A stretch of DNA of 46,604 nt, from IMG/VR virus record IMGVR_UViG_3300025646_005550, positions 1 to 46,604 of that record, one strand, 5' to 3'. The position numbers were made by a program, and so were the translations under genes. Position 1 is the stretch's first letter. The number at the start of each line of letters is the position of its first letter. The stretch comes from a virus (Duplodnaviria; Caudoviricetes). Below, in pieces: positions 1 to 46,604 of the stretch. Under the pieces are notes generated by a model. That model saw only the letters and a list, made by a program, of their open reading frames with translations. It did not search any database and had not been told where the DNA came from.

Positions 1-99
1 AAATGCTTCGGCATCAGATTCTGCAATCAAACTTACTGTGCCACCATACTCAGAAGAAGGAAAGGGAACCCAGTAGTTGACGATGTAAAGATACTTCAT
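1..99 (-). CDS. hypothetical protein, 5' part (runs off the window)
   Basis: ATG at 99; hand translation MKYLYIVNYWVPFPSSEYGGTVSLIAESDAEAF, open to base 1. Confidence 0.7.
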   Translation of the reverse strand, partial: MKYLYIVNYWVPFPSSEYGGTVSLIAESDAEAF

Positions 100-112
100 T
101 TGTTGTTTTAAA

Positions 113-286
113 TTACTCCTTAATTGTAGTTGAATGTGTGAGATTTGTCAATTGGCGGTCAAGTTCACATTTAACTGAAATCAAATGTGAATACAAAAAA
201 GATTGATATTCATTACCATTTAGAAGAGAGGTAAGATTATCAATCTGTTGAAGTGCCAGGATCAGTTTAGTTTGCTCATTCATCAT
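113..286 (-). CDS. hypothetical protein
   Basis: ORF track 113..361; likely start MMNEQ at 286. Confidence 0.6.
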   Translation of the reverse strand: MMNEQTKLILALQQIDNLTSLLNGNEYQSFLYSHLISVKCELDRQLTNLTHSTTIKE

Positions 287-371
287 AATTATCAGCATCT
301 GATGCAATGGACAACAAAGAGAGAGTAATTGTTGCCAGTACTCCCAGTGCAAATCCAGCAATAAAGGTCAT
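276..371 (-). CDS. small membrane peptide (31 aa)
   Basis: Hand translation MTFIAGFALGVLATITLSLLSIASDADNYDE; ATGA overlap with the upstream gene. Confidence 0.5.
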   Translation of the reverse strand: MTFIAGFALGVLATITLSLLSIASDADNYDE

Positions 372-580
372 ACAAACTCCGCAAGATAATAATCAACAGT
401 TACTTCAAGTTCTGCTGCTTTTCTTTCAAGTTCACTTTCAATAATCATCTTAGATTTTTGCTTACGGAGTTCATATTGCAGATATTCCTGCTTAGCATTA
501 TGATACATTTCCTGTGCTTCTGCGTGCTTGCTAAAATCCATGAATGCTTTGATGAATTGTTTGATGTCGTCTTTGTTCAT
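368..580 (-). CDS. hypothetical protein
   Basis: ORF track; ATG at 580 overlaps the upstream stop (ATGA). Confidence 0.65.
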   Translation of the reverse strand: MNKDDIKQFIKAFMDFSKHAEAQEMYHNAKQEYLQYELRKQKSKMIIESELERKAAELEVTVDYYLAEFV

Positions 581-726
581 TTTGCGTATCGGCAATCGGG
601 GTGGGGTTTGGGAAGTTCGGCACAGACTTTATCATATGCCTCAAACATTTTCTTATCACGACTTGCCATCAGACCATTATACATGAGAATGGCAATAACA
701 AGAAAGAACCAGTAGGGAGTTTTCAT
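577..726 (-). CDS. small membrane-anchored hypothetical protein (49 aa)
   Basis: Hand translation MKTPYWFFLVIAILMYNGLMASRDKKMFEAYDKVCAELPKPHPDCRYAK; fills the gap and is coupled at both ends. Confidence 0.65.
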   Translation of the reverse strand: MKTPYWFFLVIAILMYNGLMASRDKKMFEAYDKVCAELPKPHPDCRYAK

Positions 727-986
727 CAGCAAGCACCTGCCATAGGATTTCCAAGTTGGGGAAGATTTGAATTGTCACCAGTTTGATTGTAACCGTATGC
801 CATGCGCTCACGAATATCCATAAGCATTTCTACTTTATTGAGAAACTTCTTGGATACCTGCCCATAAGGAACAAAGGTTACGGCACGAAGAACCCAGGTG
901 CTAGAAATATCCCCATAAGGAGTTTTTACGGGATAGAAGTCAACGATCATGTTGCCGTCCTTGCTGGTCAGTTGCGGCATCTGCAT
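726..986 (-). CDS. hypothetical protein
   Basis: ORF track; lies directly after the boxed promoter at 1012-1069. Confidence 0.7.
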   Translation of the reverse strand: MQMPQLTSKDGNMIVDFYPVKTPYGDISSTWVLRAVTFVPYGQVSKKFLNKVEMLMDIRERMAYGYNQTGDNSNLPQLGNPMAGAC

Positions 987-1011
987 GGGGTGTTCCCTTG
1001 ATTACCTTGTA

Positions 1012-1069
1012 ATTATAGGTCAAAACGAGGGCACCACGTCGTACCGTAGTCCAGTTTGTGATCTGTCCA
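1012..1069 (-). promoter_or_regulatory. boxed promoter (degenerate palindrome, 30 bp spacer, TATAAT)
   Basis: TGGACAGAT-CACA-AACTGGACT, then 30 nt, then TATAATTACAAGGTAATCAA. Confidence 0.65.
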
Positions 1070-1223
1070 TCTGCTCCCAGATCGTGTAAAGTTTATTATA
1101 CAGTGCGGAAGCACTTCCATATTCTCTTGAAATATGAATTTCATCAATATTTTCTAGATTTTGAATTGCAGAGAGGAGAATACCCATCTCATGCACATTT
1201 AAATTTACAGTTGTTTCGGTCAT
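1020..1223 (-). CDS. hypothetical protein
   Basis: ORF track, 67 aa. Confidence 0.65.
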   Translation of the reverse strand: MTETTVNLNVHEMGILLSAIQNLENIDEIHISREYGSASALYNKLYTIWEQMDRSQTGLRYDVVPSF

Positions 1224-1246
1224 ACGTTAAAAAATAATTTATTAGA

Positions 1247-1861
1247 TTATGGGGATAGAAAATTAGAAATACACACTCTTCCCATCTTTTTACCACGATA
1301 CATTTCATCGATCTTTACTGGAGTAACTTCATGCATGATGCACGAGGGAAATATCAACATTTTATTATTTTTAACTTCCACTTCATAATTATAATCCGTA
1401 AAAATGAATTTTCCTCCTTGGAATCTTTTAGGTTGCTTAAAAGTCCAAAATAAACAAGTTATAGTAAATGCATCTTTATGGGATTTATATTCTTCATCGT
1501 TTTCATAATATGAAAATGATGTTTCATCAGATTGAATATCTATTTCCCTAAAAAACCAAGATGGATGTGTTTCAAATATTTTATCACGATTTTCAAATAA
1601 TTTTCTATTAATCATTAATATATTTGACATATTTCTTTTATCTTCATAGAATTCATCTAAGTATATGCATCTATTATTTTTAAGTGGACTTCCATCAAAA
1701 TCTTCTGCTGATCCATAAGATGTTTCTATTTTATGGTCGTAATATAAGAAATTTATTTCTTCCCATATTAAAGACATTTCAACATCATCATAAAAATTTT
1801 CTATCTCAATAAACGGAAATCCAATATCTCTATGAATAATGTTCACTTTACTTAATCCCAA
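1247..1861 (-). CDS. 2OG-Fe(II) oxygenase (prolyl 4-hydroxylase-like)
   Basis: HKD (HxD), FQGG, IFPS..HEVTPV and a late Arg: DSBH facial triad pattern. Confidence 0.85.
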   Translation of the reverse strand: MGLSKVNIIHRDIGFPFIEIENFYDDVEMSLIWEEINFLYYDHKIETSYGSAEDFDGSPLKNNRCIYLDEFYEDKRNMSNILMINRKLFENRDKIFETHPSWFFREIDIQSDETSFSYYENDEEYKSHKDAFTITCLFWTFKQPKRFQGGKFIFTDYNYEVEVKNNKMLIFPSCIMHEVTPVKIDEMYRGKKMGRVCISNFLSP

Positions 1862-2235
1862 CTAACGTTTTGAACAAGGAAACCAGGCATTACATAAGTC
1901 CAGGCACCAAGATCATTACTGCCACCAACTTTATATTCCCATTTATATTCGTATTTGTTGTGACTATCCCACGTCATGTAACCATTTTCTTTATCAAAGC
2001 GCCCTTTGATAGTCAAACCATATTTGTTGGAGAAGATGTTACGAGTGCGAAGTGCTCCACCCTTTTCACGGGTTTCAATCACCACACATGTATCAGGATA
2101 GGTTTGAATACCCCGCTCAATCATACAGGGAGTTTCATAACGAAATGGTCTATATGTTTTTTGTGTAACTGTTTGATCCTGTGCAAATACAGGAGAGGAA
2201 AACAAAAGAAAGATAATCGGAAGAAACTTTTTCAT
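1852..2235 (-). CDS. secreted hypothetical protein
   Basis: Signal peptide MKKFLPIIFLLFSSPVFA. Confidence 0.7.
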   Translation of the reverse strand: MKKFLPIIFLLFSSPVFAQDQTVTQKTYRPFRYETPCMIERGIQTYPDTCVVIETREKGGALRTRNIFSNKYGLTIKGRFDKENGYMTWDSHNKYEYKWEYKVGGSNDLGAWTYVMPGFLVQNVSWD

Positions 2236-2360
2236 TTGAAGTGTTTGATCAATTCACTGAAGTTTGCCTTGCCATGTAATAATATACCAATTATTACAAA
2301 AATGTCAAGTAAGAAAAATACGATAAGAGTGATTGTGAGATAGAGTTTATCTTTGTTCAC
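2232..2360 (-). CDS. small membrane protein (42 aa), paralog of 12813..12962
   Basis: GTG start; MNKDKLYLTITLIVFFLLDIFVIIGILLHGKANFSELIKHFK; coupled at both ends. Confidence 0.65.
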   Translation of the reverse strand: MNKDKLYLTITLIVFFLLDIFVIIGILLHGKANFSELIKHFK

Positions 2361-2671
2361 CCAACGACTCTCCAACAAACAACAGCGTTGCCCTTACGCG
2401 GAGAAGCAATATGAGCAAAGGCAGCATAAGAAAGATCCAAATCAGCATGAGAATATGGACCACGATCATTTACCCTCACAATTACTTGTTTGCCATTATC
2501 TTGGTTTGTAACTCTAATTTTGCTTCCCATACGTAGGTAAGGGTGAGCAGCAGTCCAACGATAAGCATCAAAACGTTCACCATTTGCAGTAGTTTGACCG
2601 TGAAAACCATCGCCTACACCATAGAATGTAGCGATGCCACAAACAAGACCAGATACTAATGTTTCAATCAT
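2357..2671 (-). CDS. rlpA: RlpA-like lytic transglycosylase (DPBB domain)
   Basis: FHGQTTANGERF, TAAH, VRVNDRGPY, DLSYAAF. Confidence 0.9.
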   Translation of the reverse strand: MIETLVSGLVCGIATFYGVGDGFHGQTTANGERFDAYRWTAAHPYLRMGSKIRVTNQDNGKQVIVRVNDRGPYSHADLDLSYAAFAHIASPRKGNAVVCWRVVG

Positions 2672-2898
2672 TTTTTCTCTGTGGGTTTGGGAGTTTGTTT
2701 CGGTTCTGTGTAGGGAACTTTACCAGTCTCATTATACATCAAAATGTCGTACTTGAACTTGCACTCCAAAGGTTTTTCATTACACATCTTAAGTGTGTTA
2801 TTGATAATAGATGGAGTTCTTACACTACCACCAATACCATAACCAATTATGATGGAAAGAACAACAATCGGATAAAAAATGTAAGGTTTAATAAACAT
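2668..2898 (-). CDS. membrane-anchored hypothetical protein, paralog of 16619..16867
   Basis: TM segment plus C-x5-ECKFKYDILMY shared with the other copy. Confidence 0.7.
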   Translation of the reverse strand: MFIKPYIFYPIVVLSIIIGYGIGGSVRTPSIINNTLKMCNEKPLECKFKYDILMYNETGKVPYTEPKQTPKPTEKK

Positions 2899-2903
2899 AA
2901 TAA

Positions 2904-3107
2904 TTACTTCAATTCAATACGGTCAAATACTAGCATACCAATTTCAAAAAGCAAGTCATCGTCCATGTCTCCCATGACAGAACGAATACCCTCAATCACG
3001 GCACCATGCATATATTCTGTAAACTCAGGATCTTCATAGATGTAATTGATGACTGCTGGTTTGAGTGCATCCGCGATCTTAGAAATGGAAGAGTTGGAGA
3101 GTTTCAT
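2904..3107 (-). CDS. hypothetical protein
   Basis: ORF track; ATG (MKLSN) at 3107. Confidence 0.65.
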   Translation of the reverse strand: MKLSNSSISKIADALKPAVINYIYEDPEFTEYMHGAVIEGIRSVMGDMDDDLLFEIGMLVFDRIELK

Positions 3108-3109
3108 GA

Positions 3110-3268
3110 TCAATTCTCGGGGTAAAGTTTCCAACCATCAGGGAGAATGCCCAGTTCTTCGCAACGCACTTCATAAGCAATCCGTTGCAGCAAGCGAAGA
3201 TCCATTTGCTCTACGCTTTTCGTGATTGTGTGTCGGAGTTGTGCGTCCTGTGTAGTGTCAGAGATCAT
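3110..3268 (-). CDS. hypothetical protein (52 aa)
   Basis: Hand translation MISDTTQDAQLRHTITKSVEQMDLRLLQRIAYEVRCEELGILPDGWKLYPEN; follows a boxed promoter. Confidence 0.7.
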   Translation of the reverse strand: MISDTTQDAQLRHTITKSVEQMDLRLLQRIAYEVRCEELGILPDGWKLYPEN

Positions 3269-3293
3269 CGGGTGTTCCGTTGATTACCTTGTA

Positions 3294-3351
3294 ATTATAC
3301 TGCCTGCAAGAGGCGGTTGGGGAGAAACTGTGCCACTTGCTGATCCGTCCA
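3294..3351 (-). promoter_or_regulatory. boxed promoter
   Basis: TGGACGGAT-CAGC-AAGTGGCAC, 30 nt, TATAATTACAAGGTAATCAA. Confidence 0.7.
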
Positions 3352-3771
3352 CCCATTCTTTTCAAACAGGTACTCCAGATATAGTGTTTCTTCTTGTTCC
3401 CTTGCCTCTATTTCGTGTGGTTGATACCAATACTCATAATTCTCCACGGGTTCTTTAGAATAACACAATTTTCCATAACGAAGGCGCAGAGAACCTAGTA
3501 CCCACTGGCGCAGGTGAACCAGTTCATGCAAAAGAGTTTTTATATACAACTCTTTATCCATGTAGGTATCAAGTTCGATGAGAAACTCACGGGAGCGATA
3601 GGCATACCCAACCATGTCACAGTAACCGTTTACACCTTCACGCTTCAAACCACGATGAAGGATTTCTACTACAATTTTATGCCTTGGAAAGAACTTGTCT
3701 AAAAACCAAACGGAAACGTCCTCACAGAGGCGTTTAGAATAACCGTATCCAGAATGCGTGATGTAAGACAT
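3295..3771 (-). CDS. zinc metallopeptidase-like protein (SprT/ImmA-like)
   Basis: TLLHELVHLRQ (HExxH) and downstream PHEIEA; start MSYITH at 3771. Confidence 0.75.
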   Translation of the reverse strand: MSYITHSGYGYSKRLCEDVSVWFLDKFFPRHKIVVEILHRGLKREGVNGYCDMVGYAYRSREFLIELDTYMDKELYIKTLLHELVHLRQWVLGSLRLRYGKLCYSKEPVENYEYWYQPHEIEAREQEETLYLEYLFEKNGWTDQQVAQFLPNRLLQAV

Positions 3772-3833
3772 TGACCCCAGTGCAAAAACCAAATGAACGA
3801 AGAGATGAAAATCAGTTTGTGAGTTGATGTCAT

Positions 3834-4139
3834 TTAAAGGGAGAGAAACCAAGAAATAGTTTTGATAATCAAAATAATTGCCACGATAGGCAAGATTATT
3901 TGCCAATATGAAATGATGACAAATAGTGCTGCCAACCACATCAAAGTTGACAGAGATCCACCAAAACTAGAAGATCCAGAGGTTAAACTATTGCGTACCT
4001 CACGCAAATTGATAATTTGCTCAGCACCATAAATTCTCTTCAGTTGTTCATGAGCACCAGTAACTGTGTTGGCATTCACCTCACAGTTCTGGTATCCAGA
4101 TTTAGATCCAAGCCAACACTTAGCAGTCCAACGTGCCAT
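3834..4139 (-). CDS. membrane hypothetical protein
   Basis: Start MARWTA; C-terminal hydrophobic helices. Confidence 0.7.
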   Translation of the reverse strand: MARWTAKCWLGSKSGYQNCEVNANTVTGAHEQLKRIYGAEQIINLREVRNSLTSGSSSFGGSLSTLMWLAALFVIISYWQIILPIVAIILIIKTISWFLSL

Positions 4140-4150
4140 TTTAAAATACC

Positions 4151-4582
4151 TCAGCGAGCGTACAGATAACCACCAGACCAATCAGCATTCTCAAACAACC
4201 ATTCACGTTGCTCAATAATGCGAAGATCATACCGAACACCTTTGGCAGGTGCTTTCCAACTAGCAGATTTGTAAACTTCACCAGTCTTACGATCCACAAA
4301 AGCATGAACAGAACGATGCCCACCACCATCAATAAAGATGATTTTGTGGTACTTACGTCCACTCTCAATAATGAAGTCAATTGGACACTCATTATTCTTG
4401 AGTTCTTCTACTTTCTGCTGATGGTACGGATCATCAACATAACGCTGGTGCCCACGAATGGCAGTCTCAACGTAGTTGTGCTTCAGTGCCTCACACAGAG
4501 TGTAGGTATGGATCAGAACAGCATCAGCGATGCTCTGCCGTGCCTGTTCCTGGGCAGCGTAGTCAGCGAAGGTGGTGCTCAT
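4151..4582 (-). CDS. conserved myovirus hypothetical protein
   Basis: SVHAFVDRKTGEVYKSASWKAPAKGVRY; follows a boxed promoter. Confidence 0.8.
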   Translation of the reverse strand: MSTTFADYAAQEQARQSIADAVLIHTYTLCEALKHNYVETAIRGHQRYVDDPYHQQKVEELKNNECPIDFIIESGRKYHKIIFIDGGGHRSVHAFVDRKTGEVYKSASWKAPAKGVRYDLRIIEQREWLFENADWSGGYLYAR

Positions 4583-4604
4583 GGGGTTGATTGCGTATGT
4601 ACCT

Positions 4605-4662
4605 ATTATAAGGGCACGCAGGTGCCTGTGAAGTGCTTGTGTGCCAGTTGGTCAAGTGGTCT
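4605..4662 (-). promoter_or_regulatory. boxed promoter
   Basis: AGACCACTT-GACC-AACTGGCAC, 30 nt, TATAAT. Confidence 0.7.
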
Positions 4663-4720
4663 AATACTACAATATACAGAAAAGTAAATGAACAATATCC
4701 TTAGTCATTATGTGAAGTTC

Positions 4721-4933
4721 CTACCCTTCTTCCAAATCACCAATTTCATTTTCAGTTAAAAATGCGGACTTGGATATTGGATCCCAGATATAAGAATATG
4801 TATCTTGTGGATCTTCCTCGATATCATCACAATATCTTACAGAAAAATAATCTAATTTGTTGGAAACATTTTTCAAATAAAAATCTATAACATCTTGTCC
4901 ATATTCTTGAATAAGAAATTCCTTTTCAGTCAT
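4721..4933 (-). CDS. hypothetical protein
   Basis: ORF track; ATG (MTEKE) at 4933. Confidence 0.6.
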   Translation of the reverse strand: MTEKEFLIQEYGQDVIDFYLKNVSNKLDYFSVRYCDDIEEDPQDTYSYIWDPISKSAFLTENEIGDLEEG

Positions 4934-4962
4934 TGCTTTACTTTTGAGTGTCAACAGTATTC

Positions 4963-5021
4963 AGTATAGTGCAAAAAATTGATCTCTGGGGGGGTGAGTG
5001 TGACACTTTGGTAAGTGTCTC
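4963..5021 (-). promoter_or_regulatory. boxed promoter
   Basis: GAGACACTT-ACCA-AAGTGTCAC, 31 nt, TATACT. Confidence 0.6.
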
Positions 5022-6918
5022 ACTTACCAACCTTTAATGTGACTGCAGATTGAATATCATCCAAGTATGCTTTACCCCTAGACATTCTTGAACTTGAGAG
5101 GAGCAAATACCCTCTACCAGATGCCGCAGAGTGCATACTCATAACTATTTTCTTTTTAATCAGTTCTTTAATATTTGATTGATTTGCAGAGATGAAAAAT
5201 AAAAATTCAAGGTTTAATAGAAGATTTCTAAATTGGTCAAGATTTCTATCTGAAATAACATCACCATCTTTTTTCGGTTTTATCAATTTATACTTATCTT
5301 TTATTTTTTTTGTTAAAGTTTTTGGTATTTCCTTTTCTATTAAAAAATCAGCATATTTGAATAAAAATCTTGATTTATTTTCTTTGGTTTTTAAAGATGT
5401 GATAATTTTTAAATAATCATCTTTCGTTAAAAGTCCAACTTTTCTCATAATTTGTTTTGCTTCAGAATTTTCGGGGACAATTTCATTTAAAATATCAATA
5501 CGATTTTTTATCAAATCAGCATAAGCTTTATTGAAAGACGATCTATAACTGGGGTGATTAGACATTTCATTAAAAACATTTAAAGTTACTTGCCCTTCAC
5601 CAGTCTGTGATGTTGTTTCTGACGGTCCACCTTGCTGACCAGGTTTTATCAGTACTGATCCACTACCTGGCAATAACTCAATAAAGTATTTTAAATGTTT
5701 AATTGTTTTACCTGGTTTTTCTATATTATAGGTAAAATTAAAATATTGAGTAGTAAGATTTAATTTATAATTATTTGGTGTTAAATTTTCTATTGAAATT
5801 AACTTATTCAAATATCTTTCAAATACAGTTTTATTTTTCGATAATTGCATCAAGTATCTTACTTCAGTTAAGAACCAATCATCATCTTCTTTATTTTCGT
5901 GCAAGTAAACTGAATTATAATTTAATATTGAAAATGGTGTATTGCTATCCTTAACCTGCTTCAAACTAACTGGAAACATTATTTTCGCACGATATAATTG
6001 AGTTACTATCTCCAAATAATGTCTTGGATTTAGAAGTTTATTATTATTCAATATTCTTACTTTTTGATTTATTAACGTCTCAATGTTTTTGGTTTGATTT
6101 TTTTTTACCAAGTAAATGTCTGCAGTTGATAACTTGTTAGATTCACTAAAAAATTTTTTAGAAATACTGTTTTGGTAATTTTCCATCATAGTAAAACACC
6201 GATTTTTATCTTGTTTGGAGTTATTTTTTATGAAATTAACAAAATCTGAAGACTCATGATGATATTCATATAATTCACCATCACCACATTTTTCTATAAT
6301 TTTTTTTGCACTATAGTATGCTGAATACAACCAATCATAATATCCATTATTATATTTTGCATCATCGTAAATTGCAGACATATAAGATATTTCTTCAGTA
6401 TTCAAAAATATATCCGTGTATACATTAAAACTTTTTAAATTTTGTTTTGGTTTCCACTTTAAAAAATACATTTGATCAATAAAATCATAAAAACTAAAAT
6501 TTTTTGGGATATTTTCACTACAAACAAACATAGTTACAATTTCACCAAGAATTGATAACTTATCATAGACAACTTTAGTTGTTTTTTGATAATTTGATAG
6601 GTACTTTTTAAGAATATATTTTATTTCATTTACATTTCCCAAAGTTGGGAGTTCTTCTTCATCCATTACAGATTTAATATTTTTTGCTAAGAAATCAATA
6701 GTAATATTTTCGTTCTCTTTTCTTGAAGTTAAATCATGAAGAACTTTTGATCTAATGTATATTCTTTGTTTAATAGAAAAAGAACCCATACGCAAATATC
6801 CAATGTTATTTTCTGAGGTTTTCATTGAAAAAACCTCTAAAATAGTTTTTAACTTTTCATCGGCAAGTTTATCAATGTCTTTTTTTGATATTTGTTGGAA
6901 AAGACTTGGTATTGCCAT
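5020..6918 (-). CDS. 632-aa AT-rich protein, possible PD-(D/E)xK nuclease fold
   Basis: Long intact ORF; KLSTADIYLVK...FPVSLKQ resembles a PD/AD...(D/E/S)xK nuclease motif; function tentative. Confidence 0.55.
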   Translation of the reverse strand: MAIPSLFQQISKKDIDKLADEKLKTILEVFSMKTSENNIGYLRMGSFSIKQRIYIRSKVLHDLTSRKENENITIDFLAKNIKSVMDEEELPTLGNVNEIKYILKKYLSNYQKTTKVVYDKLSILGEIVTMFVCSENIPKNFSFYDFIDQMYFLKWKPKQNLKSFNVYTDIFLNTEEISYMSAIYDDAKYNNGYYDWLYSAYYSAKKIIEKCGDGELYEYHHESSDFVNFIKNNSKQDKNRCFTMMENYQNSISKKFFSESNKLSTADIYLVKKNQTKNIETLINQKVRILNNNKLLNPRHYLEIVTQLYRAKIMFPVSLKQVKDSNTPFSILNYNSVYLHENKEDDDWFLTEVRYLMQLSKNKTVFERYLNKLISIENLTPNNYKLNLTTQYFNFTYNIEKPGKTIKHLKYFIELLPGSGSVLIKPGQQGGPSETTSQTGEGQVTLNVFNEMSNHPSYRSSFNKAYADLIKNRIDILNEIVPENSEAKQIMRKVGLLTKDDYLKIITSLKTKENKSRFLFKYADFLIEKEIPKTLTKKIKDKYKLIKPKKDGDVISDRNLDQFRNLLLNLEFLFFISANQSNIKELIKKKIVMSMHSAASGRGYLLLSSSRMSRGKAYLDDIQSAVTLKVGK

Positions 6919-6951
6919 AATACTTTTTCAAGCAGATTTATGAGTATTTAG

Positions 6952-6980
6952 AAAAAAAGGGGAGGTTTTACCCTCCCCTT
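6952..6980 (-). terminator. intrinsic terminator
   Basis: GGGGAGG-gtaaaa-CCTCCCC followed by a T run; late-promoter-like CTAAATA directly after it. Confidence 0.85.
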
Positions 6981-7009
6981 CAAATCATTTATTCAAGTGA
7001 ATTTCATAA

Positions 7010-7243
7010 TCAATTACCAAAACGTGTTTTCCAAAGTTGATTAGATTTGTGCCTCATTTCTTCAAGCATTCTAAAACGCTGACGAAATTCAGAGTCTTCT
7101 GGAAGTTCATGATAACTTGGACATGCAACATACATTCCATCTGATGCATGACACAAGATGTCATTTAGAAAATCGTGCTCTTCAAATGTGAATTCTATTG
7201 TGACAGGTTGTTGATCACAATAGTTTTCTTCAGTGAGTTCCAC
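7010..7243 (-). CDS. hypothetical protein
   Basis: ORF track, GTG start, follows a boxed promoter. Confidence 0.65.
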   Translation of the reverse strand: MELTEENYCDQQPVTIEFTFEEHDFLNDILCHASDGMYVACPSYHELPEDSEFRQRFRMLEEMRHKSNQLWKTRFGN

Positions 7244-7266
7244 AAGTGGTTTTCTTGAGTACCTTG

Positions 7267-8130
7267 TTAGTATAGGGCATCTACCAGGGCATTTGAGGTT
7301 TGTTGTGCCACTTCTGTAACTGGCACGGCACTTTCAATACGTTCCTTCGCAATATTATAGTATTCTTCATCCATTTCAATACCAATAAAATCACGACCAG
7401 ATTGAACTGCCGCAACACCAGTTGTTCCACTACCCATAGTGTTATCTAATACAACATCACCAGCATTTGTGTATGTTTTAATTAGATATTCCATTAGGGC
7501 AACTGGTTTTTGTGTTGGGTGAATAGTATTTGAATCTAATCCAAACTCTAAGATTTCGGATGGGTAATTTGTATATTTTTGTTCATATTCAGTTTCATGA
7601 AGCAATTTATTACCTGCACCCATATGTTCTGGTTGATGTAAAAATTTACCAAGACGTTTGGCATTATTTTTCTTCTTAATATGTTTTTCAACTAATCCCT
7701 GTGGATTATATGTCATGTTAGTATTTGCCTTGACCGATCCACCACTAGCACCCATAGGAGAAAATACAAGAATATCTTCGGTTTCTTTCATGGGTCTAGC
7801 GTTTGCGTGAAGAAACCCAGTAGTTTTCTTTTTCTTCCAGATCCATTCATACTTAAACCATTCAAAATTACTCATTACAAGTTGACTTGTAAATGGTTGA
7901 TCTGCAGTTAAAACTACAGTACCAGTTGGTTTTAATATTCTACGGTATTGAGACCAAAGTTTATCAAGAGGAATAACCATGTCCCAATAAAGAACACGGT
8001 TATCTCCTTTATTTGAAATTCCTTTACGGTCAGTAGTTCCATATGGGAGATCACAAAGGATAAGATCAACAGAATGTTTTTTAATGTTATCCATTTGAAT
8101 TAAACAATCACCCAGATACAACTGAACCAT
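7267..8130 (-). CDS. DNA N6-adenine/N4-cytosine methyltransferase (beta order)
   Basis: N-terminal DLPY catalytic motif, HPTQKP, C-terminal VLDNTMGSGTT SAM-binding motif. Confidence 0.92.
   Translation of the reverse strand: MVQLYLGDCLIQMDNIKKHSVDLILCDLPYGTTDRKGISNKGDNRVLYWDMVIPLDKLWSQYRRILKPTGTVVLTADQPFTSQLVMSNFEWFKYEWIWKKKKTTGFLHANARPMKETEDILVFSPMGASGGSVKANTNMTYNPQGLVEKHIKKKNNAKRLGKFLHQPEHMGAGNKLLHETEYEQKYTNYPSEILEFGLDSNTIHPTQKPVALMEYLIKTYTNAGDVVLDNTMGSGTTGVAAVQSGRDFIGIEMDEEYYNIAKERIESAVPVTEVAQQTSNALVDALY
7269..7326 (-). promoter_or_regulatory. boxed promoter inside the 3' end of the methyltransferase gene
   Basis: GTGCCAGTT-ACAG-AAGTGGCAC, 30 nt, TATACTAACAAGGTA. Confidence 0.75.
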
Positions 8131-8503
8131 GCAAATTTCCTTCCTTTAAATAACGTATAGTTCTTTCAAGTGCCTCAATATTATCACCCAACATACCAAT
8201 ACTACGATTACAATTATCACATAACCAACCACGATGCTCTAAAGTTTCATGATCATGATCAAAAACTAATTTTTTATCAGTTCTTCCACAATTATAACAT
8301 GGAGTTCCTAGTTCTGGATACTTAGGTTTACCAGCTAACTTGTATGCTTTTGATTTTCCTTGACTTGCTTTCTTAGTACACTCTTTACATTCAGGTCGAA
8401 AATACTTGTCTCCACCAGTATTTGTTGATTGATTTCTTCCAAAAAATTGCTCACTCAGTGGAAATGTTTTTCCACACTTCGAGCAGGTTCTCGTTTTGCA
8501 CAT
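8108..8503 (-). CDS. endonuclease VII-like (His-Me/HNH) nuclease with N-terminal zinc finger
   Basis: CYNC...DHDH...RGWLCDNCNRSIG; N-terminal CSKC...CKEC. Confidence 0.85.
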   Translation of the reverse strand: MCKTRTCSKCGKTFPLSEQFFGRNQSTNTGGDKYFRPECKECTKKASQGKSKAYKLAGKPKYPELGTPCYNCGRTDKKLVFDHDHETLEHRGWLCDNCNRSIGMLGDNIEALERTIRYLKEGNLHGSVVSG

Positions 8504-8552
8504 AATTAAAAAAATGAATTCAAATGATTAAAATGTAATGCTTTTAAAGCAT

Positions 8553-9431
8553 TTAATAAAAATGATCTACTAAATCCCTGTAACCTAAATTTTCTAATTC
8601 ATAGCAATAAGTGGAAGTGAAATTTTTACATGCATCATAACTAAAATATTCCTTCCAATATCCACTTGATGCTTTATTAAAAAATAAGTTTCCTTCTTCT
8701 TTTCTTTTCTGGGTTAATTTTTTTTGTTCTTCAAATCCAAGTTTAATATATGAAGAGTCACAATTTAAAAATGTTCCTAACTTTTCTGCACATAAATCAG
8801 AATTTTTAACTAGATCTTCATATTTTAAATTTAGAATTTGAATTTCTCCGTTTATAACATTATGATGCATATTATACGTATTAACATAGGAACACCATGG
8901 TCCAGACATAGTATGGAAGTTACCAATTGATGTTCCGTTACGAGAAAAATTGGAAAGTGAAATATCTAAAAGATCCCTTTCCTTTAAATTTTCAATAGTA
9001 AAGTCATCTAAAAAACTTTCTTCATTTATTTTATAGTCTGGAAGTAACGAATTTAAACTTTTTATTTCATCATTAGTCAACGTTCCATTTTTTTTCCAAA
9101 GATATCTAAAATAATTTAAAGAACTCAATAGAACTTCAAATGGATTTCTAGTAACAGTAATAATGTGACTAACTCCACTATAAAAAGAGTTAGTTAGATT
9201 ATGATATCTTGAAGGTCTTTGATGAGTTTTTACGCAAATGCCATTACATAAAGGATTAACTTTTACTGGTGGATAAAATTGCATTATGTAATAATCATAC
9301 AATCTTTCCATATGACCATCAAAGTTCCCAAGATCCCAATCTGGATTAAAATTTTTTCCAGCAAAAATAAAACTTTCACCTAAAAGAGTGTTTCCGCATT
9401 TTGGATAACCTGCAAATAAAATAGTTTTCAT
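8553..9431 (-). CDS. sulfotransferase domain protein
   Basis: YPKCGNT (5'-PSB), RNP...S (3'-PB), KYEDL, FFNKASSGYWK. Confidence 0.85.
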   Translation of the reverse strand: MKTILFAGYPKCGNTLLGESFIFAGKNFNPDWDLGNFDGHMERLYDYYIMQFYPPVKVNPLCNGICVKTHQRPSRYHNLTNSFYSGVSHIITVTRNPFEVLLSSLNYFRYLWKKNGTLTNDEIKSLNSLLPDYKINEESFLDDFTIENLKERDLLDISLSNFSRNGTSIGNFHTMSGPWCSYVNTYNMHHNVINGEIQILNLKYEDLVKNSDLCAEKLGTFLNCDSSYIKLGFEEQKKLTQKRKEEGNLFFNKASSGYWKEYFSYDACKNFTSTYCYELENLGYRDLVDHFY

Positions 9432-9433
9432 AG

Positions 9434-9646
9434 TCAATCATCATAAACTCTACACTCAAGTGCTTCAGGATGAGAGTCGCAATACAATTCTAATGCAGTT
9501 GGATCATGAGTATCTTCTGGGTGATGCTCTTTATAAGATTGAAGTGCTTGTAATTCCTCCTCAGTATGTCTCCTTGCTTGTGGAGATGTTTGGGGATCAT
9601 CCAGAATTTGCATATCTTTCTGGATGTGTTGGTCGATGTTTTCCAT
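9434..9646 (-). CDS. cp12: CP12 Calvin cycle regulator
   Basis: C-terminal LELYCDSHPEALECRVYDD signature. Confidence 0.92.
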   Translation of the reverse strand: MENIDQHIQKDMQILDDPQTSPQARRHTEEELQALQSYKEHHPEDTHDPTALELYCDSHPEALECRVYDD

Positions 9647-9675
9647 TTCTGTATCGTGATAATACTTATTTATTT

Positions 9676-9852
9676 TTATCGGGGTGTGCAGTCACCCTTT
9701 CCCTCCAGGGACCTAACCATTAATTCTGCAAACTTTTCCATTTTTTCTGCAGAAACTGTTTGGGGGGCATAACTGATTGCATTTTTCAAAGCAACCAATT
9801 CATTCCATTCTTCTTTTGTAAGAATTTCTGTTCCAGTCTTTGCAAGAGTCAT
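9676..9852 (-). CDS. hypothetical protein
   Basis: ORF track; start MTLAK. Confidence 0.65.
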   Translation of the reverse strand: MTLAKTGTEILTKEEWNELVALKNAISYAPQTVSAEKMEKFAELMVRSLEGKGDCTPR

Positions 9853-9946
9853 AGTGTTTTTGCGATGTGACCCAATATTAGCATTCCAATACATTACTAT
9901 CTAGAAACTTAATGTTTTCTTTGGGATCATGTTACAAATCGCAATA

Positions 9947-10174
9947 CTAATCTTTATTGAAGAATGGTCCAAAGAACCCAGAGTCACCAGATTTCCTGTT
10001 TTCCAGTTTATCAAGGATGCTGTCGGTTGTAACTACACTTTCAATTCTGCTGATCAAATCAGCAATTACACTACAAACCATCGGACGCTCTTGTCGTGCA
10101 GCATATGCAAGAGCATTACGCAAACTTGCTTCTGCTTCCTTCAGACTTGTTTCTACGCTTTCAGATAATGCCAT
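9947..10174 (-). CDS. hypothetical protein
   Basis: ORF track, 75 aa. Confidence 0.7.
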   Translation of the reverse strand: MALSESVETSLKEAEASLRNALAYAARQERPMVCSVIADLISRIESVVTTDSILDKLENRKSGDSGFFGPFFNKD

Positions 10175-10176
10175 AA

Positions 10177-10584
10177 TCAGAATGCCTTTGCAATTTCATC
10201 ACGAAGTTCAGAGACAGAGTTATAATTATAACCTGCGACTGAGATAATCACACGGTTCTCTCGGCACCAAGCAATTGCCTTCATATTACCGATAGTTGCC
10301 CACTGTCCATTACTATCACTTGGGGACATATCACGAGCACCAAGTTCAAAGAACTTAGACCGTGCTTTAGATCGACAAGTGATGTTATTAGTGATATTTT
10401 CTTCGTAAAGTGCCATCGTAGGAGGAACACTCCCAGTTTCACCAAGTCCACCAAAAACAGCAGCACCAGGAGCAGCAAGAGCAGGAATGGGTTTGGGAGA
10501 TGTAACTTCTTCGGCAAGAATAGGAGCACATAGAGGAGTAACAGGAATACTCACAGCAGCAGCAAGAAGAATGTTGTTAATCAT
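10177..10584 (-). CDS. secreted hypothetical protein
   Basis: Signal-like N-terminus; GAGG RBS. Confidence 0.7.
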   Translation of the reverse strand: MINNILLAAAVSIPVTPLCAPILAEEVTSPKPIPALAAPGAAVFGGLGETGSVPPTMALYEENITNNITCRSKARSKFFELGARDMSPSDSNGQWATIGNMKAIAWCRENRVIISVAGYNYNSVSELRDEIAKAF

Positions 10585-10594
10585 TTAAATCACC

Positions 10595-10807
10595 TCAGTT
10601 GTATTTGGTATTAAAATAGTTTAAAACTTGAATGCACTTTAAATAGTTTTTCCACTGTTCGTCAGTTGCTTCAGAAGGATATTTAACTCCAACGAGTTCA
10701 GAACAAGCAGCAGAAGCACTGAAAGTCACAGTATCATCATATGGTACTGCAAACACTGGAGATGCCATCAGAGTAACAGCAGCAGTGCTTAAAATAGATT
10801 TGATCAT
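10595..10807 (-). CDS. small secreted protein
   Basis: Signal peptide ending SPVFA; two Cys. Confidence 0.7.
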   Translation of the reverse strand: MIKSILSTAAVTLMASPVFAVPYDDTVTFSASAACSELVGVKYPSEATDEQWKNYLKCIQVLNYFNTKYN

Positions 10808-10995
10808 TTTAGTCTGTCCTCACATTTTTCGTAAAAAGTTCCATTAACATAACAAGCTTTACCTGGTTCATAATATCTTACCACATGTGGTTTGGATTGT
10901 CTAGAGTTGCAGTATTGTCCTTGACCCTCCAAAAAGTTTTCTGCACATAAACCCATCAAAACTGGCGCAAGAAGTTTAATAGTATACATCAGCAC
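10804..10995 (-). CDS. small Cys-containing hypothetical protein
   Basis: ORF track; coupled to both neighbours. Confidence 0.6.
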   Translation of the reverse strand: MLMYTIKLLAPVLMGLCAENFLEGQGQYCNSRQSKPHVVRYYEPGKACYVNGTFYEKCEDRLK

Positions 10996-11927
10996 TCATC
11001 CATTCCAAGGTGCTCTTTGATCCAAAAACCATCAGCAGTCATAGTCCACCCAGCAGCAATCATTTCGTCGTAAGTTTTAGGAGTTTTTTTAAGAATATAA
11101 GATCCATCACCTTGATCAATCCACTCAACAGTATCTCCTTCCTTCAAATTTGCTGCTTTGAGAAGATCATCAGGGAACTGAACAAAATATTCACCACTTG
11201 CACCATCTACCTCAACAGGGATAACCCAGTTCTTTTTATTGGATTGTTCTGAATCAAGTTTTGCTCGTTCACTTTCGTGCTCATCAACAATTTTTTGATA
11301 TTGTTCTTGAGTCCATCCATCGTTATATGGAGAGGTTGCCTGAATTTTTGCCTGTGTATGCTCAACATCAAGTTTTGCTCGCTTATCATAATACTCTGCC
11401 TCACGCAGATTATATTCACGACACTTATCCTTTTCTTGATCTGATGCTGCTTTGTCGCACATCGCATTCAATTCTTCTTCAGAGTATTGTTCTCCTGGAA
11501 AGTTACTGATACGATCTTCAGTTAGTGTTGAATTGGCAAGACTATACTCAATATCACTATGACCCCATGGACGCATACCATCATCTTTTGCTTCTTCTGG
11601 ATAATAATATTCTTCCCAGAAATCATTCCAAGACTTTTGGCATTCTGGTGAAGGATCATCTTTATCACAAGAAGTGATCTTATCTTCCTTGTCCCAGAGT
11701 TCTCCATGTGCTTTTACTCCTTCCATGATACTATTACCATTACCATTCAGAAGCGCAAGAAGGTCATAACAACGACCAGTATGATGTTTGAAGTAATGAT
11801 ACTCTTCTTCTACAACTTTGTGAATGACATCGTAGATTTCTTGTGGAGTTGCATCAGAAGATAAGAGAGCATCACTCATCCACTTTTCAAGATTTTCAAG
11901 AGAATACTTCTTGTAGTCAAAGTCCAT
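10989..11927 (-). CDS. acidic mosaic protein with C-terminal AbrB/MazE-like DNA-binding domain
   Basis: EYFVQFPDDLLKAANLKEGDTVEWIDQGDGSYILKK swapped-hairpin pattern. Confidence 0.7.
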   Translation of the reverse strand: MDFDYKKYSLENLEKWMSDALLSSDATPQEIYDVIHKVVEEEYHYFKHHTGRCYDLLALLNGNGNSIMEGVKAHGELWDKEDKITSCDKDDPSPECQKSWNDFWEEYYYPEEAKDDGMRPWGHSDIEYSLANSTLTEDRISNFPGEQYSEEELNAMCDKAASDQEKDKCREYNLREAEYYDKRAKLDVEHTQAKIQATSPYNDGWTQEQYQKIVDEHESERAKLDSEQSNKKNWVIPVEVDGASGEYFVQFPDDLLKAANLKEGDTVEWIDQGDGSYILKKTPKTYDEMIAAGWTMTADGFWIKEHLGMDEC

Positions 11928-12099
11928 CGGTAAATTCCTTGATTGCCTGATCCACTATAACCTGGATCTCCTTAGAAGTCAAGTTGTTAAGAAACGACCA
12001 CTTAGGATCCTGGGGATCCCAGTCCATGGTGAACGTCCCATCATCATTTTTTGTAAATTTCAGAGAGTCATTCTCTGGGTTTGGGTTTATTACACTCAT
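11917..12099 (-). CDS. hypothetical protein
   Basis: ORF track, 60 aa. Confidence 0.65.
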   Translation of the reverse strand: MSVINPNPENDSLKFTKNDDGTFTMDWDPQDPKWSFLNNLTSKEIQVIVDQAIKEFTDGL

Positions 12100-12199
12100 T
12101 ACAATAATAACTAAATTTTTGCTTAAAATGTTTTACATATTGATAATAGTCTTCATTTAGTGGTTTAGTCTCACCACATTTACTACATGTCCTTTCCGT
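12068..12199 (-). CDS. small zinc-finger protein; ACG start or lost start
   Basis: (T)ERTCSKCGETKPL...YYCNECNK; ACG at the expected start position. Confidence 0.45.
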   Translation of the reverse strand, partial: TERTCSKCGETKPLNEDYYQYVKHFKQKFSYYCNECNKPKPRE

Positions 12200-12356
12200 A
12201 TTGTTTTTTTGCTCGCTTGAGATCTTTGAGTTCTGCTTTAATTTCTTTATAGGCAGCATTAGCATCAATTTTTCCTCCCATTTCAAGGGCAATAATAATA
12301 TCAACTCTTGTACCGAAGTGAGCAAGCGCCCTCTCAAAACTATCAAGTTCATACAT
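12183..12356 (-). CDS. hypothetical protein
   Basis: Start MYELDS. Confidence 0.7.
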   Translation of the reverse strand: MYELDSFERALAHFGTRVDIIIALEMGGKIDANAAYKEIKAELKDLKRAKKQYGKDM

Positions 12357-12570
12357 CGTAATCAATCCTACAACGTTCTGCAAGAATATCTATGCGAGCA
12401 TCTAAGGAGTTCTCCATCTCATACAAAGCATTAGACAAACCTACATTTTCTTCTTCCAATACTTTAATACGATCTTCAAGTTCTTCTAATTTTTGAAAGA
12501 CTACATCACCTGGAGTAGGATCTGGGAACCCCCACTTCTTGAAAAACCAATAAGGATCTTGTTTGGTCAT
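12349..12570 (-). CDS. coiled-coil hypothetical protein
   Basis: ORF track; heptad-like LEELEDRIKVLEEEN. Confidence 0.7.
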   Translation of the reverse strand: MTKQDPYWFFKKWGFPDPTPGDVVFQKLEELEDRIKVLEEENVGLSNALYEMENSLDARIDILAERCRIDYDV

Positions 12571-12788
12571 AACACACCTACTTTTTTAAGATATCTTCTA
12601 TATGTCATAAATCTGCAAAAAGAAGGTTGTCCCGGAATAGGGCCTAAACTTTCGCAGATTTCACAGTAACATAACCAATCATACCACGGGGTTGTCGGAT
12701 CCAGTGCTAGGTACGAACTTGTTTGAGTGTAGTTCTTTAAGGAGTTGAAGAAGTTCTGGAGTTTCGTTCCATTCCCAAATTGTTCCAT
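12567..12788 (-). CDS. hypothetical protein, start uncertain
   Basis: ORF track; C-terminal WLCYCEIC segment; overlaps an alternative 45-aa ORF at 12679..12816. Confidence 0.5.
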   Translation of the reverse strand: MEQFGNGTKLQNFFNSLKNYTQTSSYLALDPTTPWYDWLCYCEICESLGPIPGQPSFCRFMTYRRYLKKVGVL

Positions 12789-12812
12789 CTTTCTGTGTAT
12801 AAGTTCGTGTAG

Positions 12813-12962
12813 TCATGATTTTAAATGTTTAAACAATTCTGTAAAGTTTGCTTTACCATGTATAAGTATACCACTTATCACAATTATGTCAAGTAAAAAT
12901 ATAATAATCAGTGTTATTGTAAGTGGTATTCTTGTATCAGGCTTCGGGGAATGGTGATCCAT
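12813..12962 (-). CDS. small membrane protein (49 aa), paralog of 2232..2360
   Basis: MDHHSPKPDTRIPLTITLIIIFLLDIIVISGILIHGKANFTELFKHLKS. Confidence 0.65.
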   Translation of the reverse strand: MDHHSPKPDTRIPLTITLIIIFLLDIIVISGILIHGKANFTELFKHLKS

Positions 12963-13164
12963 CTTTAATCTCAATATAGATTACTGGAGAAGTATCATTC
13001 CAATGTCGGATTACTCCAGCCACAATAAAACAATTAGTGACCAAGTAAGTAATAAAAATAAAGGTGCGTATCCGAGCAATAATATCAGATTCTCGGTCGC
13101 ACTTAGATGCCTTTTCTCCAAGTGCTTTAGCCCACCATCTCCAAAAGTTTTTGCGCTTCTTCAT
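12937..13164 (-). CDS. membrane hypothetical protein
   Basis: WRWWAKALGEKA...TNCFIVAGVIRHW. Confidence 0.7.
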   Translation of the reverse strand: MKKRKNFWRWWAKALGEKASKCDRESDIIARIRTFIFITYLVTNCFIVAGVIRHWNDTSPVIYIEIKDGSPFPEA

Positions 13165-13387
13165 AAATGGAGTCTCTTGATTTGACATATACTAACTCTT
13201 TCCATTGTTGATGGTAACATACAACTAACACTCTTTCATTTGCGTGGATGGAACATGCATTATAGTTGATACAATCTTTGGGTCTGACACTAACTTCTAT
13301 TGTAATGTACTCATCATCTTTAAAATAAACCCAACCTTCAACTCCTTTTGTCCACTTAACATAATCGTTGATCTTGGGTTCATACAT
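13127..13387 (-). CDS. hypothetical protein
   Basis: ORF track, 86 aa. Confidence 0.7.
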   Translation of the reverse strand: MYEPKINDYVKWTKGVEGWVYFKDDEYITIEVSVRPKDCINYNACSIHANERVLVVCYHQQWKELVYVKSRDSIYEEAQKLLEMVG

Positions 13388-13599
13388 TACAGTTTTCCTC
13401 CTACTGTGCCTTCATGAACTGCTTCGGGTTCAGGCCAACCTTCCTGCCGTCCTTTAAGATAAAAACGGGTGCCTGATATACATTGGTCTTCAGTGAGAGC
13501 CGTGATAAGTCCGTTCCCATCTTTGTCCCAGGAGTGCCAGAGTCCATACTTTTTCTCCTCAACGTAGAAACAATCATCAATCAATTTTGGTTCTTGCAT
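13387..13599 (-). CDS. hypothetical protein
   Basis: ORF track; ends GTVGGKL. Confidence 0.7.
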   Translation of the reverse strand: MQEPKLIDDCFYVEEKKYGLWHSWDKDGNGLITALTEDQCISGTRFYLKGRQEGWPEPEAVHEGTVGGKL

Positions 13600-13609
13600 T
13601 TATATTTTT

Positions 13610-13834
13610 TCAAAGTTGACCTGGACATTTACTTACTACCATGGCAATGGCAGCAGCCTCAATAGCGGGAGAAGTGGAAATTACTCTCCTTACATTTGGC
13701 CCGCCATATTTATCGTTAGCCTTACTATAGGCAACTAGAACTGATCGCAGTGTGTCCATACCTTTATTACGATTAGTACAAAAGTCTACAGCAACAGTAT
13801 TCAATAGTGTCAATAAAGTTAATTCAGCCATCAC
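13610..13834 (-). CDS. hypothetical protein
   Basis: ORF track. Confidence 0.6.
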   Translation of the reverse strand: MMAELTLLTLLNTVAVDFCTNRNKGMDTLRSVLVAYSKANDKYGGPNVRRVISTSPAIEAAAIAMVVSKCPGQL

Positions 13835-13994
13835 CCTTAATACTTAAAGTATAATCTTTTTTTGTTAGTTTATGTCGTTTTACAAATTTGTCAACATGTT
13901 CTTTACATTCGAACCAACAAACTCGTTTTTCTTTTCCTTCTTTTAGATCCAATCGAAAAATAAAAGTTTCATATGGAAATTTTTCGTCAGTCAT
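13824..13994 (-). CDS. hypothetical protein (56 aa)
   Basis: Hand translation MTDEKFPYETFIFRLDLKEGKEKRVCWFECKEHVDKFVKRHKL... Confidence 0.7.
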   Translation of the reverse strand: MTDEKFPYETFIFRLDLKEGKEKRVCWFECKEHVDKFVKRHKLTKKDYTLSIKGDG

Positions 13995-14155
13995 TAAGTG
14001 GGTTGATCGCGGCCATGATCGTAACAGAGATCGAAGATTTCGTCAAGTATATCACTACACTCCCAGTATTCTTTAGAATCATGAAGGCATTTGTCAATTT
14101 GATACCGACGAACCGCAGTTTGGATAAGACGCCATTGGTCAGGTCTAAATTCCAT
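13994..14155 (-). CDS. hypothetical protein
   Basis: Start MEFRPDQW with GGAG RBS. Confidence 0.65.
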   Translation of the reverse strand: MEFRPDQWRLIQTAVRRYQIDKCLHDSKEYWECSDILDEIFDLCYDHGRDQPT

Positions 14156-14156
14156 A

Positions 14157-14630
14157 TTATTCTCCAAGAGTATGGATGACTGGTTTTTCGTGAGCAAGAA
14201 TGTGATAGAGTTCTGAATTTTTTGCAGCAGAGACAGGAACAAACTCAGTTTCTGGATCGAATTCTTCATCACGGATAGCTTGATTGATTACAATAGAACC
14301 ATCTTCACCAGAGTATGAACGATGGAAAGTCATTTTGGGAATTACCAGAGCACCAGAAGATCGGTTGAGGTGAACAATATGGTATGGATAACGCCACTCG
14401 GGATTCACTAACTCGAAAGTTCTCATACCAGATAAAACACGATTATGATCTATCTGATGATAGTGAATATAAAATTGTTTTGCACCTACAATATCGTCTG
14501 GTGGACTGATAGCCGGTCCAGTATGACATACAAGATCTTGTGCATTAGAGTTTTCTACAGAAATATCATAGAATACAACGGCTTCTGTTTCACGGAAAAC
14601 TCTATGCTTTTTAAAAGTAACTTCACTCAT
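14157..14630 (-). CDS. cupin/RmlC-like fold protein
   Basis: YIHYHQIDHNRV...LVIPKMTFHRS cupin-like His pattern. Confidence 0.65.
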   Translation of the reverse strand: MSEVTFKKHRVFRETEAVVFYDISVENSNAQDLVCHTGPAISPPDDIVGAKQFYIHYHQIDHNRVLSGMRTFELVNPEWRYPYHIVHLNRSSGALVIPKMTFHRSYSGEDGSIVINQAIRDEEFDPETEFVPVSAAKNSELYHILAHEKPVIHTLGE

Positions 14631-15649
14631 TTTAGTAGTCTTAAATAAGAATCACTATAAACTCCTCCACTTATATATTCATCATAGTTTGGGGCCCATT
14701 TATTAATGGCAATATCACTAGCACAATGACATATTGAATCCGTACAAGTAACAGAATCTGTTGGCCATTGAATATTTTCAAGATCTTCTATGTCTCCAAT
14801 CCATCCACCGACCATACAGTTTCCTTTTTTTATTCTGCCATTATAATGCACGAATAAACTTTTTAGTCCTATCTCACACTTATAGCCTTTAAAGTTAGTC
14901 AATCCAGAGTTAACAAAATTAACGGGATTTGCTTCAGATTTCATTAGAATATTAGTATCTTCAAACTCATAAAAAGAATCTACCTCCATAGATTCTCTTT
15001 TTTCCATTAGATGTTGCACACTTCTAGCATTATGGCCACTCATAGTTTCTTTATCTCTAAACCAAGCTAATTGATCTTCACTGTAAATATGAGCTTCTCT
15101 ATTCTCACCACCAAAATCTAAAATTCTAACAGGTTCTACACAAATAGTGGGAATATCATAAAAAGAGTTATAGACTTCTACACAAGTATCCCACATAGAT
15201 GGAAGCATCATAACTCTTACGGTGACGAAAGTATTAAAACTAGAAGCAATTACTTTTTCTTTAAATTCTTTAACAGGGTATTCTGGATGGTACGAAAAAC
15301 AAAGATAGTACAAATATTTTGAAATATCTTCCCAATACTCTATTGTTTTAGTGCCATTACTAGTTACACCTATAGTATTGCCAGAATCATTAAATTTTTT
15401 TACTAAGTATGGCAAAAATGGACTGAGAGATGGTTCACCGCCACTTATCGAACAATTAACCTTTGGATGTAGTTCGAATAACTTATCCAAAAATTTTTCT
15501 GCATTTTCCCAAGTATAGTGGTAACCAATTCCAGAATTCAAATCGGGTACACAATATGAACATCTATTATTGCAAATATTATTAATTACCCAAGTTAGAG
15601 TAAATAAATCATTTTCGTTTTGGGTTACTCTAATAATTTTATTGCCCAT
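14627..15649 (-). CDS. radical SAM protein
   Basis: CNNRCSYC (CxxxCxxC), SGGEP, TSNG, Cys-rich C-terminus. Confidence 0.9.
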   Translation of the reverse strand: MGNKIIRVTQNENDLFTLTWVINNICNNRCSYCVPDLNSGIGYHYTWENAEKFLDKLFELHPKVNCSISGGEPSLSPFLPYLVKKFNDSGNTIGVTSNGTKTIEYWEDISKYLYYLCFSYHPEYPVKEFKEKVIASSFNTFVTVRVMMLPSMWDTCVEVYNSFYDIPTICVEPVRILDFGGENREAHIYSEDQLAWFRDKETMSGHNARSVQHLMEKRESMEVDSFYEFEDTNILMKSEANPVNFVNSGLTNFKGYKCEIGLKSLFVHYNGRIKKGNCMVGGWIGDIEDLENIQWPTDSVTCTDSICHCASDIAINKWAPNYDEYISGGVYSDSYLRLLK

Positions 15650-15653
15650 TGTT

Positions 15654-15848
15654 TTAGTCGTATAAATTTTGTTCTTGTTGTATTCTATCTAGGTGATGGT
15701 AAATATCAGTACTAGAATATCGAAATTCGTTAAAACGTCTTGGGTTATTTTTTTGCATTTTAGAAAGCATATTAATCCAGTCATAATGTTTATCTACAAC
15801 CCATCCATAACGACGTTCATCATGAAATTGATCAAAGATTGAAATCAT
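15654..15848 (-). CDS. hypothetical protein
   Basis: ORF track. Confidence 0.65.
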   Translation of the reverse strand: MISIFDQFHDERRYGWVVDKHYDWINMLSKMQKNNPRRFNEFRYSSTDIYHHLDRIQQEQNLYD

Positions 15849-16060
15849 TATTCAAACTCACGAGTTTTATTGGTTTTTTGAATTGGGGGTGTGTACGGAG
15901 GAATGACCTCACATGTTACACGGATATCAGTACTTTTCGTTGCTTCTGCCATCTCACGATATCCAGAACCAACATAGATTTGGCCTCCAACTACAGCAAC
16001 AGCCATTGCACCCCAAAAAATATAATACCACTTAGACTTGATTTGATGTTGATTTTTCAT
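15848..16060 (-). CDS. membrane-anchored hypothetical protein
   Basis: ORF track; one TM segment. Confidence 0.65.
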   Translation of the reverse strand: MKNQHQIKSKWYYIFWGAMAVAVVGGQIYVGSGYREMAEATKSTDIRVTCEVIPPYTPPIQKTNKTREFE

Positions 16061-16200
16061 TTGAATACAGCAGTAACTCCAACTACTTTAGCATTAGGAT
16101 TTCTAGCAAGAGCTACTTCTCTTGCTTCTTGATAATCACGGGCATTTACTTCTTCCTTGAAGACCTTACCTGCGACATAAAGGGTAACTTCACATTTCAT
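16057..16200 (-). CDS. hypothetical protein (47 aa)
   Basis: Hand translation MKCEVTLYVAGKVFKEEVNARDYQEAREVALARNPNAKVVGVTAVFK; ATGA-coupled. Confidence 0.7.
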   Translation of the reverse strand: MKCEVTLYVAGKVFKEEVNARDYQEAREVALARNPNAKVVGVTAVFK

Positions 16201-16382
16201 TTGTTTAGGTATCTTTTTTTGTCGGTGTCAAACTCATAGAATTTTACATCTTTCATATTAAGGCACATCAATATTGTCTCGTGTTCTCTATGTTCTCTTG
16301 GCGTACCTCTATACATCCAACGACGTTGATATGCACAACACCATACACTAAAATATATTTTAGATCTTTCTGAAAGAGTCAT
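16197..16382 (-). CDS. hypothetical protein
   Basis: ORF track. Confidence 0.6.
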   Translation of the reverse strand: MTLSERSKIYFSVWCCAYQRRWMYRGTPREHREHETILMCLNMKDVKFYEFDTDKKRYLNK

Positions 16383-16622
16383 TTACATTCTTTCGAAACA
16401 AACACTATTGAACTTGCCTTCAACTCCACGGAGAATAAGTTTCGTATGAGAGGATTTTACAATTACTTGTTCTACAAAGTAAATTCCTCCGTGAATTAAG
16501 AGTTCGTTGGGATCTGTATTATTCCCCCAGTTTATTTGTTCTCTAGTACATCCAGAAAATTTTACATAGTCACCTTCTCGGATCTTACGAATTGGATAAT
16601 TAACTTTCCTCAGATCTTTCAT
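16383..16622 (-). CDS. hypothetical protein
   Basis: ORF track. Confidence 0.65.
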   Translation of the reverse strand: MKDLRKVNYPIRKIREGDYVKFSGCTREQINWGNNTDPNELLIHGGIYFVEQVIVKSSHTKLILRGVEGKFNSVCFERM

Positions 16623-16867
16623 TTCTTTTCTGCAGTTGGTTGAGGTTGGGGTTGAGGTTTAGTTTTAGTGGGATCTACATATGGAACTCGTCCTTCTTTT
16701 TCATACATCAAAATATCATATTTAAACTTACATTCATGTGGTCTTTGATTGCAGAGAAGTAAGGTGTCATTTGTTGCACGATAAGATCCTCCTGCAGAAC
16801 CAATAGATCCACCAATCAAGAGTGTAAGTCCAAAAAAAGCAATGTTTTTAAGGCTTCCGATTTTCAT
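16619..16867 (-). CDS. membrane-anchored hypothetical protein, paralog of 2668..2898
   Basis: Start MKIGSL downstream of the promoter; ECKFKYDILMY. Confidence 0.7.
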   Translation of the reverse strand: MKIGSLKNIAFFGLTLLIGGSIGSAGGSYRATNDTLLLCNQRPHECKFKYDILMYEKEGRVPYVDPTKTKPQPQPQPTAEKK

Positions 16868-16889
16868 ATCAAGTTTTAGAATTTTCTCC

Positions 16890-16918
16890 ATTATAGAGGG
16901 TTCAATCTATAAAGTCAA
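16890..16918 (-). promoter_or_regulatory. sigma70-type promoter
   Basis: TTGACT-17-TATAAT. Confidence 0.75.
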
Positions 16919-18086
16919 TCTCTCCATCCATGAAGATCCAATTTTCAAGAGAATTAATTGAAGTCTCTCCACCATAAAGAATGACTTTCTTTTTTTTGTA
17001 AAGAGAAGAAATCTTACTCCAATTAGAAGTAGATCTAACTATGTTGTTTGAAAAACAACCTACCATAAGATCAAATACATTTTCAAAAACTTTTAAGATT
17101 GGAGTAGAATATTCTTTCTCTAAGTCTTTTTTTGAAATTTTATCTGTGTAAAGATCCAAAAATATTTTAAAATAATAATCCTTGTCTATGATATTTCCAG
17201 AAAAGTTATCATAGTAGTGCGAATAATACTTTTTAGGAATATCTGAACTTATATAAATCTTCTGGTTGGGATTTTTTTTAAAGATATAATTCAGAATAAG
17301 ATTAAAATAATCAGAATCTGGCACTATTTTATAACTGTTTACCCATTTATAATCTTTCAAAATTTCTTCATCTGAATTACCTACCATTTTGGCAAGAGAC
17401 CTGTGGCGTTCAGTAGGAGAATACTTTTCATCAATATACGTATCTTTTTCAATTAAACTATCATAATACTTGTATATTTTGGAACGTGTATTGGATCCCA
17501 ACTTGATTGTATGAAACATTCTCCAATAATCAAGTACAAACTCTTTAGTCAAACACTGTTCCATTTCATTTAGAAATTTTGCCGTGGGGAATGTTCCACG
17601 GCCTCTTCGCAAATGTATATAATAACTATCCGAAAATTGTTTTTGTATAAAATCGGAAACAGCTGGCAATTTTAATTTAATTTTAGATACACCTTGATGT
17701 ATAATAAAATTATTTGTAACATTTTGATCTTCAAAAATATTGGCCATATCTTCTAGAGAAAAATCAAAATAATAACAAACATCATTCGAAAAATTCAACA
17801 AACTATTAACTCTAGTTATCATGATATTCTTAACTTCTTCCCAACCAATAGGGATTAGTTTATTTTTATATGATTTCCATGTAATATTTTGTGTTGTAGT
17901 ATTTGGTAGATCTAATAATAATAACTCTGGCCAATATTTTTCTTCGACAATTATTTGAATACCTTCAATAATTAAAGAAAGTTGATACGCTAAAACCCAA
18001 TATTTAATTCTATCTCCAAATCCACTATCATATTCAGTTATACCAAGTCCTTTCCATGGTTCAAAACATATTAGTTTAATCGACAT
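16902..18086 (-). CDS. fucosyltransferase-like GT-B protein (GT11/NodZ-like), tandem copy
   Basis: GFGDR, IHLRRG, YISSD, FDL...STSNWS. Confidence 0.65.
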   Translation of the reverse strand: MSIKLICFEPWKGLGITEYDSGFGDRIKYWVLAYQLSLIIEGIQIIVEEKYWPELLLLDLPNTTTQNITWKSYKNKLIPIGWEEVKNIMITRVNSLLNFSNDVCYYFDFSLEDMANIFEDQNVTNNFIIHQGVSKIKLKLPAVSDFIQKQFSDSYYIHLRRGRGTFPTAKFLNEMEQCLTKEFVLDYWRMFHTIKLGSNTRSKIYKYYDSLIEKDTYIDEKYSPTERHRSLAKMVGNSDEEILKDYKWVNSYKIVPDSDYFNLILNYIFKKNPNQKIYISSDIPKKYYSHYYDNFSGNIIDKDYYFKIFLDLYTDKISKKDLEKEYSTPILKVFENVFDLMVGCFSNNIVRSTSNWSKISSLYKKKKVILYGGETSINSLENWIFMDGEIDFID

Positions 18087-18134
18087 TATTTTTTTCTTTA
18101 AAAAGCAATGTTTTTAAGGCTCCCAATTTTCATA

Positions 18135-19391
18135 TCAAGTTAAGTAACTACCGTTATTATAGATTATTTGATCTCTAAAGTCAATTTCTTCAAACACAGT
18201 TGGACGATACATCATATATTTTTGCAAACTCAATTTCGGAGATGAAAGAGGTAAATATGGGTATTCATCCATAAAAATCCAATTACTTAAAGAATTTGTT
18301 GATTCTATCATACTGGCATATATAACCTTTTTTTTCTTATAAAGAGAACAAATTTCACTCCAGTTAGAAGTTGATTTAACTATTATTTTTGAATGAAATC
18401 CAACCACTAAATCGAAAACGTTTTCAAAAACTTTGTCAACTGGTATTGAATATTTTTTTGTTACTTTTTTTGGATCAAGTTTGCCTTCATAAAATTTCAA
18501 AAATGTTCTAAACTGTATAGTTGTATCAATAATATTATGAGGGAAATTTTGATAATAATATGAGTAATATTTTTTAGGGATATCAGAACTTATACAAATT
18601 TTTTGATTAGGGTCTTCTTTCAAAAGAAAGTTAATAATTAAATTAAAATAGTCAGAATCTGTTACGATTCTATATTCATTTACCCATTTAAAGTATGAAA
18701 TGAAAGGTTTGAATTCAGGTGAATCTCTATCTTTTATATCATTATCTCTTTGTACCATGCAATCGAAAAACTTATAATCTTTTGACTTTATAGACCGCCC
18801 AAGGTTTTCTTTATGAAATTGTTCCCAATAGGTACTTATAATTTCTATCGGTAAAAATTGTTTGAATTCTTTTAAAAATTTTATAGTGGGAAATGTGCCA
18901 TTACCTCTTCTAAGGTGTATACAACAATAGTCGGAAAATTGTTGTTGCATATAATCAGAAGCTTCTGATGAGTTTAATTTAATCTTTGATACAGCATTAT
19001 GAATAACCCAATCATATGGTACATTTGTTCCGTCAAATATATGCTTACAAATATCGGACATCAAAAAATTAAAATAATAATAGATATCACTAGATGAATT
19101 TAATAATTCACCATTTTTTGTTGATACAATATTTTTAACTTCTTGATAACTAAGTGGAATTAATTTATTTCCATATGATTCTCTTGTAATATTTTCTGTT
19201 TTGGTATTTGGTAAATTAAGTAATAATAATTCTGGCCAATATTTTTCCTCTACTATTATTTCCACATTATTAATAATTGTAGAAATATAATGCGCTAATA
19301 TCCAAAACCTCATTCTATCACCAAATCCACTATCGTATTTGGTTATATCATCTCCATTCGAAGGTTCAAAACATATTATTTTAATTGACAT
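18135..19391 (-). CDS. fucosyltransferase-like GT-B protein (GT11/NodZ-like), tandem copy
   Basis: Same motifs; colinear paralog of 16902..18086. Confidence 0.65.
   Translation of the reverse strand: MSIKIICFEPSNGDDITKYDSGFGDRMRFWILAHYISTIINNVEIIVEEKYWPELLLLNLPNTKTENITRESYGNKLIPLSYQEVKNIVSTKNGELLNSSSDIYYYFNFLMSDICKHIFDGTNVPYDWVIHNAVSKIKLNSSEASDYMQQQFSDYCCIHLRRGNGTFPTIKFLKEFKQFLPIEIISTYWEQFHKENLGRSIKSKDYKFFDCMVQRDNDIKDRDSPEFKPFISYFKWVNEYRIVTDSDYFNLIINFLLKEDPNQKICISSDIPKKYYSYYYQNFPHNIIDTTIQFRTFLKFYEGKLDPKKVTKKYSIPVDKVFENVFDLVVGFHSKIIVKSTSNWSEICSLYKKKKVIYASMIESTNSLSNWIFMDEYPYLPLSSPKLSLQKYMMYRPTVFEEIDFRDQIIYNNGSYLT
18156..18184 (-). promoter_or_regulatory. sigma70-type promoter (duplicated copy)
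   Basis: TTGACT-17-TATAAT. Confidence 0.7.
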
Positions 19392-19638
19392 TGTTTTTTT
19401 GTTTTAATTCTTTCTCCAGTTCTTTTGCAAGTTTCATCGCTCGTCTCCACATAAAGTATTTTACTATGGGATTACGGGGATTATTCAATAACCACCATTT
19501 GGTTTTTCCATACTGAAACTTTAACAATTTACTTACATAATAAACTGATTGAGCAACACTATTATCTGTTAGAATAAAATATGCAGCTATTGCAAATAGA
19601 AAAAGCCAAATATAGTAAGTTTCCATCATCACTGCCAA
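19381..19638 (-). CDS. membrane-anchored hypothetical protein
   Basis: ORF track. Confidence 0.7.
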   Translation of the reverse strand: MAVMMETYYIWLFLFAIAAYFILTDNSVAQSVYYVSKLLKFQYGKTKWWLLNNPRNPIVKYFMWRRAMKLAKELEKELKQKNNVN

Positions 19639-19826
19639 CGAATGGTTTTAAGATACTCTAGAACTGTATCTCTGACATCCATAAGTTCGTGAAAACATCT
19701 CTGATCATGTGCTGCCTGTCTAAGTTCATGGTCTGGTTTGTGGACACTCTCAATGAATAAATCTAATCCACGATTCCATTTATCTTGTTTTGACTCTGCA
19801 TCGTAAACGAAATAAGGTTCTTTCAT
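19629..19826 (-). CDS. hypothetical protein
   Basis: ORF track. Confidence 0.7.
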   Translation of the reverse strand: MKEPYFVYDAESKQDKWNRGLDLFIESVHKPDHELRQAAHDQRCFHELMDVRDTVLEYLKTIRWQ

Positions 19827-19996
19827 GATACTTGCTCCAAATCCTCTATAGATGATACGGGTACTTCGTGTTCTGCAATTCGATAATAATGTTCACCCTC
19901 TCGTACACCGAGATATTCAATGTCATCACATTTATATTCTCTCAACCAAGACTGTAGACGCAAGTGCATCAACTCCGAGGCGTTTGGGACATTCAT
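19823..19996 (-). CDS. hypothetical protein (57 aa)
   Basis: Hand translation MNVPNASELMHLRLQSWLREYKCDDIEYLG...; TTGACA-16-TATAAT upstream. Confidence 0.65.
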   Translation of the reverse strand: MNVPNASELMHLRLQSWLREYKCDDIEYLGVREGEHYYRIAEHEVPVSSIEDLEQVS

Positions 19997-20050
19997 ATTT
20001 AATCACTAAACACTTAGTAATTATAAGTTATTTAGCCTATTTGTCAAGAA

Positions 20051-20123
20051 TGGAGAATAGCGGACTCGAACCGCTGACATCCTGCTTGCAAAGCAGGCGC
20101 TCTACCAACTGAGCTAATTCCCC
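20051..20123 (-). tRNA. tRNA-Ala(TGC)
   Basis: GGGGAATTAGCTCAG...CCTGC-TT-TGC-AA-GCAGG...GTTCGAG; G3-U70. Confidence 0.95.
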
Positions 20124-20133
20124 GTGAAGAGTC

Positions 20134-20430
20134 TTACGACCCTGCAGAAATAAATTCAACTTCTGTTTTCCACTTAAACCCAGGTGTTTCCCAAGTTTGG
20201 TTATCATTTAGTGTTTTATTTAAACTTTGATCTTTCACACTAGAAGAAATATTTTCTGAAAAAGTATTTCCAGAATATAGTTGATCTATTTTTGATCTTT
20301 CTGGATAATTTTTTAAAAGAGCTTCTGCAGATAATTTTATTTTTTCAGGTATAGTTACTTCACTAATTAATAATTTTAAAAACTCTCTTGTAGCAATTAA
20401 AGAGTTATGTTCTCTTTCAGGTAAAGACAT
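20134..20430 (-). CDS. hypothetical protein
   Basis: ORF track, 98 aa. Confidence 0.65.
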   Translation of the reverse strand: MSLPEREHNSLIATREFLKLLISEVTIPEKIKLSAEALLKNYPERSKIDQLYSGNTFSENISSSVKDQSLNKTLNDNQTWETPGFKWKTEVEFISAGS

Positions 20431-20432
20431 GT

Positions 20433-20591
20433 TTATCTAGCATATTGGTCAATAATAAATATTACCTCATTCAGGTATTTGTGAGCAAGCTCTTTTTCTT
20501 TTTTATAAGGAGTAGGTTCTTTATCTATTTGATTTTTTAAATTAAGAACTCTTATTTTAATTTCATCTTTAGTAATCTGATTTCGTGGCAT
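20433..20591 (-). CDS. hypothetical protein
   Basis: Start MPRNQ. Confidence 0.65.
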   Translation of the reverse strand: MPRNQITKDEIKIRVLNLKNQIDKEPTPYKKEKELAHKYLNEVIFIIDQYAR

Positions 20592-20672
20592 TGTCAAAAA
20601 ATATGCGCCTTTTATATAGGCGACCCTGGCCGTCAAAAATTTTACCGGATTTTTTTCCCGTTAAAAATGAAA

Positions 20673-20879
20673 TCAATCTTCAATTTCACTTTTATGATTT
20701 TTTTTCTTACATGCACTGCGAGCCCATGCACGAGAAAGGCTATTGACATTTGAACACGGTTTATTTTTTTGTCCGCAATAAGGACATTTTGCATCTGGTG
20801 GATCTCCAACGTATCCTTCAGGTGTATACATCCTTTTCTTTTTTTGATTCTCTTTCTGTTTATATTTACGATGATTCAT
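20673..20879 (-). CDS. small basic Cys-containing protein
   Basis: CPYC...C...C. Confidence 0.65.
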   Translation of the reverse strand: MNHRKYKQKENQKKKRMYTPEGYVGDPPDAKCPYCGQKNKPCSNVNSLSRAWARSACKKKNHKSEIED

Positions 20880-22068
20880 AACTCCATAAATTTTCTAATT
20901 CTGGAAAAGTTTTTCTTGTATTTTCATTCCTAATAAAGTCTAATGAATTGCAGTATTTTATAAATTGAGGTATTAAATAGGACTTATCTTCCAAATTTAT
21001 ATATTTAATAATATTTTTATAATCAGTTATAGAAGTTATAGATTCAGAAGGAATTAAAAACTCATTAATATGTTCATTAATTTTATCGGACAATACTTTT
21101 TTAGTTTCTTTATCCAAAATATGAACTGATAAAAAATTAGGATCTTCCAAAAAATAAACTATAAAATCATCAACACTATTTAAAAGACCAGACTCAAATA
21201 ATTTTTTTTGGGTTTCCATTATATTAAAAGAATTTAATGCTTGATAAGTAACTCCTATAACACATCTTGCTTTCGGAAGATTTTTTCTAACTGAATTTAA
21301 ATTTTGCAAAAACACATCCCACTTCAATCCATTTCTAATTAATTCTCCTCTTTTACCGGAACCATCAAGACTAATTCCCAAAGATATATTTTCAAAATTT
21401 TTCCATATGTCTAGTATATTTTTATCTTTATATCTAAGAATACTCAAATTTGTACTATAAACTATAGGAATATCTGTTTTTTTAAGTTGAATCAATTTAT
21501 CTAGAATATAATAATGTTCATCCATTATTATTGGCTCTCCACCAGCAAAATATATCTCCTCAACAATATCAAATAATGGATTTAACTCCTTTAATATATT
21601 ATTTTTTGTAACTTTTCCATCATTATAATTTACATCCATCAATGAATTGAAATCTTTATACCAAGATGTGCTATTCATTGGACCACACATTCTGCATTTA
21701 AAGTTGCATATATTACTATATCTAAAATCCCAATAAACAATATTTAATTTATCTACTTTTCCATCATCCGATGTCGTTTTGACAATATTTAAATGATGTT
21801 TATATTTTTCATTTATTCTTTGTCTGGGAGATTCTTGTCCTATTTTTTCTGAGGTATAACAATATTCGCAAGTTGGAGATTTTATGTCATTTAACATATT
21901 AAATCTGAGGGTTTTAATCTCTTCAGAGTTCCAAATTTCTTGCAAATTTTTATTAGATAAATTTAGATTCAAAGAATAGGATGTACAACAAGGAAGAACT
22001 TCTCCATCTGGTTGTAGACTCAAATGAATCCAAGGAAACATACAAAAGGTTTTTGAATTTTCTAACAT
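20866..22068 (-). CDS. radical SAM protein with N-terminal SPASM/twitch-like domain
   Basis: CMFPW...PCC, CEYC, CNFKCRMC, FAGGEP. Confidence 0.9.
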   Translation of the reverse strand: MLENSKTFCMFPWIHLSLQPDGEVLPCCTSYSLNLNLSNKNLQEIWNSEEIKTLRFNMLNDIKSPTCEYCYTSEKIGQESPRQRINEKYKHHLNIVKTTSDDGKVDKLNIVYWDFRYSNICNFKCRMCGPMNSTSWYKDFNSLMDVNYNDGKVTKNNILKELNPLFDIVEEIYFAGGEPIIMDEHYYILDKLIQLKKTDIPIVYSTNLSILRYKDKNILDIWKNFENISLGISLDGSGKRGELIRNGLKWDVFLQNLNSVRKNLPKARCVIGVTYQALNSFNIMETQKKLFESGLLNSVDDFIVYFLEDPNFLSVHILDKETKKVLSDKINEHINEFLIPSESITSITDYKNIIKYINLEDKSYLIPQFIKYCNSLDFIRNENTRKTFPELENLWSYESS

Positions 22069-22071
22069 GAT

Positions 22072-22377
22072 TTAAACTTTAACTGGCCTACCCTGACCTT
22101 CTGGAAGTTTAATCTGTGGGAGTTTCTCTGGTTCACGCACGTCCCAAGATCCACCAACTCCACCATCCATATTCACCACAATCTCATTAGTGGGAAGTGC
22201 CTTTGGAATTTCAATATCCACAACAGGTCCCATCAAAAACTTATTACGAGTATAAGTCCTATTTTCTGGATCAAGAACAACCATTGCAAGAGCATCTTCT
22301 TCTTGGCCACAATCTAGAAGTTTTTTTCCAGTTTTTTTATTTAAAACTGAAAAATATTCATCATTATATTTTTTCAT
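22072..22377 (-). CDS. hypothetical protein
   Basis: Start MKKYN. Confidence 0.7.
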   Translation of the reverse strand: MKKYNDEYFSVLNKKTGKKLLDCGQEEDALAMVVLDPENRTYTRNKFLMGPVVDIEIPKALPTNEIVVNMDGGVGGSWDVREPEKLPQIKLPEGQGRPVKV

Positions 22378-22378
22378 T

Positions 22379-22585
22379 TTAAAACCCCTTTGATTTTGTT
22401 TTAATTTTCTTTTTATCAAGAACTTCTACATATCCTAAAAATTGGTGTGGTGTTTGGAACCAAGTTCTTTGAACATCTTCATAATTATCAAACACTAAAG
22501 AATTTCCATTAGAGAAATTAACTCTATAATCATGACGATCATAGAGTTTATCGCATGTTTGACTGAATGTTTTTGGAAGATTCAT
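22379..22585 (-). CDS. hypothetical protein
   Basis: ORF track; ends KGF. Confidence 0.7.
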   Translation of the reverse strand: MNLPKTFSQTCDKLYDRHDYRVNFSNGNSLVFDNYEDVQRTWFQTPHQFLGYVEVLDKKKIKTKSKGF

Positions 22586-22679
22586 TTGTTTTTTGTTTGT
22601 TTTGGGGTGGTCTAAACAAGTTAGGCCAAGTATCTCTGATAATTTCAGACAGTTTGTACGGAGTATCAGAACTAATCAC
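22548..22679 (-). CDS. small hypothetical protein
   Basis: GTG start; MISSDTPYKLSEIIRDTWPNLFRPP... Confidence 0.55.
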   Translation of the reverse strand: MISSDTPYKLSEIIRDTWPNLFRPPQNKQKTNESSKNIQSNMR

Positions 22680-22683
22680 TTGA

Positions 22684-22818
22684 TTAACAATGTTTCTGTA
22701 GTTTTGGTGCAAGATAAGGACGTTTTAGAACTTGACTAAGGGGCAAAGTTTTTAGTACTTCTCGTTCTTCGTTTGAAAGATTTCCCCAACGGAGACTTGC
22801 AAGGATATATTTAAGCAT
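22684..22818 (-). CDS. small hypothetical protein (44 aa)
   Basis: MLKYILASLRWGNLSNEEREVLKTLPLSQVLKRPYLAPKLQKHC. Confidence 0.5.
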   Translation of the reverse strand: MLKYILASLRWGNLSNEEREVLKTLPLSQVLKRPYLAPKLQKHC

Positions 22819-23083
22819 ATTGTTCTAATAATTTTACAATGTTTTGAGTGATAGGTACTCCACCTTCATACTCTTCAATCTTTTCCCCACTCTCATCTAT
22901 AACAACAAGAGTAGGAGTTGCAGTGACTTTGTATTTTCTAGCAAATTCTAGATTTTCTTCATCACATCCTTCATCTAGAAGAATCTCTTGGATTTGTTCC
23001 GTCCTTGAATCATTCATGGTTTTAAAATATTTCTTAACCAGGATACAAGGCCCACAATCCGTCTTTGAAAAAATATATAACAT
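22811..23083 (-). CDS. thioredoxin/glutaredoxin-like protein
   Basis: CGPC active site; VTATPTLVV cis-Pro motif. Confidence 0.85.
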   Translation of the reverse strand: MLYIFSKTDCGPCILVKKYFKTMNDSRTEQIQEILLDEGCDEENLEFARKYKVTATPTLVVIDESGEKIEEYEGGVPITQNIVKLLEQYA

Positions 23084-23110
23084 AAAAAAAGAGGATCTAT
23101 TCGATCCTCT
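23084..23110 (-). terminator. intrinsic terminator after psbD
   Basis: AGAGGATC-gaata-GATCCTCT plus T run. Confidence 0.8.
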
Positions 23111-23116
23111 ATTATA

Positions 23117-24178
23117 TTACAGGGCGTTACCTCTCGGCAAGACTTCCTCTGGGAACACAAAGTTCTCATGAGGTTGATCTACTGGAGCCATCCAAGCACG
23201 TAGACCTTCATTCAAAAGAATGTTTTTCGTGTAGAACGTTTCAAACTCAGGGTCCTCCGCCGCTCTAATCTCCTGAGATACAAAATCGTATGCACGTAGA
23301 TTGAGAGCAAGACCGATGATTCCAATAGAAGAAGTCCAAAGACCCATGACGGGAACAAATAGCATAAAGAAATGCAACCAACGCTTGTTACTAAAAGCAA
23401 TACCGAAAATCTGTGACCAGAAACGGTTAGCAGTAACCATCGAGTAAGTTTCCTCCTCTTGTGTGGGTTCAAATGCTTTGAAAGTGTTTGATTGATCACT
23501 GTCTTCATAAAGGGTGTTTTCTACTGTTGCTCCGTGAATTGCACAGAGAAGTGCTCCACCTAGGATGCCTGCCACTCCCATCATGTGGAAGGGGTTGAGC
23601 GTCCAGTTATGGAAACCTTGTAAGAATAAGAGGAACCTAAAAATCGCAGCAACACCGAACGACGGTGCAAAGAACCAACTGGATTGTCCGAGTGGGTACA
23701 TGAGAAACACACTGACAAAAACAGCAATAGGCCCAGAGAACGCAATAGCATTGTAAGGTCTGATCCCAACGAGACGTGCAATTTCAAACTGTCGAAGCAT
23801 GAAACCTATAAGAGCGAAGGCTCCGTGGAGCGCCACAAAAGTCCAGAGTCCCCCAAGTTGGCACCACCTGACGAAATCCCCCTGAGACTCAGGACCCCAA
23901 AGTAGAAGAAGAGAATGACCCATAGAATCTGCAGGCGACGACACAGCAGCTGTAAGGAAATTAGCCCCTTCAAGATAACTAGACGCCAACCCGTGGGTGT
24001 ACCAGCTTGTAACAAACGTCGTGCCAGTAAGCCAGCCACCAAGGGCAAGATAAGCAGTGGGAAAAAGTAATAGTCCAGACCAACCCACAAATACAAAGCG
24101 ATCTCGTTTAAGCCAGTCATCCAGGACATCGAACCATCCCCTCCGTGAAATAGGTTGTGAAAGTGTAGATGAAACCAT
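23117..24178 (-). CDS. psbD: photosystem II D2 protein
   Basis: [21 protein letters not shown]...[10 protein letters not shown]; GGAGG RBS before the ATG at 24178. Confidence 0.99.
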
Positions 24179-24189
24179 TATACCTCCTG

Positions 24190-24217
24190 AAAAGAAAAGG
24201 GGTCCAAAGGACCCCTC
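24190..24217 (-). terminator. terminator-like hairpin between psbA and psbD
   Basis: AGGGGTCC-ttt-GGACCCCT followed by TTTCTTTT. Confidence 0.75.
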
Positions 24218-24236
24218 GAAGTTTATTTTATCCGAC

Positions 24237-25316
24237 TCAACCGATAGAAGGTGCGGTGAGTGCCACAGGGGTGGACTCAGCAGCAGCAAGATCGAGAGGG
24301 AAGTTGTGAGCGTTACGCTCGTGCATGACTTCCATGCCGAGACCAGCACGGTTGAGCACATCTGCCCAGGTGTTAATCACTTTACCTTGAGAGTCAACAA
24401 TCGATTGGTTGAAGTTGAAACCGTTGAGGTTGAATGCCATGGTGCTAACACCAAGAGCAGTGAACCAGATGCCAACCACAGGCCACGCTGCCAGGAAGAA
24501 GTGCAGCGAACGTGAGTTGTTGAAGGAAGCGTATTGGAAGATAAGACGACCGAAGTAACCGTGAGCAGCTACAATGTTGTATGTCTCTTCTTCTTGTCCG
24601 AACTTGTATCCGTAGTTTTGTGACTCATTCTCTGTCGTCTCACGGACAAGAGAAGAGGTGACAAGAGATCCATGCATAGCAGAGAAAAGAGAACCACCGA
24701 AGACACCAGCAACTCCCAACATGTGGAAAGGATGCATGAGAATGTTGTGTTCTGCCTGGAAAACAAGCATGTAGTTGAAAGTTCCCGAAATCCCCAGAGG
24801 CATTGCGTCAGAGAAGGATCCTTGACCGAAGGGATAGACCAGAAAAACTGCGCTAGCAGCAGCAACGGGTGCGCTGTAGGCAACACAAATCCAAGGACGC
24901 ATACCAAGTCGGTAAGAAAGTTCCCATTCACGGCCCATATAAGCATAGATACCAATTAGGAAGTGGAAGACAACGAGTTGGAAAGGTCCACCGTTGTAGA
25001 GCCACTCATCTAGGGAAGCAGCTTCCCAGATAGGATAAAAGTGCAGTCCAATTGCGTTGGACGAAGGAATAACAGCACCAGAGATGATGTTGTTTCCATA
25101 CATGAGTGAACCAGCAACGGGTTCACGGATACCATCAATGTCCACTGGGGGAGCACCGATGAATGCGATGATGAAACAAGTCGTAGCAGCAAGTAGGCAA
25201 GGAATCATGAGGACTCCGAACCAACCGACATAAAGACGGTTATCGGTTGAAGTTACCCACTGGCAGAATTGTTCCCAAGTATTCGATTGTCGTTGACGTG
25301 AAAGTGTAGCAGTCAT
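24237..25316 (-). CDS. psbA: photosystem II D1 protein (no intron)
   Basis: [14 protein letters not shown]...[15 protein letters not shown]; start MTATLS. Confidence 0.99.
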
Positions 25317-25324
25317 TTGTTTGA

Positions 25325-25437
25325 AAAGTAGTAAGACCATCAGGGAAATGGTGGAGTTACTATGCTCCCCGCACCCTCAGCGGGGATATGAGAGACGTGA
25401 TTTATACACCCTATAGGTCTCGGTTTGGGGTGTTTGT
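25325..25437 (-). ncRNA. structured psbA leader, PhotoRC-II-like
   Basis: Pairings ACACCC/GGGTGT, GAGAC/GTCTC, TCCCCGC/GCGGGGA, ACCAT/ATGGT; lies 5' of phage psbA. Confidence 0.7.
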
Positions 25438-25478
25438 CAATGTTACATGAGATTAAAATCTCTTAACATTTGTTTACC

Positions 25479-25512
25479 TATTTATCATACTACGGTTTCA
25501 AGAAGGAGTCAA
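25479..25512 (-). promoter_or_regulatory. psbA promoter: sigma70 with overlapping late-type element
   Basis: TTGACT-17-TATGAT overlapping ATAAATA. Confidence 0.8.
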
Positions 25513-25522
25513 GAGCCCAGAC

Positions 25523-25546
25523 AAAAAAAATCCCCCTTTCGGGGGA
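25523..25546 (-). terminator. intrinsic terminator
   Basis: TCCCCC-gaaa-GGGGGA plus T run. Confidence 0.85.
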
Positions 25547-25551
25547 GGAGA

Positions 25552-26088
25552 TCATACAACCACTGCAGGAGTGGAAGCTTTCACATATTCCAGAAGTTTT
25601 TCTGGAGTTGACCAGACATAAGGATCTTCAGAAGCATTATCTTCTTTACCATCTTCCATAAAGATCTGTTCGATCACACCATCATTAATAACGGCGGCAT
25701 AACGCCAGGAACGCATTGCAAATCCAAGATTAAACTTTTGGACTAACATACCCATGGCGTTAGTGAATTCACCATTACCATCAGGGATAAGTTTTACATT
25801 CTCAATATTTTGATCTTTAGCCCATGCGTTCATCACAAAAGCATCATTGACAGACAAACAGTAGATTTCATCAATACCGGCTTCTTTGAATTGAGAATAA
25901 TTCTCTTCATAACCAGGGAGTTGATATGCACTACAAGTGGGAGTGAAAGCACCAGGAAGTGCAAACAGAACTACTTTCTTTTCGTTAAAAAGTTCTTCAC
26001 TAGAACGAGTTACAAATTCACCGTTTTCACGGAACATAAAGTCCACTGAAGGGACTACAGATTTTTCTTCAGGAGTTAGTTGGGGCAT
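25552..26088 (-). CDS. peroxiredoxin (Prx5 type)
   Basis: LPGAFTPTCS, SVNDAFVMNAW, RSWRYA. Confidence 0.95.
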   Translation of the reverse strand: MPQLTPEEKSVVPSVDFMFRENGEFVTRSSEELFNEKKVVLFALPGAFTPTCSAYQLPGYEENYSQFKEAGIDEIYCLSVNDAFVMNAWAKDQNIENVKLIPDGNGEFTNAMGMLVQKFNLGFAMRSWRYAAVINDGVIEQIFMEDGKEDNASEDPYVWSTPEKLLEYVKASTPAVVV

Positions 26089-26275
26089 GTTTTTGTTTCA
26101 GTTCAGGATTAGGGTTACAAATAAGTTTTTGTTTGACAGGTTTAATAACAATAAACTTGTCATTCTTAAGGGTGCCAGCGATCTTGACTTCTAGTTCTAC
26201 ATCTCGATCCCAAGCACCACTCTCAACAAGTTCTTGGAGGGCAACATTGAATTGCCCAAGCATGTTAGCACTCAC
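26069..26275 (-). CDS. hypothetical protein
   Basis: ORF track; coupled to petF. Confidence 0.7.
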
Positions 26276-26565
26276 AGGTTTTCTTCCTGCTCAGTAAGGA
26301 TTACACAGTCGCTGGTGGGATATGCCACACAAGTCAGCACCCAACCATCTTCAAGTTGTTCATCATCAAGGAAAGATTGTTCCGAATTATCTACGGTGCC
26401 AGAGATGAGTTTTCCTGCACAAGCCGAACAAGCGCCTGCCTTACACGATGAAGGGAGGTCAACACCTGCTTCCTCTGCAGCTTCAAGAATGTACTGGTCA
26501 TCTGCACATTCAATGGTAGTTTCAGAACCATCGGGAGATTGAAGAGTGACGTTATATGTAGTCAT
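26272..26565 (-). CDS. petF: 2Fe-2S plant-type ferredoxin
   Basis: [13 protein letters not shown]...VLTCVAYP. Confidence 0.97.
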
Positions 26566-26588
26566 GTTTTAAAATAAATTACGAATAG

Positions 26589-26617
26589 AGTTTATCAAGA
26601 AACTATTAAGAAGTCAA
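26589..26617 (-). promoter_or_regulatory. sigma70-type promoter for petF
   Basis: TTGACT-17-TAAACT with TG extension. Confidence 0.7.
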
Positions 26618-26632
26618 CTTGTTGTATGCAAA

Positions 26633-26752
26633 TCACCATACTCCAGGAATAATTTGCCCAGTAGTAAGATATGTTCCAACAGCAATGACGAAACCGAGCA
26701 TTGCCAAACGTGCATTGAGGATCTCTGCCTCAGGGGTGAATCCAAATTTCAT
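26633..26752 (-). CDS. hli: high-light inducible protein (39 aa)
   Basis: MKFGFTPEAEILNARLAMLGFVIAVGTYLTTGQIIPGVW: ExxNxRxAM and TGQIIPG; AGGAG RBS. Confidence 0.95.
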   Translation of the reverse strand: MKFGFTPEAEILNARLAMLGFVIAVGTYLTTGQIIPGVW

Positions 26753-26763
26753 AGTAGTTCTCC

Positions 26764-26850
26764 TTAGTAAGTTTCAGAAAGTTTTTCTACAGAAATTGCC
26801 AACAAAACAAAGAAGGCAATACTAGTAATTGTAAAGATTACTTCAGTCAT
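26764..26850 (-). CDS. 28-aa single-TM peptide
   Basis: MTEVIFTITSIAFFVLLAISVEKLSETY fills the gap between the hli genes. Confidence 0.6.
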   Translation of the reverse strand: MTEVIFTITSIAFFVLLAISVEKLSETY

Positions 26851-26858
26851 CGTCTGTC

Positions 26859-27062
26859 TCAGAAGATACCGAAGAAGAGTTTGTTGGTGAATAGATAAGA
26901 AATTGCACCAGCAATAATACCCATCATAGCCCAACGACCATTATACATCTCGGTCATCTGCATAGGAGTCAAGAGACCTTTACGGCTATACTCTTGGTAA
27001 ACCATTTGGGGTTCTTTTGCCCACATGTTTTGTTGACCACGATCATTCGTTGTTACAGTCAT
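26859..27062 (-). CDS. hli: high-light inducible protein
   Basis: EMYNGRWAMMG; N-terminal NMWAKEP. Confidence 0.93.
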   Translation of the reverse strand: MTVTTNDRGQQNMWAKEPQMVYQEYSRKGLLTPMQMTEMYNGRWAMMGIIAGAISYLFTNKLFFGIF

Positions 27063-27086
27063 GTTACTTTTGTAAAGATTTACAAC

Positions 27087-27115
27087 ATTATATAGGAAAA
27101 ATAAAGAGGGGTCAA
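27087..27115 (-). promoter_or_regulatory. sigma70-type promoter for the hli genes
   Basis: TTGACC-17-TATAAT. Confidence 0.75.
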
Positions 27116-27166
27116 GCCCCTCATGTTACTGTATCCTAACTGAAGTAAGTATTAATGATTACAAAA

Positions 27167-27535
27167 TCAGAAGGTGTACTTCAGACCAACTTTGAGGTTG
27201 GTAAGGAACTCATCAAATTCCAGACCATTGGTACTGGCACCCCAGACCTCACCGTAAATACCGAGATTATCGGTTGCAGCAACGTTGATACCGAACTTAC
27301 CAGATACTTCCAGTTCAGTATCGCTACCATTAGGGATAGCAACAGCAGGACCAGCTTGAACGTAACCAGTCACAGTCTTACTAAGGTTGCCCTCATAACC
27401 GATGTGATTCTCGATTAGGGTAGCACCATAGTCACCACCAACTAGACCAGTGTTGGATTCGATGTTCACATAAGGACCTGCCATAGCAGGTGCTGCCATC
27501 AGGGGGAGAGCAACAAGAGCAATAAGATTCTTCAT
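27167..27535 (-). CDS. small outer-membrane beta-barrel protein
   Basis: Signal peptide, AGPYV, alternating beta-strand pattern, C-terminal YTF. Confidence 0.75.
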   Translation of the reverse strand: MKNLIALVALPLMAAPAMAGPYVNIESNTGLVGGDYGATLIENHIGYEGNLSKTVTGYVQAGPAVAIPNGSDTELEVSGKFGINVAATDNLGIYGEVWGASTNGLEFDEFLTNLKVGLKYTF

Positions 27536-27540
27536 AGTTA

Positions 27541-27921
27541 TCAGAAAGAATAACGAACTTTTACTTCACCGCCTACGGCAAATTCTTCGGAATCAAATCC
27601 ATACTCTCCAGTAACTTTTGTCTTCAAAGACAGTTGTTTGGCAAGGGGGTATGAAAGACCAACTTCGGTGACTACTACACCTTCATTAGTTCCACCATTG
27701 TTCCATTCGTAACCAGGACCAACTTCACCATAAACTTTCAGACCACTGGTGCCAACTTTGGTCTCATAGCCTCCACGAATTTCGGTTTGAGCACCTTTAT
27801 AAGTACCACCATCGGTAATCACACCACCAGCAGTAGTTTTTGATTCGACATACGGACCAGCGAAAGCAGCGGTGGCAAGGAAAGGGGCAACAGCAGCGGT
27901 TGCAATAACAGATTTAATCAT
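27541..27921 (-). CDS. small outer-membrane beta-barrel protein (paralog)
   Basis: Signal peptide, AGPYV, C-terminal YSF; GAGG RBS. Confidence 0.75.
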   Translation of the reverse strand: MIKSVIATAAVAPFLATAAFAGPYVESKTTAGGVITDGGTYKGAQTEIRGGYETKVGTSGLKVYGEVGPGYEWNNGGTNEGVVVTEVGLSYPLAKQLSLKTKVTGEYGFDSEEFAVGGEVKVRYSF

Positions 27922-27999
27922 TTAATTAATACCTCGTAAATTTACTTGCGGAATGGTTACCCGCAGATGAAAGAAGACTTGACTTGTCTTCGTTCTATC

Positions 28000-28029
28000 A
28001 TCTTAACATCGTCTTTATGATTCTGTCAA
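28000..28029 (-). promoter_or_regulatory. sigma70-type promoter
   Basis: TTGACA-18-TAAGAT with TG extension. Confidence 0.6.
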
Positions 28030-28035
28030 GGTAGT

Positions 28036-28057
28036 AAAAACCCACCTTTCGGTGGGT
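28036..28057 (-). terminator. terminator ending the glycan cluster
   Basis: ACCCACC-gaaa-GGTGGGT plus T run. Confidence 0.85.
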
Positions 28058-28065
28058 AGTTTGAA

Positions 28066-28872
28066 TTATTCAGTTGGTGGTTGGGCTTCTGATGTCCTTC
28101 CCAAATATGGATCAAAGTCCATAAGTTTCTCAATTTCTAGATCAGAACCACGAGTCTGCCAGAGATTTCGGAGTCCATCATGAGATCCTCTGTGGAAAAT
28201 CTCAATATGTTCTGGGTGAATTGAAGAACCAAGTTCAATTCTATACAAGAACAGCGGAATAGCAAAAGTATTTCCAGAGTTGTAAATTAGATCATCAGCA
28301 ACGGCACGAGGCTTAATAGCATGATCAAGTTTATATTTGTCTCCACGGCAGTGAAGTCTCACAACTTTCTCTGCATGATGTCGGGTAATAACATAACATG
28401 CTGTAGAAAAATCATTAACAAACCTGCGATGCAAGTTGACATGAAGTGTCCCTGGACAAATAATTGCGAGTTGAACTACATCATAATCATATGGAAGTCT
28501 CGCAACAAATTGATTCCATGTAAAATTCCAGTGTTTTGCAATACTGATATCTACATCATCTTCCATAACAATACAATATGGAGAATCAGAAGTTTCGAGA
28601 TAATGTTTGAGTAGTTTGAGGTGGGAAGTAACACAACCAACTTCACCAGAACTCATATTTGCAGGGTATCTCCCATGGATGATATCGCTAAGATCATCTT
28701 CCCTACCATCGTAGGCAGAGATACGTTCATAGTTTTCAATTTCCCAGTAGGAAAACATTGATTCCATGTAAGCTTGTCTTTCAGGTTGACCATCTAGATT
28801 GATGTAATAGATGGGTCCAATACCTTTTAGTTTGTATGCAGATTTGTTTTTATCCATTACAGCAGATTCCAT
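28066..28872 (-). CDS. glycosyltransferase family 25
   Basis: YYINLD...R, GEVGCVTSH, MEDD; TGATG coupling at 28872. Confidence 0.88.
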   Translation of the reverse strand: MESAVMDKNKSAYKLKGIGPIYYINLDGQPERQAYMESMFSYWEIENYERISAYDGREDDLSDIIHGRYPANMSSGEVGCVTSHLKLLKHYLETSDSPYCIVMEDDVDISIAKHWNFTWNQFVARLPYDYDVVQLAIICPGTLHVNLHRRFVNDFSTACYVITRHHAEKVVRLHCRGDKYKLDHAIKPRAVADDLIYNSGNTFAIPLFLYRIELGSSIHPEHIEIFHRGSHDGLRNLWQTRGSDLEIEKLMDFDPYLGRTSEAQPPTE

Positions 28873-29726
28873 CAGAGAACTTCCCACCCCTCACAATAAA
28901 GATCGTTAGTATTATTATGTCCATATGAAGGACCAAACCAATTCTTAGGTGCTACGATTTTACCAGCACCATTCTGCAACCATGCACCCCACCAAGACAA
29001 AGTAGAGTTTGCAATGATACCACCCTTGCAATTAGCCATAATGCAAAGATCAACATAAGGAGTATAGGATCCATCAGGATACTTTTCTTCTGGAGTGGAT
29101 ACATAGAAACGATCTGGTTTAAAAAGTTCTTGTTCCATAACCCACTCTGGCGAATCGGAAACAACAACAACTTCCTGATCTTCTGGGAATAGTTTAAGAG
29201 CTTCTTCATAGTAATCCAGAGTTTGTGGTGGATGTTGATCAGAACATTCAGTATATGCCCACTTAAATCCACGAGCATCGACTAGATTAGGATCGCCACG
29301 GCGTACATGAAGGAAAATGGGATCCTTCAATTCGGAAAGAAACCCTTGTACGGGTTCAACCAAATCATTATGGAAGGTAAAATCTTTACGAATTTCGTCT
29401 TTAATATGTGCAAAATACTTTTCAGTTTGAAAAAATCCGTGTAGAGATACATCATTAGGGCAAAGTTGAAGAAGTTCTTCATCAAAATGAAAATGTTTTT
29501 CAGCCACGACTGGAGCAAAACCCCTATCAAGAATATACAGATTGGTAGACTTTACACTTTCCAGTGTAAAACAATTAGCCAAACTATAATTATCTACTCT
29601 GCGAGTATTATATGGAGGAATGCACCAATCATATCCTTTTGCGGTTGCAATACCTCGTAAAGCTGCATACTGGAACATCTGATTTCCCAGACGGCCAATA
29701 TTTCCCAATTCATTAAACGCCAGCAT
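28872..29726 (-). CDS. alpha-1,2-fucosyltransferase-like (GT11)
   Basis: GRLGNQMFQYA, HVRRGD, IIANSTLSWWGAWL. Confidence 0.92.
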   Translation of the reverse strand: MLAFNELGNIGRLGNQMFQYAALRGIATAKGYDWCIPPYNTRRVDNYSLANCFTLESVKSTNLYILDRGFAPVVAEKHFHFDEELLQLCPNDVSLHGFFQTEKYFAHIKDEIRKDFTFHNDLVEPVQGFLSELKDPIFLHVRRGDPNLVDARGFKWAYTECSDQHPPQTLDYYEEALKLFPEDQEVVVVSDSPEWVMEQELFKPDRFYVSTPEEKYPDGSYTPYVDLCIMANCKGGIIANSTLSWWGAWLQNGAGKIVAPKNWFGPSYGHNNTNDLYCEGWEVL

Positions 29727-30534
29727 TTAATTGTTCTCCTCTTGTCTTAATGTACTCTTGTTGTTGGTAGTATGATTGCAATTTTTGTGCATCCCAAGTT
29801 CTAATATTCTGCCAGAGATTATGGTTATCCATGAACTTTGGATTGTGGTAGTGTGAATTAAATGTTCTACCATGTTCAAAGTGATAGATGTTCTCATTAA
29901 CTCTACCTACTCTGACTCCAAATGCATTCAATCTAAAGTAAAACTCACAATCTTCTGCTCCCCAAGAAATAAAGTTCTCATTCCACATTCCAACTTCGAT
30001 TTCAACCTGTCTCTTCAGCATTTGTCCCCATCCAATAGAAGAGGCCACTCTGAATTTACAATCATTCAAGACATCAAAGTTAAAATTAGAATCAAGAAAT
30101 TGATTAAAAGTGGACTCAGAATAATTTACAGCCCATTGATACACTCCGCACCCAAAAGGATACACTACATCAACATCTCCAGATACTATTGCATTGTAAG
30201 CAGATTCATAACTACCTTTTGGTAATACTACGTCTACATCATGATTATAAACGATAGGAGTTTCAGAAGCAACTAAAAGGTCATTTAAGATGCGAGTCTT
30301 ATGAAAAAACTTTTCGTCACTCTCTTCAAAAATATGAGTAAGATTATTAGTATCTGTATATTTTTTGATTACAGGTAGGGCTCTGAACTTAAAGTGTGAA
30401 TGTTTATCTACTTCTTTTAAAATTACTTTAGCTTCTGGAAAGTTTTTTAGAAGATAAGTCGTAGAAGTAATTACATTTTTAAGTCTATCTTCAGACTCAA
30501 TTCGGCATGGGAGTAGAAATGTTAAATCTTTCAT
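29713..30534 (-). CDS. GT-A glycosyltransferase (GT2/GT7 galactosyltransferase-like)
   Basis: HDVD (DxD), NENFISWGAED. Confidence 0.85.
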   Translation of the reverse strand: MKDLTFLLPCRIESEDRLKNVITSTTYLLKNFPEAKVILKEVDKHSHFKFRALPVIKKYTDTNNLTHIFEESDEKFFHKTRILNDLLVASETPIVYNHDVDVVLPKGSYESAYNAIVSGDVDVVYPFGCGVYQWAVNYSESTFNQFLDSNFNFDVLNDCKFRVASSIGWGQMLKRQVEIEVGMWNENFISWGAEDCEFYFRLNAFGVRVGRVNENIYHFEHGRTFNSHYHNPKFMDNHNLWQNIRTWDAQKLQSYYQQQEYIKTRGEQLNAGV

Positions 30535-31427
30535 TGTTCTGCGGGTACTGGAGAAGGGTCATTGTGAATCTTCACCCATCTCTCAGGGATCATATCCTTC
30601 ATGTTATAGTGTGCATATGCTGGACCAAACCAAGGATCGGGAACTACAACTTTACCAACATCACCCTGCAACCATGCACCCCACCAACTCAGAGAAGAGT
30701 TAGCGATAATAGCACCACCACAAAGACTCATAAGACAAAGGTCAATGTAGGGGACGGCCGCACCGTCTCCGAAGGTCTCATAGGATGAATCGGAGAAGTG
30801 GAATCTATCTCCTTGAAGCCACTCTTGACGTTTACACCAATCAATAAGATCGGAAACAACAATAATATTCTTATCTTCGGGAAACTCTTCTAGAGCTTTG
30901 CGATAATATTCCTCTTTACAGAGTGGGTGGTATTCCTGCACCATCTGATAAGACCACTTTTCACCTCTCCTACCAGTAAGATTTGGAGAACCACGGCGAA
31001 CATGAAGAAAAATACAATTATCCCTTCCGCCAAGACTATCAATAAACCCTTGACACGGTTCCAGATACGTTTTCTTAAAAGTGAAATCCTCACGGATAGA
31101 CGAGGCAATCGCCTCAAAGTACTTTTCCGTTTGAAAATTACCCGAAAAATTCGTATTGTCCTCGCAATTGTTGAAGATATCTTCATTGAAATGCATATCC
31201 CTATACTCTACAGTCTTGTAGAAGGGCTCTCCAGTGTTCTTATTTAGATCACAATTGGTAAGTTCAAATGCATCAAACAAACCATAATTATCTAAACGAT
31301 CTGCATCAGGGCCTGGAACAATCCAGTCAAACCCACGATTGGCAGCAAGACCACGAATAAATGCGTATTGAAACATTTGGTTTCCGAGGCGCCCCTCGTT
31401 ACCAAGTCCTTTAAATGATACAGTCAT
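30531..31427 (-). CDS. alpha-1,2-fucosyltransferase-like (GT11)
   Basis: GRLGNQMFQYA, HVRRG, ANSSLSWWGAWL. Confidence 0.92.
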   Translation of the reverse strand: MTVSFKGLGNEGRLGNQMFQYAFIRGLAANRGFDWIVPGPDADRLDNYGLFDAFELTNCDLNKNTGEPFYKTVEYRDMHFNEDIFNNCEDNTNFSGNFQTEKYFEAIASSIREDFTFKKTYLEPCQGFIDSLGGRDNCIFLHVRRGSPNLTGRRGEKWSYQMVQEYHPLCKEEYYRKALEEFPEDKNIIVVSDLIDWCKRQEWLQGDRFHFSDSSYETFGDGAAVPYIDLCLMSLCGGAIIANSSLSWWGAWLQGDVGKVVVPDPWFGPAYAHYNMKDMIPERWVKIHNDPSPVPAEQ

Positions 31428-32287
31428 TACTTACTCCACTCTTGAATAATCCAACGATCAGGAACAATGTCCGAAGTATCTAGGTTAGACATTGCAGTAC
31501 CAAACCACTTTTTAGGATCAGGTGCAATCACTTTACCTCGATCATTTTGCAACCATGCTCCCCACCAAGAGAATGATGAGTTTGCAATGATAGCACCAGA
31601 ACAAAGACTCATCAGACACAGATCAACCTGTGGTAGAAGAGTATTCTGCATTTTTCCAGTACCATCAATAGTACGATATGTATATCTACCATTACTTTCA
31701 TTAAACAAGAACCGATCCTGTTTAAAGAATTCCTGAGCCTTACACCAATCAATGTCATCAGTAAAAACAAAACAAGGGGTGTCTTCAGAGAACTCCTTTA
31801 ACGCATCTTCAAAATAAGAGATCGGGAGGATGGGGTGGTATTCTTCTCTACCAATGTTGTCAGACTGACGAATGTGGAGAAAGATAGGATTCCTATCCAA
31901 GCTACTAATGTACTCCATACAAGGAGTGAGATAATCTTTTCTAAATGTGAAGTCCTCACGGATCTCCTGTGCAATATGGCTGAAATATTTTTCAGTCTGG
32001 AAATATCCATCAAGACTCACATTGTCGGGACATTCATCAAAAAACTCTGGAATAAAACAATGGTCATTCTCTTGTATATATTGACCTTCAACAAAACCAA
32101 TGTTCGATTTCTTAACATTTGTTAGTTCAAATGTTTCAAACAATCCATAATTATCTTTATGGTTGTAGTCATCTGAAGGAATAACCCAGTCATATCCTCG
32201 TTTTGCAGCGATACCTCTAAGGGAGGCATATTGAAACATCTGGTTACCCAAACGTCCGTTACTTCCTAATCGATTATAACCAATCAT
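31427..32287 (-). CDS. alpha-1,2-fucosyltransferase-like (GT11)
   Basis: GRLGNQMFQYA, HIRQSD, ANSSFSWWGAWL. Confidence 0.92.
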   Translation of the reverse strand: MIGYNRLGSNGRLGNQMFQYASLRGIAAKRGYDWVIPSDDYNHKDNYGLFETFELTNVKKSNIGFVEGQYIQENDHCFIPEFFDECPDNVSLDGYFQTEKYFSHIAQEIREDFTFRKDYLTPCMEYISSLDRNPIFLHIRQSDNIGREEYHPILPISYFEDALKEFSEDTPCFVFTDDIDWCKAQEFFKQDRFLFNESNGRYTYRTIDGTGKMQNTLLPQVDLCLMSLCSGAIIANSSFSWWGAWLQNDRGKVIAPDPKKWFGTAMSNLDTSDIVPDRWIIQEWSK

Positions 32288-33423
32288 AGTTCAATCCAAA
32301 AAGCTTCTTCATTTGGAATACCAAATACTACTCTATCACCAAACTGGGATTTTAGGCGATCTTCAATTTGATTTAAAATTAAATCATACTCTGTCACATA
32401 AACTTTATATCCAGACTCTAATAAGTCACAACACAGTTTGAACTGTTGACTTTCTGTAAGGATATCGGTTCCTTTTTTATAAGTAATATAATGGAAACAG
32501 AAAGGAAGATTATCTCTATTTTTACCAATAAAATAATTCTTCAAGAACTTTGCATGTTCATTATTAAAGTCATCGGTAGTTTTCCCTAAGTTATATTTCA
32601 AACCAAGTTTTTCTGCATACTTACCAAAAGCTCTATTGTCTCTAGGTAAACAAGGGCCACCAAAACCAAATCCATACTTCAAGTATTTACTTCCAATTCT
32701 ACTATCACTTGCAATAGATGAAAGCACTTGTTCAATTTCATTTTCTAATCCAGAAAGAACAAGAACTTCACCAATCATATTTGCAAAACTGATCTTAGTA
32801 GTCATGTAACAGTTAATTGCAATCTTAACTATTTCTGCAGCCGTGGAAGACATGACAGAAATAACTGGCTTAGTAACTTGAATCTTTTTATAAATTTCAG
32901 AAAGAGTTTCTAATACTTCTTCATTATCTCCACCAAGAAGAACCATATCTGCATGAGTTAGATCCTTAATGATTGATCCCTGTGCGATGAACTCTGGATT
33001 ATAAATGACACTTACACCATAAGATCTAAGTTGTTCTTGGAACCTTGCACAGTCTCCAGGATTAGTTGTACATCCAACAACTAAAGTCTTTCCAGAGACA
33101 TCCTGAAACTCTTGAAAGTCTCTAACAACATCCCATACGGAACCTACATCATATAAACCATCTTCCAAAGATGGAGTTGCAACGAGAGTAAAGATAATAT
33201 CACACTCTGCGATTACTCTTTTATTATCAGTTGTCGCTTCAAGATACTTAGTTTGTTTTAAGTGTTCTTGTACAAAAGGTTCTGAACTAGAAATAATTTT
33301 TTTGTTGAGGTTCTCTACATAGTCCTCACGAATGTCAGAGACTAGAACATCATATCCTGCGTTCTCCATAAGGAGTGCAAGACAAATGCCTAGTCTTCCT
33401 GCGCCGATTAATCCAATTTTCAT
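32284..33423 (-). CDS. UDP-glucose/GDP-mannose dehydrogenase family
   Basis: GAGRLG, NPEF, AEIVK, GFGGPCLPRD. Confidence 0.92.
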   Translation of the reverse strand: MKIGLIGAGRLGICLALLMENAGYDVLVSDIREDYVENLNKKIISSSEPFVQEHLKQTKYLEATTDNKRVIAECDIIFTLVATPSLEDGLYDVGSVWDVVRDFQEFQDVSGKTLVVGCTTNPGDCARFQEQLRSYGVSVIYNPEFIAQGSIIKDLTHADMVLLGGDNEEVLETLSEIYKKIQVTKPVISVMSSTAAEIVKIAINCYMTTKISFANMIGEVLVLSGLENEIEQVLSSIASDSRIGSKYLKYGFGFGGPCLPRDNRAFGKYAEKLGLKYNLGKTTDDFNNEHAKFLKNYFIGKNRDNLPFCFHYITYKKGTDILTESQQFKLCCDLLESGYKVYVTEYDLILNQIEDRLKSQFGDRVVFGIPNEEAFWIEL

Positions 33424-34211
33424 AGCTTGAATGTGGGAATTTCTACCATCTTATGTTTGTTTTGTATGTGAAACTTCTGATACACATTGATTGCATTAGT
33501 CTGTTCTTCATTAAGGAACAGGGGATCTTCAGTTAGACCCCTTTCCATAACCCACTCTAAGAGTGCATAAGAAGTTCCAATCTGATCTTCATCAGTACGA
33601 CCATCATCCCAAAGACCATCAGTGGGTGGGGCAGAGACAATTCTTTCATCTACTCCCAAATGTTCACCCAACATCCATACCTCAGTCTTATAAAGATCTG
33701 CAATAGGAGCAATATCAATACCACCATCACCATACTTAGTGTAGAATCCTACACCATAATCTTCAACTTTATTACCAGTGCCAACTACAATACCATTTAC
33801 AGAAGTTGCAACCTGATATAAAGTTATCATACGAAGTCTTGAGCGGCTATTAGCTTGTGCTAACTTATTAGTTGCAAAGTTTTCACCAAGATCACTAGAA
33901 ATAGTCTGAAGGAACTTATCATAGACCAAACTCATATCGGTCTTAATAAATTTTACATTACTAAATTTAGACTCCAACCACTTACCATGAACATCAGAAA
34001 GAGACTCCTGATTCTCTAGTTGATTGATAGGCATTCCTACCACATAAGTAGGCATACCAGTCAAAGCACAAAGAGTAGAAACTACAGAGGAATCAATTCC
34101 TCCGGAGATTCCTACTACAAGACTCTTGATTTTAGGATTAATAATGCAATACTCAGAAATCCATCCTACAATCCGATCTTCCAAGTCATCATAGTCATGA
34201 ATACGATTCAT
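33420..34211 (-). CDS. nadE: NH3-dependent NAD+ synthetase
   Basis: GISGGIDS, NSRSRLRM, GTGNKVED, FYTKYGDGG, DLYKTEV. Confidence 0.93.
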   Translation of the reverse strand: MNRIHDYDDLEDRIVGWISEYCIINPKIKSLVVGISGGIDSSVVSTLCALTGMPTYVVGMPINQLENQESLSDVHGKWLESKFSNVKFIKTDMSLVYDKFLQTISSDLGENFATNKLAQANSRSRLRMITLYQVATSVNGIVVGTGNKVEDYGVGFYTKYGDGGIDIAPIADLYKTEVWMLGEHLGVDERIVSAPPTDGLWDDGRTDEDQIGTSYALLEWVMERGLTEDPLFLNEEQTNAINVYQKFHIQNKHKMVEIPTFKL

Positions 34212-34987
34212 AAGTCTTTCTCCTTAGCCAAAATTACAGTGTTTTCGTAGTCTTTATTTGTAGTGAATTCAAAACGTTCACTCATTTTTTCGGCAAAATT
34301 ATTATAGTAGAAATCATTAAAGTTGACAAGATTGTAGATAATGTAAGCAAACTTAGAATTTGCAACCAACTTATCATAGTAATTCACCTGGGTATCGTAA
34401 TCACACTCAGAAAGTGCATAGTTACTAATAAACAGATCAACTTCCTTAACTTCCTCTACGTCATCACAACTTACGAACTTACACTTTGTATAAAGTTCTG
34501 GGAAGTTCTTAAGATACTTTTCTTGAACTGCAACAGCCTCTGGAAGATCAACTAAAATATATTCATCAAACTCGCAAACTACACTCAAGGTCTTGCACAG
34601 TCCGCCATACCCGCCACCAACTTCTACTATACGACTGATGGGTGCATCTCCTAAGAGAGTCGCCATCTCAAATACATTCTTGATGTATCGGATTGTAGTG
34701 GGAGAGATTTTACCCGTTTCTGGATAAGAGAACTTATCGGGAGTTCCAATAGTATCATTCTCTTTAAATCCTTCTAGATTTTCTAGAAGTGCATCTCCAG
34801 CCATTTCCATGGCGAGTTGGAGATACTCTGCACCCTGTCTAGGGGTGACGTGTTCTAGAATGTTTTTATATCCTTGTAGAGATTTAAACTTTGCAAAGAT
34901 CTCATCATCTGCAACTGCACTACGACAGGTCTCCAGATAATCAACTGCGATTTGTTCTTCGGCTTCCCAGCCCTTATAAGTACTCAT
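34208..34987 (-). CDS. putative sugar O-methyltransferase
   Basis: IVEVGGGYG, LVDLPE, FISNYALSE. Confidence 0.8.
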   Translation of the reverse strand: MSTYKGWEAEEQIAVDYLETCRSAVADDEIFAKFKSLQGYKNILEHVTPRQGAEYLQLAMEMAGDALLENLEGFKENDTIGTPDKFSYPETGKISPTTIRYIKNVFEMATLLGDAPISRIVEVGGGYGGLCKTLSVVCEFDEYILVDLPEAVAVQEKYLKNFPELYTKCKFVSCDDVEEVKEVDLFISNYALSECDYDTQVNYYDKLVANSKFAYIIYNLVNFNDFYYNNFAEKMSERFEFTTNKDYENTVILAKEKDL

Positions 34988-35784
34988 TTCCAGTAAGTTT
35001 CGTAGAGGTAATCTTCTGCAACTTGCAGATTGTTTGCACGTTCAAAGTTATCCTTGATCGCATCCATTTTAGAATAATAAAGTTCTTCTGTCAAAGTAGA
35101 AACATCAAAGTTATCATCTAGGAATATAATTCCATCTTCGTTGAAATACTCTGTGACTCCTCTGCATCCATAGAATACCGGAATCGTTCCTGTGGCGAAA
35201 CAGTCTGTAAGTTTCTCCGTAAAGTATGTATCATAGACGGCATTCTCTACAGCCACAGAGAACATATAGTCTTTCATACCCTCTTCTTTACGGGGAAGAT
35301 CACGGAATCCACGACCATAGAGATCAACCTGATCCCTAAACTTATTCACAAACTCAAGTCTCTTACGATGACCAGGAACCATGGCCTTATTTGAAGAGAT
35401 CATAGAGACTAATTTAGTTTTCTCATAAATTTTTCTTTCTTCAATCCAAGGAGCTGCATTACTCAATGCGTACTGGAACTTCGGATACTTTTTACAAAGT
35501 TCCTCATCACAACTAAAAATACCATCCACTCGGGAAGCAACAAAGTCATAATTAGAAAGAATCCATTCATAAATCCCCTGAATGATTTGTTTAGATTCAA
35601 GTAACCAGATATACTTAGGAGTAGAAGAAGTATCCCGAAGTACGTCCAATGAACGTTGATTTACATACAGACTCACCGCACCAGAACCATCATACACCCA
35701 CTCAGTAAACTTAGAAGTATTCTTGTCGGATGTGGATGGTTTAAGTGAATCGTTGCAGTGTAAATTAATTTTGAACTTCGTCAT
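34984..35784 (-). CDS. GT10-like (alpha-1,3-fucosyltransferase-like) glycosyltransferase
   Basis: YMFSVAVEN...YFTEKLTDCFATGTIPVFYG. Confidence 0.85.
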   Translation of the reverse strand: MTKFKINLHCNDSLKPSTSDKNTSKFTEWVYDGSGAVSLYVNQRSLDVLRDTSSTPKYIWLLESKQIIQGIYEWILSNYDFVASRVDGIFSCDEELCKKYPKFQYALSNAAPWIEERKIYEKTKLVSMISSNKAMVPGHRKRLEFVNKFRDQVDLYGRGFRDLPRKEEGMKDYMFSVAVENAVYDTYFTEKLTDCFATGTIPVFYGCRGVTEYFNEDGIIFLDDNFDVSTLTEELYYSKMDAIKDNFERANNLQVAEDYLYETYWK

Positions 35785-35980
35785 TTTTCTTTTTATTAAA
35801 TCCAAATGGAATCAAAGTATTTTCAAGTTTAAGTTTCATTGCAACAGTACCAACAGCTTCCATAACTTTAAGAATGTCTTCTGGTTTAGCATCTTCACCG
35901 AGTTCTTTTGCAATATACCAGTACTTAGGCCAAAACTCTTCACCTGCCTTTTGATAATCTTCAAGTGTTAATAGTTTCAT
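35765..35980 (-). CDS. hypothetical protein
   Basis: ORF track, 71 aa, coupled to neighbours. Confidence 0.7.
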   Translation of the reverse strand: MKLLTLEDYQKAGEEFWPKYWYIAKELGEDAKPEDILKVMEAVGTVAMKLKLENTLIPFGFNKKKNDEVQN

Positions 35981-36834
35981 TCGTAACCATACTCCTTTTT
36001 CATTTCATTGAAGACTGCAGCAATTCCCTTATCTATACCAGTCTTAGGCATCCACCATCCAGTAATATAAGTATCTGCTTCGTTTCTTTTATCCATCTGA
36101 ACACTATCTTTTGCAAGACCCGGTTTAATCCTAACGTCATATTTTTCGATAAGATTGAACTGACCTTGAATAGTTTCTGCAACTTCTTTAATTGAAGTAG
36201 ATCTAAAGGAAGTAATATGAAGGGGATCTTCCGGTTTGAAGTCGGTATAGTTCTCCATAATAGTCTCAAGAGCTTCACAACAGTCCTCAGCATACAAGAA
36301 TTGACGTTCCTCTGTACCATCAGTAAGCATCTCAAACTCACCTTCCTCAAATCCTCTACGAATAAAGTCAGTGATTACGTGAGACTTTTCATGATCTTTC
36401 TCAATACCATATACATTCCAGAACTTAACCGTAAGTCCTTTCAGTGCAGTAGTGTAAAGTTCACCAACCCTCTTCATCACACCATATGGAGAGTAACTCA
36501 TGTTACTCATCTGGGAAGATGCAAATACAAATCTCTTATTATACTTTTCAAGAAGACCAAAAACATTGGCCATCAATCTGGCATTATTATTAATGAACTC
36601 AAATGTGTTCTGGTATTTTTTGAGATAACGGGAACCACCCACATCAAATGCAAGGAAGAAAACAAAGTCTGCAGTCTCAATTGCATTCTCAAGATATTGA
36701 TTTGGGATTACAGTCATATCATGATTAGGCGTTTCAACCTTATCAAAGTCAATAACTACATGACCCTTCTTACGAAGATACTCTGAAAGATAGGCACCGA
36801 TTTGCCCACTTGAACCTAGATTTAGAATTTTCAT
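35977..36834 (-). CDS. NAD-dependent epimerase/dehydratase
   Basis: GSSGQIG, YGVMK (YxxxK), NVYG. Confidence 0.9.
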   Translation of the reverse strand: MKILNLGSSGQIGAYLSEYLRKKGHVVIDFDKVETPNHDMTVIPNQYLENAIETADFVFFLAFDVGGSRYLKKYQNTFEFINNNARLMANVFGLLEKYNKRFVFASSQMSNMSYSPYGVMKRVGELYTTALKGLTVKFWNVYGIEKDHEKSHVITDFIRRGFEEGEFEMLTDGTEERQFLYAEDCCEALETIMENYTDFKPEDPLHITSFRSTSIKEVAETIQGQFNLIEKYDVRIKPGLAKDSVQMDKRNEADTYITGWWMPKTGIDKGIAAVFNEMKKEYGYE

Positions 36835-37403
36835 CAGACAATAGTAATTTGGTGTACATTTCCGAAGTTAACAATACCAGTACCACTCATATGGGCAATT
36901 TCAGTTACATCAAACTTCTCTTCGGGAATCTCATCCCACATAAGTTGAATGTCGGGCCAATCAGGACCAATATCGTCATGAATTAGAATTCCTTTCCAAC
37001 CTTTTTCACGAAGCCAATCCATCATAACACGTTCTTGATCTCCATCATGAGGATCGACATCAATCATAACGATAGGAATATTATCCCAATCAAGATCTTC
37101 ATCTTCCATGAAGTTCATAATCTTCCATGTGATGTTATCTTTTTGAATTGAACTTGCACCCTGTTCAACAAGATCATAACTAATCACCTGATTATTGGGA
37201 TTATAAGATAAAGCTAGGGCAGACCCGCCGGTGCGAGTACCTACATCCAAAATTGTCACCTTGTTGAAAAAGGTAGAAAGATAAGCATAAAGTTTATACT
37301 CACTTTGACCTGCAGGAAGCCAATCGTTCTGATTAAGAGACATATCCCTCAAATGACTTACATCAAGTTCTTTTACATGTTCTTTATTAATTTCGATTTT
37401 CAT
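36834..37403 (-). CDS. class I SAM-dependent methyltransferase
   Basis: LDVGTRTGGS, IDVDPH, IHDD. Confidence 0.75.
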   Translation of the reverse strand: MKIEINKEHVKELDVSHLRDMSLNQNDWLPAGQSEYKLYAYLSTFFNKVTILDVGTRTGGSALALSYNPNNQVISYDLVEQGASSIQKDNITWKIMNFMEDEDLDWDNIPIVMIDVDPHDGDQERVMMDWLREKGWKGILIHDDIGPDWPDIQLMWDEIPEEKFDVTEIAHMSGTGIVNFGNVHQITIV

Positions 37404-38451
37404 TATTCTTTCTAGTAATTTGTTCAGAAATCCAATTATATGTTTTACGAATACCTTCTTCAAGTGTTTGCTGATAATCCCATCCAAGTTCTCTACGAAT
37501 TACATCGTTGTTGGAATTACGTCCACGAACACCGAGAGGTCCATCAATGTGAATCTTTTGAACCTGTTTATTTGCAACACGAGCAGCAGTTTCTACAAGT
37601 TGATTAATGGTAACCATTTCTTCTGAACCAATGTTTACTGGTCCAATAAACTCAGAATCCATTAGTCGTCTAGACGCTTCAATGCATTCATCAATGTACA
37701 GGAAGGAACGAGTTTGTAAGCCATCTCCCCACACCTCAATGGATCCGCCTTCCTCTGGAAGGTAAGCGACTTTACGGCAGATTGCAGCTGGCGCCTTCTC
37801 TCTTCCACCGTCCCAAGTTCCTTCGGGTCCGAAGATATTGTGATAACGTGTAACGCGGACAGGAATGCCATAATTCCTATGATAAGCGAAATAGAGACGT
37901 TCAGAGAAGAGTTTCTCCCATCCATATTCAGAATCTGGGTTGGCGGGATAGGCTGATTCTTCACGGCAATCAGGGTTATCTGGATCTAGTTGATTATGTT
38001 CTGGATACATGCAAGCAGATCCAGAATAGAAAATCTTAGTAGTATTTTTACCAACTCTCTCATTCATCTGACGTTGCATTTCAAGAACGTTCAGATTGAT
38101 AGACACAGAGTTGTGCATGATGTCTGCATCATTTTCACCGGTGAAAACAAAGCCAGCGCCACCCATATCAGCAGCAAATTGATAGATTTCATCGAAAGGT
38201 TGAATGTAACGATAAGGAACATGATTGTAGAAATTACCACGATCACCTTTATATTCCAACACACGACGTACAAAATCTACGTCACGAAGATCTCCACGAA
38301 TAAATTCGTTGGCTTCATGTACAGAAAACTCAGGATATTTAAGGTCTACACCACGCACCCAATATCCTTCGGAACGCAATCTACGAACCATATGACTTCC
38401 AATAAAGCCACCAGCACCGAGAACAAGTGCCTTCTTAATATATTGACTCAT
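37387..38451 (-). CDS. NAD-dependent epimerase, GDP-mannose 3,5-epimerase-like (WcaG family)
   Basis: GAGGFIG, AADMGGAGF, SACMYP, YGWEK, HNIFGPEGTWDGGREKAPAA. Confidence 0.92.
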   Translation of the reverse strand: MSQYIKKALVLGAGGFIGSHMVRRLRSEGYWVRGVDLKYPEFSVHEANEFIRGDLRDVDFVRRVLEYKGDRGNFYNHVPYRYIQPFDEIYQFAADMGGAGFVFTGENDADIMHNSVSINLNVLEMQRQMNERVGKNTTKIFYSGSACMYPEHNQLDPDNPDCREESAYPANPDSEYGWEKLFSERLYFAYHRNYGIPVRVTRYHNIFGPEGTWDGGREKAPAAICRKVAYLPEEGGSIEVWGDGLQTRSFLYIDECIEASRRLMDSEFIGPVNIGSEEMVTINQLVETAARVANKQVQKIHIDGPLGVRGRNSNNDVIRRELGWDYQQTLEEGIRKTYNWISEQITRKNNENRN

Positions 38452-38483
38452 TTTTGATCAAAAATAATAATCTCATACTATAT

Positions 38484-38512
38484 ATTATACCAATTATAAT
38501 GTGAAATTGCAA
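38484..38512 (-). promoter_or_regulatory. sigma70-type promoter for the glycan cluster
   Basis: TTGCAA-17-TATAAT. Confidence 0.7.
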
Positions 38513-39130
38513 GAGACCTTGAAAAATACAAACAAAGTATTTCATTTTGATGGAGAGTATTTCAGTAAGTCGTATCAAATTATATCTGAGTTAGATCGAC
38601 TATCTCTCATAAAAGAATCCGAACAGTATCTGGAAACTCATAGGAAAATTGAAGAGTTACATCCACCAATAATGGCTGAAAATTTTTTTGATGATAAAAT
38701 TTTAGAGAAGGAATGTTGGAAAAATTTAACTGAAAAAGTAACTTTAGAGGCAAACAATTATAGTAAATTACATCTGGGTATTGATATAAAGTTTGAATCT
38801 TGTTGGATAAACAAGGTAGGGAACTACACAGATGTTGACATAAAAAATACTTTATATTTTGATGAAGATGTTCAATCATATACAGATAATCACTACCATT
38901 CTCATCATGAGAATCAATTAATTGGTTGCATTTTTTATTTACAAAACCCTAGTGAAAAATATGGAACTCTAATAAGGACTGAGAAAGGATCTCTTGTCCT
39001 CGATGGAACAGAAAATTCATTAACTATTTTTGATCCAAGATTGTATCACACTGCACTTGTACCTAATTCAGAAGTAACTTCAAAATATCCAAGATATGTG
39101 ATCTTAATGTCTTTTGTATCTTCATACTAA
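38501..39130 (+). CDS. 2OG-Fe(II) oxygenase-like protein; only convincing plus-strand gene
   Basis: SCWIN, HSH, IFYLQNP, distal LYH and Arg; start codon uncertain. Confidence 0.7.
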   Translation: MKLQETLKNTNKVFHFDGEYFSKSYQIISELDRLSLIKESEQYLETHRKIEELHPPIMAENFFDDKILEKECWKNLTEKVTLEANNYSKLHLGIDIKFESCWINKVGNYTDVDIKNTLYFDEDVQSYTDNHYHSHHENQLIGCIFYLQNPSEKYGTLIRTEKGSLVLDGTENSLTIFDPRLYHTALVPNSEVTSKYPRYVILMSFVSSY

Positions 39131-39154
39131 AAAAGGTGGGATCTCTCCCACCTT
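39129..39154 (-). terminator. intrinsic terminator
   Basis: GGTGGGA-gaga-TCCCACC plus T run, abutting the stop of the convergent gene. Confidence 0.85.
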
Positions 39155-39160
39155 CAAAGT

Positions 39161-39303
39161 TCAGGCTCGCCACTTGTTTTGAGTACGAGAAAACAAGAAA
39201 CTCGGCGGGGTTAACCCCATCCGCACCAGGGCACGATTAACGTCTGTCCGAGACGGGCATATTGGGGATGACTCCACCACCTAGTTTTACTTAACTAGGA
39301 AAA
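39161..39303 (-). ncRNA. wcaG/manA-type cyanophage structured RNA
   Basis: Hairpins with repeated UGGYG motifs (GUGGUGG, UGGUGCGG, GUGGCGAG); upstream of a WcaG-family epimerase. Confidence 0.7.
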
Positions 39304-39514
39304 GTTGGATTAGTTTTGGTATCTCAATAGCTGCATAAAAAGCACACAAAAAGAGAATATCCCAGAACTTATATTTGATAGCAAAGGGAACAACAAAAAT
39401 GTTTCCAATGCATTTAACAAACAATCCAATTTTCATATCTCCCCAAAGCAGGAAAAAATATCCCGATAAGAGAAGAAGATTGCCAATGTATCTGAATACA
39501 TTAGATTTTGTCAT
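39287..39514 (-). CDS. small multi-TM membrane protein
   Basis: ORF track; about three hydrophobic segments. Confidence 0.65.
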   Translation of the reverse strand: MTKSNVFRYIGNLLLLSGYFFLLWGDMKIGLFVKCIGNIFVVPFAIKYKFWDILFLCAFYAAIEIPKLIQLFLVK

Positions 39515-39540
39515 AAGGGGTTTGCTCCCGACCAGTGCTG

Positions 39541-39804
39541 TTATAGACCATCCGTGTCTTCATCATCGTCCCTTATATAACAAGGAACGCGATCCGGATC
39601 TAACCATTTCGCATATTCAATGTCTTCCATTGCAGTAGTGCATTGTAGACCATTATCAAAAAGATAAATGTCATTCCAACGTTTGGTGTAATGATCTTTC
39701 TTTTGCATTCTATAATCAGGCATACCATTTAATTCAATGATACCCTTTTGAACAAACCTATATCCTTCTCGTTCGAAAAGAACTTTAGGAAGTGTTTCAA
39801 TCAC
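39541..39804 (-). CDS. hypothetical protein
   Basis: ORF track, 87 aa. Confidence 0.75.
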   Translation of the reverse strand: MIETLPKVLFEREGYRFVQKGIIELNGMPDYRMQKKDHYTKRWNDIYLFDNGLQCTTAMEDIEYAKWLDPDRVPCYIRDDDEDTDGL

Positions 39805-40022
39805 GATACCAGAGCTCCTTCAGCTTCAAGATCTGCATAGATATAATCAATCAACATCTCATAATCATCCAGAGGATCTCCAGAGAAAATTACACCATTA
39901 GATTCATAAAACTTACGAACTTTTTTGAAGAGTTTCGGATTTTTTACATCCAGATAAGATTCTCCGTTCGCAGCAGACTTCAGAGTTTGAATGTCTTTTT
40001 TGAATTTATCAGTGAGTGACAT
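39801..40022 (-). CDS. hypothetical protein
   Basis: ORF track, 73 aa. Confidence 0.75.
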   Translation of the reverse strand: MSLTDKFKKDIQTLKSAANGESYLDVKNPKLFKKVRKFYESNGVIFSGDPLDDYEMLIDYIYADLEAEGALVS

Positions 40023-40046
40023 TTGTTTGAATTTGTTTACCTTGTT

Positions 40047-40075
40047 ATTATAGGGGATTGACTTGGAGAAGTCAA
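40047..40075 (-). promoter_or_regulatory. sigma70-type promoter
   Basis: TTGACT-17-TATAAT followed by AACAAGGTA. Confidence 0.8.
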
Positions 40076-40101
40076 TACGGACAGTTCGGTTTCTGTCCTA
40101 G

Positions 40102-40174
40102 TGCTCCTTGAGAGGATCGAACTCTCCTGAAACCGATTATGAGTCGGGTGCTTTCACCAGATAGCTAAAGGAGC
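40102..40174 (-). tRNA. tRNA with CAT anticodon (Met or Ile2)
   Basis: Cloverleaf; CCGA-CT-CAT-AA-TCGG. Confidence 0.9.
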
Positions 40175-40178
40175 AAAG

Positions 40179-40250
40179 TAGGACTGCTGAGAATTGAACT
40201 CAGTTCACACCGTTATAAGCAGTGGGCCTTAACCAATAGGCGACAGTCCC
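40179..40250 (-). tRNA. tRNA-Ile(TAT)
   Basis: Cloverleaf; CACTG-CT-TAT-AA-CGGTG. Confidence 0.9.
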
Positions 40251-40264
40251 ATGAAACCAAGTCA

Positions 40265-40293
40265 ATTATAGAAGACTTGGAACTCCTTGTCAA
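40265..40293 (-). promoter_or_regulatory. consensus sigma70 promoter for the tRNA pair
   Basis: TTGACA-17-TATAAT. Confidence 0.85.
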
Positions 40294-40460
40294 GAGGCTT
40301 CGTTATTTAACTCTGTGTATATGCGTATGAGTTCGTCATCTGCAGGAACCATCACCGCTGTACTCGATCCGTTAGTTATACCTATTCGTTCTCCACTTTC
40401 AACTCTACCAATCATTTCATCCCAACGTTGTTGAAACTCTTCCACTGTGTAAACTTGCAT
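40290..40460 (-). CDS. Phd/YefM-like small protein (56 aa)
   Basis: MQVYTVEEFQQRWDEMIGRVESGERIGITNGSSTAVMVPADDELIRIYTELNNEAS. Confidence 0.65.
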   Translation of the reverse strand: MQVYTVEEFQQRWDEMIGRVESGERIGITNGSSTAVMVPADDELIRIYTELNNEAS

Positions 40461-40469
40461 TTGTTAGTG

Positions 40470-40477
40470 TATTTATA
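40470..40477 (-). promoter_or_regulatory. T4-type late promoter
   Basis: TATAAATA 9 nt upstream of the ATG. Confidence 0.75.
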
Positions 40478-40480
40478 AAG

Positions 40481-40554
40481 TCGGAATGATAGGATTCGAA
40501 CCTACGGCCACTCGCTCCCAAAGCGAGTGCTCTACCAAACTGAGCTACATTCCG
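40481..40554 (-). tRNA. tRNA-Pro(TGG)
   Basis: Cloverleaf; CTCGC-TT-TGG-GA-GCGAG. Confidence 0.95.
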
Positions 40555-40575
40555 ATTTACTATTATATAGTAACA

Positions 40576-40725
40576 TTAATGATCGCGTTTGTCAAATGGA
40601 GCCCAATGTTGCCAGTTATATTTGTGAATTGCCCACATTCCGATGATCGGTACAACGACCAAAGCAAAACAAAGGACTCCAAGTGTGAATGGGGTTTCAA
40701 GAACCCAACGTGCAAAGTGTACCAT
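40576..40725 (-). CDS. small membrane protein (49 aa)
   Basis: MVHFARWVLETPFTLGVLCFALVVVPIIGMWAIHKYNWQHWAPFDKRDH; TGATG-coupled to ndhP. Confidence 0.65.
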   Translation of the reverse strand: MVHFARWVLETPFTLGVLCFALVVVPIIGMWAIHKYNWQHWAPFDKRDH

Positions 40726-40844
40726 CAGTGCGCGGTTCCGTTCCCATCGTAATCATCAGTATCATAATACCCTCCTTTTGTCCCAAAGTAAAGCGTTGTT
40801 AGAACAAAAGGAATTGCAACAAATAAAAGAGCTTTACCTAACAT
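40725..40844 (-). CDS. ndhP: NDH-1 subunit NdhP (39 aa)
   Basis: MLGKALLFVAIPFVLTTLYFGTKGGYYDTDDYDGNGTAH: TM helix plus FGT..G.YD.D.Y.GNG.AH tail. Confidence 0.88.
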   Translation of the reverse strand: MLGKALLFVAIPFVLTTLYFGTKGGYYDTDDYDGNGTAH

Positions 40845-41877
40845 GATGTCCCCCAAACATGTAACGCATTCCGTTTAGAACCTTGGACGCGAAAGCACCA
40901 AGACCGCGAGAATTAAATCTCTCATAGAGCGCAGTGGTGATAACAGGAGCGGGAACCCCCAGATCCACAGCGGCAGTAACTGTCCAGCGACCCTCACCGC
41001 TATCGGAAACCCCTCCAGAGAACTGTTTAAGCTCTGAGTCGCGGCGTAACACATCAGCAGTAAGATCGAGTAACCAAGACCCAACAACACTACCGCGGCG
41101 CCACAACTCAGCCACCTCAGCAACGTCAATATCATAACAGTAACTTTCTGGATCTGACATTGGTGCAACCTCAGCATCCCCTTCTTTAACATACTTGGCA
41201 CCTGCATTGGCGTTCTTAATGATGTTAAATCCTTCTGCATACGCCTGCATTATACCATACTCTATCCCATTGTGTACCATCTTCACGAAATGTCCTGCAC
41301 CTGGACCACCACAATGCAACCAACCATGTTCCGCAGAAGTTATATCCGAGTCAAACTGAGTCCTCGGGGCAGCGTTGATTCCTGGGGCAAGTGCATCAAA
41401 TATCTTTGCACAAGTGGAGACCGCAGTATTTCCGCCGCCAACCATAAGACAGTATCCACGATCCAAACCGTAAACACCACCGCTAGTGCCACAATCAATA
41501 TATTGGATACCCAACTTTGCCAACCGTTCGGCTCTTTTCCGACTGTCTTTAAAATTGCTATTGCCATGATCAATAATAATATCTCCTTCGTCACAATATC
41601 GTAGTAACTCATTGATCGTCTCCTCTACGTTTTCCGCTGGTACTACCATCATAAAAATACCCGGACCATATTTGTCCGATACTCCACTCTGTCTATGTTT
41701 TACTACTTGAGTAAGGCTTTGTATAGTAGTTGTAATACCGTTAACATATCCGTTTTCATAGGCTTCGTTTGCTTTTTCATAATTTCTCCGATAACCCCAA
41801 ACTTCTATTCCTGCTCTCATCATACGGCGAGACATTCCTTCTCCCATCCGTCCCAATCCGATAAGTCCTACTTTCAT
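40834..41877 (-). CDS. gnd: 6-phosphogluconate dehydrogenase (short type)
   Basis: GLGRMG, DCGTSGG, GHFVKMVHNGIEYG, DSGEGRW, FGGH. Confidence 0.97.
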   Translation of the reverse strand: MKVGLIGLGRMGEGMSRRMMRAGIEVWGYRRNYEKANEAYENGYVNGITTTIQSLTQVVKHRQSGVSDKYGPGIFMMVVPAENVEETINELLRYCDEGDIIIDHGNSNFKDSRKRAERLAKLGIQYIDCGTSGGVYGLDRGYCLMVGGGNTAVSTCAKIFDALAPGINAAPRTQFDSDITSAEHGWLHCGGPGAGHFVKMVHNGIEYGIMQAYAEGFNIIKNANAGAKYVKEGDAEVAPMSDPESYCYDIDVAEVAELWRRGSVVGSWLLDLTADVLRRDSELKQFSGGVSDSGEGRWTVTAAVDLGVPAPVITTALYERFNSRGLGAFASKVLNGMRYMFGGHHVR

Positions 41878-42028
41878 AATAGCAACCTTTAAATTTTTGT
41901 ACTTCGTTTATTGATAATAAAAACATCATTATAGAACCTAAAAGGAATGCAAACACAAGTTGTGGAAAATTGTAATTGCATTCATTTGCTGTTGGATCTT
42001 CCTCATCATTATGTGGATGCATACTCAT
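41777..42028 (-). CDS. membrane hypothetical protein
   Basis: ORF track; one TM segment; tail overlaps the gnd start. Confidence 0.55.
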   Translation of the reverse strand: MSMHPHNDEEDPTANECNYNFPQLVFAFLLGSIMMFLLSINEVQKFKGCYYESRTYRIGTDGRRNVSPYDESRNRSLGLSEKL

Positions 42029-42235
42029 TTAGTTCTCCCAAGACTGATATTGTTGTCTAAAATATACATCCACTTTGTTTAAATCGTCAAGATGAACATC
42101 ACAAACATAATCATGATCATCACACCACTCTAAAGCGAACGCATGAAAAGTTTCTTCACTTTTTATTTTGTTAACTCCATATGTTCTTGCAAGTGATGAC
42201 ATTACAAAGTGCCAACATTGATGTTCAGGTTTCAT
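42029..42235 (-). CDS. hypothetical protein
   Basis: ORF track. Confidence 0.65.
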   Translation of the reverse strand: MKPEHQCWHFVMSSLARTYGVNKIKSEETFHAFALEWCDDHDYVCDVHLDDLNKVDVYFRQQYQSWEN

Positions 42236-42393
42236 GATCTAGTTGGAACATACCCACTATCTTTAACAAATTCGTCTAGGATCTCACCATACTCCTTAAA
42301 CCTGCGATCTCCTGCAATAAAACATCTCTGTCTCATCCAAATTGCATCAGCTAAAAGTTTAACTTGTTCTTCTGTAAATGTGAATTCCTTCAT
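42232..42393 (-). CDS. hypothetical protein (53 aa)
   Basis: MKEFTFTEEQVKLLADAIWMRQRCFIAGDRRFKEYGEIL...; GGAG RBS. Confidence 0.7.
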   Translation of the reverse strand: MKEFTFTEEQVKLLADAIWMRQRCFIAGDRRFKEYGEILDEFVKDSGYVPTRS

Positions 42394-42405
42394 TTTTTAC
42401 TCCGA

Positions 42406-43065
42406 TTAGTTTTGTTTTTGAACCGAATCCCAGTCTTTCTGGAATTGTTCTAGACCTTTCTCTGTCATAATGTTTTTATACATACCCCAGAAAACTACTG
42501 GTGGAATAGTTACCACATCAGCACCAAACAAGGCACACTTCTCAACTTGTCGTACATCACGAACTGATGCACCAAGAATCTGGGTGGTAGTGAACCTACC
42601 ATTTCCAGTGTATACTTCACGAATGTTCTTGATAAGTTCAAGACCATCTACAGAGTTATCTTCCCACCTACCAACGAATGGTGAGATATATGCAGCTCCA
42701 GCCTTCTCTGCAAGGATTGCCTGTGCGACTGAGAACACCAAAGTCACATTGACCTTATAACCAGCAATGGTAAGTGCAAGACAGGCCTTAAGACCTTCTA
42801 CAGTACAGGGAACTTTGATAGTAACGTTCCAAAGTCCTTGAAATGCGTTTGCTTGATCAATCATTTCCTCTGCAGTATCAGCAACAACCTCTGCAGAGAT
42901 TGATTCTAATTGCGGAAATGTAGATTGAATTTCTTTAATGACTTCGATTGGATCACGACCACTCTTTTTAATTAAAGTTGGATTTGTCGTTACTCCATTC
43001 AAAAGGCCAGTTTCATAAACTGGCCGGATCATGTCAACTTCTGCAGTGTCTAAAAATATTCTCAT
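42406..43065 (-). CDS. talC: transaldolase (TalC/Fsa type)
   Basis: IFLDTA, GVTTNPT, IKVP, NVTLVFS, YISPFVGR. Confidence 0.97.
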   Translation of the reverse strand: MRIFLDTAEVDMIRPVYETGLLNGVTTNPTLIKKSGRDPIEVIKEIQSTFPQLESISAEVVADTAEEMIDQANAFQGLWNVTIKVPCTVEGLKACLALTIAGYKVNVTLVFSVAQAILAEKAGAAYISPFVGRWEDNSVDGLELIKNIREVYTGNGRFTTTQILGASVRDVRQVEKCALFGADVVTIPPVVFWGMYKNIMTEKGLEQFQKDWDSVQKQN

Positions 43066-43073
43066 GTTTTTTC

Positions 43074-43163
43074 TTAAAAAGGATAGGCATGGGTCAATCC
43101 CCAAAAAACAAATAGTCCTATGGTTCCAAATATGACCAAAGTATATAGAGTCAGACTATTCAT
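43074..43163 (-). CDS. 29-aa TM peptide, candidate NdhQ-like
   Basis: MNSLTLYTLVIFGTIGLFVFWGLTHAYPF; GGGGAG RBS. Confidence 0.5.
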   Translation of the reverse strand: MNSLTLYTLVIFGTIGLFVFWGLTHAYPF

Positions 43164-43288
43164 CACATATCTCCCCCGTTACGAAATCCTACTATGTAAC
43201 CAATAATAAGGCCGCACATGAATGCAATAAGCATGTAAAGCATATCAGATACAAAGTTGATAAAAATCAACCAATCATTCGTCGTCAT
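43163..43288 (-). CDS. small membrane peptide (41 aa)
   Basis: MTTNDWLIFINFVSDMLYMLIAFMCGLIIGYIVGFRNGGDM. Confidence 0.6.
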   Translation of the reverse strand: MTTNDWLIFINFVSDMLYMLIAFMCGLIIGYIVGFRNGGDM

Positions 43289-43385
43289 CTTCATAGGTGC
43301 ATGGTTCTTCAAAGAGTTCATTCATTTTTTGTTGAAGAACTCTTTCTTGTAGTTCTTTTAAATCTTCTTCAGTTAAAATGGTCAT
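43275..43385 (-). CDS. small acidic peptide (36 aa)
   Basis: MTILTEEDLKELQERVLQQKMNELFEEPCTYEDDDE; ATGA-coupled. Confidence 0.6.
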   Translation of the reverse strand: MTILTEEDLKELQERVLQQKMNELFEEPCTYEDDDE

Positions 43386-43561
43386 TTATCTTTGAGTAGT
43401 TCTTCTATTCTTTTACGCATATTTGAACTGTCTTGTTTCAAATAATCACGAAGAGAATATCCCCTTTTACCTCTCATAATACATGTCCCTTGATAGAACA
43501 TTGTACCAGCAAATACTAATAGAAAAACGATACCTATTATTTCAGGGTAATGTTGAGCCAT
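43382..43561 (-). CDS. small membrane protein (59 aa)
   Basis: MAQHYPEIIGIVFLLVFAGTMFYQGTCIMRGKRGYSLRDYL... Confidence 0.6.
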   Translation of the reverse strand: MAQHYPEIIGIVFLLVFAGTMFYQGTCIMRGKRGYSLRDYLKQDSSNMRKRIEELLKDK

Positions 43562-43743
43562 GGTAGTACGGGGGGAATAACACCAATAAGTCTTAGCAAT
43601 CCTTCAGCAAATAAAGCAAGGACCACCCAACCAACGCACATAGAAATAATGGAAGCATTTCTATTGTGCCTTCGTATAGCAGCATCAATCATCTCCTGAA
43701 CTTCAGATCGACTTACATACTCTTCATCAAAAGGTTCCATCAT
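43537..43743 (-). CDS. small membrane protein
   Basis: ORF track; EMIDAAIRRHNRNA followed by a TM segment. Confidence 0.7.
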   Translation of the reverse strand: MMEPFDEEYVSRSEVQEMIDAAIRRHNRNASIISMCVGWVVLALFAEGLLRLIGVIPPVLPWLNITLK

Positions 43744-43889
43744 TTTTCGTCTCCAAGAAACTTCGCTAAAGGATCTCTTCGTGTTTTTACAATTTCACAT
43801 GCTCTTTTATAGAACATATTGTTTAGATTACCTGAGGCCTCAAAGGTCTCTTTGATCTTCACCCAATTATCGTAGGTATGTTGATCCAT
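43740..43889 (-). CDS. hypothetical protein (49 aa)
   Basis: MDQHTYDNWVKIKETFEASGNLNNMFYKRACEIVKTRRDPLAKFLGDEK. Confidence 0.7.
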   Translation of the reverse strand: MDQHTYDNWVKIKETFEASGNLNNMFYKRACEIVKTRRDPLAKFLGDEK

Positions 43890-44002
43890 GAGGTATTAAC
43901 TTGTACATAATTATATACTAATCACGGAAGCTCTAACGGCAACCTTATGTGTTCAACTCGTAACACTGATTAAGCAATAATTAAATTTGTAATAATTCTA
44001 AA

Positions 44003-44087
44003 CGGAAAGGAGAGGATTCGAACCTCCGGATGCTTTCACATCGACTGTTTTCAAGACAGTTGCCTTAAACCACTCGGCCACCTTTCC
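44003..44087 (-). tRNA. tRNA-Ser(TGA)
   Basis: Cloverleaf with long variable arm; CTGT-CT-TGA-AA-ACAG. Confidence 0.95.
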
Positions 44088-44089
44088 AA

Positions 44090-44179
44090 CGGAAGTGGTT
44101 GGATTTGAACCAACGGATACACATTAAGTGCATCGGGGGATTAGCAATCCCCTGCATTAAACCGCTCTGCCACACTTCC
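44090..44179 (-). tRNA. tRNA-Ser(GCT)
   Basis: Long variable arm; GGGGA-TT-GCT-AA-TCCCC. Confidence 0.95.
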
Positions 44180-44430
44180 TATCGGATTTCAAAATCCAGT
44201 TTACGAACTTTACGAGCTCTCCTGGATTCTTGATATGCAAGATCTGAAGCACTGAGTACTCCAGAGTTTTTATTTTCTTTTATAGAGTTTAACATGATAA
44301 CTTGATTTAAGTCAACAGCTGTAATAGTGTCACCTTTTACAAGTGTCATGTTATCACATCCACAACAAACTGATTTTGTTGGATGAGACTCCAACTCGGT
44401 GTTACACACCTTACATCTTACTCTTAACAT
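44179..44430 (-). CDS. small zinc-ribbon-like protein
   Basis: CKVC...CCGC; start MLRVRC. Confidence 0.7.
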   Translation of the reverse strand: MLRVRCKVCNTELESHPTKSVCCGCDNMTLVKGDTITAVDLNQVIMLNSIKENKNSGVLSASDLAYQESRRARKVRKLDFEIR

Positions 44431-44445
44431 GGTCCAATACCTCAA

Positions 44446-44943
44446 TTATTCTTCAGTAGTTTCTTCCTTAGTTTCTTCAGTAGTTTCTTCCTTAGTCAAT
44501 CCAGGAGAAGTCTCCATATATGAACGCAACATCCAAACGAATTTTCCATGTGACTCATTTAGATCATCAGCAAGATTTGAAGTTCCTCTTGACTTCTGTG
44601 CATCAGCTTCTTCAGCTACTTCAGTAAGAAGGTTACAGAAATCTTGGTTTGATTTCAACAGATCTTTAACCATTTTATGACAATCTGTTGTACTTTGTCC
44701 AGTTTTTACTTTGGAAACTTCTACAATTCTTTCTAAACTATTGAGTGGTTTGACATTCAAAAACCTCATGTGTTCGGAAATACGATCAATTTCTTCAAAC
44801 ATAGTTTCGTATTGTCCACCAAAGAGAGTGTGAAGTTGTGGAAAATCTTCTCCTACTACATTCCAATGATAAGCCCATGTCTTATGAAATAAGACAAAAA
44901 GAGAAGCTTGTGTATCACTTAGAAGTTTAAAAAGTTTTTCCAT
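44446..44943 (-). CDS. dps: Dps/ferritin-like protein
   Basis: HWNVVG, LHTLF, DRISEH, KFVWML. Confidence 0.92.
   Translation of the reverse strand: MEKLFKLLSDTQASLFVLFHKTWAYHWNVVGEDFPQLHTLFGGQYETMFEEIDRISEHMRFLNVKPLNSLERIVEVSKVKTGQSTTDCHKMVKDLLKSNQDFCNLLTEVAEEADAQKSRGTSNLADDLNESHGKFVWMLRSYMETSPGLTKEETTEETKEETTEE
44449..44496. repeat. perfect 24-bp tandem duplication in the dps 3' end
   Basis: TTCTTCAGTAGTTTCTTCCTTAGT twice, encoding TKEETTEE twice. Confidence 0.9.
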
Positions 44944-44959
44944 TATACTCTTTTTGAAA

Positions 44960-44967
44960 TATTTATA
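44960..44967 (-). promoter_or_regulatory. T4-type late promoter before dps
   Basis: TATAAATA. Confidence 0.75.
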
Positions 44968-45916
44968 ACTTCAATTGAATCTTTGATATTTTAAGATATT
45001 CATTTCGTATTTCTTCTCCATATGATTGGTTTGAGTCTTTTCTACCTTTACAACTACCAACCCCACAAAATCCACAATTTTTACCAACAACCAAATAATT
45101 ATAAATTATATGTTTATATGTTTCAACAGGAGTTGTTTTATACAAATAACTAACATCTATATTATTGGACTGAAGAATAGAAAGAGTGTTAAAAATAAAA
45201 CTCATTCTATTATAGTGCATTAAAGAATTTGCTTCGCAAAATTGTAAATATGCATATTCGTCATTTTGATAAAGACTATGCAGTAAAGCATAGACTGTTC
45301 CAATTTTATGTGATATTTCCGAAGATTTAAAAATATCAGCTACATCGGTTATTTTAGATTGTGAGTTGATATCTGTTAAACAATTTTTATCCCAAGGAAA
45401 ATTCCAGTCATTTTGAATCATGTAATCCAAAAGGAGTCTAAGTTTTTTGGGTTCTGGATTAGTTAAATAATTGTTTCTACCTTCCGGATAATCTACTTTT
45501 AAATAATACTGTTGTTCCTTTTCGTCAATGGTTTCGTATCCAAAAACCTCAATAGCATTGAATTCAAATCCATTCTCATCATAAAGATTTTCAAATATAT
45601 TCAGTTCTTTAATACCACAAGCCCCAATCCAATCAGTGAAATGAGTTTGATATTTTTCCTGAAAAATTCCAGTCTTTCCTGCAAAGACTTTTTTTGAAAC
45701 TAAATTACCAATATAAAAAACATCACATGTTTCAATAAAATCATATTCATCAGTTGTATCATCTGGATGAATATGATGAAATTGATAAGGTACTCCTACG
45801 CCTTTATAATAAAATTTATTCCCCTTATAAACTCTACCATCAACATATTCGATAGAATCCTTAAGATCAATTACCTTACTTACTTCACCAAATTTATCAT
45901 AAACATTGATATTCAT
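44963..45916 (-). CDS. hypothetical protein (317 aa, AT-rich)
   Basis: ORF track; C-terminal CGFCGVGSC. Confidence 0.75.
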   Translation of the reverse strand: MNINVYDKFGEVSKVIDLKDSIEYVDGRVYKGNKFYYKGVGVPYQFHHIHPDDTTDEYDFIETCDVFYIGNLVSKKVFAGKTGIFQEKYQTHFTDWIGACGIKELNIFENLYDENGFEFNAIEVFGYETIDEKEQQYYLKVDYPEGRNNYLTNPEPKKLRLLLDYMIQNDWNFPWDKNCLTDINSQSKITDVADIFKSSEISHKIGTVYALLHSLYQNDEYAYLQFCEANSLMHYNRMSFIFNTLSILQSNNIDVSYLYKTTPVETYKHIIYNYLVVGKNCGFCGVGSCKGRKDSNQSYGEEIRNEYLKISKIQLKL

Positions 45917-45932
45917 TTTTTCTATTTTAGAA

Positions 45933-46004
45933 TGGGAGATACTGGATTCGAACCAGTGACTTCACACTTGTAAGGAGCGCACTCTACCGCTGAGTTAATC
46001 TCCC
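45933..46004 (-). tRNA. tRNA-Val(TAC)
   Basis: Cloverleaf; CGCTC-CT-TAC-AA-GTGTG. Confidence 0.9.
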
Positions 46005-46007
46005 GAG

Positions 46008-46079
46008 AGCGGAATACCGGATTCGAACCGGTGACATCCAACTTGGAAGGATGGCGTTCTACCACTGAACTAATTCCGC
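46008..46079 (-). tRNA. tRNA-Gly(TCC)
   Basis: Cloverleaf; CCATC-CT-TCC-AA-GTTGG; U discriminator. Confidence 0.93.
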
Positions 46080-46087
46080 ATAAGACA

Positions 46088-46116
46088 ATTATAAACTATA
46101 TAGTTTCAATTGTCAA
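46088..46116 (-). promoter_or_regulatory. consensus sigma70 promoter between tRNAs
   Basis: TTGACA-17-TATAAT. Confidence 0.8.
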
Positions 46117-46117
46117 G

Positions 46118-46199
46118 TGTCGATGAAAGGACTTGAACCTTCATGGATTGCTCCACTGGAACCTAAACCCAGCGCGTATACCAATTCCGCCACATCGAC
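46118..46199 (-). tRNA. tRNA-Leu(TAG)
   Basis: Long variable arm; CTGGG-TT-TAG-GT-TCCAG. Confidence 0.95.
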
Positions 46200-46201
46200 A
46201 A

Positions 46202-46305
46202 ATGAGTAGTGAGTGTCCACCACCCGCAGAAGACACTTTCTGCAATTTTCACTGCATTAGAAGGCAGTGAAGATATGATAGAATCGGACATTTCCAACCC
46301 TATCA
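46202..46305 (-). ncRNA. unassigned structured RNA (three hairpins and a pseudoknot)
   Basis: 13-bp, 8-bp and 7-bp stems; loop AGTGTC complementary to downstream GACACT. Confidence 0.55.
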
Positions 46306-46306
46306 A

Positions 46307-46378
46307 CTCCCCCGGCTGGATTCGAACCAGCGACCGATCGGTTAACAGCCGATAGCTCTACCGCTGAGCTACAGAGGA
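46307..46378 (-). tRNA. tRNA-Asn(GTT)
   Basis: Cloverleaf; ATCGG-CT-GTT-AA-CCGAT. Confidence 0.95.
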
Positions 46379-46464
46379 ATGATGGAGTAAACGTAATACA
46401 TCTCATAAGGATATAACAGAGGTTTACCCTCTATCACTTTTATATATGGAGAATAAATCTCCAA

Positions 46465-46538
<74 letters not shown>

Positions 46539-46546
46539 ATAAGACA

Positions 46547-46575
46547 ATCATACCAGTAAAAGATTTGATTGTCAA
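46547..46575 (-). promoter_or_regulatory. sigma70 promoter between tRNAs
   Basis: TTGACA-17-TATGAT. Confidence 0.8.
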
Positions 46576-46576
46576 G

Positions 46577-46604
46577 TGGGAAATACTGGACTTGAACCAG
46601 TGAC
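46577..46604 (-). tRNA. 3' part of a tRNA; anticodon outside the window
   Basis: GTCACTGGTTCAAGTCCAGTATTTCCCA: T arm and acceptor strand. Confidence 0.8.

Follow-up and report, generated by a model that had tools for sequence, protein, structure and literature searches.

Background

The wcaG motif (RF01761) was described in 2010 as a riboswitch candidate, a cis element of the 5' regions of exopolysaccharide and high-light genes, and the available part of that source does not mention pairing to tRNA (Weinberg et al. 2010, PMC2864571). Another structured cyanophage RNA, manA (RF01745), is described as forming cage structures (bioRxiv 10.64898/2026.07.01.735769) and lies near wcaG in phage S-CREM1 (PMC9964418), as far as the available portions of these two texts go. 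Two further bodies of work, likewise available in part, bear on the locus considered here. In T-box riboswitches a bulge pairs with the NCCA end of a tRNA and a helix stacks on that end (PMC7583486), and the tRNA genes of T4-like cyanophages offset low-GC codon use in high-GC hosts (PMC3152331).

The array described below shares with wcaG its setting in T4-like cyanophages, and two of its four modules, numbers 3 and 4, score above the cut-off of the wcaG model. That model is in effect a two-module slice of a four-module set, of which module 3 here bears another 5' fold, and where wcaG has been treated as a cis element, the array carries tails complementary to tRNA. As in the T-box, UGG-N is offered to the NCCA end of tRNA beside a helix able to stack on A76; unlike the T-box, the array matches neither Stem I nor its specifier, no terminator/antiterminator switch was found, specificity comes from 4-10 extra pairs into the acceptor and T stems, and four specificities share one RNA. 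The primer-binding sites of retroviruses and LTR elements are also antisense to the mature tRNA 3' end, and invade the acceptor stem with the aid of a chaperone. The array differs from them in its pairing of 8-14 nt, in its four different tRNAs, and in the lack of reverse transcriptase, PF00078 being found in none of five array-bearing genomes.

The RNA motif is already catalogued, as what is here an extended wcaG array, and the function proposed has no counterpart in the literature found. Searches for pairing between wcaG and tRNA, and for phage antisense RNA against tRNA acceptor ends, found neither, in a coverage that is thin for subscription papers and for the supplement narrative on wcaG in PMC2864571.

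Genomic setting and layout of the array

The window, meaning the whole 46.6-kb stretch of DNA analysed, is a linear virus record with psbA, psbD, gnd, 11 tRNAs and a PhotoRC-II RNA that lies upstream of psbA (25352-25445, minus strand, 82.7 bits). It belongs to a T4-like cyanophage, and its best-matching relatives at the array locus, among them S-SRM01 and S-SZBM1, are T4-like phages of Synechococcus. Synechococcus UW140 (G001), a Cyanobium MAG (G002) and Synechococcus PH41509 (G003) served as stand-ins for the host; host genomes were collected with a psbA query, a gnd query having yielded no cyanobacteria.

On the minus strand the order of elements is promoter-like site, ORF73, ORF87, module 1, ORF75, modules 2, 3 and 4, and terminator. 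A sigma70-type promoter-like site (40047-40075, 11/12 consensus) is the predicted start of a transcript that comprises ORF73, ORF87 and the array. ORF73 (39801-40022, phrog_552) is a conserved cyanomyophage gene of unknown function, and ORF87 (39541-39804, phrog_481) is likewise conserved in cyanomyophages; both families are present also in phages that have no array. The last codons of ORF87 build the hairpin of module 1, which overlaps the ORF87 stop codon (TAA, 39541-39543). Module 1 (39517-39559) is of type A, with a covarying 4-bp hairpin at 39545-39559, UGG at 39534 and a C-run at 39517-39520. It is followed by ORF75 (39287-39514, phrog_2318, with DUF6552 as a lead), which encodes a conserved hydrophobic three-helix protein, and whose last codons and stop (TAA, 39287-39289) are overlapped by module 2 (39264-39299; type B stem 39280-39299, UGG at 39279, C-run 39264-39267). 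Module 3 (39204-39255) has a type A hairpin at 39241-39255, UGG at 39228, a tail at 39215-39228 and, downstream of that tail, a masking hairpin and strand at 39204-39214. Module 4 (39162-39203) is of type B, an H-type pseudoknot at 39173-39203 with UGG at 39172 and a tail at 39162-39172, and an intrinsic terminator-like hairpin with a U-tract (39126-39155) closes the array. The first-pass annotation had listed the same succession, a type A module, a 75-aa ORF, then B, A, B and a terminator, and all of these elements lie on the minus strand close to where it had put them. It had also assigned two overlapped stop codons to the outer modules; two stops are indeed overlapped, but by modules 1 and 2 rather than by the first and the last.

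Several features adjoin the array. Directly upstream of a tRNA-Ile/Met pair and the array operon is a gene for a Phd-like antitoxin (phrog_375, 40290-40460, minus strand), and no toxin was seen next to it. The phage tRNA-Ile (40178-40250) has a UAU anticodon, which is rare in bacteria, and is common in relatives of the phage (34 distinct sequences). On the other side, a 209-aa ORF on the opposite strand (38501-39130, plus strand) lies between the array terminator and an epimerase gene, and so separates wcaG from the sugar gene. Among the ORF75 loci listed it occurs also in L008 and L039; it has weak PHROG matches only, and an HxH...H pattern that we take to be reminiscent of 2OG-Fe(II) oxygenases.

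Among RNA-library runs, 21 contain small shares of this stretch (0.05-0.11 of words), and contigs from six show the sequence of relatives spanning it from ORF73 to the array, with joints that skip ORF75. Because the runs were chosen using this stretch, they are uninformative on level, strand and ends and do not count as evidence of transcription. Transcription of the array probably occurs as part of the ORF73-ORF87 mRNA, of which it would be the 3' section, ending at its own terminator.

Module folds and the wcaG family

The repeated modules are real, as had been claimed: both folds covary among relatives, and for neither did any of 500 shuffles match the paired and two-sided values. In the type A stem, pairing is complete (100%) across 33 distinct sequences, among which there are 24 two-sided changes; the alignment comprises 33 of 40 candidates, the window included, and omits six out-of-register long-loop forms and one duplicate. 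Type B modules fold as an H-type pseudoknot of 3+6 bp, which is 97.6% paired with 56 two-sided changes and with covariation in both helices, in 28 sequences picked by tail alone (28 of 39 contexts were in register). Because isolated window modules mostly fold no better than shuffled sequence (folding z 0.23, -2.57, 0.47 and -0.13), support for the folds rests on covariation. An exact repeat search did not recover the modules, since the repeats are structural. What is invariant across modules is the UGG and the A-rich linkers.

The two folds are less uniform than their first description, in which module B was UUUC followed by a stem. The stem stands, but the first B module of the window begins UUUUCC, and it is without the 3-bp knot stem in most relatives; that stem occurs in 16 of 98 B modules with an Ala tail versus 97 of 110 with an Arg tail. 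For type A, a pseudoknot between a YGG in the loop and CUG at the start of the tail is compatible with 33/33 sequences and shows zero two-sided changes, so that this putative knot is unproven. Nucleotides 39204-39208, downstream of the Leu tail of module 3, can alternatively pair with 39168-39172 in the Arg tail of module 4; this pairing may couple modules 3 and 4, which are usual neighbours and are the pair modelled by Rfam.

Searches with the Rfam covariance models do not explain the whole span. The wcaG match (39159-39257, minus strand) scores 59 bits, the cut-off being 42; it takes in modules 3 and 4 only and leaves modules 1 and 2 (39264-39559) uncovered, for which no meaningful Rfam match was obtained at E<=10. 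The model's first hairpin misfits the window because module 3 has there a type A fold, whereas in most relatives that module is of type B; of the two UUUC-stem-UGGYG units, the second fits, with a covarying knot, and the first is replaced by the type A hairpin. The first-pass annotation was thus right that the array extends beyond a single wcaG unit, and its mention of manA found no support, manA having no match at gathering in the window nor at E<=10 in 38900-40100. The T-box families likewise have no match in the window, and no Rfam family besides wcaG matches at the array. The Rfam wcaG seed itself already includes tails of Pro, Ala, Leu and Arg type.

The four-module set

The tails, by which modules are classed, recur as a fixed set. 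Four modules are present in 125 of 197 distinct module-bearing loci, and 125/125 of these carry one each of Pro, Ala, Leu and Arg; a class is repeated in only 1 of the 197. These classes were set by analyst-defined patterns, 120 loci (L388-L507) were picked by their Leu tail, and the loci are related by descent, so that the counts are not independent events. Order is less constrained than content: Pro-Ala-Leu-Arg in 101 loci, Ala-Pro-Leu-Arg in 16, Pro-Leu-Ala-Arg in 6 and Arg-Ala-Pro-Leu in 2 (n=125). The A and B folds also interchange under the same tail, in the case of the Ala and Leu tails. Modules can persist apart, as in phage Syn33, which has a single Arg module at the locus (L004 2080-2135), and in S-SCSM1, where a Pro module lies about 2 kb from an Ala-Arg pair (L006 1700-1760).

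The genes between modules come and go. Of the 125 four-module loci, 71 have a called member of the ORF75 family and the other 54 have none, and the module joints also hold other small genes; ORF75 is optional cargo. It has no PADLOC, Pfam or NCBIfam match, and its model, three helices at a pLDDT of 78, has no PDB fold match at E<=0.001. The model of ORF87 (pLDDT 46) was too poor for a fold search, and an atlas search placed it in unnamed viral clusters only.

Complementarity of the tails to tRNA 3' ends

Each module tail consists of UGG plus 5-11 nt and is the reverse complement of the 3' end of a mature host tRNA. In the window, the Pro tail of module 1 makes 9 Watson-Crick pairs with Pro-CGG, or 10 with Pro-GGG if a 1-nt bulge is admitted; the Ala tail of module 2 makes 11 pairs with Ala-GGC, one of them G.U; the Leu tail of module 3 makes 14/14 Watson-Crick pairs with Leu-CAG and 12 with Leu-GAG; and the Arg tail of module 4 makes 10 of 11 pairs, with one mismatch, with each of Arg-ACG and Arg-CCG. 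In all four tails UGGN can pair with the NCCA of the tRNA, and the discriminator fits the cognate family.

Jointly, the four window tails form 42 of 48 Watson-Crick pairs, a figure reached by 0 of 5000 shuffled tRNA libraries; with G.U allowed, 10 of 5000 libraries reach the observed value. Taken singly the tails are of unequal weight: shuffled tails reach the observed duplex energy 0 times per 1000 for Leu, 22 for Ala, 44 for Arg and 133 for Pro, so that only the Leu tail is strong, Ala and Arg are marginal and Pro is not significant. The best duplex partner of the Ala tail is Ile-GAT. Across the window and loci L001-L166 (L007-L166 were obtained via flanking proteins), with sites called by structure alone, at least 8 contiguous Watson-Crick pairs to a host tRNA end are found at 200 of 253 B sites versus 110 of 6192 other TGG sites, and at 98 of 271 A sites, for which the caller was loose and let false sites in. 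The commonest length of a Watson-Crick run is 8 nt in Ala and Arg tails, 9 in Pro tails and 13-15 in Leu tails, an 8-nt run being NCCA plus four acceptor pairs. A looser tail pattern run on 16 phages matched nearly everywhere and was hence uninformative; of five such sites that were read, three in array-negative phages and one in S-SCSM1 held no module, and the fifth was the S-SCSM1 array.

The Leu end is present in 115 of 121 host-family genomes, and 59 of 61 genomes have one or both of the Arg ends (Arg-ACG, Arg-CCG). Two sequences account for 141 of 159 Arg tails. Of 4096 possible sequences, 16 come within one mismatch of each of the two host Arg tRNAs, and both tails belong to these 16; since neither of these common tails has a perfect genomic partner in any of 121 genomes, each is read as a hybrid with two targets. 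In the tails an A stands opposite U70 of tRNA-Ala and U71 of tRNA-Arg, and the tails run on into the complement of the T stem, which identifies them as antisense to the tRNA 3' strand and not as copies of the 5' strand. Nearly all of the host tRNA genes examined lack an encoded CCA; together with the A opposite U70 and U71, this indicates that the partner is the mature tRNA rather than a DNA relic.

The phage's own tRNAs for Leu, Arg and Pro fit the tails more poorly. In the window the acceptor ends of tRNA-Leu(UAG) (46117-46199, minus strand) and tRNA-Arg(UCU) (46464-46539, minus strand) are mismatched to the Leu and Arg tails, and tRNA-Pro(UGG) (40480-40554, minus strand) fits the Pro tail less well than host Pro tRNAs do, although many phage Pro-UGG ends match 7-9 nt. 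Phage tRNA-Ala(UGC) (20051-20123, minus strand) agrees with the Ala tail over its first 8 nt and is not clearly spared. In the Rfam seed, the tail of one row (JCVI_SCAF_1101668710796, L530/L531) fits the acceptor end of host tmRNA over 13 nt, and modules may on this reading be retargeted to tmRNA; no tail of this kind occurs in the array loci examined. Judged by these complementarities, specific host tRNA 3' ends are with high probability the partners of the array.

Codon usage and distribution among phages

The four amino acids are those that the host uses in excess. Self-trained gene calls from G001 and G002, 200 kb of each, were set against the window and against 240 kb of S-SRM01. In 4/4 host-phage pairings the top four host/phage amino-acid ratios are those of Ala, Arg, Leu and Pro (1/C(20,4)=2e-4), and GCC and CUG show the largest host codon excess. 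By excess host load the seven matched isoacceptors stand above the remaining 33 (Mann-Whitney p=5e-4); among all 40 they fall in the top 15 for the window and in the top 12 for S-SRM01. The match is not complete: Val-CAC, Gly-GCC and Leu-UAG have a high host excess too, yet are untargeted, and the phage still uses GCU, CUU, CCU and CGU, which the targeted host tRNAs can read, at 13-27 per 1000.

In a non-random sample of 18 phages, wcaG was found in none of nine isolated on Prochlorococcus versus seven of nine Synechococcus phages (Fisher p=0.002; two positives lie below the Rfam cut-off), the Synechococcus phages without it being S-SSM7 and ACG-2014d. By blastn, 0 of 80 matching records are named for Prochlorococcus, as against 24 of 461 for the neighbouring ORF87. 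When four low-GC host-family genomes are compared with phage P-HM1, the excess of Ala and Pro is gone (about 1.0-1.15 or less), and that of Leu stays high via other codons. The array thus shares the host-phage codon gap and the Synechococcus-phage bias reported, in the available part of PMC3152331, for cyanomyophage tRNAs, with the difference that there the phage adds tRNAs, and the array would remove those of the host.

Alternative explanations

The main rivals to an inhibitor acting in trans are a sensor in cis and a buffer or scavenger. If the modules were T-box-like sensors, uncharged Pro, Ala, Leu or Arg tRNA would switch the translation, coupling or stability of the small genes that they overlap. 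A stop codon does lie at most 45 nt upstream of the UGG in most Pro modules (123 of 162) and in most Ala modules of type B (103 of 128), a start codon follows within 40 nt of 77 of 162 Pro modules, the marginal binding energies given below would suit a reversible switch, and the T-box precedent for NCCA pairing with a stacked helix was noted above (PMC7583486, available in part). A start codon rarely follows Leu (3 of 162) or Arg (15 of 175) modules, however, the cargo genes vary or are missing where the four-tail set is kept, no T-box family matches, and the array terminates, with the antisense 209-aa ORF and a separate promoter preceding the epimerase in the window; on balance a cis sensor is unlikely. 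The same termination bears on the original proposal for wcaG, a metabolite riboswitch for downstream sugar or high-light genes. Its listing as a riboswitch candidate, in the part of PMC2864571 available, and the frequency of epimerase genes downstream speak for it, but the 5' leader arrangement is absent from the window for the reasons just given, the Arg module has a terminator-like element after it in 137 of 160 cases and a new promoter-like site within 100 nt in 47 of 160, and module order permutes. Given those terminators and the intervening antisense ORF, a switch for the epimerase is very improbable. The terminator stem downstream of the Arg module often includes the -35 hexamer of the next promoter (L010, L012, L021 and others).

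A buffer or scavenger would bind uncharged host tRNAs, or the 3' halves of cleaved ones, that are in surplus, and so blunt the stringent response or speed recycling with no active shut-off. The targeted families are indeed in surplus relative to phage demand, 3' pieces that lack the 5' strand are bound in the models with energies of -8 to -18 kcal/mol and with the cognate family first, and depletion of host tRNA during phage infection has been reported (PMC10264068, available in part); the C-rich strands downstream of the tails fit the tRNA 5' strand, which 3' fragments do not have, and we hold this reading to be rather unlikely. The tails could also be sites at which a tRNA primes reverse transcription, or what is left of past integration into tRNA genes. 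They open with UGG right after a stem, as retroelement primer-binding sites do, and genes come and go between modules, but besides the lack of reverse transcriptase in the five array-bearing genomes searched, a relic at the DNA level would be without UGG where CCA is unencoded, and none of 121 genomes has a tRNA that matches the hybrid Arg tails, which leaves this the least probable reading of all. The first-pass annotation had favoured a multivalent RNA that binds protein or is processed, or else an antitoxin RNA acting on the 75-aa membrane ORF, for which any match to tRNA would be incidental. The invariant UGG and A-rich linkers, the repeated folds and the conserved, hydrophobic ORF75 accord with such a role. 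Against it, the tails differ among modules as tRNA ends differ, ORF75 is missing from the calls at 54 complete arrays and matches no toxin-antitoxin or family database searched (PADLOC, Pfam, NCBIfam), and the GGA loops supposed to bind a protein partner vary to GGG, GGU and CAG, with CsrA (PF02599) found in neither the four host genomes nor S-SRM01; this role is quite improbable. A CsrA/Rsm sponge RNA was rejected on the same two grounds, the variable GGA loops and PF02599 in 0 of 5 genomes. What survives of that interpretation is a multivalent modular RNA beyond one wcaG unit, without the GGA-loop partner, the antitoxin or manA, and 'sponge-like' may be the right idea for the array.

A proposed mechanism

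The folds, the complementarity, the one-of-each set, the match to amino acids and codons favoured by the host and the poorer fit of the phage's own Leu, Arg and Pro tRNAs are observed, and suggest, with about even chances, that the array acts in trans and takes host tRNA-Pro, -Ala, -Leu and -Arg out of use. Loss of these host tRNAs would slow GC-rich host mRNAs more than AT-rich phage mRNAs. In a possible course of events, UGG-N would capture a free NCCA end, most likely that of an uncharged tRNA, and the knot helix would stack on A76, as in the T-box. The tail would then exchange acceptor-stem pairs, no fewer than the first 3-4 of them, and the C-rich strand downstream of the tail would take the freed tRNA 5' end, a reciprocal exchange that would yield a four-way junction. 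The G3.U70 pair of tRNA-Ala is a synthetase identity element, and exchange of the acceptor stem would hide such elements. The clamp might either hold the tRNA or expose it to nucleases, and strand exchange and identity masking would probably need a protein or nuclease for completion.

The downstream strands speak for this scheme. The C-run after the Ala and Pro tails fits the G-rich 5' strand of the tRNA better than it fits the tail: a C stands opposite A7 of the tail in 127 of 131 Ala modules, none of which has a perfect self-hairpin partner, and of the 30 Pro modules that have A or T at position 8, 27 keep the CCC run. The pattern could also be due to a weak, bulged self-hairpin.

Energetically the exchange is marginal. 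In a reciprocal-exchange junction model the cognate family comes first for 7/7 modules, at a net energy of -4.2 to +0.5 kcal/mol, and phage tRNA-Ala(UGC) fits as well as host Ala tRNAs. Free cofolding of window modules with an intact acceptor and T minihelix, by nearest-neighbour energies, gives -2.5 to -6.2 kcal/mol with no isoacceptor specificity, the top partner of the Leu module among intact minihelices being tRNA-Met, and the strong, cognate-first binding predicted above for 3' pieces arises only without the tRNA 5' strand. All of these models exclude the knot, coaxial stacking and proteins.

Implications

The array may, tentatively and at somewhat less than even chances, be a programmable RNA clamp, in which a pseudoknot, a UGG toehold and acceptor-stem strand exchange inactivate, or mark for decay, the host tRNAs that read GC-rich Ala, Arg, Leu and Pro codons, and so give codon-selective shut-off in high-GC Synechococcus. 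For a motif that entered the literature in 2010 as a riboswitch candidate, the comparison proposes the exact RNA partners. Codon-selective host shut-off, if it takes place, would be the counterpart of the tRNAs that low-GC cyanomyophages bring in. Should the array act in trans, a virus would rewire translation by RNA alone in abundant aquatic phage-host systems, and the array would supply the missing half of the story of how low-GC phages bring tRNAs into high-GC hosts.

Follow-up and report, generated by a model that had tools for sequence, protein, structure and literature searches.

The window, meaning the whole 46,604-nt stretch analysed here, is a fragment of a T4-like cyanophage genome (about 23% complete). 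It contains PhotoRC-II and wcaG RNAs and 11 tRNAs (ARAGORN, Rfam), together with a transaldolase gene, a 6-phosphogluconate dehydrogenase gene and a ferritin-like gene. On the minus strand, a spacer of 107 nt (46200-46306) separates tRNA-Asn, upstream, from tRNA-Leu, downstream. A preliminary description had seen in this spacer one RNA molecule of about 105 nt with a single pseudoknotted fold. Instead, it is a cassette of three separable modules, named H1, H2 and H3/H4 here. In 5' to 3' order on the minus strand, the features are:

46547..46575, minus strand: sigma70-like promoter, 11 of 12 consensus positions and an extended TG (consensus match only)
46307..46378, minus strand: tRNA-Asn(GUU), no encoded CCA (tRNA calls)
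46276..46305, minus strand: H1, a 13-bp hairpin with an AAUG tetraloop (covariation)
46248..46271, minus strand: H2, an 8-bp stem of free sequence with a conserved 8-nt loop, YYUCUAAY (covariation)
46226..46243, minus strand: H3, a 6-bp stem with the loop AGUGUC, first half of a nicked dumbbell (covariation)
46204..46225, minus strand: H4, an 8-bp stem with the loop GACACU, abutting H3 without a linker (fold and covariation)
46117..46199, minus strand: tRNA-Leu(UAG) (tRNA call)
46116-46088, minus strand: second sigma70-like promoter, after tRNA-Leu (consensus match only)

The 3' end of H4 is 4 nt from the 5' end of tRNA-Leu. The promoter at 46547..46575 would drive tRNA-Arg, a further spacer, tRNA-Asn, the cassette and tRNA-Leu. 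That further spacer (46380-46463, minus strand), between tRNA-Arg and tRNA-Asn, is a second conserved, structured one (z = -3.3) that belongs to no Rfam family and whose motif matches 28 of 84 related loci. Pairing between it and the H2 loop was considered and rejected: the spacer forms its own hairpin, with a compensated variant in locus L138. Between tRNA-Pro and tRNA-Ile, a 56-aa ORF (40293-40460, minus strand) has a weak match to the Phd/YefM antitoxins (E 6e-4, below the cut-off).

The 107-mer folds at -45.4 kcal/mol (z = -7.2), and none of 200 shuffled sequences does as well; for a 106-nt cut, the values are -45.2 on the minus strand versus -34.3 on the plus strand. The three hairpins recognised earlier are all present on the minus strand (H1, 46305-46276; H2, 46271-46248; H3, 46243-46226). 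The element is indeed not a cloverleaf and has no useful ORF, as had been stated: ARAGORN and Rfam find no tRNA in it, neither these programs nor the fold gives a cloverleaf or a T-arm with a T-loop consensus, and there is no ATG-started ORF in any frame. The contact that had been proposed between AGUGUC and a downstream GACACU stands insofar as the two are complementary, but GACACU is not single-stranded. It is the loop of H4, a hairpin missed in the preliminary description, and the proposed contact is thus loop-loop and not an H-type pseudoknot.

GUGGUGG, previously taken for a linker resembling an RNA at 39.2 kb, is the 5' strand of H4 plus the first base of its loop. The RNA at 39.2 kb is wcaG (Rfam, 39159-39257), which has a conserved repeated UGGYG motif; GUGGUGG occurs there at 39280 (39257-39285, minus strand), just upstream of the wcaG match; other phages also have this stretch ahead of their wcaG. 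In the cassette, GUGGUGG is found in just 17 of 62 distinct homologues, and it varies with compensation on the 3' strand. The wcaG likeness of the cassette is coincidental. Could the cassette nevertheless be a cis-regulatory or ligand-binding RNA of the wcaG or manA kind? Like PhotoRC-II, these RNAs are structured and conserved in T4-like cyanophages, where tRNAs are often their neighbours, and both motifs occur in the same tRNA regions as the cassette. They are considered candidate cis-regulatory RNAs or riboswitches (PMC2864571, PMC9602691). However, an Rfam scan (Rfam 15), which had been suggested at the outset, gives no match over 46200-46306, either at the gathering threshold or at E <= 10, and wcaG (RF01761) has no match on the element. 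In 20 homologous loci, no family falls on the element among the best 150 of 162 matches. Moreover, what follows the cassette is mostly a tRNA and not a coding gene, and GUGGUGG, as a variable stem strand, is not conserved, which makes this kind of function quite improbable.

BLAST of a 109-mer matches only 5 of 50,697 phage records, representing two phages, S-SRM01 (a reservoir isolate) and S-PM2, and no plasmids. The 44-nt H3/H4 alone matches no phage record; since even S-SRM01 is missed, this search is insensitive. Pattern scans of IMG/VR yielded overlapping sets of 33, 93, at least 119, 103, 13 and 12 stretches, and a metagenome pattern scan yielded 54. All homologues were gathered by module motifs, and the counts given below describe cassettes with at least one module, not all cyanophages. 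Loci L446, L445, L530 and L553-L555 were rejected as half-matches or chance. When the search was widened to more divergent H3/H4 types, seven of 12 matches were real and none had a new loop pair. H1 and H3/H4 have no match in the tRNA regions of S-SCSM2R, S-CREM1, DSL-LC02, S-WAM2, Syn30 and Sf-FS3.

Homologue collection and covariation analysis, also suggested in the preliminary description, showed that all four stems covary. Two-sided changes, in counts that ignore kinship among rows, are found in 8 of 13 pairs of H1 (47 rows), 7 of 8 pairs of H2 (26 rows), 3 of 6 pairs of H3 and 7 of 7 counted pairs of H4 (55 rows). The H1 rows are 47 of 49 distinct sequences, one chance match and one near-duplicate having been dropped; those for H2 were picked by hand from 70 listed and earlier loci, and those for H3/H4, also by hand, mostly out of 68 distinct units. 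In H1, 96% of cells are paired; slid controls reach only 27-57%. Within this covarying framework, one U-G pair of H1 is invariant, one G-U pair is kept in 43 of 47 rows, and the apex is nearly fixed. The H2 stem changes around an invariant UCUAA and is wholly different in S-PM2, L138 and L200. The hairpin structure of the cassette is under selection, and the cassette is almost certainly a real, conserved, uncatalogued modular RNA. Stems that covary around fixed loops and wobbles are what one expects of surfaces that a partner recognises.

The H2 loop invites a specific interpretation of this kind. A tRNA-Arg(UCU) lies nearby in the window, and its anticodon loop is identical to the first 7 nt of the H2 loop; L138 and L200 have a variant of H2 immediately ahead of tRNA-Arg. 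H2 might therefore mimic the anticodon arm of tRNA-Arg(UCU) and act as a decoy, either for a nuclease that cuts anticodons or for a modifying enzyme. The H2 loop is 8 nt long, however, and at the position of the invariant U33 it has C in 23 of 26 rows, so that the exact match in the window is an exception. Such mimicry would also leave H1 and H3/H4 unexplained, and is very unlikely to be what the cassette is for. A possible resemblance of H1 to CRISPR repeat ends was set aside, the bases in question being paired in the covarying stem.

The preliminary description had also offered a ribozyme-like RNA. Theta ribozymes, which are HDV-like, start at the 3' end of phage tRNAs (PMC10879173), and the cassette likewise sits directly at a phage tRNA 3' end, where a self-cleaving RNA could trim tRNA-Asn. 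Yet the covariation fits simple, separate hairpins, no ribozyme family is matched in Rfam, and the parts are separable, some spacers (L028, L092) starting at H2 without H1. Theta and other HDV-like ribozymes are built as a nested double pseudoknot with a catalytic C; the cassette has no such pseudoknot. A ribozyme is thus extremely improbable.

The modularity is most evident from the layouts. Among 112 distinct spacers anchored by H1, there are 27 layouts but one fixed module order. Only 17 have the H1-H2-H3/H4 layout of the window; H2 is lacking in 43, H3/H4 in 21 (S-PM2 included), and 26 have H3/H4 but no H2. Seven further conserved modules, labelled G, JF, B, C, D, K and M, occur in these spacers, and the H1 core is also found within the variable stem of another module (L153). 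H2 and H3/H4 are present in one copy each in five of five near-complete genomes, with no tandem repeats of the unit.

The cassette is closely associated with tRNAs. Upstream of 123 H1 copies, there is a tRNA-Asn in 103 cases, a tRNA-Thr in two and no called tRNA in 18, so that 105 directly follow a called tRNA. By visual inspection of the 18, six come immediately after a promoter-like sequence and lack a tRNA, one is a chance match, and what precedes most of the remainder is either another module or a tRNA that is atypical or broken. Behind the 62 H3/H4 units there is a tRNA (Thr, Val, Leu or Met) or tRNA-like RNA within 15 nt in 47 cases, module M in seven and nothing recognisable in eight. 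This arrangement agrees with the earlier suggestion that processing of the flanking tRNAs would release the element. CCA-less tRNAs undergo endonucleolytic 3' processing, and that of tRNA-Asn would make the 5' end of the cassette. Cleavage by RNase P at the tRNA 5' end is standard processing (PMC10939160), and such a cut at tRNA-Leu would make its 3' end. The H1 copies behind promoters and the H3/H4 units with neither tRNA nor module behind them indicate that the cassette is also kept without tRNA neighbours.

Part of a relative's cassette is represented in an RNA library. A 1,048-nt contig from an aquatic metatranscriptome (contig depth 408) contains H2-H4 and the next tRNAs with 16 differences, and a second RNA run has a short piece of the element. 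In two other runs nothing covers the element, and H1 is not spanned by any listed RNA contig; all 24 RNA runs contain less than a quarter of the words, and missing cover shows nothing. These are assembled contigs, which give no ends, strand or level, and such libraries may contain DNA.

Might the modules simply serve the tRNA transcript in cis, determining tRNA yield as spacers, as barriers to nucleases or as signals for processing? The spacing would suit such a role: H1 starts 1-2 nt past the tRNA-Asn discriminator in most loci, and H4 ends 3-5 nt ahead of the next tRNA in 46 of 47. On the other hand, the conservation of loops and wobbles far exceeds the needs of a nuclease block, the downstream tRNA varies, and some cassettes have no tRNA on one side. 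Related phages, moreover, join the same tRNAs by gaps of only 1-3 nt (Asn-Leu in S-PM2, Arg-Asn in S-SCSM2R). Action in cis is unlikely to be the main function. S-SCSM2R also has the tRNA order of the window, Arg-Asn-gap-Leu-Gly-Val, but its 127-nt gap (L467, 2073-2199) contains an unrelated multi-hairpin RNA.

The H3/H4 module has an unusual geometry. The linker between the two hairpins is 0 nt in 51 of 62 units, 1 nt in ten and 2 nt in one, and the loops are spaced 14 nt apart in 60 units and 13 nt in two. The two stems are split as 6+8, 6+7, 5+8, 5+7 or 4+9 bp; that their sum is kept while the split shifts suggests one stacked rod with a nick, an argument that is carried by only three divergent types. 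In a metagenome scan with stems fixed and loops free (54 matches, 53 of them real, these being contigs and not independent events), the loops are fully complementary in 47 of 53, whereas the chance of full complementarity between two 6-mers is about 0.004. In the 55-row alignment, most rows of which came from scans or a filter favouring complementary loops, 97.9% of cells in the loop helix are paired and seven are unpaired. One position shows U-G, U-A and C-G, and in the divergent L183 type both loops have changed and all six pairs are kept. Changes in the 55 rows are nevertheless all one-sided against the commonest pair. Five of eight substitution types keep the pairing, for which P = 0.003 with all substitutions but 0.12 with transitions only. 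The data are consistent with loop-loop pairing, which is probable without being proven.

If the loops do pair, which loops would meet? Kissing between neighbouring hairpins of one molecule takes place in the SRP Alu domain and at enterovirus 3' ends, where there are spare linker or loop bases. In a crude model of H3/H4, the stem bases are 38-56 A apart for bends of 90-180 degrees, too far for a linker of 0-2 nt, and a six-pair kiss, if formed, should be between molecules. By this model, pairing of the loops would be easier between two molecules than inside a single one. Kissing loops connect helices end to end on a common axis (PMC13472322), and the nicked-dumbbell layout of H3/H4 is shared with engineered RNA nanorings (PMC11637918). 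Two complementary loops used head to tail are also found in the phi29 pRNA (PMC7357161). ROOL and GOLLD, which lie near phage tRNA islands, assemble by kissing loops (10.1101/2024.12.08.627333); they are large single domains, whereas the H3/H4 unit, a candidate oligomer, is about 40 nt.

These precedents raise the possibility that self-assembly is the main job of the RNA. The 13-14-bp rod of H3/H4, with complementary loops at its ends, would build head-to-tail rings or fibres, a miniature counterpart of the ROOL and GOLLD cages and the phi29 pRNA rings, and the other modules would be passengers or cargo sites. The short linker, the fixed loop spacing, the conserved sum of the stems and the complementary loops would all be explained. 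However, no loop pair shows a two-sided change against the commonest pair, the support for kept pairing fades when only transitions are counted, and the geometry is crude enough that fraying could allow a partial intramolecular kiss. H3/H4 is also missing from nearly a fifth of the H1-anchored cassettes, which makes it doubtful that assembly is what they are primarily for. If true, a natural self-assembling dumbbell of 40 nt would join the few RNAs that oligomerise for a function.

What, then, might read the conserved surfaces? A known precedent comes from type III toxin-antitoxin systems, in which short hairpin RNAs, such as abiF RNA (RF03085) and the pseudo-ToxI mimics, hold a toxin in trans. 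AbiF is neutralised in trans by abiF RNA (10.1101/2025.04.15.648962), and phages are known to use antitoxin mimics (PMC3475682). The likeness to the cassette lies in toxin-less abiF copies in the same phage tRNA arrays. Of 84 distinct phage loci that are 2 kb or longer, 18 have an abiF-like motif no more than 1.1 kb away, and Rfam confirms it in L001 and L008. In the phages, its flanks run into tRNA-like sequence and not into a toxin gene: the RNA lies between tRNAs with no Abi_2 behind it in L001 (2091-2127), L008 (2259-2295) and L468 (2922-2958), S-SRM01 has no annotated Abi_2 there, and in S-CREM1 abiF is annotated between tRNAs. Toxin-less phage abiF is thus a candidate orphan RNA antitoxin in cyanophages. 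The window itself, from a record about 23% complete, has no abiF RNA. Three lone protein antitoxins have been described in S-CREM1 (PMC9964418), and with these, the weak YefM-like ORF of the window and the toxin-less abiF in the arrays, these tRNA regions look like counter-defence islands. Decoys would agree with loops that are conserved on stems of free sequence.

Host counterparts were sought in 151 genomes of the family of a Cyanobium MAG and 151 of its phylum, both of them samples, with filters strict enough to miss weak matches. The H3/H4 model gave weak half-matches in two family genomes and none in the phylum. The H1 model matched 19 family genomes and one from the phylum, but 17 of the 19 come from a single conserved coding stretch read antisense, presumably a nucleotidyltransferase-like ORF; these lack the H1 loop and were rejected. 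The H2 model matched 3 of 151 genomes, as expected by chance. No module-like RNA was found ahead of a host toxin gene in the 151 family and 151 phylum genomes. A pattern search of 401 genomes gave one match, whose surroundings were scanned for tRNAs alone. The same search method does recover abiF RNA, in 3 of 151 phylum genomes, directly before an Abi_2 gene in two and before a uracil-DNA glycosylase in the third, yet it yields no host copy of H1, H2 or H3/H4. The modules further differ from abiF and ToxI in matching no family and in being single-copy instead of repeated. With no host copy found before a toxin in these samples and no tandem repeats, the cassette does not resemble an RNA antitoxin, although it may work like the antitoxin mimics.

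Tentatively, the best reading of the cassette is that it encodes processed decoy RNAs directed against host RNA-binding defences. The decoy suggested in the preliminary description is thereby retained; the tRNA mimic also suggested there is not, in the sense of a whole tRNA. The cassette would be transcribed in this phage with the tRNA cluster from the host-type promoter, and host processing of the tRNA 3' and 5' ends would excise a stable RNA of about 107 nt with a hairpin at each end. Each of its three independent small modules would present a conserved surface to a host RNA-binding protein: H1 its tetraloop and wobble pairs, H2 its 8-nt loop, and H3/H4 two 6-nt loops at a fixed distance. 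The likeliest targets would be toxins or nucleases of anti-phage defence, either normally held in check by an RNA or acting against tRNA, and the modules would act on them as decoys, as the toxin-less abiF antitoxin RNAs of the same arrays may do. Each phage would carry its own selection of modules. The nicked dumbbell of H3/H4 may in addition join copies head to tail through its complementary loops.

Several points weigh against the decoy reading. Unlike abiF, none of the three modules has a host counterpart that was found in the genomes searched, and the argument from abiF is one of guilt by association. The same arrays also contain wcaG and manA, the published candidates for cis-regulatory RNAs or riboswitches. 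Going further, the spacers could form a mix-and-match decoy array with one module per host defence, in which H3/H4 strings the RNAs into rings or fibres, a multivalent, RNA-only anti-defence scaffold built like the engineered nanorings. This extension is a rather unlikely one. If the decoy reading is right, each module is a bait for a possibly unknown RNA-binding defence protein. The module island is present in two cultured phages, S-SRM01 and S-PM2, and the idea of an RNA decoy island is thus directly testable.

Literature searches by topic found no description of the cassette or its modules, and a text search for six short module motifs returned only unrelated papers. The modules may already be listed as unnamed candidates among the 8,495 viral candidates of Fremin et al. 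2023 (PMC10690425). The closest analogues in position are rnaC (species 1, 139 nt) and rnaD (species 2, 119 nt) of T4, structured non-tRNA RNAs of similar size that, like the cassette, have tRNA genes on either side within a T4-like phage's tRNA cluster. Their function is given as unknown (PMC9697503). The H1 and H3/H4 models have no match in the rnaC/rnaD locus, and rnaC is one long domain ending in a T-arm-like hairpin, whereas the cassette is a string of separable modules. A 9-nt likeness of rnaC to an H1 variant was rejected, these bases being paired long-range in the predicted rnaC fold. Here the niche of species 1 and 2 is filled by some ten small motifs, interchangeable but always in the same order, with a recognisable toxin-less RNA antitoxin next to them.

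The related loci contain other RNAs of note. Modules D (L039, L141, L183), B, C and M (L036, L067, L056) are multi-way junctions of 60-110 nt, none of which belongs to an Rfam family; D includes a T-loop-like arm and, by BLAST, shows a weak likeness to phages My1 and Eos, and M is also present in S-CREM1, DSL-LC03 and S-RIM32. In L097 and L499, another pair of abutting hairpins precedes H3/H4, a 9-bp stem with an H3-like loop followed by a GAAA hairpin. The same tRNA arrays include phage-encoded tmRNA genes (L012, L025, L026, L011, L033). Often directly behind the cassette is a widespread tRNA-like RNA (L002, 2611-2683; also L008, L138 and L468) whose anticodon arm is irregular and usually has GACAA; ARAGORN miscalls it Leu(caa), His(atg) or '???'. 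Just behind rnaC in T4 (L364, about 1060-1090) is a small hairpin with a GACAA loop that has 11 nt in common with the tRNA-like RNA of S-PM2, a likeness that may be due to chance.
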